Shown here: in pieces, positions 1 to 32,148 of the stretch | Numbering within the stretch: position 1 is the first letter of the stretch | Layout of the letters: the number at the start of each line of letters is the position of its first letter | From: Candidatus Nomurabacteria bacterium | GTDB lineage: Bacteria; Patescibacteriota; Minisyncoccia; Phycocordibacterales; SBAW01 | Direction of reading: 5' to 3' | Length of the DNA: 32,148 nt | Assembly: GCA_943356495.1 (NCBI GenBank) | Contig: CALRFF010000001.1 | Span: forward strand, 158,864-191,011 | The notes under the pieces: generated by a model | The model's database searches: none | Told to the model about the DNA's origin: nothing | The model's input: only the letters and a program-made list of their open reading frames with translations | Made by a program: the position numbers and the translations under genes

Positions 1-2
1 GC

Positions 3-560
3 GCCCAGCCTAAAGAAGGCAAACTTATCTTCAGCGAAAAAGGCTTTGACGACAAAGAAAAGCGCGAGCTTATTGCCAACTACCAAGTCGGCGACGCGGT
101 AGACGGCGAGGTAACCGGTATGGTCGACTTCGGCGTCTTTGTTAAGCTCGAGGAGGGGTTGGAGGGGTTGGTCCACATTTCCGAAATAGACTGGGGCTTG
201 GTAGACGACCCGCGCCATTTCTTTAAAGTTGGCGACAAAACCCGCGTCAAAATAATTGACATCAAAGACGGCAAGGTAAGCCTATCGGTCAAAGCGCTTA
301 AGGACAACCCGTGGCAGGTCGCTTCGGCCAAGTACAACAAGGGCGACAAAGTGGAGGGCGTGGTTATCAAGTTTAACAAGCACGGCGCGCTTGCCAGCAT
401 CGAGGAGGGTATCGCGGGCTTGGTGCACGTCAGCGAGTTCGGTACCGACGAAAAACTAAAGGCGACCCTCGAGCTCGGCAAGCGCTATCCGTTTACTATC
501 TCCCTCTTTGACCCTAAAGAGATGCGCATGGCACTCGCCTTCGCCGGAGACAAAAAGTAG
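3..560 (+). CDS. rpsA: 30S ribosomal protein S1-like S1-domain protein, 5'-truncated by the window edge
   Basis: The frame is open from position 3 through ORF 120..560. Two S1 repeats (GEVTGMVDFGVFVKLEEGLEGLVHISEI; GVVIKFNKHGALASIEEGIAGLVHVSE). Confidence 0.85.
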   Translation, partial: AQPKEGKLIFSEKGFDDKEKRELIANYQVGDAVDGEVTGMVDFGVFVKLEEGLEGLVHISEIDWGLVDDPRHFFKVGDKTRVKIIDIKDGKVSLSVKALKDNPWQVASAKYNKGDKVEGVVIKFNKHGALASIEEGIAGLVHVSEFGTDEKLKATLELGKRYPFTISLFDPKEMRMALAFAGDKK

Positions 561-567
561 TCTGGGC

Positions 568-640
568 GAAAAAAGCCGTAAAAAAGATTGTTAGACTTGG
601 CCTAGCGGCCCGGAGTGCAATCTTTTTTGTTGCTTTTTTC
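568..640. terminator. Long interrupted inverted repeat between convergent rpsA and pth; probable bidirectional terminator with a repeat core in its loop
   Basis: gaaaaaagc 568-576 pairs with gcttttttc 632-640, and aaaaaagattg 580-590 pairs with caatctttttt 618-628. The 27-nt loop carries the motif shared with the lepA insert. Confidence 0.65.
594..618. repeat. Dispersed repeat core, copy 1 (gacttggcctagcggcccggagtgc)
   Basis: 22/25 identical to 20111-20135; all three differences are transitions. Confidence 0.8.
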
Positions 641-644
641 TTAG

Positions 645-1175
645 CTACTTAGCATTTATAACGGTTTGCGCGGTCTCTTTGCTTTCGGTAACGATAAGCT
701 CGATTGCTTCGCCCACCACTTTGCGCACCTTTTTTAGTTTTTCTTTGTCGGCTGGTTTAAACTTGCCCAACACAAAGTCGGTTATCTTTTCCCCCTCGGG
801 GCGGCGTAGTTTGCCGCTCGCGGTCGAGGGCGATATACCCACGCGCACGCGCACATAGTCGCGCGTCTTAAGCGCCTGCTCGATAGACTTAACCCCGTTG
901 TGTCCGCCGGCCGATGAGCCGAAAGAGATTTTGACCTTGCCGAGCGGCAAGTCGAGCTCGTCATGCACCACAATAAGCCGGCTGGCCGCTTTTTTGCTTG
1001 TAATAAGCTTCTTTATAGGCCCGCCGGAGTGATTCATATATACATTAAGCTCGGCTACCTTTACTTTGTTAGGTAATTTCTCTGCCAAGGCAGCGACAAA
1101 GTCTTTGCCGACGTTATGGCGCGTCCCTACATACTCTGTATTGGGATTTCCGAGCCCTACTAGTATCCAACTCAT
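645..1175 (-). CDS. pth: Peptidyl-tRNA hydrolase
   Basis: MSWILVGLGNP..YVGTRHNVG, VYMNHSG, LIVVHDELDLPLGKVKI..GSSAGGHNGVKS, RVRVGI. Start set at ATG 1175. Confidence 0.95.
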   Translation of the reverse strand: MSWILVGLGNPNTEYVGTRHNVGKDFVAALAEKLPNKVKVAELNVYMNHSGGPIKKLITSKKAASRLIVVHDELDLPLGKVKISFGSSAGGHNGVKSIEQALKTRDYVRVRVGISPSTASGKLRRPEGEKITDFVLGKFKPADKEKLKKVRKVVGEAIELIVTESKETAQTVINAK

Positions 1176-1182
1176 GTGGTGT

Positions 1183-1224
1183 AGTGTATCAAGCACTTGC
1201 ACAGTTGCCAAAGGAGCATACAAT
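1183..1224. promoter_or_regulatory. Overlapping divergent sigma70-like promoters for pth (-) and lepB (+)
   Basis: Minus strand: TTGGCA(1211-1206)-17-TACACT(1188-1183), 7 nt before ATG. Plus strand: TTGCAC(1197-1202)-16-TACAAT(1219-1224), 6 nt before ATG. Confidence 0.6.
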
Positions 1225-1230
1225 GTCTGC

Positions 1231-1785
1231 ATGCCGCAGGAGAAAAGTGAAAACTTCTTCACCGAACTCCTCAAATTTATATTCGTCGCCGCGCTTATCG
1301 TGGTCCCGTTGCGCTTGTTTGTAGCACAGCCCTTTATTGTCTCCGGCGCGTCGATGGACCCGACCTTTCAGAACGGACAATACCTGATAGTCGACGAGCT
1401 TACCTACCAACTTGGGGCGCCGTCGCGCGGCGATGTCATTATCTTCCGCTACCCGAAGGACCAGACACAGTTTTTTATCAAACGCATTATCGGGCTCCCC
1501 GGCGAAACCGTGCGCATCGACAACAACAAGGTAGAAGTAACGCGCGTAGACGGCAGCACCGTAACGCTTACCGAGTCGTATGTGGTTAATCTGGGCAACG
1601 GCAGCAACGCCACCTACCCGCTCGGTACAGACGAGTACTTTGTGATGGGCGACAACCGGCCGGAAAGCTCCGACAGCCGCTCGTGGGGCGTGTTGCCGCG
1701 CAAAAATATCGTGGGGCGCGCGTTCATACGCTTGCTACCCGTACACACCATCAGCATCCTCCCCGGCAGTACAAAAACTCAATAG
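1231..1785 (+). CDS. lepB: Signal peptidase I
   Basis: N-terminal TM helix, then VSGASMDPT (catalytic Ser), RGDVIIF, FFIKRIIGLPGETV (catalytic Lys), YFVMGDNRPESSDSR. Confidence 0.95.
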   Translation: MPQEKSENFFTELLKFIFVAALIVVPLRLFVAQPFIVSGASMDPTFQNGQYLIVDELTYQLGAPSRGDVIIFRYPKDQTQFFIKRIIGLPGETVRIDNNKVEVTRVDGSTVTLTESYVVNLGNGSNATYPLGTDEYFVMGDNRPESSDSRSWGVLPRKNIVGRAFIRLLPVHTISILPGSTKTQ

Positions 1786-1786
1786 C

Positions 1787-2962
1787 ATGCCGGCACCTAC
1801 CCGACCATCGCCCGCCTCGTTTATAAAGCACGCGGCCGACGTGGCATCCTTTTACGGATTCCGCCCTGTGCGCGAGGTCGAGCGACAAGCACGCACGCAC
1901 AAAGGCCACGAGCTCGAGCGCGTGCGCACGCACAACTTTGCCAGCGTCTCTGCGGTGTGCACCACCTGTACCACTTTGCTAACGCCCCAGCCCGCGCTTG
2001 CGTGGTGGGCCGGCCCCGCGCCACTCCACCTGCCGCTGGATCTCGCCGCCCTGCCTGCCGGCAGGCAGGGCGGGTTTGCCGAATTCGGCCTGCATATTGC
2101 CGGCACGCAAGAAAGCGTCGGTGAGGTGGTGCTGCTTAAAACCATGGCAACGATTATCACCGAGTGGGGTACGCCGCTGCAACGGGTGCGTTTAAACGCG
2201 CTCGGCGACAAGGACTCTAAGTTGCGCTACTCGCGCGAACTGCAGTTTTACTTCCGTAAGCATGCCGGCTCGCTGTGCGAAACCTGCCGCACACGGACCG
2301 CGCAAGACCCGCTGGCGCCTTTTTCCTGCGCCAACGAGCAGTGCCACGCGGTTGCCGCGGGTGCGCCGCGGGCGATGAACTTTTTGTCCGAAAAGAGTCG
2401 CGCCCACTTCCGCGACGTGCTCGAGCATGTCGAAGGTCTTGCTATCCCCTACGAGCTCGACGATTTGTTGGTGGCCGACGAGCGCGAGTCGCAACTACTC
2501 TTTGCCTTTGACCTCGAGGGGCCGGACGCAACCCTACAGGGCGCGGTCGGCGGCCGTTTTGACGACTATGTGCGCAAACAAAGCAACCGCAAAGATACTT
2601 CGGGACTCTCTGCAAGTATTTTCTTCCGCAAAAAGGGGTTGGGTCCGACCAACTTTACCTCCCCACCCCGCGCCCGCCCGCCGCGCGTATTTTTTGTGCA
2701 ACTGGGCCTGCGCGCCAAACTAAAGGGCCTCTCGGTGCTCGACGACCTGCGCCACGCGCAGGTGCCGGTTATGCAGTCTTTTGACGCGGCAAAACTTACC
2801 CCGCAACTCGACGCCGCGCGCGCGGCCGGAGTATCGCATCTTATTATCATGGGCCAGCGCGAGGCTTTAGACGGCACGATTATTATCCGCGAGTTAGGCA
2901 ACAGTTCGCAGACCATACTACAAGTAGGCCAGCTGCCGCGATTTCTAAAAACCCTCCGATAA
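1787..2962 (+). CDS. Histidyl-tRNA synthetase-like paralog with degenerate catalytic motifs and an intact-looking C-terminal anticodon-binding domain
   Basis: ASFYGF, FGLHIAG, LNALGD..R..Y...L..YF, CETC..DPL..C..C insert, GGRFD. C-terminal HGTP-type domain (QL..A...GVSHLIIMGQREALDGTIIIREL). Confidence 0.75.
   Translation: MPAPTRPSPASFIKHAADVASFYGFRPVREVERQARTHKGHELERVRTHNFASVSAVCTTCTTLLTPQPALAWWAGPAPLHLPLDLAALPAGRQGGFAEFGLHIAGTQESVGEVVLLKTMATIITEWGTPLQRVRLNALGDKDSKLRYSRELQFYFRKHAGSLCETCRTRTAQDPLAPFSCANEQCHAVAAGAPRAMNFLSEKSRAHFRDVLEHVEGLAIPYELDDLLVADERESQLLFAFDLEGPDATLQGAVGGRFDDYVRKQSNRKDTSGLSASIFFRKKGLGPTNFTSPPRARPPRVFFVQLGLRAKLKGLSVLDDLRHAQVPVMQSFDAAKLTPQLDAARAAGVSHLIIMGQREALDGTIIIRELGNSSQTILQVGQLPRFLKTLR
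2046..2073. repeat. Perfect 28-bp palindrome inside the HisRS-like CDS
   Basis: ccgccctgcctgccggcaggcagggcgg is its own reverse complement and encodes AALPAGRQGG. Confidence 0.9.
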
Positions 2963-3013
2963 CCGCGGGTTTTCTTGCCCGAAATACGGCTCTATGGTAT
3001 TGTTCTTGGCGCA

Positions 3014-3265
3014 ATGGCAACCAACGCAGAGGTCAGTAAAAACGAGGGCGAAACGACGATCAACCTGATTCGCCGCTTTTCTAAACGCGTCCAAGGGGCG
3101 GGAGTTATTACCCGTATCCGCGGCAACCGCTACTACGAACGCAGCAAGTCCAAGCTTGTTAAACGCAAAGGCGCCCTTAAGCGCATTTCGCGCCGCGAGG
3201 AGGTCACCGAGCTTATTAAACTCGGCAAGATGGTAGAGACTCCTAAGCGCGGCCGCCGCCGCTAA
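3014..3265 (+). CDS. rpsU: 30S ribosomal protein S21
   Basis: EVSKNEGETTINLIRRFSKRVQGAGV...RYYERSKSK..KRKGA; small basic protein. Start at ATG 3014. Confidence 0.8.
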   Translation: MATNAEVSKNEGETTINLIRRFSKRVQGAGVITRIRGNRYYERSKSKLVKRKGALKRISRREEVTELIKLGKMVETPKRGRRR

Positions 3266-3267
3266 GC

Positions 3268-3756
3268 GTGACCGCGCAGTTTCAAAACATTAAAGACGCG
3301 GTGCTGGGCAAGCGATATGACCTATCGCTTGCCGTCATATCGCCCGCCGCTATGCGGCGGGCGATGAAATATAAAAGCAGGCCCGCCAAAAAGACCTCCA
3401 ACGTACTCTCCTTCCCCCTTTCTAAAACCTCCGGCGAAATACTTATCTGCAAACAGGCGGCCAAGCCGTTTAGCGTTGCCTATCTTTTTATCCACGGGCT
3501 ACTGCACCTAAAAGGCCGTACACATAGTGCTACAATGGAGCGTGAAGAGCGCAAAGTCTTAGCGCGTTTCAAACTTTCCCAATGGCAAAAATCGTCACAG
3601 GCATCGATGTCGGCACCTACCACGTTAAAGTCGTCATCGCGGAGCGCTCCGACGACCCGCGGCAAGCGCCGCGCATCCTCGGCACCGGCTACGCGGAAAG
3701 CCGCGGGCTCAAGCAGGGCTACATCGTCTCGGTCCCCGAGGTCGCGCGCTCGATAG
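3268..3756 (+). CDS. ybeY: YbeY rRNA maturation endoribonuclease; the conserved part ends near 3580 and the ORF reads on into ftsA in another frame
   Basis: SNVLSFP, GEILIC, HGLLHLKGRTH (H-x3-H-x5-H zinc motif). GTG start. Confidence 0.8.
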   Translation: MTAQFQNIKDAVLGKRYDLSLAVISPAAMRRAMKYKSRPAKKTSNVLSFPLSKTSGEILICKQAAKPFSVAYLFIHGLLHLKGRTHSATMEREERKVLARFKLSQWQKSSQASMSAPTTLKSSSRSAPTTRGKRRASSAPATRKAAGSSRATSSRSPRSRAR

Positions 3757-4760
3757 CGGCGGCAACGGCCCAAGCCAGCCGTGCGGCAAGGGTCAAGGTC
3801 AAAAAGGCCTATTTGGCCGTGGGTGGTATCGGGCTCGACGAGGCTTCTGCCCGCGGCGAAACAGTGGTAGAGCGCGGCGACTCGGAAATTACCGAGCGCG
3901 ACATGCCCCGCGCCATCAAAAACAGTGAGGTGGCTTTGCCCTCGGCCGCCACCCTAAACCGCAAAACAATACACACCATACCCCTGCGCTATTTTGTCGA
4001 CGGCGGTCGGGTGCTGGGCCGCTCTCCCGCGGGCATGAAGGGTATGCGCTTGGCGGTTGAGTGCCTGTTTATCACCTGCCTCGAGCGGCATGTAAACGAC
4101 CTTGTCCGCGCGGTAGAAGAGGCCGGCATCGAGGTAGAAGACGTGGTCGCCTCGCCTCTTGCAGCCAGCTTTGTGGCGCTTACCAAAATGCAAAAACGGG
4201 TCGGGTGCGTGCTGGCCAACATCGGATCGGAAACACTTTCTATCATTGTATTTGAGGATGCGGTGCCGGTGTCGATAAAAGTATTTCCCGTCGGATCTAG
4301 CGACGTCACCAACGACCTTGCGCTGGGTCTGCGCATCAGCCCCGAAGAGGCCGAACAACTAAAACAAGGCGCCGTGCTGGGCGCCCCGTACCCCAAACGC
4401 AAGATAGACGACCTTATCAACCGCCGCATTTCCGACATGTTTAAGTTGGTCGAAGCCCATCTTAAAAAAATCGGTAAAGACGAGCTGCTGCCCGCCGGCA
4501 TTATATTGACCGGCGGCGGTTCGGCTATACAAACCGTGGCCGACTTGGCCAAGGCGGTACTACGCCTCCCCAGCCGCGCGGCGGCGCTTGAGGGCGCGGC
4601 AGCCGAGCGCATGCAACTGCGCGACAGCAGTTGGGCGGTCGCCTATGGGCTCACCATCTGGGGCTTTAGCGAAGGCGGTGAGTTTGAGCCGGGTGAGACT
4701 TCTACCCTGTCCGAAACCTTCCACGGCGCCCTCCGCTGGTTCAAGAAATTTCTCCCGTAA
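3582..4760 (+). CDS. ftsA: Cell division protein FtsA
   Basis: GIDVGTYHVKVVI, GLKQGYIV, NIGSETLS, DVTNDLALGL....EAEQLK, GIILTGGGS. Confidence 0.95.
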   Translation: MAKIVTGIDVGTYHVKVVIAERSDDPRQAPRILGTGYAESRGLKQGYIVSVPEVARSIAAATAQASRAARVKVKKAYLAVGGIGLDEASARGETVVERGDSEITERDMPRAIKNSEVALPSAATLNRKTIHTIPLRYFVDGGRVLGRSPAGMKGMRLAVECLFITCLERHVNDLVRAVEEAGIEVEDVVASPLAASFVALTKMQKRVGCVLANIGSETLSIIVFEDAVPVSIKVFPVGSSDVTNDLALGLRISPEEAEQLKQGAVLGAPYPKRKIDDLINRRISDMFKLVEAHLKKIGKDELLPAGIILTGGGSAIQTVADLAKAVLRLPSRAAALEGAAAERMQLRDSSWAVAYGLTIWGFSEGGEFEPGETSTLSETFHGALRWFKKFLP

Positions 4761-4772
4761 TTTTTAAAAGTT

Positions 4773-4804
4773 AAACGGCCCTTTGATAGGGCCGTTTTTT
4801 GTTT
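4773..4804 (+). terminator. Rho-independent terminator after ftsA
   Basis: aaacggccct-ttgat-agggccgttt stem followed by a T-run. Confidence 0.75.
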
Positions 4805-4822
4805 CTTCGTACGGTCACTGTT

Positions 4823-4881
4823 TTGACACGAAATACTCCTTGCCGCTAGTCTTTGCAAAGCCCTGGCGCGGGTAGTAAAGT
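4823..4881 (+). promoter_or_regulatory. Two tandem sigma70-like promoters upstream of ftsZ
   Basis: TTGACA(4823)-18-TAGTCT(4847) and TTGCAA(4853)-17-TAAAGT(4876). Confidence 0.5.
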
Positions 4882-4920
4882 GTGTGGGCATCTAACAGGG
4901 ATCTCTAATTATTTTATCTT

Positions 4921-6108
4921 ATGCCGCAACTTGAACCAGACGTAGAAGCATTTGCACGGATCCGTGTCGTGGGTGTGGGCGGCTCGGGTAAAAACGCGGT
5001 CAATCATATGATCGACAGCAAGATCCGCGGCGTCGACTTTATCGCGATCAACACCGATGCACAGGACCTCCATCACTCGATGGCGAAGAAAAAAATACAC
5101 ATCGGCAAAAACCTTACCCGCGGCCTCGGTGCCGGTATGAATCCGGAAATAGGCAAACGCGCGTCTGAAGAAACTAAGGAAGAAATCCAGCAGGCTATCA
5201 AAGGCAGCGACATGGTGTTTATCGCCGGCGGTATGGGCGGCGGCACCGGCACCGGTGCGGCACCGGTTGTTGCGCGAACTGCTAAAGAGTTGGGTGCGCT
5301 CACGGTTGCGGTTACTACCAAGCCATTTTCGTTCGAAGGTCAGCAGCGCATGCGCTTGGCCGAAGCGGGCCTCGAGGAGCTCCGCAAAGAAGTAGACGCG
5401 CTTATTGTTGTCCCTAACGATCGTCTGCTTGCCACAGTTGCCAAAGACACCACGCTAAAGGCCGCGTTTGCGATGTGCGACGATGTGCTTAAGCAAGCGG
5501 TCGAGGGTATCTCCGACCTTATTACCCACCCGGGTATTATTAACGTCGACTTTGCCGACATCCGCGCGGTAATGGAAAATGCGGGATCGGCGCTTATGGG
5601 CATCGGCATCGCTTCGGGAGAGAATCGCGCCGCTATGGCCGCAAAAGCAGCCGTCTCCTCGCCGCTGCTTGAGTTGTCTATCAACGGCGCCAAGGGCGTG
5701 TTGTTTGCCATTGCCGGCGGCGACGACTTGGGCATGCTCGAAGTGCACGAGGCCGCAAAGATAATTACCGAGTCGGTCGACCCGAACGCAAAAATTATCT
5801 TCGGAGCTATCAAAGACGATAAACTAAAGAAAAACGAGGTGCGCGTTACCGTAATTGCCACCGGATTCCCCTCTCCGGGCATCGCCCCCCGCGGCACGCC
5901 GCTGTTCGGCAGCTTTACCGCCCGCGAAAAGGATACGGACGTAGCGCCCTTGGGCAAGCTATACAACCCATCCGCGGCTAAGGAGGAAAAAAAGGCCGAA
6001 CCTAAAAAGGCCGAACCGATTGCCGAGGCCAAGCCTAAAGTAATAGACGACGAAGATGACGAGTGGGGTGCGGTGCCCTCATTTCTCCGCAGACCAAAAA
6101 TAAAGTAA
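4921..6108 (+). CDS. ftsZ: Cell division protein FtsZ
   Basis: [22 protein letters not shown] tubulin signature, INVDFAD, C-terminal VPSFLRR. Confidence 0.98.
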
Positions 6109-6118
6109 GATAGTAAGA

Positions 6119-7057
6119 ATGTACGATCTTGCAATTATCGGCGGCGGGCCCGCGGGCGTGGCGGCGGGCGTGTACGCGGCGCGCAAGCGGCTTAAAACAT
6201 TATTTATTGCCGAGATGATAGGTGGGCAGTCGACCGACAGCCAAGATATACAAAACTGGATAGGCACGCCGCATATTAGCGGTATGGACTTGGCTAAAGC
6301 GCTTGAAAAGCATCTCCGAGAGTACGCTGACGGCCCGGGCGACGTGGACGTCGACCTAAAAATAGGCGAGCGCGCCACCAAAGTCGAAAAGACCGAAGGC
6401 GCTTTTTCTATTGCCACAAACAAAACAACCTACTTGGCAAAAACGGTGCTGGTAGCGGCAGGCGGCTCGCGCAAAAAGCTCGAGGTCAAAGGCGCCGCCG
6501 AGTTTGAGCACAAAGGCGTTACCTACTGCGCTTCCTGCGACGGGCCTATTTTTGCCGAGCAGGACGTAGTGGTTATCGGCGGCGGCAATGCGGGGTTTGA
6601 AACGGCGGCTCAACTCTTGGCTTACTGCAAGTCGGTAACGCTTATACACCGGCAAGAAGAGTTTTTGCGCGCGGACGCGGCAACGGTCAATGCCGTACTC
6701 GCCCACCCGAAGATGAAGGTGATAAAAAACGCCGAGCCGGTTGAGATCAAAGGTGCGCAGTTTGTCAGCAGTATCGTGGTTAAAGACAAAGTCAGCGGCG
6801 TATTGAGCGAGGTGCCGACCGTCGCCGTCTTTGTCGAGATAGGCATGGTATCCAATACCGACTTTGTTAAAGAGCTTGTCGCGCTCGACGAGTGGGGCCG
6901 CGTTAAAATAGACGGCAAGAGTCAGCGCGCCAGCATCGAAGGTATCTGGGCCGCGGGCGACTGCTCGGACGGCCTGTACCACCAAAACAACATCGCCGCG
7001 GGCGACGCGGTCAAAGCGCTCGAGGACATCTACTACTTTTTGAAAGCGGGGAAATAA
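6119..7057 (+). CDS. trxB: Thioredoxin reductase / AhpF C-terminal-like pyridine nucleotide-disulfide oxidoreductase
   Basis: IIGGGPAG FAD motif, GVTYCASCDG redox CxxC, VIGGGNAG, GIWAAGDC. Confidence 0.85.
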   Translation: MYDLAIIGGGPAGVAAGVYAARKRLKTLFIAEMIGGQSTDSQDIQNWIGTPHISGMDLAKALEKHLREYADGPGDVDVDLKIGERATKVEKTEGAFSIATNKTTYLAKTVLVAAGGSRKKLEVKGAAEFEHKGVTYCASCDGPIFAEQDVVVIGGGNAGFETAAQLLAYCKSVTLIHRQEEFLRADAATVNAVLAHPKMKVIKNAEPVEIKGAQFVSSIVVKDKVSGVLSEVPTVAVFVEIGMVSNTDFVKELVALDEWGRVKIDGKSQRASIEGIWAAGDCSDGLYHQNNIAAGDAVKALEDIYYFLKAGK

Positions 7058-8419
7058 TTATCGCCGAGGAATATCAAAAATAGACTTCGGTACCTGCTCC
7101 CCCGCCACATGGCGGGCTATTTTGCGGCCGCCCATTATCGAGGGCAAAATGCCGACACCGTTGCAGCCGAGGTTGTAGAGTAGAATCGCGTTTTGCGGCT
7201 CGGGCCCCACCATGCGCATGCCGTTTTGGGTATAGCCCATAAGCCCGTGCCAGGTAAACTCATACGTCACCGGCGTGTGATGTTCGGGGGCGTAGATGTC
7301 GTGGATAAACTTACTGAGTATATCCATTGCATACTCGGGGTACTCCGACTCGCGCGAGTACAGCTCGTCCTCAAACGGCTCTTCGGGGCCGCCTATAGAA
7401 ATGAGGTTATGCTCCTCGCCTCTTTGAAACTCATACGGCCGGCGGGTCAGGTAATAGTACGGCAAGTCTTCCGTAGGCTCTGCCGGAGTTTCGTAACTGG
7501 TAGCTACCGGCGGGTTGTCCGGCTTTTCCAGATATGCCGACATGTACGCGACGCGCCCGCGCAACAGGTGGTGGTAGCGTGCGTCGACCTCGAGGCCGTT
7601 TTCGTTGATGATATGCAGGTTTTCAAACCCGTTAGTACAAAGCACCACCTGCTTGGCCGTAACCGTGTGGGAGTCGGCATCGAGCAGCGCCGAGTCGGTA
7701 TGCAAGATAATTTTATGTACCGGTGCATGCTCGTACAGCGCAAAGCGCTTGGGGTAGGTTGCCGTCAGATACTCGAGCATCTTTTCGCAAAAAAGGGCGC
7801 TGTTAACGCACCCGCGTTTTTGCGAGGACACGGCCATAAAGAGCGGGTTGCTCGTTTCAAGCATCTCGAGCACCTGCTTGTGCGGCACCGCGCGATACAG
7901 CCCCGCGTACTGCGGCGGTATGGCGTCTATAAACGGCGCATGGACTGCAACGGCCATATGCTCCGGCACAAGCCCGTGCTCGCGCTTAAGACGGGCCTCT
8001 TCGAGCGCCCGCACCACCTGTTCAAAGGTCGAGTATCCGTCATGCCCGAGCCCGCGGCTAAAAAATATGTCGAGTGTGGCGTCGGTATACATTTCTTCGA
8101 GCAGGCCCCATGCGTCGTCTATCGACTGTTGCCCCTTAACCGCCAAGTCCGCCCCGAACTCTTGCACCATGGCGGTAAACCCTTTTTCAAAATAGCTGGC
8201 AACTTGCCCCGCGTTGTGGCCGGTTGCGCCGTGCGCGAGCTTAAACTTTTCTAACACCACTACACTACGCTTCGTGTACTTAAGTATAAAAAACGAGGTG
8301 GCAATGCCCGCGATGCCGGCGCCCACCACCACGGTGTCGGCTTGTAGGTCTTGCCGCAACGAACGGTGCTCACGGCTCTTGTCGAGCTGATGTATCCACG
8401 GGGAATAATTTTTCCTCAT
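7058..8419 (-). CDS. FAD-dependent oxidoreductase, DAO/PuuB-like family
   Basis: VVVGAGIAG..T, GATGHNAG, VVLCTNG, WHGLMGYT......VG, GCNGVGI. Confidence 0.8.
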   Translation of the reverse strand: MRKNYSPWIHQLDKSREHRSLRQDLQADTVVVGAGIAGIATSFFILKYTKRSVVVLEKFKLAHGATGHNAGQVASYFEKGFTAMVQEFGADLAVKGQQSIDDAWGLLEEMYTDATLDIFFSRGLGHDGYSTFEQVVRALEEARLKREHGLVPEHMAVAVHAPFIDAIPPQYAGLYRAVPHKQVLEMLETSNPLFMAVSSQKRGCVNSALFCEKMLEYLTATYPKRFALYEHAPVHKIILHTDSALLDADSHTVTAKQVVLCTNGFENLHIINENGLEVDARYHHLLRGRVAYMSAYLEKPDNPPVATSYETPAEPTEDLPYYYLTRRPYEFQRGEEHNLISIGGPEEPFEDELYSRESEYPEYAMDILSKFIHDIYAPEHHTPVTYEFTWHGLMGYTQNGMRMVGPEPQNAILLYNLGCNGVGILPSIMGGRKIARHVAGEQVPKSIFDIPRR

Positions 8420-8817
8420 GGAGTTGGTTTGTCCTGCTTGGCCACCAGCGTGTCCAGCCCGTCTTGCATATGGTCGAGTTTAGAAAGAATTTCCGCGGCC
8501 TGCGCCTTTTCGGTTGTAAGTATTTCTTTTTCGGTCATTTCTGTCAGCTTTTTTTCGCGCTTAAAGCCCGAAAGTATAATGCTGTCGCCTATAAAAAACG
8601 ATACCAGCAAACCGGAGGCAAGCAGTATGATAACCCCCGCCGCAACCGAACCGATGCCGTGGAGCGCCGGCACCGCTTCGGCAATCTCCCACACGCCTTT
8701 CCAGAGCAAAATAATCCCCACCGCGCCGATAAGCGAGTAGAGTATGGGGCTGTGGCTAAGCCGTATGCGCACCTTGTCTTCCAATTTGTCAAAAAAGCTG
8801 ACTACGCGTTTAAGCAT
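8416..8817 (-). CDS. Hypothetical membrane protein (2-3 TM, C-terminal coiled coil)
   Basis: Hydrophobic segments LIGAVGIILLW and GVIILLASGLLVSFFIG. ATGA overlap with the downstream gene; -10 TATAGT 6 nt before ATG 8817. Confidence 0.7.
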   Translation of the reverse strand: MLKRVVSFFDKLEDKVRIRLSHSPILYSLIGAVGIILLWKGVWEIAEAVPALHGIGSVAAGVIILLASGLLVSFFIGDSIILSGFKREKKLTEMTEKEILTTEKAQAAEILSKLDHMQDGLDTLVAKQDKPTP

Positions 8818-8824
8818 AGCTTTA

Positions 8825-9412
8825 CTATACCAAAGTGTTGCGGCCCCGCTCTCCTCTCCTACGCACAACTATCAAAAACATCATGCCGATGTTAACTACT
8901 ATCATCACCACCGAGTGCAAGGCGGTGGTAATGTTGTAACTTTGGAGCGAAACGAGCGCCAACGCGTGACGTAGCACATTTGAGCCGTAGAGCACCGGCG
9001 CCTCGGTGCGCGGGCGCAGCCATGTTTTGCGTACTGTGGGTACAAAAGAAATAAGGTCGATACTAACCGCCAGCACAACCGAGAGTGTCGGGTCTTTGGT
9101 CATAAGCCACGGCACCAAGGCGCCAAGTGCGAGCGCCAAAAACACTATATCGCTTTTGGTAATCGCTTTATAACCGTACTTAAGCGAAAGCAAGAAGATG
9201 GCGGCGGTAAACATCCCCGACGCAGCCGTAGGTAATGCTCCTATGCCGGCACCGGCGGCTACTTGGCCAAAAAAAACAATGCCCGTTACTATGGTCCCCA
9301 CCAACCAGGTGTACGGGTGCGGACGCACAACACCCTTGAGGATCTGCCACACATAGGGTGCATTGCCCGCTACCGCAATAAGCGCCGCCGCTACTGCAAA
9401 TAGTTCCTTCAC
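8825..9412 (-). CDS. Multi-pass membrane protein of unknown function
   Basis: 195 aa, about 6-7 hydrophobic segments, GTG start 6 nt after TATACT. Confidence 0.7.
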   Translation of the reverse strand: MKELFAVAAALIAVAGNAPYVWQILKGVVRPHPYTWLVGTIVTGIVFFGQVAAGAGIGALPTAASGMFTAAIFLLSLKYGYKAITKSDIVFLALALGALVPWLMTKDPTLSVVLAVSIDLISFVPTVRKTWLRPRTEAPVLYGSNVLRHALALVSLQSYNITTALHSVVMIVVNIGMMFLIVVRRRGERGRNTLV

Positions 9413-9418
9413 CTTTTC

Positions 9419-9443
9419 AGTATACTAGGTTGCGCAGTATAGT
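9419..9443. promoter_or_regulatory. Back-to-back -10 boxes in a 37-bp divergent spacer
   Basis: Minus TATACT 9424-9419 and plus TATAGT 9438-9443, each exactly 6 nt from its start codon. Confidence 0.55.
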
Positions 9444-9449
9444 AAGGGT

Positions 9450-9830
9450 ATGAATACCAATACAAATATAATCATCGCGCTACTTATACTTATTATCGGT
9501 TTTGGGGCAGGCTACACTATCCGCGGCAACGACGCCCCAAAAACAGGCGGTCATATGATGGCCGACGGTAGCGTCATGCAAAACGGCGGTATGGGCGGCG
9601 CCATGGACAACATGATGGAGGGCTTGCAGGGCAAGACCGGCGACGCGTTTGACCAAGCGTTTCTTAGCGAAATGATTATGCACCACGAGGGTGCGGTGCA
9701 AATGGCCGAGGCCGCATTGCAATATGCCAAGCATCAGGAAATAAAAGATATGGCAAAAGCTATCATCTCCGCTCAGACAATCGAGATAGAGCAGATGAAA
9801 GTGTGGGGCAAGAGTTGGTACACGCAATAA
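9450..9830 (+). CDS. DUF305-family (ferritin-like) protein with N-terminal TM/signal
   Basis: FDQAFLSEMIMHHEGAVQMA, EIKDMAKAIISAQTIEIEQMK; Met/His-rich linker. Confidence 0.85.
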   Translation: MNTNTNIIIALLILIIGFGAGYTIRGNDAPKTGGHMMADGSVMQNGGMGGAMDNMMEGLQGKTGDAFDQAFLSEMIMHHEGAVQMAEAALQYAKHQEIKDMAKAIISAQTIEIEQMKVWGKSWYTQ

Positions 9831-9835
9831 ACTAG

Positions 9836-10027
9836 TGACCCTACCGGGAAGTGTCTTGCCACAGGCAAGCACGGATCGGTCACAAATAATTTTCTGCTGA
9901 AAATTTTCGCGACCCCGCCTCGGCACCGTCGTGTCTGCGGCTTTCGATTCCCGGCCGCAAAGTCTCCCAGACTTTGCTTAGGGCCAGCTTACGAAAAAGC
10001 CGCCTTTCGGCGGTACTTTTTCTGCGC
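9836..10027. mobile_element. Putative ~192-bp non-autonomous element or integration remnant at the tRNA-Glu 3' end
   Basis: 15-bp direct repeat tgaccctaccgggaa (9836-9850 = 10028-10042), internal hairpins and an inverted copy of the tRNA 3' half. Confidence 0.55.
9993..10022. terminator. Bidirectional terminator-like hairpin between DUF305 and tRNA-Glu
   Basis: gaaaaag-ccgcc-tttc-ggcgg-ta-ctttttc. Confidence 0.7.
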
Positions 10028-10099
10028 TGACCCTACCGGGAATCGAACCCGGATTAACGGCTTGAAAAGCCGGCGTCCTAACCGTTAGACGATAGGGCC
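10028..10099 (-). tRNA. tRNA-Glu(TTC)
   Basis: GGCCCTATCGTCTAACGGTTAGGACGCCGGCTTTTCAAGCCGTTAATCCGGGTTCGATTCCCGGTAGGGTCA folds as a cloverleaf; CCA not encoded. Confidence 0.95.
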
Positions 10100-10123
10100 C
10101 TCTCCTGTAGTTAGTCTACAGGT

Positions 10124-10213
10124 TGGCGGAGGAGGTGAGATTCGAACTCACGGTGAGGTTTCCCCCACGCCGCATTTCGAGTGCGGTGCCTTCGACCACT
10201 CAGCCACTCCTCC
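10124..10213 (-). tRNA. tRNA-Ser(CGA)
   Basis: GGAGGAG acceptor, CCGCA-CTCGAAA-TGCGG anticodon arm, long variable arm, GTTCGAATC, encoded CCA. Confidence 0.95.
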
Positions 10214-10251
10214 GTGGCCATAAAATACCATCATTTGGGGTGTTTTACCAC

Positions 10252-10764
10252 TTATCGCGCCGCAACTTTTGCCGTATACGGCGTTGCAAAAAATTGCACA
10301 ACAAACGTCGCGGGTTTTCCTTGATAGGTTCCCCGAGCAATACCTATACCCATGCGGGTGTACGCGCCTTTTACTATGTTGGCGCGGTGCGTGGGCGAGT
10401 CCATCCACGCCTGTTCTAAACTTTGTGCGTCGGTAAAGTTTAAGCCCAAGTTCTCCCCCGCCCGACGGTAGGCATACCCCGCTTTTTTAAACCACACCCA
10501 CGGCGCATTGCCCGATGGGTCTACGTGCGCAAAATATCCTTTAGTCGCCATGTCATCGGCTTTGGCTTGGGCCGCTTTGTTTAATACGGTATCTTCGATA
10601 AGCGGTTGGGCGCCAAGTGCGACACGGTCGGCATTTGCAAACGCTATGACATTGCTTGCGGTTAGTGCGAGCGAAGTTTCGGCTGAGACCGGCAGAGCGA
10701 ATCCGAATACTAATAAGCTGGCGACAGTCGTGGAGGCGAGCGACCAAGTTAACCGTATGTTCAT
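10252..10764 (-). CDS. Secreted CAP (SCP) domain protein
   Basis: Signal peptide, then NADR...L...LNKAAQAKADDMATKGYFAH, AGENL, WMDSPTHRANI. Confidence 0.9.
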   Translation of the reverse strand: MNIRLTWSLASTTVASLLVFGFALPVSAETSLALTASNVIAFANADRVALGAQPLIEDTVLNKAAQAKADDMATKGYFAHVDPSGNAPWVWFKKAGYAYRRAGENLGLNFTDAQSLEQAWMDSPTHRANIVKGAYTRMGIGIARGTYQGKPATFVVQFFATPYTAKVAAR

Positions 10765-10823
10765 GTACACAAATCATACGGACTTCATGTACCGGCGGCA
10801 ATTTTTTTGGTGAACCGTACACA

Positions 10824-10858
10824 AAAAACAAACTCCCCAAGAGAGGGAGTTTGTTTTT
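10824..10858. terminator. Rho-independent terminator (14-bp stem)
   Basis: aaaaacaaactccc-caagaga-gggagtttgttttt, just downstream of the 10879 gene on the minus strand. Confidence 0.8.
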
Positions 10859-10878
10859 ACATTATGAGCTCTTTAGTT

Positions 10879-11430
10879 TTAGCTCTTTTGCAGTAGATAG
10901 CGTGTGCCTCCTGCAATGCCGGCAGCGGAGAGGCTAAGCAGCAAGAGTAGTCCTGCGGCAGTGCCGCCCGCGCCGGTATTAGGCGCACCCGGTGCTTCGG
11001 TTGAGGTGCCGAGTACTACCCCGCCGCCTCCGCCGACCCCACCACCTGTGGTACCGCCGCCGGTACCACTAAGGAGTACACAGTTACCGTTTTGTAGCCC
11101 GTAACCCGCCGGGATAACGGATTGCACGTCAGCGATGTTGGGGCAGATATCTATGATGTTACTGTTGCCCCCGCCGCCGCCTCCACCACCGCCGCCTGTA
11201 GTACCCCCGCCGCCGGTGGTACCGCCCGTCACCGTGCCGGTTAGGGTGCTGCCGGAGGTAACAGTGCCGGTGAGCGTACTGGAGCCGGAGGTTACCGTGC
11301 CGCTGAGCGTGCTGGTGGCGGGCGTGCCGGACGTACCGCTCGAGAGCGTGCCGGTCACCGTCGACTGCGCGAGTGCCGTCGTGGTCATGACCAGGAACGC
11401 CAGGCTAGTGATAATAATTCGTGTTTTCAT
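10879..11430 (-). CDS. Secreted Thr/Gly-rich surface protein with a C-terminal PxTG-TM-basic tail
   Basis: Signal MKTRIII...ALAQ, repeated (S/T)TLTGTVT(S/G)G, poly-Gly tracts, a C-x19-C module, then APNTG + hydrophobic helix + RYLLQKS. Confidence 0.75.
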   Translation of the reverse strand: MKTRIIITSLAFLVMTTTALAQSTVTGTLSSGTSGTPATSTLSGTVTSGSSTLTGTVTSGSTLTGTVTGGTTGGGGTTGGGGGGGGGGNSNIIDICPNIADVQSVIPAGYGLQNGNCVLLSGTGGGTTGGGVGGGGGVVLGTSTEAPGAPNTGAGGTAAGLLLLLSLSAAGIAGGTRYLLQKS

Positions 11431-11464
11431 GACTTTGGTTTGTAAGACTGGTAAGTAGCTGCCG

Positions 11465-12898
11465 TTAGATAGTCGCCGTCGAGGTCGCCGTTTGCGCCCA
11501 TGACTGCGCCGTGTAGGTCGTGCTGTACGAGCCGTTAGGCGTGCCCACCGGTATCTTGACCTCAATAGTGAGGTTAATCTGGCGGCCCGGAGTCGTTGCC
11601 GACGCGTCGCCGGTCAGGTAGAACCAGCCGCTGTAACCGTTGCCGGTAGCAATGATGCCGCTGTCGGTGGTCGATGCGTTGCTCGACTGCGGAGTCGAAA
11701 GCCGTATGTTGCCGTTGGCCGGGAAGCTTGTGGTGCTGCTCATCGCCCAGTCGCTAAAGCGGATACGAAACGCGTCCTCATTATCGGGGACCGTTACATG
11801 CATCACCCACTTCCAGCCGTCGGCGAAGTTGTTGTTTGCTGTCGCGCTTGCGTTAACGGTGTCAACACCGGTTACCGCGAGCGGCGTTGAGCTGGCGGTC
11901 GACTGCGTAAGGAACGTCTGGTCAGACGAGCTTGCGGTCGCCGTACCGTTGTTGCTGTGGATCTTGAAGTGATAGGTCGTGCCTTCGCTAAGGCCAGTGA
12001 GGGTTATCGAGTGCGTCGTGCTTGCGGTCGCATTAAGCGCCGATGCCGAGCCGTAGCTGGTCGTCGTGCCGTACACTACCTGACCGTCGGCCGCAATGTC
12101 GGTGGTCCAGTTAACGGTGGCCGTCGTGCTGGCAAGACCGGTGACCGTAATGTTGCTGATAACCGGAGTTGCAGGCGGTATCGCAACGGCCGTGTAGGTA
12201 TACTGGCTTGCCGAGCTGGTAGCGCTGGTGCCGCCCGTGGTAGTAACCGTTACATCAACCACGCCCGCCGTGGTAGTTGCGGGAGAGACCGCCGTAACTG
12301 ACGTCGCGCTGTTGACCACTACGCCCGTTGCGGGAGTCGCCCCGAACATAACCGAAGTGGCGCCGGTAAGGTTGGTACCGGTAATAGTTACCGCGGTACC
12401 GCCCGTTGTCGTGCCGCTGGTCGGCGTAATGCCGGTTACGGTCGGCGCATCAGGCAGTGTGGCAAAGCTGAGTACCGAACCGGGGTACCAGACGCCGCCA
12501 ACCTGCGACCACGCCGTAAAGTAATACGTCGTGCCGGCCGTTATAGGGAGGAGCCCCGCGGGGATAGTTGCCGATGAGAGAAGCGCCGAGAACGTCGTGC
12601 TCGATGCTACCGCCCCGATGTCGCCTGTCGAGTACACATCTGTCGGAAGTATCGGGCTCGCCCCGCCCACCGGAGTAAACGTGCTCGTAGACACCCAAAA
12701 TGCGGTGCCCGTAGCATCGGTGTCGCCGTTGAGCGCGTTAAGCGTAGCGTCGCTCACGGTAATAGCCGTTGCGGCCTGTGTCGTGACCTCCGGCGGCGCC
12801 GCAAATGCAAGCGGTGCCACAAAGGCAATGCCTGTAGCGCCCGCAAGCAACGCAAGCGCAGTTGTCGCAGAGAAAACCTGTAGAGATAATTTTTTCAT
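11465..12898 (-). CDS. Secreted multi-Ig-fold protein (FN3-like, IPT/TIG, FN3/purple-acid-phosphatase-N-like, unknown C-terminal beta domain)
   Basis: Signal peptide; PTVTGITPTSGTTTGGTAVTITGTNL (IPT/TIG); VNWTTD..ADGQVVYGTT.SYG...HSITLTGLSEGTTYHFKI (FN3-like). Confidence 0.8.
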   Translation of the reverse strand: MKKLSLQVFSATTALALLAGATGIAFVAPLAFAAPPEVTTQAATAITVSDATLNALNGDTDATGTAFWVSTSTFTPVGGASPILPTDVYSTGDIGAVASSTTFSALLSSATIPAGLLPITAGTTYYFTAWSQVGGVWYPGSVLSFATLPDAPTVTGITPTSGTTTGGTAVTITGTNLTGATSVMFGATPATGVVVNSATSVTAVSPATTTAGVVDVTVTTTGGTSATSSASQYTYTAVAIPPATPVISNITVTGLASTTATVNWTTDIAADGQVVYGTTTSYGSASALNATASTTHSITLTGLSEGTTYHFKIHSNNGTATASSSDQTFLTQSTASSTPLAVTGVDTVNASATANNNFADGWKWVMHVTVPDNEDAFRIRFSDWAMSSTTSFPANGNIRLSTPQSSNASTTDSGIIATGNGYSGWFYLTGDASATTPGRQINLTIEVKIPVGTPNGSYSTTYTAQSWAQTATSTATI

Positions 12899-13035
12899 AC
12901 TAATTTCTTCTAGATTGGTAATTAACTGATAACCGCGCACTCATCAACAAAAACACAACCGTACTTAAGAGCTGATGAGTCATAAGATACTAATGAAGAT
13001 GACAGCAGGCGCCTTTTTTGATATGTTTTCGGTAC

Positions 13036-13108
13036 GCACCCTTAGCTCAGTTGGTAGAGCGACCCCTTGACGTGGGGTAGGCCGGGAGTTCGAATCTCTC
13101 AGGGTGCA
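13036..13108 (+). tRNA. tRNA-Val(GAC)
   Basis: GCACCCT/AGGGTGC acceptor, TAGCTCAGTTGGTAGAGC D arm, ACCCC-TTGACGT-GGGGT, GTTCGAATC. Confidence 0.95.
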
Positions 13109-13111
13109 CCG

Positions 13112-14185
13112 ATGAAAGTGCTTGCCATAGAAACGTCCTGCGACGAGACCGGTATCGCCGTTGTAGAGGCCCGCAAAGAAGGCTCGGTTTTATTGTTTGA
13201 AACAAAAAAAGCCGCACTCTTGTCCCAAGCGCTGCTCCACTCTCCTTACGGCGGGGTGTACCCCAACCTCGCCAAGCGCGAACATCTTAAAAACTTGCCC
13301 GCACTGTGGGAGCAATTTTCGGGCGAAACGTATGACGCAGTGGCCGTAACGGTAGGGCCGGGGCTCGAGCCCGCGCTGTGGACCGGTATCGAGTTTGCCA
13401 AAAAAATTGCCGCAGAAAAAAATCTGCCGCTTATACCCGTTAACCATATGGAGGGGCACCTAATCTCCTCCCTCGCACAAAAACATCATTCTAGTGTTTT
13501 GCAAAACACTGCAATAGAGAACGTGCAGATACCCGTGTTGGCGCTTCTTATTTCCGGCGGACACACCGAGTTTGTGCTTATGCAAAAGTGGTTCGAGTAC
13601 GAAATCATCGGCGAGACGCTCGATGACGCCGTGGGCGAAGCGTTTGATAAAGTGGCGCGCATGCTTGGCCTGCCCTACCCCGGAGGGCCAGCCATCTCTG
13701 CATTGGCAGACACGGCAAGATCCAAATCACAAAAAACAAATATCAAACTCCCGCGGCCGATGCTTAACTCGGGTACCTGCGATGTATCCTTTTCGGGGCT
13801 TAAAACTGCCGCACTCTACGCCCTGCGCGACCGCGGCGGAATCCAAAAACTTGCGGCAGATGAAATCGCCGCCTTTGCCGCCGAGTTTGAAGACGCGGTA
13901 GCAGAGATATTTGCCGTAAAGACGCGCCAAGCACTTATACAAACCAACGCAAAAACATTTGTCATAGGCGGGGGCGTGGCAGCCAACCGCTATATACGCG
14001 AAAAGTTGCAGGCGCTTATACTCGACGAGTTCCCCGACGTCGAGCTGCGCCTCCCCGACCCGTCTATAACCGGCGACAACGCCGTGATGATAGCTCAAGC
14101 GGCTCTTGCCCGCGCCCTCAACGGTAAAAACGATGCCGCAACCAACGACCTTGCAGCGGTTGGTAATCTATCTATAGCAAGCTAA
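13112..14185 (+). CDS. tsaD: tRNA N6-threonylcarbamoyladenosine transferase TsaD
   Basis: VLAIETSCDETG, VTVGPGLEPAL, VNHMEGH, LLISGGHT, TLDDAVGEAFDK, YPGGP, FSGLKT, GGVAAN, TGDNAVMIA. Confidence 0.97.
   Translation: MKVLAIETSCDETGIAVVEARKEGSVLLFETKKAALLSQALLHSPYGGVYPNLAKREHLKNLPALWEQFSGETYDAVAVTVGPGLEPALWTGIEFAKKIAAEKNLPLIPVNHMEGHLISSLAQKHHSSVLQNTAIENVQIPVLALLISGGHTEFVLMQKWFEYEIIGETLDDAVGEAFDKVARMLGLPYPGGPAISALADTARSKSQKTNIKLPRPMLNSGTCDVSFSGLKTAALYALRDRGGIQKLAADEIAAFAAEFEDAVAEIFAVKTRQALIQTNAKTFVIGGGVAANRYIREKLQALILDEFPDVELRLPDPSITGDNAVMIAQAALARALNGKNDAATNDLAAVGNLSIAS
13493..13510. repeat. Perfect 18-bp palindrome inside tsaD
   Basis: agtgttttgcaaaacact, encoding SVLQNT in a variable loop. 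Confidence 0.8.
13722..13749. repeat. Degenerate heptamer tandem repeat inside tsaD
   Basis: ccaaatc-acaaaaa-acaaata-tcaaact, with CAAA recurring at period 7; encodes SKSQKTNIKL. Confidence 0.5.
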
Positions 14186-14194
14186 AATAGCCCA

Positions 14195-16264
14195 ATGCCC
14201 GACGTTCCGGAGAAATTTCTTAAACCCTACGACCCCAAGGCTGTCGAGGCCTCTATATATAAGCAGTGGGAGGAGTCGGGTTACTTCAACCCAGACAACC
14301 TACCGGAGCAGGACGGCGAGCCGTTTACCATTATTATGCCGCCGCCCAATGCAAACGGTTCGTTGCACGCGGGACACGCGCTGTTTGTAACCTTACAGGA
14401 CATTATGACCCGCTTTGCCCGTATGCAAGGTAAAAAAGCACTATGGCTCCCCGGCGCCGACCATGCCGGTTTTGAAACGCAGGTGGTATACGAACGCCAG
14501 CTCGAAAAAGAGGGCCGCTCGCGTTTTGAAATGCCCCCCGAACAACTCTATAAAGAAATTATGGAGTTTACTCTGGCAAACAAAAGCTTTATGGAAGGCC
14601 AGCTCCGCCAGCTGGGCGCATCGTGCGACTGGTCGCGCGAAGTGTTTACCCTCGACGAGCACGTTATCAAAACTGTTTACAGTACATTTACCAAACTCAA
14701 CGACGATGGTCTCTTGTACCGCGGCTCGCGCATTGTTAACTGGTGCCCCAAACATCAAACCTCGCTCAGCAACCTCGAGACCGAGCGCATTAGCCGCACC
14801 GACAAATTGTATTACTTAAAATACGGTCCCTTTACTATCGCCACCGCGCGCCCCGAAACAAAGTTCGGTGACAAGTATGTGGTTATGCACCCCGACGACC
14901 CTCGCTACGCGCAATACAAAGACGGCCAGCAGCTGGAGCTCGAGTGGATTAACGGCCCCGTTACCGCCACCGTGGTTAAAGACGAGGCTATCGACCCCGA
15001 GTTTGGCACCGGCGTCATGACTATTACCCCGTGGCATGACCCTATAGACTTTGCTATTGCCGAGCGGCACAAACTCCCCTACGAGCAGGTCATCGACTGG
15101 CGCGGCAAGTTGTTGCCTATCGCGGGCGAGTTTGCGGGCATGAATATAAAAGACGCCCGCGCCAAAATTGTCGAAAAGTTGGAGGCCAAGGGATTACTGG
15201 AGAAAGTAGACGAGGCTTACGCGCACGAAGTGCCGGTGTGCTACAAATGCAACCGCGAGATAGAGCCGCAGGTTAAGGCGCAATGGTTTGTAAAGATGGA
15301 GCCTTTGGCAAAGCGCGCTATTGAGGCGGTTAAAAATGGCGAGGTAACAATACTAACCGAAAGCCATGAAAAGATTCTTTTACACTGGCTCGAGAATATC
15401 CAAGACTGGAATATCAGCCGCCAAATTGTCTGGGGTATCCCGATACCGGCTTGGCAAAAAGGCGAGGAGTGGAAAGTAAGTGTCGAGTCGCCGGGCGATG
15501 GTTGGACGCGCGACCCCGACACCTTTGACACATGGTTCTCCTCCGGCCAATGGCCGTTTGCGACGCTGGGCTACCCCGACGGTAAAGACTTTAAAAAATT
15601 CTACCCCACGACGGTGATGGAGACGGGTGCGGACATACTCTTTTTCTGGGTGGCACGTATGCTTATGTTGGGGCTGTACCGTACCGGCACGGTGCCGTTT
15701 AAAAACGTATACCTGCACGGCTTGGTGCGCGACGCCAAAGGGCAAAAGATGAGCAAAAGCAAAGGCAACGTTATCTCGCCCTTGACCGTAAGCGATGAGT
15801 ACGGCACCGACGCATTGCGCATGGGGCTTGTAGTCGGCAACACACCGGGCACCGACCTTAACCTCGACCCGAAGAAAATCGGGGCGTATAAAAAGTTTGC
15901 CAACAAATTGTGGAATATCACCCGCTTTGTGCTTGCGCAGGAAAACACGGGCGAACTCAAGCCCGAGTTGGTGGCGGAGTTTGACGCTATGCTCGAGGAT
16001 GTTACCAAAGACATCGAACAATACCGCATCTACATGGCTGCGGAAAAGCTGTACCACTATGTCTGGGACCGCTTTGCCGCCGAAATTATTGAGGAGAGCA
16101 AAGGCAAGCCGGAGTACGGCCCGACACTGCACTACATACTTGAACAATCACTTAAAGCGCTGCACCCGTTTATGCCCTTTATCACCGAAGAGATTTGGCA
16201 GAGTGTGGGCGGTAAAAAAGGCCTTATAATGGTCGAAGCATGGCCAACACGGCACTCATCCTAG
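14195..16264 (+). CDS. valS: Valyl-tRNA synthetase (short, 689 aa)
   Basis: PPPNANGSLHAGHA (HIGH), DHAGFETQ, DWNISRQIVWG, DTFDTWFSSG, KMSKSKGN. Confidence 0.97.
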   Translation: MPDVPEKFLKPYDPKAVEASIYKQWEESGYFNPDNLPEQDGEPFTIIMPPPNANGSLHAGHALFVTLQDIMTRFARMQGKKALWLPGADHAGFETQVVYERQLEKEGRSRFEMPPEQLYKEIMEFTLANKSFMEGQLRQLGASCDWSREVFTLDEHVIKTVYSTFTKLNDDGLLYRGSRIVNWCPKHQTSLSNLETERISRTDKLYYLKYGPFTIATARPETKFGDKYVVMHPDDPRYAQYKDGQQLELEWINGPVTATVVKDEAIDPEFGTGVMTITPWHDPIDFAIAERHKLPYEQVIDWRGKLLPIAGEFAGMNIKDARAKIVEKLEAKGLLEKVDEAYAHEVPVCYKCNREIEPQVKAQWFVKMEPLAKRAIEAVKNGEVTILTESHEKILLHWLENIQDWNISRQIVWGIPIPAWQKGEEWKVSVESPGDGWTRDPDTFDTWFSSGQWPFATLGYPDGKDFKKFYPTTVMETGADILFFWVARMLMLGLYRTGTVPFKNVYLHGLVRDAKGQKMSKSKGNVISPLTVSDEYGTDALRMGLVVGNTPGTDLNLDPKKIGAYKKFANKLWNITRFVLAQENTGELKPELVAEFDAMLEDVTKDIEQYRIYMAAEKLYHYVWDRFAAEIIEESKGKPEYGPTLHYILEQSLKALHPFMPFITEEIWQSVGGKKGLIMVEAWPTRHSS

Positions 16265-16932
16265 CAGCGCTCGGCGGTATACTCCCCGCACTACTATGGC
16301 TCGCATTTTGGTTGCTGGAAGACCGGTGCCAACCGGAGCCAAAAAAATACATCGTACTTTCTTTCATACTCGGCATGGTCGCGGTGCCTTTGGTATTGCC
16401 GCTCGAGCGCATGGCTATGGGCTACTTTGCCATCGGCTCGTTTAGTCTGCTTATGGCGTGGGCGCTGCTCGAAGAGGGTTTTAAGTTTATCGCCGCGTAC
16501 TTAGGGGGCTTAAGGTTTGCCGCCTTTGACGAGCCGCTCGACGGCGTTATCTACCTCGTTACCGCAGCACTCGGCTTTTCTGCGCTCGAAAACGCGCTGT
16601 TTTTGTACTCGCCGCTCATGCAAGGCGAGGTATTGCGCACGATTGTCACCGGCGACCTGCGTTTTATAGGCGCCACGCTCCTGCATACCCTTGCCTCGGC
16701 AACTATCGGTATTTCCATTGCGCTCTCCTACTACAAACCCGCGGCGGTACGCCGCATGGCGGCCATAGGCGGAGTTATCCTTGCGGTGGCGTTGCATACG
16801 CTCTTTAACTTTTTTATACTGGGACAAGGTGGTAATGCGACCTTTTGGGTATTCCTTTGCATCTGGTTCGGCATTATTGCGGCGCTGTTGATGGTAGAGC
16901 GGGTTAAACAACCAAGAGCTGACTATTGCTAA
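16240..16932 (+). CDS. prsW: PrsW-family intramembrane metalloprotease
   Basis: LEEGFK, ALGFSALEN, LLHTLAS, LHTLFN motifs; multi-TM; overlaps the valS end by 25 nt. Confidence 0.85.
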   Translation: MANTALILAALGGILPALLWLAFWLLEDRCQPEPKKYIVLSFILGMVAVPLVLPLERMAMGYFAIGSFSLLMAWALLEEGFKFIAAYLGGLRFAAFDEPLDGVIYLVTAALGFSALENALFLYSPLMQGEVLRTIVTGDLRFIGATLLHTLASATIGISIALSYYKPAAVRRMAAIGGVILAVALHTLFNFFILGQGGNATFWVFLCIWFGIIAALLMVERVKQPRADYC

Positions 16933-16937
16933 CACGT

Positions 16938-17417
16938 ATGGCGACTAAAGAAAAAAAATCTATATTCGAGTGGCTTACCGGCGGCGGCGAGGCCGACACC
17001 TTTGACGAAATAGAGAGCGGGGGGTCTTCGTATGTTGCCGTAAGCAAAACCGGCGCTGCAACCGCACTCCCTGTAGAGGAAGAAGAGGCGGGCGAGTTGG
17101 CGGTAGACGTATACCAAACTCCGACCCATATCATTATTAAAGCGATGATAGCGGGAGTGCGCCCCGAAGACTTAGATGTGTCCATTACGCGCGATATGGT
17201 AACCGTGCGCGGTAAACGCGAGCGCCACACCGAAGGCACGGCGGGTGACTTCTTTTTTCAGGAACTGTACTGGGGCTCCTTTAGCCGCACTATCTCGCTG
17301 CCGCAGGAGGTAGAGATAGAGGACGCCGAGGCGTCCGAAAAGCACGGGCTTTTGATAATCCGCTTACCCAAGCTCGACAAGGGCCGGCAAGCAAAATTGA
17401 AAGTTAAGTCAAACTAA
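16938..17417 (+). CDS. Hsp20/alpha-crystallin small heat-shock protein
   Basis: VDVYQT...IIKAMIAGVRPEDLDVSI...TVRGKRE...ELYWGSFSRTISLP...GLLIIRLPK. Confidence 0.93.
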   Translation: MATKEKKSIFEWLTGGGEADTFDEIESGGSSYVAVSKTGAATALPVEEEEAGELAVDVYQTPTHIIIKAMIAGVRPEDLDVSITRDMVTVRGKRERHTEGTAGDFFFQELYWGSFSRTISLPQEVEIEDAEASEKHGLLIIRLPKLDKGRQAKLKVKSN

Positions 17418-17447
17418 AAAAATCCCCGTTGGGGATTTTTTGTTTTT
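17417..17447. terminator. Bidirectional terminator between hsp20 and tRNA-Phe
   Basis: aaaaaatcccc-gtt-ggggatttttt plus T-run. Confidence 0.8.
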
Positions 17448-17452
17448 GGCTG

Positions 17453-17525
17453 TGCTTGGGGCCGGGATCGAACCGGCGACCTATTCCTCTTCAGGGAAGC
17501 GCTCTACCAACTGAGCTACCCAAGC
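17453..17525 (-). tRNA. tRNA-Phe(GAA)
   Basis: GCTTGGG/CCCAAGC acceptor, TAGCTCAGTTGGTAGAGC, loop CT-GAA-GA, GTTCGATCC. Confidence 0.93.
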
Positions 17526-17553
17526 ATCCCGCAGATTCTAGCAAAATCCGGCC

Positions 17554-17865
17554 TTACGGTCGAGTGGTTGTAGCTCGCTTAAAATAGTTGCTCAAAAACT
17601 CCTGCACCTGCCCCTCCCAGCCCTGCAGGCGGGTGGCGCCCTCTTGGGCACTGGTATAAATGTTTTCTATCTTCTGGACATACGGCTGCACGTAATAGTA
17701 ATATGCCGCGCCGGTAATACCCACAATGGTCAGCCACCACGCCAGCTGGAAGAGCATCCCCCAGCGCGCACGGCGGTGCATTTTGTGCATTAACTTGTTG
17801 GTGTCTTGGGTCAACCCCTTAAGGTCCTCTACTTCCTGTTTAAGCTCGTCTAAGTCGTTGGCCAT
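17554..17865 (-). CDS. Hypothetical single-TM protein with N-terminal coiled coil
   Basis: MANDLDELKQEVEDLK..., TM LAWWLTIVGITGAAYYYYV; TGTTAAAAT 7 nt before ATG. Confidence 0.7.
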   Translation of the reverse strand: MANDLDELKQEVEDLKGLTQDTNKLMHKMHRRARWGMLFQLAWWLTIVGITGAAYYYYVQPYVQKIENIYTSAQEGATRLQGWEGQVQEFLSNYFKRATTTRP

Positions 17866-17892
17866 ACTTACGATTTTAACATTAAAATGTTG

Positions 17893-17964
17893 TGCCCTCG
17901 GCAGGAATCGAACCCACATCAGCCCCTTAGGACGGGGCTGTTCTATCCATTGAACTACGAGGGC
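17893..17964 (-). tRNA. tRNA-Arg(CCT)
   Basis: GCCCTCG/CGAGGGC acceptor, GTTCAATGGATAGAAC D arm, GCCCC-GTCCTAA-GGGGC, GGTTCGATTCC. Confidence 0.9.
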
Positions 17965-17968
17965 GCCC

Positions 17969-18211
17969 TTATGCCGTCAGTCCTAGCTTGCCCGCCAACC
18001 TTTCGCGGTCAAAGCCCACCATGACATCGCCGCCCACCACAATAACCGGTACGCCAAGCTGGCCGGTCATCTTAATCATTTCCTCGCGCTTAACCGCGTC
18101 TTGCGACACATCGTAGTTGATAAAGGCTATGCCCTTTTCGGTAAAAAACTCCTTAGCCATCTTGCAAAAGTGGCAGGTCGGAGTCGAGTAAATGGTTACA
18201 GTTTTATCCAT
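17969..18211 (-). CDS. Glutaredoxin-like (NrdH/YruB-type) protein
   Basis: VTIYSTPTCHFC (CxxC), GQLGVPVIVV, MVGFD; 80 aa from ATG 18211. Confidence 0.92.
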   Translation of the reverse strand: MDKTVTIYSTPTCHFCKMAKEFFTEKGIAFINYDVSQDAVKREEMIKMTGQLGVPVIVVGGDVMVGFDRERLAGKLGLTA

Positions 18212-18253
18212 ATCGATACAGTATACGTTTTTTTGTACGACCTGCAAATTGGG

Positions 18254-18324
18254 TGCGGAATGGGAGAATCGAACTCCCGTCCTATGCTTGGGAAGCACAT
18301 GTTTTACCACTAAACTAATTCCGC
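18254..18324 (-). tRNA. tRNA-Gly(CCC)
   Basis: GCGGAAT/ATTCCGC acceptor, TAGTTTAGTGGTAAAAC, TGTGC-TTCCCAA-GCATA, GTTCGATTC. Confidence 0.93.
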
Positions 18325-18338
18325 GAAACCAAATTAAT

Positions 18339-18731
18339 TTACCATATAACGACCGCTGCCCATAGGCGCGCCCAAAAGCCCTGCGGCTCGGCACTGGCCC
18401 CCGCGGGGTCGGCGGGCTGCCGCACAATGTCTATCTCGCCCTCCCCAGGGTGCCCCATACCGTAGCGCTGGCGCACTGCCGCCTCGAGCCCCCGTTCGGT
18501 GGTAAGGCCCTCTACCGTGGCCGAAACAGTGGCGTGCTGAGCCTCTAGGGTGGCAAGCTCGGCCTGCGCTGCCGCGTTGGCGGCGCTCGCGTCGAGGAAC
18601 TTCTGATACATGCCCCATGCCGCCTGTGCCGAGCCGGCGGCCACCAACACCAGCACACCTAGCACCACCAACCCTCCGCCCATTTTTAGGTACTGCCGGC
18701 CCCTCCCCCGTTCTTTTTTGAAATCCTTCAT
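18339..18731 (-). CDS. Septum formation initiator (FtsB/DivIC-like) protein
   Basis: Basic N-terminus, one TM, coiled coil, then LEAAVRQRYGMGHPGEGEI, resembling the DivIC E..AR..LG...PGE pattern. Confidence 0.7.
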   Translation of the reverse strand: MKDFKKERGRGRQYLKMGGGLVVLGVLVLVAAGSAQAAWGMYQKFLDASAANAAAQAELATLEAQHATVSATVEGLTTERGLEAAVRQRYGMGHPGEGEIDIVRQPADPAGASAEPQGFWARLWAAVVIW

Positions 18732-18752
18732 CGTCTATGATATTCTACCAGT

Positions 18753-18866
18753 ATGTTTGACCTCTTCGGTAAAAACCGCGACCGCAATACCCGCATCTTC
18801 GGGAGTATCGTGGGCGTGTTGGTCATCGGGTCCATGTTGTTCGCCTACTTCGCCCTTTTGTTCTAA
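18753..18866 (+). CDS. Small single-TM protein (37 aa), absent from the ORF track
   Basis: MFDLFGKNRDRNTRIFGSIVGVLVIGSMLFAYFALLF*; TGATATTCT 6 nt before ATG; the stop abuts the lepA stop. Confidence 0.65.
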   Translation: MFDLFGKNRDRNTRIFGSIVGVLVIGSMLFAYFALLF

Positions 18867-20699
18867 CTAGTCGCTCTTAACCATTTTAAGAAACACGTCC
18901 TCAGGGATGTTGACCTTGCCGCGGCCGAGCATCTTCTTTTTGCCCTTCTTTTGTTTTTCGCGGAGCTTCATTTTGCGGGTGATATCTCCCCCGTACATAT
19001 GCTGGGTAACGTCTTTACTGAGCGCCGAAAGCGTTTTAGACGACAGTATCCGGCCCAACGCTTGGCCTTGTATTTTGGTCGTAAACATTTGCCGCGGCAA
19101 AATGCCATATAGCTTTTCGACCGCGGCTTCGGCCTCTTCGTAGGCGCGATGCTCGGCCACTACCCTAGTAAAGGCGGGTACCGGCTCATCGGCGACCAGT
19201 ATGTCGAGCCGTACTACATGGGCCAAGCGCATCTCCCTCATTTGGTAGGAAACACTGGCATACCCTGAAGACGCGCTTTTTATCTTGTCGAAGAAGTTGC
19301 GCATAAGCTCGCGCAAGGGCATCACGACCGTAAGCTTCATGCGGCCTTCGGAAAAATTATCAGTAACTTCGGTTACTCCCTCGTGCTCAAAAAGAAGCGT
19401 GGCTATAGCCCCCACATACTCGGCGGGCAAAATAATCTCCGCCGCGACAAACGGCTCCCATACTTTTGCCACGTCTCCGTGGTCGGGGAAGAGCGACGGT
19501 GAGTACACCGTGCGGCGTTTGCCGTCGCGGGTTTCGACCTCGTACTGAATGCTCGGCGTGGTCACTACTAAACTCAAGTTCGACTCGCGGCGCAGACGCT
19601 CGGTCACTATTTCGAGGTGGAGCATACCCAAGAGCCCACAACGGAATCCGCGGCCGAGCACGCCGGAAGACTCTTCCTCAAACGACAGTGACGAGTCGGA
19701 GAGGCGCAGACGCGTGAGCGCTTGGCGCAGTGCGGTAAAGTCGTCTTGGCTTTCGGGGTACAGCGATGCCCACACGACCGGCTTCGGTTCGGCATAGCCT
19801 GCGAGTATATGCGTTTTACTGCGCGCGGCGCGCACGGTGTCGCCGACACGCGCGAGCCCCGGCTCTTTAATGCCGGTGACGATGTACCCTATCTCCCCCG
19901 CTACCAGTTTTGCAGCCGGTTTTGGCGCCGGAGAAAAGGTGCCCACCTCGAGCGCGGTAAAGCGCCGCTCGCCGATGGCAAACTCAAGCGCGTCGCCTTT
20001 GGCAAGCACGCCTTCGAATAAACGTAAAAATACAATGACCCCTTGATGGTCGGAGTATTGAAAGTCAAAGATAAGCGCTCTGGGTTCGGCAGAGGCTGAT
20101 GCGACGGTAGGGCTTGGCTTAGCGGCCCGGAGCGCCGGCGCAGCGGCCTCTGCCGAACCCTCTCGCGGTGGCGGCACGCGCTCGATAACCGCGGCAAGCA
20201 AGGCTTCTACCCCCGCTCCGCTGCGGCCGGAGCACAGGAGTATCTCGCTCTCTTCTATATCCAGCAGTCGGGCGACTTGTCCCTGCACGTCGGCAATGTT
20301 TGCCAACGGCGAATCTATTTTAGAAAGGGCGGGTATGATAATAAGCCCCTGCTCGCGGGCCATGCGCAAGGTGGTCAGCGTCTGCGCCTGCACGCCCTGC
20401 GTCGCGTCTACCAGCAATATCGCGCCCTCAACGGCGGTAAGCGCGCGGGAGACCTCGTAGCTAAAGTCGATATGGCCGGGGGTGTCTATAAGGTTAAGGA
20501 TGTACCCTTTGTACTCCATGCGCACCGGCTGCATTTTTATGGTGATACCGCGCTCGCGCTCAAGCTCCATCGAGTCGAGCACCTGCTCCTTCATTTTGCG
20601 GGCCTCGATGGTGTGGGTAACCTCAAGAAAACGATCGGCAAGCGTTGACTTGCCGTGGTCTATATGGGCAATGATGGAGAAGTTGCGTATCTGGTGCAC
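18867..20699 (-). CDS. lepA: Elongation factor 4 (LepA)
   Basis: IRNFSIIAHIDHGKSTLADR, ERERGITIK, DTPGHIDF, GFRCGLLGMLHLEI, KDVTQHMYGGDITRKMKL. Confidence 0.98.
   Translation of the reverse strand: MHQIRNFSIIAHIDHGKSTLADRFLEVTHTIEARKMKEQVLDSMELERERGITIKMQPVRMEYKGYILNLIDTPGHIDFSYEVSRALTAVEGAILLVDATQGVQAQTLTTLRMAREQGLIIIPALSKIDSPLANIADVQGQVARLLDIEESEILLCSGRSGAGVEALLAAVIERVPPPREGSAEAAAPALRAAKPSPTVASASAEPRALIFDFQYSDHQGVIVFLRLFEGVLAKGDALEFAIGERRFTALEVGTFSPAPKPAAKLVAGEIGYIVTGIKEPGLARVGDTVRAARSKTHILAGYAEPKPVVWASLYPESQDDFTALRQALTRLRLSDSSLSFEEESSGVLGRGFRCGLLGMLHLEIVTERLRRESNLSLVVTTPSIQYEVETRDGKRRTVYSPSLFPDHGDVAKVWEPFVAAEIILPAEYVGAIATLLFEHEGVTEVTDNFSEGRMKLTVVMPLRELMRNFFDKIKSASSGYASVSYQMREMRLAHVVRLDILVADEPVPAFTRVVAEHRAYEEAEAAVEKLYGILPRQMFTTKIQGQALGRILSSKTLSALSKDVTQHMYGGDITRKMKLREKQKKGKKKMLGRGKVNIPEDVFLKMVKSD
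20082..20160. repeat. In-frame hairpin element in lepA carrying repeat core copy 2 (20111-20135)
   Basis: Perfect 15-bp inverted repeat gggttcggcagaggc 20082-20096 / gcctctgccgaaccc 20146-20160 around a 49-nt loop. Confidence 0.85.
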
Positions 20700-20711
20700 A
20701 AGAGGAATCTA

Positions 20712-22394
20712 TCACGAAATGTCCGATGGTTCGAGCGCGACCGGCGGCGTGTCTTTAAATTTGCGGGCAAACGCGTCCCACACCTCAAATAGCTCCGGTG
20801 TTTTAAGCAGCCATAATACCGCCGCGACCGACAAGAGCCCCACCAGTCCGCCGCACAGTCCTTGGGTAAATATGCCGAGTGCCGTGTTGATGTCGACGTA
20901 TAATCCCGCAATACCGAGCGCCCCGTAGGCGCATGCGCCGCCGATAATCGCCGCGGCAAAACTTTGGAAGGAAAGACGCCACAGTGCGCTCGTACCAAGG
21001 AGCTGGAAGTCCCTGCTAAACGCCCAGAGTGCGAGCGTACACTCGACTATGGCGCCGAGCGCCAAGGCGAGCGCCAACGTAAGCACGGTAGTGCCGGCCA
21101 AGTCACTGACGCGCAGCAGCGACTCGATAAAAAAGCGTACGAACGGACTTTCATGAAACAGGGCCGCCAGCGTCACCGCACCGCCGATAGACACCACCAC
21201 GTTGGCCAGCGCAAAGTAAAACGGCTTGCGCGTGTTGCCCGCGGCATAATACGCGCGCGAGATAAGCATCTTAATCGACTGCGCCAGCAAGGACACTATT
21301 AATAGTGCCAGCGCCGCGGCCACTAACCGTGTAGCCGCCCAGTCAAAAGCGCCGCTCCCCAAGATAACGCGCACCAGCTGGGCGCGTAGCACGATAATAA
21401 GCACCGTTGCCGGCACCGCCCAAAAGAGCACGTGGCGCAGAGCTGTCTCGACGTGCGCGGCAAACTCGCGTGTTGAACCGCCCGCAAAAAGTCTGGAGAG
21501 TGTAGGAAAAGCGGCCACCGAGTACGACACGCCGATAATAGTAAGCGGCACGGCTTGCAAGTTCCACGCAAACATAAATACCGAAATAGACCCCGCCGAC
21601 AGAAACGATGCCAGCGCGGTAAGTACCAGCAATGATATTTGGTTGGCGCTGAGCGCTAGTGTCCGCGGTACCGAAAGCACCAACACTTCGCGCAAATAGC
21701 GCATAAATTGCCGCAGCGGCAAGGGCTCGCCCGCCGGTTCCGCCCTGAAGTACGGCGCTTGCACGAGCAGGTGCATAAGCGCGCCCAGTACCACGCCCCA
21801 CGCCAACCCCATCAGTCCCATGTACGGGTATAGCACAAGGATGCCGAAAATAATCCCGAGGTTGTAAAGCAAGGGTGATACCGAGTACAGCACAAAGCGG
21901 TGACGTAGTTGGGTAAGGTTGGCAAGAATATTGCTGGCGCCAAGGAGTATCGGCTGCAACAATAAAATACGCGTAAGCAAAACAAGATTGTCTCCGCCGG
22001 TTGCCACAAGCCCCGGGGCCACCAACGCCACCAGCTGCGGTGCAAACACAAAAGCTACCCCCGCCACCACGCCCATCGCGCCAAAAAACCATAGGAGCGC
22101 CTGCCGCAAAAAAGAAATAACGAGCCCCGGCCGTTCCTGTTCGAGCCGCGAAAGTACCGGCAGTAGCGCATACAGCGAAAGCAGCGACGCCACCGTGGCA
22201 AACAGCAAGTCGGGTATACGAAAGGCCGCGTAGTACACGTCGAGCGTGTGCGATGCGCCGAAGGAGCCCGCAAGCAGGCGGTCGCGCACCAACGCAAGCA
22301 GCTGCGACAACAGTGCAAAGGCCGCCAACAAGTAGGCGGCCTCGTGCATGCCCCGGATTTCTTTACCGACCGCGGATAGGAGTGACCGGACCAT
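20712..22394 (-). CDS. murJ: Lipid II flippase MurJ (MviN)
   Basis: LLSQLLALVRDRLLAGSFGA...DVYYAAFRIPDLLF, FSPLLYN-like YSVSPLLYNLGII, LSRAY-like ISRAYYA; about 13-14 TM. Confidence 0.93.
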   Translation of the reverse strand: MVRSLLSAVGKEIRGMHEAAYLLAAFALLSQLLALVRDRLLAGSFGASHTLDVYYAAFRIPDLLFATVASLLSLYALLPVLSRLEQERPGLVISFLRQALLWFFGAMGVVAGVAFVFAPQLVALVAPGLVATGGDNLVLLTRILLLQPILLGASNILANLTQLRHRFVLYSVSPLLYNLGIIFGILVLYPYMGLMGLAWGVVLGALMHLLVQAPYFRAEPAGEPLPLRQFMRYLREVLVLSVPRTLALSANQISLLVLTALASFLSAGSISVFMFAWNLQAVPLTIIGVSYSVAAFPTLSRLFAGGSTREFAAHVETALRHVLFWAVPATVLIIVLRAQLVRVILGSGAFDWAATRLVAAALALLIVSLLAQSIKMLISRAYYAAGNTRKPFYFALANVVVSIGGAVTLAALFHESPFVRFFIESLLRVSDLAGTTVLTLALALALGAIVECTLALWAFSRDFQLLGTSALWRLSFQSFAAAIIGGACAYGALGIAGLYVDINTALGIFTQGLCGGLVGLLSVAAVLWLLKTPELFEVWDAFARKFKDTPPVALEPSDIS

Positions 22395-22396
22395 TA

Positions 22397-24610
22397 CTAA
22401 TTTTCAACGGGAGTGGTATCGGCTGCGGCAGGCGCGCTCTCGGTGGAGAGTGCGGGCCGGCCGGCCTCGAGATTTTTAAGAATCTTTGTAACCTCCGCGT
22501 TGTCGGGGTTAGTTTTTGACAACTGTGCAAACAACGCAATCGCGTCTTGTGTGCGGCCCTCGGCGGCGTAGGAAAGCCCGAGGAAATACTGCGCGTTGGC
22601 ATAGTCGGGCTGGAGTATAAGCGCCTGCTCGAGCGGCGGTATCGCGTTTTTGGTGTCCCCGCCCGCGTAGTACAAGAGTCCCAGCTGGAGCCACACTGAC
22701 GGCACTCCCGGCGCGCTTTTAACCGCGGTTTGCGTGTCGCGTATGGCCGAGGCAAGGTCGTTGCGCGCGATATCTACCTGCGCCAAAAATAGTATGGCGT
22801 CGGTGTAGTCGGGTTTAAGTGTGAGCGCCTGTTTAATAAACTGATCGACTCCCTGAGGAGTGCCCGCCACCGCCTCGAGTTTTGCCTGCATCAGCGGCAA
22901 CGCCGGACTAAGCGGAGTCAGCGCCGCAGCGGCGGCATAGGCGGACTTTGCGTTTGCATACGCGCCTTCGACTTTATTGACCGCCAAAAAGTCGTACACC
23001 CGGCCGATCGATACAAGCGAACGGTAGTCTTGGTTGTCGAGCACAAGCGCTTGTTGGCCTGCCGCGATAGTTTGCTGCAAGAGCGCGGTAAACGCCTGCT
23101 GCGAGTCGGGCTTGGCCGCCTTGGCAAGCTCCTGCAACTTAACGGCACCTATGTCGGTAAGCAAACGCAAGTTTTCAGAATTGCGTTCGATACTAACCGA
23201 GCGCGCCGCCAACGTGTAGGCTTTGTCTACGTCGTTGCTTTGCAAAGCAGCCGCCGCCTGTCCTATATATATTTGCGCTACAAAACGCTTCATCGAAACG
23301 CCCACAGTCCATACCAGTGCAAACACGAGTAGCACATACGTAGGCAAGAGCAGCCACCTCGCCGATATCGTAAATGTGCCGTGCCACAGCAAGCCTATAG
23401 CAATACCCGCGGTCGCAAAGGCGACAAGGAGGAGGTTGGGGCTCGGGACATACGCCACCACTACCGCCCACCACAACAAACCGGCGCACGCCGTAGTAAG
23501 CAATACCAGGCGGCCTTCTGTAACACGGCGAGTGCGCCACAAACCGGCAAGCAGTAACACTGCGGGCAACAGCCACGCCAGCGCGCCAAACAAGCCCACC
23601 GAGCTAAAGGCGGTGGTAAGGGTTGAATAACCGACCGAAAAGTCGAGATTCCAGAACTGAGACTGGTTGACCTCGGCCGGCTTGTGGGAAAGCCATGAAA
23701 GCCCGAAGGTATTGGGGCCGGTGCCGAGCGCCGCGTTTTTTATAGAGGTGCCGTGCGCCGCCTGCGTAAGCTCGACCGTCGACTGTATCGACGGACGTAT
23801 CTCAAGCGCGGTAACCGGTATGACCTTAGATAGTTGGGCGTTTAGCGCCGCTCCGAAAAAAAGAAACACAACTGCAACCAAACCGGCTACTACAGGGGGC
23901 CACGCGACGCGACGCGACGAAACCCACGCAATAACGGCAAGGGTGGTCGCTATTATAAAGAGCAGCACCCACGCAACCGGAAAGTTGACCACGCCAAGCA
24001 GCACCAGCAATACCGCGAGCGCCGCCGCGGCGCCGCGGCGCATCCGGTGGGAAAGGCGGCCGAACTGCATTTCAAGCAGGACAAAAAAGCTCAGTAGCAA
24101 TACCACGATACCAAAGTCGTTCCACTTGCCTACCAAGTTAACCGAACGATCGGTAAAGGGACCGGGTAGCCCAAGAAGCAACACAATAGTTTGAAATATT
24201 GCCGCCAGTGCAAGGACGCCGAACAGTGTGCGGACAAACATCCACACTTGCGCCGTTGTTTTAAAGAGCGCCGCCCCTAAAAACGCCACCAGAAACGCGA
24301 GTGTAGTAAACAAGAGTGTGTCGGCCTCGATACCGGTACCGATAACTCCTACCGCGCGATTGGCGGAAAATGCAAAAGAAAGCAGGTATGTCAGGGGTAA
24401 AAGCGCCAGCAGCAATGCCCCGCCCGGGAGCGGCTCGGTCTCTCCCTTCCAAAACGCCCATGCGTACAGAGCGCCCGCGACCAACATACACAATGCGACG
24501 GCGGTTATTTTCCCGGCGATAAGCGGAAAAGAGCTAAGTGGGATAAACAAAAGCACCGCGAGTACGACCCCTGTTAAATACGCGCGCCGAGCCCACATAA
24601 CGGATTTCAT
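22397..24610 (-). CDS. Polytopic membrane protein (O-antigen ligase/Wzy_C-like) fused to C-terminal TPR repeats
   Basis: About 12 TM with GKWNDF and GTGPNTF motifs; TPRs such as AWLQLG-like VWLQLGLLYY, LEQALILQPDYANAQYFLG. Confidence 0.75.
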   Translation of the reverse strand: MKSVMWARRAYLTGVVLAVLLFIPLSSFPLIAGKITAVALCMLVAGALYAWAFWKGETEPLPGGALLLALLPLTYLLSFAFSANRAVGVIGTGIEADTLLFTTLAFLVAFLGAALFKTTAQVWMFVRTLFGVLALAAIFQTIVLLLGLPGPFTDRSVNLVGKWNDFGIVVLLLSFFVLLEMQFGRLSHRMRRGAAAALAVLLVLLGVVNFPVAWVLLFIIATTLAVIAWVSSRRVAWPPVVAGLVAVVFLFFGAALNAQLSKVIPVTALEIRPSIQSTVELTQAAHGTSIKNAALGTGPNTFGLSWLSHKPAEVNQSQFWNLDFSVGYSTLTTAFSSVGLFGALAWLLPAVLLLAGLWRTRRVTEGRLVLLTTACAGLLWWAVVVAYVPSPNLLLVAFATAGIAIGLLWHGTFTISARWLLLPTYVLLVFALVWTVGVSMKRFVAQIYIGQAAAALQSNDVDKAYTLAARSVSIERNSENLRLLTDIGAVKLQELAKAAKPDSQQAFTALLQQTIAAGQQALVLDNQDYRSLVSIGRVYDFLAVNKVEGAYANAKSAYAAAAALTPLSPALPLMQAKLEAVAGTPQGVDQFIKQALTLKPDYTDAILFLAQVDIARNDLASAIRDTQTAVKSAPGVPSVWLQLGLLYYAGGDTKNAIPPLEQALILQPDYANAQYFLGLSYAAEGRTQDAIALFAQLSKTNPDNAEVTKILKNLEAGRPALSTESAPAAADTTPVEN

Positions 24611-24675
24611 ACACTCAAGTATACCTCAGACGTTTCTGCGGGCGGTGTGGATTTCTTGCGTTGTCGACAAGAGCA

Positions 24676-24704
24676 GGCAAAAGCCCCGCGGTAGCGGGGC
24701 CTTT
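24676..24704 (-). terminator. Terminator after rnpB
   Basis: gccccgc-ggta-gcggggc stem with TTTT following on the minus strand. Confidence 0.6.
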
Positions 24705-24713
24705 ACACATCTA

Positions 24714-25046
24714 ACGCGCGCGTCTGTAAGCGGAATTCTGTCGTCATAGCTCCGCTCCTTGCGGAGCGTCTCTTTGACGTAGCGCAATTTATCTGGGCCT
24801 TGCGTCGCCGCAAAGCTCGAGCGGCACTCCTCGCTTGCGCGAGGCACGACCTTGCACTCGGATAGGTATTTAGCCGTTTCACCCGCACTTAAGCGGCTCG
24901 TCTCTGTTCGCAACCCTTGCGCCCGTTAGGAGCGCACGGCAGGCGTTACCTGCTACCTTCTTAACCCTTAGCACTATTGCTAGTACAGGGTGAGTGTTCC
25001 GACTTTCCTCCCCGCCTTTTACAGCGGAGCTGCAACCCAACGCGCT
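24714..25046 (-). ncRNA. rnpB: RNase P RNA
   Basis: Minus strand GAGGAAAGTCGGAAC ... ACAGAATTCCGCTTA (P4 halves with compensatory changes), GGTGAAACGGC, P1 GCGCGTT/GACGCGC; extended -10 TGGTACAAT 7 nt upstream. Ends are approximate. Confidence 0.92.
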
Positions 25047-25083
25047 AATGCTATTGTACCACACTAGCGACAAGTTTTCAAAT

Positions 25084-25524
25084 CTACTCTTCGTTTATAA
25101 CCATGCGGCTCCCCTCCCGTATCTCCTTTGCGGCTCCTGAGGGAACTTCCAAAACATATTTGGCGTCCGGTGTCTGCGGATACAACGCCAAAGGATACGT
25201 GTCGGGCGATACGTTGTGCACCACCGTTATTACCGTGCCGTCCTCGCGCGCCCATAGTATATCTATAGGGAAGCGCATGTCCTTCATCCAGATACCCCAC
25301 GAGGCAGGCGTATCAAAAACAAACAACATGCCGTGTCCGGCCTTAAGCGAGCCACGGCTGCCCAAACCTTGCTCGCGCAGCGGCTCGGTGTCGGCTACCT
25401 CGACTTGAAAGTAGATGTTGTCTACGCTAATGGTACGCATGACGTAGGGGGATTTGCTTGGCCACAGCAAGTAAGCGCCGAGTGCGACTATTGCTATACC
25501 CGCCAGTGGAATCCAAAATTTCAT
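25084..25524 (-). CDS. DUF192 family protein
   Basis: VEVADTEPLREQGL..R....GMLFVF....IWMKDMRFPIDILW...YVLEVPSG. Confidence 0.9.
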   Translation of the reverse strand: MKFWIPLAGIAIVALGAYLLWPSKSPYVMRTISVDNIYFQVEVADTEPLREQGLGSRGSLKAGHGMLFVFDTPASWGIWMKDMRFPIDILWAREDGTVITVVHNVSPDTYPLALYPQTPDAKYVLEVPSGAAKEIREGSRMVINEE

Positions 25525-25938
25525 TTAGCGCCAGAGTCCAAGTACAATGGCCAAAACTTCGATGTTAACCAATGCGTAGGCGGCGTTAAACAGAAAAAGT
25601 TTTAACGACTTACCCTCCCATAGCCAGCTGTTGGCCAACGTCGGCGCCAAAAAGCCGAGCCACACCCAAAAACCAAGTACCGCAGCGTCCTGCCAGTTTG
25701 CAACACCGAAGAGTACTACAAAGTGCGCGAGCACATAGGACACCAGCACCGTGAAAATAAACCCGATAAGCATCGCTTGGGTTGCGGTAAGCGGCATCGA
25801 CTTCATGTCGCCGAAGGTAAGCCCCGAGAGCTTCATCCATTGTTTGCCGAAGCCCCACGGGCTGTGCCACCACGCCCCCACCACAAAGGAAAGTACCGCC
25901 GCCAAAAGCACGGTGTAATAGTTAATCGAGAGTTCCAT
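25525..25938 (-). CDS. DUF1761 family membrane protein
   Basis: INYYTVLLAAVLSFVVGAWWHSP..FGKQWMKL, GFWVWLGF, LWEGKSLKLFLFN. Start could also be 25944. Confidence 0.85.
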   Translation of the reverse strand: MELSINYYTVLLAAVLSFVVGAWWHSPWGFGKQWMKLSGLTFGDMKSMPLTATQAMLIGFIFTVLVSYVLAHFVVLFGVANWQDAAVLGFWVWLGFLAPTLANSWLWEGKSLKLFLFNAAYALVNIEVLAIVLGLWR

Positions 25939-26011
25939 ATACATTAAAAAATTACCTCTTAATAAAAGCGCCTGCATGTAGTATACCAAAAGGTACCCCA
26001 GCGAAAGACAG

Positions 26012-27673
26012 TTACCGTACTGCCGCCTGCAGAAGATTCTTAAATACTTCGCTAAGTTCCTTGATCCCGACGGGTTTAGTAAGGTGGGCGGAGAACCCCG
26101 CATCAAGCGCTTTTTGTTTGTCCTCCGCCAGCCCGAAACCCGTAAGCGCGACCACGGGCGGCGGCGGGATATGGCGCGCGCGCATGGCTTTGATCACCTC
26201 ATACCCGTCCATCTCCGGCATGCCGATATCGAGCAAAATAATATCAAAATTGGCGAGTTGCCCGTGCATGAGTGCGTCTTTACCCGAGTAGACCGCTTCT
26301 GCGCGGGCGCCCAGCTTATTCATAAGTTTAACCAGCGCATTTGCCGCTTGGACGTTGTCGTCCACCACCAGTACGCGCTGAGTCATGACCTCCCTGTTTA
26401 TTTGCCCCGGCTCCGAGGCAAAACTAAGCATGCCCGTGATAGGCAGTTTGATAGTGAACTCGCTCCCCTTACCCCTACCCTCGCTTTTGGCCTCGATAGA
26501 CCCTTGGTGCAACCCGACGATTTCGTGCACGAGCAGGAGCCCGATACCCAAGCCGCCGGAGTTGTTGCCGTTTTTACCTTTGTAGTAAAGCTCAAAAATG
26601 TTGGAGAGGTCTATCTCGTCGATGCCCACGCCGTTGTCGCGGATTTTGAGTACCGCAGAACCGTCTTCTTTAGAAAGGTTAACCCAAATAGAGCCGCCGG
26701 TAGGGGTAAACTTTGCGGCGTTGTTCATCAGGTTGGTGATGGCCTGCTCCAGACGGGTATCATCCGCCCACACCTGCAGCGGAGTGCTCGGATACGTAAC
26801 GTGCAGCGTAATGTCGGAGGCGCGCAACAGTGCATCACTTGCTTGGAGCGACCGCTCAACCAGTTTACGCAGCTCGACCGTGTGCGGGACGATCTGTATC
26901 TTGGCTTGGGTAAAGCGCGTAACGTCCAACAGGTCGCCCAACAGCTTGGCGAGGTGGTCAAACTGGTGCTCGATATTGTCCAACTCCTCGCGCACGTCGG
27001 TGGTTGTCTCGCGCAGCTTCAGAAGTTCGAGCGAACTTTTGATAGGCGCCAGCGGATTGCGCAGCTCGTGCGACAGCGAAGCCAAAAAGAGGTCTTTAGC
27101 TTTGTCGCGCACCGATATTTCATCAGACAAGCGGCCATTGTCCAAAATAACACCGAGGTCGTTGCAGAACTCCCGAAAGAATTCAAAATCCTCCTGCGTA
27201 TATACCCTGCCGGACTCCGCATACCCCAACGAAAGCGCCCCTAATGTTTTGCCCAGCGCAACAATGGGGATAATCATGAGTGATTTGAGCCCCAGTCTCT
27301 GCATCGCCTCTAGGTGCTCGGGCGAGCGGGCACCCTGCCGTATAGTCTCGTCGGTAACGACGGGTACCAACTGCGCCTCGCCGGTCTTAATGACCGCGTA
27401 GAGGTCGCTGGAATTCTTTTCGGTCGTCGGAAAACGCTTTTCAAACTCAAAAAGATAGTCGGTCATCTTTGCGTCCTTGTGGATGACCGCGATGCGTTTG
27501 AGGTGTCCGTGCTCGTTGAGCACGTCAATTGCGCACCAGTCGGCAAGCGACGGCACGGTCAGTTTTGCCTTTTCCAAGAGCCATGTGCGAAAGTCCACCT
27601 TGGTGGAAAGGATCTTGGCCGACTCCAGCATAAACCGGAGTTTATCTTGATCGTGGGTGTTAATTTTGGACAT
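26012..27673 (-). CDS. Hybrid sensor histidine kinase (GAF-HisKA-HATPase-REC)
   Basis: VPSLADWCAIDV GAF; FLASLSHELRNPLAPI H-box; QAITNLMNNAAKFT, DNGVGI, GLGIGL, GKGSEF; VLVVDDN...LLDIGMPEMDG...ALTG receiver. Start could be 27694. Confidence 0.95.
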   Translation of the reverse strand: MSKINTHDQDKLRFMLESAKILSTKVDFRTWLLEKAKLTVPSLADWCAIDVLNEHGHLKRIAVIHKDAKMTDYLFEFEKRFPTTEKNSSDLYAVIKTGEAQLVPVVTDETIRQGARSPEHLEAMQRLGLKSLMIIPIVALGKTLGALSLGYAESGRVYTQEDFEFFREFCNDLGVILDNGRLSDEISVRDKAKDLFLASLSHELRNPLAPIKSSLELLKLRETTTDVREELDNIEHQFDHLAKLLGDLLDVTRFTQAKIQIVPHTVELRKLVERSLQASDALLRASDITLHVTYPSTPLQVWADDTRLEQAITNLMNNAAKFTPTGGSIWVNLSKEDGSAVLKIRDNGVGIDEIDLSNIFELYYKGKNGNNSGGLGIGLLLVHEIVGLHQGSIEAKSEGRGKGSEFTIKLPITGMLSFASEPGQINREVMTQRVLVVDDNVQAANALVKLMNKLGARAEAVYSGKDALMHGQLANFDIILLDIGMPEMDGYEVIKAMRARHIPPPPVVALTGFGLAEDKQKALDAGFSAHLTKPVGIKELSEVFKNLLQAAVR

Positions 27674-27813
27674 GCATGGGGTAGAACCATGCAAGGCACA
27701 CAGTTATACGCAGAGTATAACACCTATTCATGAAGATTCCCTGAGTATGATAATCCTGCCTGTTTGTCAAATTTTGTGGCGGTACCTTGCTATACACTCC
27801 TTAAAAATCTCGG

Positions 27814-27898
27814 CGGAGGCGGAGAGATTCGAACTCTCGATACCTTGCGGTATGCCGCCTTTCCAAGGCGGTGCACTAGACCACTATGCGACGCCTCC
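27814..27898 (-). tRNA. tRNA-Ser(GGA)
   Basis: GGAGGCG/CGCCTCC acceptor, CCGCC-TTGGAAA-GGCGG, variable arm ATACC-GCAA-GGTAT, GTTCGAATC. Confidence 0.95.
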
Positions 27899-28006
27899 GT
27901 TGTACTACCACGAACTCAAATTACCCTAACTCAAATCTGGAATTTTTTCGACCTGAGTGCTACGCCTCCTAGCGTTGAACGCGCGTAAAATATAGCACAA
28001 AAACAG

Positions 28007-28894
28007 CTACGGCTGCAGTAGAGCCTTTATCCTAGCTTCGACCGGCGGGTGGGTCATAAAAAGTCTGGCCAAGCCGCTCATGCGGCCTTTTGCACCAAAC
28101 GGGTTAGAGATATACAAATGCGCCGTTGCGTTGTTGGCGCGGCGCATGGGGGCCGAGTATGCCCCTATCTTGCGCAATGCGTTTGCCAGCCCTTCAGGGT
28201 AGCGGGTTAAGAGTGCCCCCGATGCGTCGGCCAAAAACTCGCGCTTGCGCGAGATGGCCAACTGCATAAGCGTGGCGACAATAGGCGCAAGCACAATAAG
28301 CGCTACCGCGATAATCATCAGCACCGGGTTGCGGTTGTTGTCGCGATCGCCCGAACCAAGAAAAGTCGACCGCAAAAAGAAATCCGAAGCGAGCGTGACA
28401 AACCCAACCAGCACCACGGCGATAGTAGACACCAGCATGTCGCGGTTGCCGATATGGCTTAGCTCGTGCGCCAGCACACCCTCAAGCTCATTGCGCTCCA
28501 TCATACCTAAGAGTCCGGTGGTAACCGCCACGACGGCATGGTCTTTGTCGCGACCGGTCGCAAAGGCATTGGGCGCGGCGTCCTCGATAATATATATTTT
28601 TGGTTTGGGCAGGCCGGCAGTAATCGCCAAGTTTTCTACTATATTGTGGAGTTCTGCATACTGCGCCTCGTGTGCGGGCTTAGCACCAGCCATCGCCACC
28701 ACCACTTTGTCGGAGTTCCAGTACGCAAAAATATTGGTGCCGACCGCAAACAATACCGCAAAGATAAGCAGCCCCGGACTATTGAAGTACCAAGAAATTG
28801 CCCACCCCAGCGCCATGACCACGCCAAAAAAACCAGCCATGAGTAGCCAAGTCTTTGCTACATTTTCTTCCTGATGCGTGTAGAGCGTCGCCAT
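28007..28894 (-). CDS. htpX: Zinc metalloprotease HtpX (M48)
   Basis: PNAFATGR, ELEGVLAHELSH, SRKREFLADASGA, LFMTHPPVEARI. Confidence 0.95.
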   Translation of the reverse strand: MATLYTHQEENVAKTWLLMAGFFGVVMALGWAISWYFNSPGLLIFAVLFAVGTNIFAYWNSDKVVVAMAGAKPAHEAQYAELHNIVENLAITAGLPKPKIYIIEDAAPNAFATGRDKDHAVVAVTTGLLGMMERNELEGVLAHELSHIGNRDMLVSTIAVVLVGFVTLASDFFLRSTFLGSGDRDNNRNPVLMIIAVALIVLAPIVATLMQLAISRKREFLADASGALLTRYPEGLANALRKIGAYSAPMRRANNATAHLYISNPFGAKGRMSGLARLFMTHPPVEARIKALLQP

Positions 28895-28896
28895 TA

Positions 28897-29454
28897 CTAG
28901 AATTTTACCGCGACGGGTGACCGTGCGGCAGAATCCTCAGCACCGAGCTCAAAGAACTCGCGCGGCTCAAAGCGGAAGAAGTTGGCTATAACATTGCCGG
29001 GGAAGGTCTCTAGCCCCGTGTTGAGGTCGCGCACGTTGGTGTTGTAAAAGCGGCGTGCCGCTTGGATTTTATTTTCGGTGTCACTGAGCTCGCGCTGGAG
29101 TTCGAGGAAGTTGGTGTTGGCTTTAAGGTCAGGGTAGCTTTCCGCAACGGCAAAGAGTGACTTGAGCGCGCCGGTGAGCATGTTTTCCGCCTTGCCCTTC
29201 TCCTCTACGCCGCCGGCATCCATCGCGGCCGCGCGTGCGGCGGTCACACTTTCAAGTACATTTTTTTCGTGGCTGGCATAGCCTTTAACCGACTCGATAA
29301 GGTTCGGTATCAGGTCGTAGCGGCGCTTTAGTTGGACATCAATGTCGGCCCACGCCTCTTTGGCGCGCATGACCAAGCGTACAAAGCGGTTGTACGCCGC
29401 AACGACCCAGAGCACAAGCAGGGCTACTACCCCAAGGACTATCCAAGTAATCAT
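28897..29454 (-). CDS. lemA: LemA family protein
   Basis: YNRFV......EAWADIDVQLKRRYDLIPNL, AESYPDLKANTNFLELQRELSDTENKIQAARRFYN. Confidence 0.96.
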   Translation of the reverse strand: MITWIVLGVVALLVLWVVAAYNRFVRLVMRAKEAWADIDVQLKRRYDLIPNLIESVKGYASHEKNVLESVTAARAAAMDAGGVEEKGKAENMLTGALKSLFAVAESYPDLKANTNFLELQRELSDTENKIQAARRFYNTNVRDLNTGLETFPGNVIANFFRFEPREFFELGAEDSAARSPVAVKF

Positions 29455-29554
29455 AGCGCTATTGTATCACTACTGGGGAAATTGCAAGAACATCCTAAAA
29501 GGGTTATTGTGGGGGCAGTATTCTTTCAACTGAGGCAACGAGGAGTTATTGCTA

Positions 29555-29896
29555 ATGAGCGACAAGTCCCATCCCGCAATACTACCCTCTTCTCCCGAAG
29601 CTCTCGCCGTGTTGCGCGACACCAAACCTCAACATTACGGGACCAGCAAGTTGCGGTCGATGGCGCCCATCGGCGAAGAGGAAGACGGGGAGATTCAGAT
29701 CTCGATTGTACGCGCAAAAGATCGCCGCAGAGAGCTTCGGGAGAAGTCTCTGGAGTTCCGCCTAAAAGGCCGCGCGGCGACGGGCACGGCCGAGGCGCAC
29801 GAGTTCTTTTATGCGGCGGGACTGCATGCCCATGCAGCCATGCTTCCGCTTTCGTCCTTCGGCCTAGCAAAAGCTGGTGGCGTGAGCAAACACTAA
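29555..29896 (+). CDS. Hypothetical protein (113 aa), no recognisable family
   Basis: Fills the lemA-groEL gap, has GAGGAG 9 nt before ATG 29555 and is followed by a terminator. Confidence 0.55.
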   Translation: MSDKSHPAILPSSPEALAVLRDTKPQHYGTSKLRSMAPIGEEEDGEIQISIVRAKDRRRELREKSLEFRLKGRAATGTAEAHEFFYAAGLHAHAAMLPLSSFGLAKAGGVSKH

Positions 29897-29900
29897 CGAC

Positions 29901-29926
29901 AAGCCCCGCGTACGCGGGGCTTTTTC
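29901..29926. terminator. Palindromic bidirectional terminator between the hypothetical gene and groEL
   Basis: aagccccgcgtacgcggggctt is a perfect 22-bp palindrome, followed by a T-run. Confidence 0.75.
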
Positions 29927-29927
29927 T

Positions 29928-31929
<2,002 letters not shown>

Positions 31930-31938
31930 AGGGCCTCT

Positions 31939-31967
31939 ATCGTAGTTAAAACAGGCGGTTGCGTCAA
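31939..31967 (-). promoter_or_regulatory. Sigma70-like groES promoter
   Basis: TTGACG(31967-31962)-17-TACGAT(31944-31939), 9 nt before ATG 31929. Confidence 0.65.
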
Positions 31968-31994
31968 GATTTACCCCATGCTAGTCTTTTTGTA

Positions 31995-32148
31995 ATGGCA
32001 CTAGCGGGGATACTCCCCTACATCCAGTTAGTTATATCGGTCGTGCTTATAGCGTGCATTCTGCTCCAGCAGACGGGCGCGTCTTTGGGCGGCGCCTTCG
32101 GGGGAGACAACTTCTCGGCCGGGTACCATACCCGCCGCGGGTCTGAAA
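31995..32148 (+). CDS. secG: Preprotein translocase subunit SecG, 3'-truncated by the window edge
   Basis: MALAGILPYIQLVISVVLIACILLQQTGASLGGAFGGDNFSAGYHTRRGSE; matches the SecG LLQ...G..FGG...RG pattern. Confidence 0.88.
   Translation, partial: MALAGILPYIQLVISVVLIACILLQQTGASLGGAFGGDNFSAGYHTRRGSE

What the first reader, a model, noticed from the sequence alone, without database searches (positions are those of the whole stretch)
9836..10047. 192-bp structured element at the tRNA-Glu 3' end: att-like direct repeat plus an antisense copy of the tRNA 3' half
Seen: the last 15 nt of tRNA-Glu (tgaccctaccgggaa, 10028-10042) recur exactly at 9836-9850. Between them lie hairpin gtgtcttgcc-aca-ggcaagcac (9851-9872), hairpin aattttc-tgct-gaaaatt inside ggtc..gacc arms, and an inverted tRNA 3' half. 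That half is ttcgattcccgg (9943-9954) plus tagggccagc (9979-9988), split by a perfect 9-bp hairpin gcaaagtct-ccc-agactttgc (9957-9977). A terminator hairpin follows (9993-10022). A read-through pre-tRNA could pair about 22 nt of its T arm, acceptor strand and flank with its own trailer. Known: integrative elements duplicate tRNA 3' ends as attL/attR. Inference: a minimal integrase-less remnant or MITE, or a tRNA-trailer RNA that refolds or regulates the precursor. No recombinase gene is present in the window.
Basis: partly seen in the sequence, partly recalled or inferred. Interest (0 to 1): 0.75.

Follow-up and report, generated by a model that had tools for sequence, protein, structure and literature searches.

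The report
tRNA-linked structured RNA cassette (RtT-like)
The 192 bases after tRNA-Glu are one copy of a large, unannotated family of small non-coding cassettes that sit at the ends of tRNA, tmRNA and a few protein genes in CPR bacteria; each clamps a conserved RNA core between an antisense and a sense copy of its host gene's end, as the poorly understood RtT repeats of E. coli do.

Summary

It is not a one-off integrase scar. In the tRNA sense (window minus strand) the element reads: tRNA-Glu 3' end, bidirectional terminator hairpin, antisense copy of tRNA positions 54-73 split by hairpin P2, conserved two-hairpin core, hairpin P5, then a sense copy of the last 15 nt.

- **Family size:** the core motif found 120 or more metagenome contigs and about 14 CPR species.
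- **Host genes:** it lies downstream of tRNAs with about 35 different anticodons, of tmRNA, and of topA and rplL.
- **Host matching:** the flanking antisense and sense segments match the local host gene (p about 1e-21 and 1e-14).
- **Structure:** the core stems covary strongly and contain invariant G.U pairs that form only on the tRNA-sense strand.
- **Linked genes:** no protein family is linked to the element.
- **Conservation:** orthologous copies are more conserved than ftsZ (88% against 80% nucleotide identity).

The closest known thing is E. coli RtT (Rfam RF00391), which has the same architecture but no detectable sequence homology.

Separately, a 13-kb large-serine-recombinase island is present or absent exactly at the tRNA/cassette junction.

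The mechanism remains inferred: a gene-end replacement cassette whose read-through RNA forms a tRNA-minihelix-like clamp.

The parts
10028..10099 (-). tRNA-Glu(UUC), host gene; no encoded CCA
   Evidence: ARAGORN; Rfam tRNA 63.7 bits
10124..10213 (-). tRNA-Ser(CGA), upstream and co-oriented with tRNA-Glu; not part of the cassette
10028..10042 (-). Copy A (X): the last 15 nt of tRNA-Glu, TTCCCGGTAGGGTCA in the tRNA sense
10028..10031 (.). GTCA (TGAC on +): the shared core of attB for a 13-kb large-serine-recombinase island. The site is empty in the window and occupied in sister contigs.
   Evidence: junction comparison of window, L001/L003/L004 and L005; recombinase domains
9987..10027 (-). H0: extended hairpin with a bidirectional intrinsic-terminator core (stem 9999-10014, A-tract and U-tract arms)
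   Evidence: terminator scan on both strands; folds; conserved with compensatory changes in L043, L038 and L031
9979..9986 (-). Anti-acceptor segment UGGCCCUA, complementary to tRNA 66-73
9957..9977 (-). P2 hairpin (9 bp), inserted between the two antisense segments. The stem sequence differs between species while pairing is kept.
9943..9954 (-). Anti-T segment CCGGGAAUCGAA, complementary to tRNA 54-65, followed by the conserved AG of the 'GAAAG' junction
9876..9945 (-). Conserved family core: GAAAG, P3 (9917-9940, GCC/GGC helix plus GGA/GA internal loop plus hairpin), GG, P4 (9878-9916, lower stem GGUCGCGA/UUUGUGACC with two invariant G.U pairs, variable upper stem)
   Evidence: CM R1 hit at 82 bits, E about 1e-17; nhmmer; covariation
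9851..9872 (-). P5 hairpin between the core and copy C, with compensatory changes in L043
9836..9850 (-). Copy C (X'): sense duplicate of the last 15 nt of tRNA-Glu. It pairs with the antisense segments to close the core, and 15/15 positions are kept in L043 and L038.
9450..9830 (+). Convergent DUF305 gene, whose stop lies 5 nt before copy C. It is flank, not part of the cassette.

Best explanation
The 192 bp (9836-10027) are one copy of a widespread family of non-coding 'gene-end cassettes' of CPR/Patescibacteria. They have the same architecture as the E. coli RtT repeats.

SHOWN
- Layout: the unit lies directly after tRNA-Glu on the same strand. It consists of a terminator hairpin, an antisense copy of the tRNA's T-loop/T-stem/acceptor 3' strand interrupted by hairpin P2, a conserved two-hairpin core, and a sense copy of the tRNA's last 15 nt.
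- Family behaviour: across the family the core is nearly invariant, while the antisense and sense segments always match whichever gene is upstream (tRNAs of all isotypes, tmRNA, topA, rplL).
- Structure: the stems covary, and the structure exists only on the sense strand.
- Context: no enzyme gene travels with the element.
- Selection: orthologous copies are under purifying selection.

INFERRED
1. The unit arose as an inserted cassette. It brings a replacement gene end plus a terminator (copy A + H0) and displaces the resident end (copy C). The likely route is recombination within the duplicated segment, which typically begins in the T loop.
2. It is transcribed by read-through of its leaky terminator as a tRNA trailer.
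3. In that RNA the antisense segment pairs with the displaced copy to form a 7+7-bp clamp. The clamp mimics the acceptor/T-stem minihelix of tRNA-Glu, with P2 emerging where the tRNA body would be and the core replacing the T loop.
4. The clamp keeps the spare 3' fragment from competing with the real 3' end during tRNA folding.
5. It also gives the trailer tRNA-like ends, so that tRNA-end enzymes (RNase P, 3' trimming, CCA addition) could release a stable RNA of about 150 nt, as reported for rtT RNA of E. coli.

What the conserved core binds or does is unknown.
For: - Anatomy and significance.
- Homologous trailers after the identical tRNA-Glu in about 14 CPR species.
- Core motif in 120 or more metagenome contigs, 80 of them with a same-strand tRNA 36-350 nt upstream, covering about 35 anticodons. 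It also occurs at tmRNA, at topA and rplL 3' ends, and mirror-wise at tRNA 5' ends.
- Host matching (n=78): a sense copy of 10 nt or more of the own tRNA in 36 loci against 0.1% for other tRNAs. An antisense copy of 8 nt or more in 37 loci against 8.5%. p = 4e-21 and 1e-14. The modal copy length is 18 nt, starting right after ..GUGACC.
- Covariation on 113 copies: 96.5% of cells paired against 75.5% shuffled, 472 against 140 double-sided changes, score 0.476 against 0.122, slid controls at most 0.07. Two invariant G.U pairs would be A.C on the other strand.
- No protein family is enriched within 3.5 kb of 120 copies.
- Purifying selection: the W/L043 module is 87.7% identical, against ftsZ at 80% and other genes at 69-72%, in conserved synteny with compensatory changes.
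- Cassette behaviour: tandem units each carry their own matched sense/antisense pair. The duplicated topA 3' end keeps its frame (16/22 aa identical, with synonymous differences). Nine cores at 95% identity or more sit at 7 different tRNAs.
- Copy origin: copy C lacks CCA when the gene lacks it and has CCA when the gene encodes it, so it was copied from DNA rather than from mature tRNA.
- The clamp and hairpins are the predicted fold of the module alone.
- RtT has the same clamp (GGGGAAGGAU ... AUCCUUCCCCCACCACCA) and the same position.
Against: - No transcript data exist. A strong terminator lies between the tRNA and the module, so co-transcription is an assumption.
- In the nearest-neighbour model the read-through RNA prefers the fold in which the tRNA's own 3' half pairs with the antisense segment (-136 against -120.5 kcal/mol). 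That suits a switch or trap as well as a neutralising clamp.
- No clean pair of filled and empty sites in near-identical genomes was found for the module itself.
- How a cassette acquires a new matching sense/antisense pair when it colonises a new gene is unexplained.
- About a quarter of copies (20 of 78) have only a 3-6-nt match or none.
- No sequence homology to RtT is detectable in either direction, so the parallel may be convergent.
Confidence: 0.55

Rival explanations
1. Cis-regulatory switch on tRNA maturation. The conserved core is a sensor (aptamer or protein-binding platform). When it is folded or bound, the antisense segment is held by copy C and the tRNA folds normally. Otherwise the antisense segment captures the tRNA's 3' half (T loop to acceptor) and blocks processing.
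For: - Three mutually exclusive pairing partners (A, antisense, C) are conserved.
- The alternative fold is about 15 kcal/mol more stable than cloverleaf plus clamp.
- The core has invariant junction nucleotides and covarying stems, as aptamers do.
- Orthologous copies are under purifying selection.
- Rfam files RtT as cis-regulatory.
Against: - The same unit sits at 3' ends of protein genes and at tRNA 5' ends, and it forms tandem arrays.
- Only about 10% of tRNA genes carry one, with no isotype preference.
- A terminator precedes the antisense segment.
- Some copies lack the antisense part altogether.
Confidence: 0.15
2. Programmable mobile element without its own enzyme. The antisense and sense segments act as guides that pair with the two strands of the target gene end (as RNA or as folded single-stranded DNA, CTX-phage-like). 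A host or trans-acting enzyme then inserts the unit.
For: - Conserved scaffold parts (P2, GAAAG, core) are interleaved with target-matching parts, as in guide RNAs.
- About 35 tRNA targets plus tmRNA and protein genes have been colonised.
- Near-identical cores sit at different tRNAs.
- Tandem accretion occurs.
- The antisense:C duplex reproduces the target duplex.
Against: - No candidate enzyme is linked to the element.
- It is absent from phage, plasmid and (apart from one host-like contig) viral collections.
- Orthologous copies are old and conserved, so they are not recent insertions.
- No excised or empty forms of the module were seen among strain-level contigs.
Confidence: 0.15
3. Decaying attL/attR remnant of a conventional integrase-encoded island. 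This includes the possibility that it is the leftover end of the 13-kb serine-recombinase island seen in sister contigs.
For: - The 15-nt direct repeat of the tRNA 3' end is the classic signature.
- This tRNA is a real integration hot spot: the island is present or absent at the junction, and a 1-kb insert sits at the same place in L038.
- The 22 nt around copy C match the island's attL with 1 mismatch.
Against: - The module is present, nearly unchanged, in both occupied and empty states.
- It is found at 120 or more loci without any recombinase.
- It shows covarying structure and strand asymmetry.
- It is conserved better than coding genes.
- The island's junctions share only GTCA with the module side.
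Confidence: 0.05
4. Chance similarity or assembly artefact.
For: None beyond the small size of the repeats.
Against: Shuffle statistics argue against chance. Identical sequence occurs in independent assemblies from ENA, NCBI and Logan, and homologues occur in other species.
Confidence: 0.01

Closest known systems
RtT RNA / the 178-bp repeats of the E. coli tyrT-tyrV locus (Rfam RF00391; gene rttR)
   Same: - It lies directly downstream of a tRNA gene on the same strand.
- Each unit ends with a copy of the tRNA's 3' terminal segment (19 nt of tRNA-Tyr).
- The Rfam consensus closing stem pairs an antisense copy of the T stem (GGGGAAGGAU, followed by GAGAA) with that copy.
- It forms tandem arrays whose copy number varies between strains (1-10 places per genome).
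- It has no linked enzyme.
- Its function is unresolved (rtT RNA as a processing product of the tyrT transcript, cited in 10.1101/2024.07.17.603846 and PMC3318445).
   Different: - No detectable sequence or CM homology exists in either direction.
- The inner fold differs: here there are two side-by-side hairpins, P3 and P4.
- The CPR family adds an anti-acceptor segment, hairpin P2 and usually a terminator.
- The CPR family occupies tRNAs of all isotypes, tmRNA and protein genes, whereas in the E. coli search every listed hit was annotated simply as RtT sRNA; I saw it next to a tRNA only at the tyrT-tyrV locus and did not check the neighbours of the other hits.
- Copy C here lacks CCA, because the gene does.
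attL/attR duplications left by islands that integrate into the T-loop-to-3'-end segment of tRNA and tmRNA genes (sublocation classes of Williams 2002, from memory), and integrase-less CIME-type derivatives
   Same: - The direct repeat runs from the T loop to the gene's 3' end.
- The element supplies the functional gene end and a terminator.
- tmRNA and protein 3' ends are also targets.
- Accretion in tandem occurs.
   Different: - The element is 100-300 nt with no integrase anywhere near 120 copies.
- One near-invariant core serves dozens of different targets.
- It carries an obligatory antisense copy.
- It has a covarying, strand-specific structure.
- It is under purifying selection.
Large serine recombinase (phiC31/Bxb1-type) integration sites
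   Same: This applies only to the neighbouring island. The junctions share a 4-nt core (GTCA) with no long repeat, and the 517-aa protein has Resolvase, Recombinase and Zn-ribbon domains.
   Different: The 192-bp element is not made by this enzyme's sites. It only provides the B' half of the attB.
Guide-bearing non-coding scaffolds (retroviral PBS complementary to 18 nt of a tRNA 3' end; H/ACA guide pockets; IS110 bridge RNA; IS200/IS605 guide-target pairing), from memory
   Same: A conserved scaffold is interleaved with segments complementary to a target. The match is about 18 nt to a tRNA 3' end, and a hairpin sits between two guide halves.
   Different: No partner enzyme was found. Here the 'target' is also present in cis (copy C). 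The copy lacks CCA, so it does not derive from mature tRNA.
Transposed tRNA introns of Thermoproteales archaea (Fujishima et al. 2010, from memory)
   Same: Near-identical non-coding sequences are found in many different tRNA genes.
   Different: Those lie inside the mature tRNA and are removed by the splicing endonuclease. Here the tRNA is intact and the unit lies beyond a duplicated end.

Membership tests
RtT RNA (Rfam RF00391) | Immediately downstream of a tRNA gene, on the same strand | tested here: met
RtT RNA (Rfam RF00391) | Unit ends with a copy of the tRNA's 3' terminal segment, which pairs with an upstream antisense copy of the T stem (closing stem of the consensus) | tested here: met
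   Window 9836-9850 pairs with 9943-9954 and 9979-9986. The RtT consensus is shown.
RtT RNA (Rfam RF00391) | Scores against the RF00391 covariance model | tested here: not met
   No RtT hit at E<=10 in 9400-10500. The reciprocal CPR model R1 finds nothing in the E. coli locus at E<=1.
RtT RNA (Rfam RF00391) | Released as a discrete RNA from the tRNA precursor | not testable with these tools
   This needs RNA-seq, Northern blots or RACE.
Integrase-borne genomic island remnant / CIME | Direct repeats of the target gene end flank the insert | tested here: met
Integrase-borne genomic island remnant / CIME | Related full-length elements carry a recombinase next to the same end sequences | tested here: not met
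   No recombinase family appears among ORFs within 3.5 kb of 120 copies. The serine-recombinase island does not contain the module's core, apart from one weak hit at E=0.065.
MITE | Element-specific terminal inverted repeats and a fixed-length target-site duplication | tested here: not met
   The inverted segments are copies of the host gene and change with it. The duplication runs from the T loop to the gene end, from 6 to about 70 nt.
Structured non-coding RNA (generic) | Compensatory base changes and strand-specific pairs | tested here: met
   16 of 22 pairs show double-sided changes, the score is 0.476 against 0.122, and G.U is invariant at two pairs. The alignment was fitted to the model, which inflates the counts somewhat. 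An independent MAFFT/RNAalifold run gave 10 of 21 pairs with compensatory changes.
Intrinsic terminator | GC-rich hairpin followed by a U tract | tested here: met
   It scores on both strands at 9999-10014.
Large-serine-recombinase attB | Precise presence/absence of an island with a short shared core, and an LSR gene at the island end | tested here: met
   attB is ..GGTAGG GTCA GCGCAG.., attL is ..GGTAGG GTCA CAAGTTT.. and attR is ..TATAGA GTCA GCGCAG... Protein domains are shown.
tRNA-like RNase P / CCA-enzyme substrate | Coaxial acceptor plus T-stem mimic with a discriminator base at the 3' end | tested here: inconclusive
   The predicted 7+7-bp clamp has the tRNA-Glu acceptor sequence and A73. 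Enzymatic recognition was not tested.

The most novel reading that the evidence does not exclude
The family is a new class of programmable, enzyme-less gene-end element. A small structured RNA (or folded single strand) uses an antisense guide split by a hairpin, plus a sense copy, to recognise the ends of tRNA, tmRNA and other conserved genes. It inserts or copies itself there using only host machinery, or the conserved core is itself catalytic.
Probability: 0.15. Interest if true: 0.95.

Novelty: new variant of a known kind. Interest (0 to 1): 0.8.

Why it matters
The E. coli tyrT repeats and their rtT RNA have been an unexplained oddity since, as I recall, the late 1970s. This window shows that the same design is a general and abundant feature of a whole bacterial radiation. 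A conserved structured core is clamped by an antisense and a sense copy of the neighbouring gene's end. The clamp is re-tailored to dozens of different tRNAs, to tmRNA and to some protein genes, and it is kept by selection.

That has three consequences:
- An isolated curiosity becomes a family with hundreds of natural variants, on which structure, processing and function can be tested.
- It adds a likely stable RNA to the very small non-coding repertoire known for CPR bacteria.
- It raises a concrete open question: how does a 100-200-nt unit without any enzyme gene acquire a matching pair of guide-like segments at each new gene?

It also matters for annotation. These units would otherwise be read as integrase scars or tRNA pseudogene fragments.

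Tried and rejected
- Rfam at E<=10 over 9400-10500 found only the two tRNAs and chance hits.
- The viral-contig scan with the core pattern gave 1 true hit, on a contig with host-like genes (the same 34,711-bp contig as L106), and 5 chance hits.
- Phage and plasmid collections gave no match.
- I looked for a linked enzyme by clustering all ORFs within 3.5 kb of 120 copies. Only housekeeping families recurred.
- I looked for clean filled/empty pairs of the module among syntenic species. L028, L012/L013 and L016/L055 differ by more than the module, so the result is not decisive.
- Retro-copy of mature tRNA (PBS-like origin): rejected, because copy C lacks CCA where the gene lacks it.
- DGR-like template/variable repeat for the duplicated topA end: rejected, because the differences are not adenine-specific.
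- Homology to RtT by covariance model in both directions: none found.
- A small peptide in the module, like E. coli tpr: I saw no AUG in the stretch of the tRNA-sense sequence I read (about 9860-9950; by eye, not a systematic ORF check).
- Literature searches by topic and by sequence strings found no description of this family.
- The apparent similarity of the island's P' arm (CAAGTTT) to the flank after copy C (CTAGTTT) was noted but could not be interpreted.
Full report
**1. What is in the window**

tRNA-Glu(UUC) lies on the minus strand at 10028-10099 and is preceded by tRNA-Ser(CGA). So the finding (9836-10047) is the 3' end of tRNA-Glu plus the 192 nt downstream of it. The convergent DUF305 gene ends at 9830.

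- The exact 15-nt direct repeat is at 9836-9850 and 10028-10042.
- The 12-nt inverted repeat is at 9943-9954 / 10036-10047.
- The perfect 9-bp hairpin is at 9957-9977.
- The two other hairpins are present, as is a hairpin that scores as an intrinsic terminator on both strands.

The repeat is not chance: 0.05 matches are expected even with two mismatches, and 0 of 100 shuffles reached two. It is not an assembly artefact either. The same 192 bp are found in independent ENA, NCBI and Logan assemblies.

**2. A real recombinase island uses the neighbouring junction, but it is a different element**

Contigs of the same population exist in two states.
- In the window, L002, L006 and L008, tRNA-Glu abuts the 192-bp element.
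- In L001/L005 (one 111-kb contig), L003 and L004, foreign DNA starts between them. On the 111-kb contig it measures about 13 kb; L003 and L004 show only the module-side junction.
- On that contig the first gene of the insert encodes a 517-aa protein with Resolvase, Recombinase and Zn-ribbon domains.

Read in the tRNA sense, the junctions are:
- attB: ..CCCGGTAGG GTCA GCGCAG..
- attL: ..CCCGGTAGG GTCA CAAGTTTGG..
- attR: ..GGTTGTATAGA GTCA GCGCAG..

Only GTCA is shared, as expected for a large serine recombinase. The 192-bp element is essentially unchanged in both states (identical in L003 and L004, one mismatch in L001). It is therefore neither produced nor removed by this island. In L038 a 1-kb insert sits at the same junction, next to a degenerate third copy of the tRNA end. 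This tRNA end is a hot spot.

**3. The element has relatives at the same tRNA in other species**

A scan of one genome per species for this tRNA-Glu gave 46 CPR genomes (Paceibacterota, Kaiser-, Adler-, Nomura- and Vogelbacteria, and others). About 14 of them have a homologous trailer.

In the tRNA sense the common plan is:
1. The tRNA end.
2. A terminator-like hairpin H0.
3. (U)GACCCUA, antisense to the acceptor 3' strand.
4. Hairpin P2. Its stem differs between species while staying paired: GCAAAGUCU, GCAAGCAAC, GCAUGUGAA, GCAAAUGAA, GAAAGACAC.
5. CCGGGAAUCGAA-AG, antisense to the T stem and T loop.
6. One or two hairpins.
7. GGGGUCGCGAG-hairpin-CUUGUGACC.
8. An optional hairpin P5.
9. A sense copy of the tRNA end.

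**4. The core is a widespread motif tied to gene ends of every kind**

- In 80 of them a tRNA lies 36-350 nt upstream on the same strand. These tRNAs cover about 35 different anticodons.
- Most of the remaining copies sit near a contig end.
- Four follow tmRNA.
- A few follow topA or rplL.
- Six lie upstream of a tRNA, in a mirror arrangement: sense copy of the tRNA 5' end, core, antisense copy, tRNA.

Directly after ..GUGACC comes a copy of the last 16-20 nt of the particular upstream tRNA. Before the core lies its antisense copy.

I quantified this on 78 loci:
- A sense match of 10 nt or more to the own tRNA occurs in 36 loci, against 0.1% for other tRNAs (p = 4e-21).
- An antisense match of 8 nt or more occurs in 37 loci, against 8.5% (p = 1e-14).
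- The modal copy length is 18 nt, so the copy starts in the T loop.

The copy carries CCA only where the gene encodes CCA, so it derives from DNA and not from mature tRNA.

At topA the duplicated segment is about 70 nt of coding sequence. The two copies keep the reading frame, are identical at 16 of 22 residues, and differ at synonymous positions. So one gene end came in with the cassette from another lineage. Tandem arrays exist in which each unit has its own matched sense/antisense pair.

**5. It is a structured, strand-specific nucleic acid**

MAFFT plus RNAalifold on 30 compact cores predicts a GCC/GGC helix, P3 and P4, with compensatory changes at 10 of 21 pairs.

A covariance model built from them finds exactly one copy in the window (9876-9945, minus strand, 82 bits) and 113 copies in 100 sources. 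On that alignment:
- 96.5% of cells pair, against 75.5% in shuffles.
- 472 cells show changes on both sides, against 140.
- The covariation score is 0.476, against 0.122 shuffled and at most 0.07 when partners are slid.

The alignment is fitted to the model, so these numbers lean towards the structure. The independent alifold result points the same way.

Two G.U pairs in the lower P4 stem are practically invariant (112/113 and 101/113). On the opposite strand they would be A.C. The structure therefore belongs to the strand that is sense with the host gene. That points to RNA, or less likely to one DNA strand.

**6. It travels alone and is kept by selection**

No protein family recurs within 3.5 kb of 120 copies except housekeeping genes. 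The element is absent from the phage and plasmid collections. The single hit in viral contigs is on a contig with host-like genes.

Roughly one tRNA gene in ten carries a copy in the species sampled, and some 8-14-kb loci hold two or three. The window holds only this one, among seven tRNAs.

The copies in W, L043 and L038 are orthologous, with synteny TsaD .. tRNA-Ser - tRNA-Glu - module .. Pyr_redox - FtsZ:
- The W/L043 modules are 87.7% identical over 195 nt.
- ftsZ is 80% identical, and other genes 69-72%.
- Copy C is kept at 15/15, and H0, P2, P4 and P5 show compensatory changes.

So the unit is old and under purifying selection in this lineage. At the same time, nine cores at 95% identity or more sit at seven different tRNAs, and related species carry different module types at the same tRNA-Glu. 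Over longer times, units are gained, lost and moved.

**7. Closest known**

The E. coli tyrT-tyrV locus has four units that Rfam calls RtT (RF00391). Each lies after a tRNA-Tyr gene or after another unit, and each ends with the last 19 nt of tRNA-Tyr. In the Rfam consensus each is closed by pairing that copy with GGGGAAGGAU, the antisense of the T stem, followed by GAGAA. Copy number varies from 1 to 10 places per genome among 4738 E. coli genomes.

This is the same architecture as here. However, neither the Rfam model nor my model detects the other family, and the inner folds differ. I therefore treat the window's element as RtT-like in design and not as a member of RF00391.

The papers I could reach only say that rtT RNA is a product of one tyrT repeat unit and may be involved in transcript processing or the stringent response (10.1101/2024.07.17.603846; PMC3318445). 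The older primary papers are cited from memory. I found no description of the CPR family.

**8. How it most likely works**

*Shown:* the anatomy, the host matching, the covariation and strand asymmetry, the lack of a linked enzyme, and the conservation.

*Inferred:*
- The unit is a gene-end cassette. It supplies copy A plus a terminator and leaves the old end as copy C.
- Its RNA arises by read-through of H0.
- In that RNA the antisense segments pair with copy C into a 7+7-bp clamp that reproduces the acceptor and T stems of tRNA-Glu. P2 emerges where the tRNA body would be, and the core sits in place of the T loop. This is the predicted fold of the module alone.

Such a clamp would neutralise the spare 3' fragment. 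It would also offer tRNA-like ends to RNase P, 3' trimming and CCA addition, which is how a discrete rtT-like RNA could be released.

The thermodynamic model actually prefers a fold in which the tRNA's own 3' half pairs with the antisense segment, while the tRNA 5' half pairs with copy C (-136 against -120.5 kcal/mol). A switch or trap function therefore remains a serious rival.

The most novel reading is a programmable element that uses the antisense and sense segments as guides together with host enzymes. It is not excluded. It would best explain how so many different gene ends were colonised, but it lacks any candidate enzyme and any sign of current mobility.

**9. Verdict**

The element is a new, large and unannotated variant of the RtT kind of tRNA-linked structured repeat. 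Its mechanism is open, and it is well worth experimental follow-up.

Noticed in passing
window 10028-10031 (attB core); L005 10739-20513 and L001 3582-6381: A 13-kb island with a 517-aa large serine recombinase is present or absent among contigs of the same population, exactly between tRNA-Glu and the 192-bp element. Its cargo includes GrpB, a response-regulator receiver, a TrmB-like regulator and many unknown ORFs.
   Followed up: partly
L038 3854-5079 (+): In a Kaiserbacteria MAG, a 1-kb insert with two small ORFs sits at the same tRNA/module junction. It is bounded by GGGTCA on both sides and by a degenerate third copy of the tRNA end (CCCACTTGGGTCA). L016 carries a similar CCCACTTG variant.
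   Followed up: no
window 9829-9850 vs L005 10723-10744: The 22 nt spanning copy C and its flank (TTCCCGGTAGGGTCACTAGTTT) match the island's attL (..GGGTCACAAGTTT) with one mismatch. The island's P' arm therefore resembles the flank beyond the module, and many relatives have GGGTCA-CAA.. after tRNA-Glu. The meaning is unclear.
   Followed up: partly
L007 10666-11120: In GCA_943356795.1, tRNA-Glu (with one A>G change in the acceptor 3' strand) is followed at the contig end directly by the start of a TsaD-like gene. That start is only about 80% identical to the window's tsaD. This is either a chimeric join at the conserved tRNA or the arrangement seen in other species (L037, L057).
   Followed up: partly
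L056, L048, L019, L098 (downstream of tRNA-Glu / tRNA-Tyr): The same antisense/P2/sense frame can hold a different inner core ('type 2': GACUUUUCG..CGAAAAGU, GGCGAUGUAGUCGCC, GCGUACUCGC hairpin). The frame and the core thus seem to be separable modules.
   Followed up: no
many loci, e.g. L066, L078, L086, L097, L133, L182: Hairpin P2 very often has the nearly invariant loop region CAAACUGCUUUG, on stems of varying sequence. In some loci this hairpin replaces the terminator. The window's P2 (loop GGG) is an exception.
   Followed up: no
L118, L125, L144: Mirror-image copies lie upstream of tRNAs. In L118 the P2-plus-core unit interrupts the D loop of a partial duplicate (positions 1-39) of the tRNA that follows.
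   Followed up: partly
L005 18631-18697 (+): A weak hit of the core model (18 bits, E = 0.065) lies inside the serine-recombinase island. It is probably chance.
   Followed up: no
window 13036-13115: The tsaD start codon follows the 3' end of tRNA-Val(GAC) after only about 2 nt, so the gene would have to be expressed from a tRNA-containing transcript.
   Followed up: no
L058 = L106 (contig of 34,711 bp listed in IMG/VR): Three modules lie in tandem, matched to a tRNA-Ser-like 3' end (AAATCCCTCCCTCTCCG). They sit next to ordinary host genes (SGNH hydrolase, cytidine deaminase, GalE) on a contig catalogued as viral.
   Followed up: partly

Follow-up and report, generated by a model that had tools for sequence, protein, structure and literature searches.

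The extra residues of LepA and the hairpin between an S1-domain ribosomal protein gene and pth, both found in the window (the whole stretch of 32,148 nt analysed here), are copies of a ~75-nt hairpin family of Patescibacteria (CPR). The features on which the analysis rests are as follows (window positions, strand).

120..560, +, 3′ part of the S1-domain ribosomal protein gene (Pfam S1; C-terminus aligned with relatives L207 and L209)
568..640, +, Family-A hairpin element, intergenic copy, 73 nt (inverted repeat, fold and covariance-model match)
590..618, +, conserved tip of the intergenic copy, GTTAGA-CTTGGCCTAGCGGCCCGGAG-TGC
645..1175, −, pth, peptidyl-tRNA hydrolase, 176 aa as called in the protein collection
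18867..20699, −, lepA (EF4), intact ORF of 610 aa with insert segment …GSAEAAAPALRAAKPSPTVASASAEP…
20082..20160, +, Family-A hairpin element, lepA copy, 79 nt (inverted repeat, fold and covariance-model match)
20082..20106, +, 5′ arm of the lepA copy (perfect pairing over the outer 15 nt, imperfect further in)
20107..20135, +, conserved tip (apex) of the lepA copy, GTAGGG-CTTGGCTTAGCGGCCCGGAG-CGC (core match, family consensus and pair counts)
20136..20160, +, 3′ arm of the lepA copy (read from the sequence, repeat finder and fold)

The S1-domain gene and pth are convergent, and the 84-nt gap between them holds the intergenic copy, which begins 7 nt after the end of the S1-domain gene and is followed 4 nt later by the pth stop codon. 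Its arms (568-590/618-640) were found by the repeat finder as 23 nt with 87% complementarity and 27 nt between them, the folding energy of −33.4 kcal/mol (z −3.9) lies far below that of shuffled sequences, and the covariance model matched 570-638 with 72 bits. An A6 run on the 5′ side of the stem and a T6 run on its 3′ side make this copy look like a bidirectional terminator. Rfam returned only seven tRNAs over the window at the gathering threshold, and with an E-value threshold the best sub-threshold matches in 540-670 were chance miRNA and sRNA models with E > 1.

The lepA copy has its motif strand (+) antisense to the gene (−). A perfect 15-bp inverted repeat, GGGTTCGGCAGAGGC (20082-20096) and GCCTCTGCCGAACCC (20146-20160), bounds the insert; the repeat finder extended the arms to 26 nt, 88% complementary, again with 27 nt between them. 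The + strand folds at −63 kcal/mol (z −5.3), far below shuffles, and the − strand at −53.5; the covariance model matched 20087-20155 with 68.3 bits (E 5e-15). Within the tip a mini-hairpin is formed by GGCU/UAGC/GGCC, a CG bulge and a CUU/GAG helix. In the protein the linker reads PPP-REGSAEAAAPALRAAKPSPTVASASAEPR-ALIFD, and alignment to Thermus thermophilus EF4 (5imq) places ~19-20 extra residues in the stretch that joins the G domain to domain II; the linker has 8-11 residues in relatives without the insert, and lepA of the closest relatives (P0002, P0003 and P0006) lacks the element.

The two copies have unrelated arms, equal 27-nt loops and a common core, in which ggcttggcttagcggcccggagcgc (20111-20135) and gacttggcctagcggcccggagtgc (594-618) are identical at 22 of 25 positions. 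The 20-mer CTTGGCYTAGCGGCCCGGAG shared by both occurs in the window at these two sites only, both on the + strand, a result reached in 0/100 shuffles. Loop complementarity to another locus of the window was not found. A first-pass annotation of this DNA had already described a LepA linker about 20 aa longer than usual, the perfect 15-bp inverted repeat around it, the 22/25 core shared by hairpins with unrelated arms, GTAG at 20107-20110 and TTAG at 591-594, and a mini-hairpin within the core; each of these descriptions holds, that of the mini-hairpin also in the family consensus and pair counts.

Scanning with the 20-nt core yielded at least 120 loci, and 117 of those listed are in Patescibacteria; the two alphaproteobacterial matches among those listed both lack the hairpin, and by our own arithmetic ~2 core matches are expected by chance in 596 Gb. 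Carrier genomes have roughly 4 to 10 copies (single genomes gave at least nine, at least eight and at least four), carrier loci contain ~1 copy per 90 kb, and no further copies were detected in 640 kb around lepA of 84 relatives. The distribution of the family is patchy and multi-copy. In one locus, L055, two copies lie 3 kb apart in opposite orientations. Degenerate and nested copies also occur, some of the former (L012, L081) being bystanders detected by the covariance model. For a phage or plasmid origin, IMG/VR gave 0 matches and PLSDB no match; literature searches by keyword returned no description of the hairpin family, and searches by sequence string only unrelated primer matches. The proposal of the first-pass annotation that a dispersed hairpin family with variable arms occupies intergenic sites as well as in-frame positions in essential genes is supported, and the objections that only two copies might exist or that the core match is fortuitous fail against these loci and the shuffles.

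Comparison with empty sites defines the inserted unit. In L207 and L209, whose relationship is too distant for judging target duplication, the S1/pth gap measures 2-5 nt, against 84 nt in the window. The ValRS/PrsW junction is filled in five genomes and empty in L122. In PrmC the native linker of 16-19 aa becomes 38-43 aa with the element, a gain of up to 75 nt, i.e. the whole hairpin. Because of the empty sites at S1/pth and PrmC, the whole ~75-nt hairpin is the inserted unit; the earlier idea of a small motif sitting in hairpins is right as to the variable-arm hairpins and wrong as to the unit, which is not the 25-nt core. At S1/pth, the 2-5-nt gap of relatives excludes that a terminator hairpin already in place received the core. 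The lepA linker gained only ~57 nt as against a 79-nt hairpin, and hairpin-bearing LepA linkers are about one arm shorter than insertion of a whole hairpin predicts. Copies of one genome have a common inner stem and unrelated outer stems, a pattern that copy-and-diverge alone does not easily fit.

The 29-nt tip has the consensus G-T-W-R-G-A-CTTGGCCTAGCGGCCCGGAG-CGC and is invariant in nearly all listed loci, an invariance overstated by sampling the at least 120 loci through exact core matches. Preceding the core, the base frequencies are G 97%, T 97%, A 77%/T 17%, A 79%/G 18%, G 99% and A 98%. A UAGC tetraloop closes the bulged mini-hairpin into which the tip folds, and L023 has a compensatory change in its mini-stem (GGGC/GCCC). 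A by-hand check rejected the tip as a K-turn, as its bulge and G·A geometry do not fit. Conservation stops exactly at the closing pair −6:+3, and the stem of ~22 bp, often with an A-tract/T-tract and with GA flanks on both sides, is free in sequence and retains pairing. In an alignment of 77 copies, 94% of the cells are paired and 21 of the 22 outer stem pairs change on both sides, with a covariation score of 0.70, compared with 0.16 in shuffles (0/500 reach 0.70) and 0.12-0.16 when the partners are slid. Sister copies L027 and L045 differ by double compensatory changes (GG/CC to AA/TT), which imply later selection on pairing.

Mispairs in the stem are strongly asymmetric. On the motif strand, G·T exceeds A·C by 91:16 with selection on Watson-Crick pairs only (p = 6e-14), and the ratio is 20:3 in antisense copies within ORFs and 20:2 in copies antisense to both neighbours. 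Only one of the two strands has its stem pairing kept, whichever way the copy lies with respect to the host gene. A link between orientation and host transcription was ruled out, since copies point either way at random relative to the genes beside them. Of 99 loci, 65 have the motif strand as their C-rich strand, and the C-rich motif strand looks like the leading-strand template.

Copies in frame inside genes make up ~17% (19 of 115 with at least 80 open codons on both sides), and their hosts include LepA, PrmC, MgsA, IF-2 and ValRS. Together with the intact LepA ORF, these 19 copies bear out the in-frame behaviour, akin to that of Rickettsia palindromic elements, that had been suggested from lepA. 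In PrmC the tip peptide is present in 42 homologues, and LG[LRQ]AARSA is kept in 40 of 71 long-linker homologues. For three prmC genes picked by protein similarity alone (63% identity), the tip codons are identical at 7/7 positions, compared with 22% of conserved-residue columns elsewhere (P about 3e-5), and orthologous copies in host proteins 63-68% identical retain the exact tip including synonymous sites. Because synonymous sites are conserved there, the tip inside prmC is constrained as nucleic acid, so that after insertion it is held at the nucleotide level; gene conversion between copies could leave a pattern like that of purifying selection on the tip.

Outside ORFs, only six copies lie in divergent (promoter-only) regions. 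Tracts of A4+/T4+ are present in 53% of non-ORF copies and in 26% of deep in-ORF copies (p = 0.04), and the terminator layout of inner hairpin plus T-run is found in 53% of non-ORF copies, including 568-640, and not in the lepA copy. Copies survive mainly at gene 3′ ends and, in addition, in frame and translated in tolerant protein linkers. No −10-like box that would mark a promoter of their own stands at a constant distance from the copies. Searches for a partner gene by neighbour clustering and Pfam returned housekeeping genes only, and the 150 nearest-neighbour ORFs (186 Pfam families, the top ones housekeeping) contain no recurrent transposase, nor does the window contain one. The element is without a gene of its own and without an adjoining transposase.

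We consider it fairly probable that the hairpin is mobilised in trans and then maintained, with its tip recognised by a trans-acting factor. Something must read the tip, because the 29-nt sequence is identical across classes, both inside and outside genes. The active form would be the single-stranded fold of the motif strand, and the tip would be bound by a factor present in only some lineages, which may mobilise the element, use it, or both. As active form, RNA is slightly favoured over single-stranded DNA. An RNA form would need transcription antisense to hosts of the lepA type, without a promoter at fixed distance, and a DNA form would need exposure of the apparent leading-strand template, since the motif strand is C-rich in 65/99 loci. 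Intergenic copies with A/T tracts are probably also bidirectional intrinsic terminators, to judge by their layout. More tentatively, and here we are inclined to doubt, the element may be a strand-specific hairpin module read only via its 29-nt structured tip, selected at ~10 sites per genome and spread between CPR lineages: a cis-site or small RNA for CPR-specific machinery of mobilisation, replication/repair or RNA processing, and not a repeat in decay.

Among the other explanations, it is unlikely that the hairpins are non-mobile functional structured RNAs, either 3′-end stem-loops (terminators or protein-bound stabilisers) or small-RNA genes, with the in-ORF copies as accidents. RNA-like features are the strong covariation, the invariant U·G pairs, the G·A mismatches and the GA/GA flanks at the base; the polarity of the A/T tracts would place U-runs after the inner hairpin in both directions, and the paucity of copies in divergent regions also agrees with such RNAs. 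However, orientation is random and the motif strand folds even when antisense to every nearby gene; moreover, promoter signal and Rfam match are both lacking, and clear empty sites together with the 17% of in-ORF copies favour insertion. A purely selfish palindromic repeat, similar to Rickettsia palindromic elements or MITEs, would have spread in the past and now be decaying, with the tip reflecting recent common origin only. Insertion polymorphisms, translated in-frame copies in protein linkers, degenerate or nested copies, patchy distribution and the fact that no function is demonstrated all speak for this; we nevertheless regard it as distinctly unlikely, given tips exact to their synonymous sites at 63-68% host-protein identity and stems that are fully turned over yet paired. 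The excess of G·T with almost no A·C also argues against it, because neutral decay would give equal G·T and A·C.

Two mechanistic alternatives are much less probable. If only the 29-nt tip were inserted and its 3′ end folded back to prime copying of the flank, the arms would be an inverted target duplication. This would explain why conservation ends at the closing pair, why LepA linkers are short by about one arm and why copies of one genome combine the same tip and inner stem with unrelated outer arms, and G·T is the commonest polymerase mispair; yet the 2-5-nt S1/pth gap of relatives leaves no room for a native arm, PrmC grows by the whole hairpin, and the L027/L045 double changes point to selection on pairing after insertion, which makes this scheme highly improbable. 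The least probable reading, to which we give very little credence, is the one put forward in the first-pass annotation: a REP/REPIN-type element acted on by a RAYT (HUH Y1) transposase. A mostly extragenic hairpin repeat at gene 3′ ends, GTAG before the core of the lepA copy and strand-specific folding, which suits a transposase acting on single-stranded DNA, are in its favour. But GTAG is present in at most ~18% of copies and lies inside the tip, stems are unconserved, copies number ~10 per genome, and neither Y1 nor any other transposase recurs among neighbours; the search for an IS200/IS605 or RAYT-type gene suggested in that annotation came out negative in the 150 nearest-neighbour ORFs and in the window. 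The opposite copies of L055 further oppose strict replication-strand dependence.

Rickettsia palindromic elements are small palindromic repeats without coding capacity, found between genes and in frame in essential genes, translated as surface peptides and kept at orthologous sites; we know of no transposase for them. The patescibacterial copies are likewise in frame and translated, as in the intact LepA ORF, but their hosts belong to a different phylum, the unit is shorter (~75 nt), and the tip is under nucleotide-level constraint inside ORFs. The tip is conserved and the stem free, whereas Rickettsia families are defined by overall sequence. On our comparison of descriptions, which claims no membership, the family behaves like these elements but has the opposite architecture. 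REP, BIME and REPIN elements are also short extragenic hairpins at gene 3′ ends, able to act on transcript ends and recognised as single-stranded folds. REP/REPIN elements have GTAG (or CGTC) outside the palindrome, a stem conserved within the genome, hundreds of copies and a RAYT gene in the genome, often REP-flanked. The present family, in contrast, has no such tag outside the palindrome, unconserved stems, a 17% share inside ORFs, and no RAYT among nearest-neighbour ORFs, recurrent neighbour clusters or the window.

Rolling-circle and CRESS-virus origins have an invariant nonamer loop on a variable stem, and integron attC sites have one folded strand, a sequence-free stem and conserved boxes at the base. 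Our family resembles both in having an invariant loop on a covarying stem with one strand whose fold matters (G·T versus A·C), but its loop is a structured mini-hairpin of 27 nt rather than 9-13 nt, its conserved part is at the tip and not at the base as in attC, no Rep, relaxase or integron integrase is linked to the copies, and these are chromosomal, dispersed and sometimes inside genes. About half of the non-ORF copies resemble intrinsic bidirectional terminators, with an inner G+C hairpin, A-run/T-run and location at gene 3′ ends; unlike these, the stem runs ~10 bp past the T-run, the tip is invariant across classes and in-ORF copies lack the tracts. TIGR-Tas systems, which occur in CPR and phages, have stem-loop arrays with short conserved motifs and variable flanks, the tandem arrays lying beside a Tas/Nop protein and containing box C/D-like motifs and 8-12-nt non-complementary spacers (PMC12045711). 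Parasitic-bacteria hosts and hairpin units with a conserved motif and variable flanks are common to both, but a TIGR array unit was excluded, as our copies, each on its own and at scattered sites, have 22-bp arms complementary to each other and show no recurrent neighbour or linked protein. A MITE has conserved terminal inverted repeats that match a parent IS, and a target-site duplication. Assignment as a MITE was also rejected: arms differ between copies, and the neighbours included no parent IS.

A considerable part of bacterial diversity belongs to the Patescibacteria, which are difficult to study and whose genomes are tiny. Phylogenetic profiling of where the element is present or absent over thousands of genomes could lead to the tip-reading factor, and in cultivable Saccharibacteria its copies are candidates for terminators or for landing sites of genetic tools. 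In-frame palindromic insertion, to our knowledge a Rickettsia curiosity until now, appears common in Patescibacteria. This hairpin family is worth masking or modelling in annotation. The element also accounts for length variation of conserved proteins (LepA, PrmC) in the phylum. A search of other LepA genes for the Family-B loop (CCTTGGCAGCTCGCMGCG) found it only in the four LepA loci retrieved.

The lepA insert is bounded by a perfect 15-bp inverted repeat (20082-20096/20146-20160), and according to the repeat finder its arms reach 26 nt (88% complementary) and enclose 27 nt. A second hairpin, between the S1-protein gene and pth (568-590/618-640), has arms of 23 nt (87%), likewise with exactly 27 nt between. 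The loops have 22/25 bases in common, and the 20-mer CTTGGCYTAGCGGCCCGGAE, exactly CTTGGCYTAGCGGCCCGGAG, occurs twice in the window, in these two loops and on the + strand in both, a count reached in 0/100 shuffles of the window. Both hairpins are far more stable than shuffled sequence and fold better on the + strand (for the lepA copy, -63 compared with -53.5 kcal/mol on the - strand). The paired hairpins with a common core that the first-pass annotation had described are thus upheld, as is a LepA linker longer by about 20 residues: 28-29 from PPP to ALIFD in the window, 8-11 in relatives without the insert. The host gene is:

18867-20699, minus strand: lepA, intact reading frame

By comparison with T. 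thermophilus EF4, the extra residues lie in the stretch that joins the G domain to domain II, and across LepA orthologues the insert is missing from the nearest relatives (82-84% identity). The top LepA and Pth relatives bear the names Patescibacteria, Kaiserbacteria, Adlerbacteria or Paceibacterota, which assigns the window to a CPR genome of Paceibacteria type. The linker gained only ∼57 nt although the hairpin measures 79 nt, possibly because native codons were lost or because the palindrome was extended outward later. At the intergenic site the window has 84 nt between the convergent S1-protein gene and pth, where two relatives whose Pth is 81% identical have 2 and 5 nt; the two arms as well as the tip are therefore additional sequence in the window. 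At the ValRS/PrsW junction five genomes carry a copy and locus L122 has none, and the PrmC linker from PRPETE to LDLCAGSG, natively 16-19 residues, has 38 or 43 with the element (+60 to +75 nt). The element enters its sites as a whole hairpin unit. The earlier view of a motif in variable-arm hairpins, both between and inside genes, holds for the two contexts and the varying arms; the inserted unit is the whole hairpin. In the five genomes with a copy at ValRS/PrsW the ValRS frame terminates on the TAA/TAG of the tip; in the window ValRS (14195-16264) and PrsW (16240-16932) overlap by 25 nt.

In nearly all copies the core extends to G-T-[A/T]-[A/G]-G-A-CTTGGCCTAGCGGCCCGGAG-C-G-C, and the arms differ between copies and are complementary within each. 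When the gapless 77-copy alignment (A1), whose copies were selected for pairing, was compared with one nested structure, 94% of cells were paired and 21 pairs were changed on both sides; its covariation score was 0.70, against 0.16 in shuffles (0/500 reach 0.70) and 0.12-0.16 with slid partners. By these controls the pairing is specific to each copy. The fold of the tip consists of a CUU/GAG helix, a CG bulge and GGCC/GGCC capped by UAGC, with invariant U·G pairs and, in L023 (4133-4201), a compensated mini-stem GGGC/GCCC. A G·A or A·G mismatch occupies -7:+4 in 61% of copies. Entire hairpins are for the most part ∼73-80 nt long and flanked by GA on both sides, and about half have an A-run (5′ arm) and a T-run (3′ arm) adjoining the inner G+C stem.

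Non-intact bystander copies include the subfamily variants L064 and L084, L012 with a half-replaced core, and L081 (1210-1290), whose core is split by a nested 16-nt palindrome, TCCGCCAGCTGGCGGA. A 33-nt palindrome lies between GTAGGA and CTTGG in L070 (1252-1284), and a 55-nt hairpin module ending in AAGTRCTCTTGKGGTG lies directly 3′ of the tip's GGAGCG at two unrelated loci (L116 2054-2108; L120 5279-5333) and alone inside an ORF-like region at L107 (749-800). Other small hairpin elements seem to be drawn to the tip loop. In L033 (1785-1919) and L057 (2440-2600) the 5′ arm plus tip is partially duplicated in tandem. Copies of the same genome have a common, genome-specific inner stem (e.g. 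TCGMAAG…CTSAGA, perhaps including a tandem G·A), but their outer stems, well paired, are unrelated, at these loci:

CAZROM01: L033, L058, L074, L090, L098, L099, L102, L105
JBCLFD01: L030, L037, L063
OY970216: L054, L055, L091

A motif search beyond the window, which the first-pass annotation had proposed, bore out a family: an exact scan for the core 20-mer in one genome per GTDB species found at least 120 loci, where chance alone would, by our own arithmetic, give about 2 in 596 Gb. Two alphaproteobacterial matches (L034, L038) are without hairpin, and the rest of the loci listed belong to Patescibacteria, labelled Kaiser-, Adler- and Nomurabacteria, Paceibacterota, Minisyncoccia, Saccharibacteria (including Nanosyncoccus and ruminant-gut isolates) and ‘Peribacteria’, some of these automatic labels being doubtful (L001 is a ‘Saccharibacteria’, yet its ValRS is 81% identical to Kaiserbacterium). 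There are at least 9 copies in CAZROM01, at least 8 in JBEKSI01 and at least 4 on the 805-kb chromosome OY970216. A covariance model built from A1 found zero further copies in the lepA surroundings of 84 relatives (640 kb) and about ten extra in 860 kb of carrier loci. The distribution is thus patchy, and a carrier genome has roughly ten copies. It matches no Rfam family and no phage or plasmid record, and searches of the literature by sequence or keyword found no description of it.

Which strand is kept paired can be read from the mismatches. Among copies chosen on Watson–Crick pairs alone, motif-strand stems (the strand carrying the core) hold 91 G·T against 16 A·C mismatches (p = 6e-14), the latter being about the number expected from unpaired stem ends. 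Because this excess is equal in antisense copies within ORFs (20:3) and in intergenic copies antisense to both neighbours (20:2), the selected fold differs from that of the host mRNA. Copy orientation is unrelated to neighbouring genes (upstream gene on the same strand in 43 and the opposite in 37; in-ORF copies 19 sense and 17 antisense; coding-base share on the motif strand 0.47), in tests that are not fully independent as many loci are orthologous. Divergent regions hold only 6 copies; the element therefore lies beside the end of one or more genes. With gene calls from simple ORF heuristics, 19/115 copies are flanked on either side by 80 or more open codons; in-ORF hosts include LepA, PrmC/HemK, MgsA, IF-2, ValRS and O-antigen-ligase-like proteins. 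Barring synteny (ValRS, PrsW, GatA/GatC, SmpB), no neighbour gene family recurs. An RRM_1 RNA-binding protein gene adjoins prmC, a frequent host gene, in L212 (1-231) and accounts for 3/150 neighbour ORFs, which is probably synteny.

Once inserted, the element is maintained. Tips are identical and stems unrelated between orthologous copies, both at ValRS/PrsW (ValRS 80-88% identical) and in prmC (64-68% identity), and the sister copies L027 and L045 differ by a compensatory double change, GG/CC to AA/TT. Since these loci came from exact core matches, three prmC genes were picked by protein similarity alone; two had the exact core and the third one tetraloop change, and 7/7 same-residue tip codons were identical, compared with 22% of such columns elsewhere (P ∼3e-5). 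Among 71 long-linker PrmC homologues the peptide LG[LRQ]AARSA is kept in 40, and the antisense reading ALRAARPS occurs in 2. The tip is thus under constraint as nucleic acid, even within an ORF and after a flip of orientation. At one PrmC site the tip runs in opposite directions in two lineages, core intact, in L032 (2083-2151) and homologue P0319 compared with L018, L039 and L064; either it was inverted by recombination between the arms or the site was hit twice. The PrmC/HemK linker is a second hot spot for inserts, long in 71/95 homologues (P0241-P0360), 48 of them with family-A-derived peptides and 23 with other recurrent inserts such as …VSQRDGAR.SKFSAENYA.PK… and …SEWSGRPKGGGPRIFARG…, which are probably further hairpin families.

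A gene-less hairpin unit thus survives at the ends of genes and in protein linkers that tolerate it, with pairing preserved on one strand and nucleotide-level conservation of the tip. In behaviour it is like the Rickettsia palindromic elements (RPE), a likeness the first-pass annotation had drawn correctly. Its architecture is opposite to that of the REP, MITE and RPE families, in which the stem or the sequence as a whole is conserved; it resembles the structure-read, fixed-loop hairpins of rolling-circle origins and, in part, attC sites. The proposed REP-like GTAG element, and REP/RAYT membership with it, was rejected, as neither the GTAG tag nor stem conservation nor copy number fits. A transposase beside the copies, also suggested earlier, was absent from the 150 nearest-neighbour ORFs and from the window, and a linked RAYT is excluded for the neighbourhoods examined.

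We suppose that a trans-acting factor would read the tip on the single-stranded fold of the motif strand, and the patchy distribution suggests that this factor, or the element, moves between lineages. As to the form that is read, we lean slightly towards motif-strand RNA, which would suit the invariant U·G pairs, the G·A mismatches and the A/T tracts; these tracts resemble terminators and are rarer in deep in-ORF copies (26% vs 53%, p = 0.04). The arguments for single-stranded DNA are that the fold does not depend on transcription of the host, that no promoter was found for the element and that other small palindromes are nested in the tip loop. A further argument for it is the lean of the motif strand to the C-rich strand, 65/99 carrier loci (L001-L120 and the window; 65:34, p = 0.002, in a test not fully independent as many of the loci are orthologous). 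The motif strand shows no bias to either coding strand (44:55), and the skew is uncorrelated with coding strand, a hint that the element prefers one orientation with respect to replication.

The lepA copy itself is antisense to its gene, has no A/T tracts and is translated as a surface linker of ∼19 residues; its best reading is that of an insertion which is tolerated. The linker that joins LepA's G domain to domain II is a hot spot where unrelated palindromes have inserted in frame, and in about half of 120 LepA relatives it exceeds the native 8-11 residues by 8-45. A second loop family, CCTTGGCAGCTCGCMGCG, occurs there with variable arms and in both orientations; other inserts have AAGGTCRGACCTT arms or form a hairpin with a 5-nt loop and 27-bp arms.

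LepA linkers with inserts: L122 10001-11833; L123 6001-7845; L204 2233-4083; L205 701-2542
Further loci of the hot spot: L125, L165, L203, L157, L182, L149, L174, L199

One further feature of the window lies in a minus-strand ORF (10879-11565) with no Pfam match, which adjoins a TIG/fn3-domain protein gene (11465-12940):

11019-11230: G+C-rich direct repeats of CCGCCGCC type, 3 copies of 44 nt, inside the ORF
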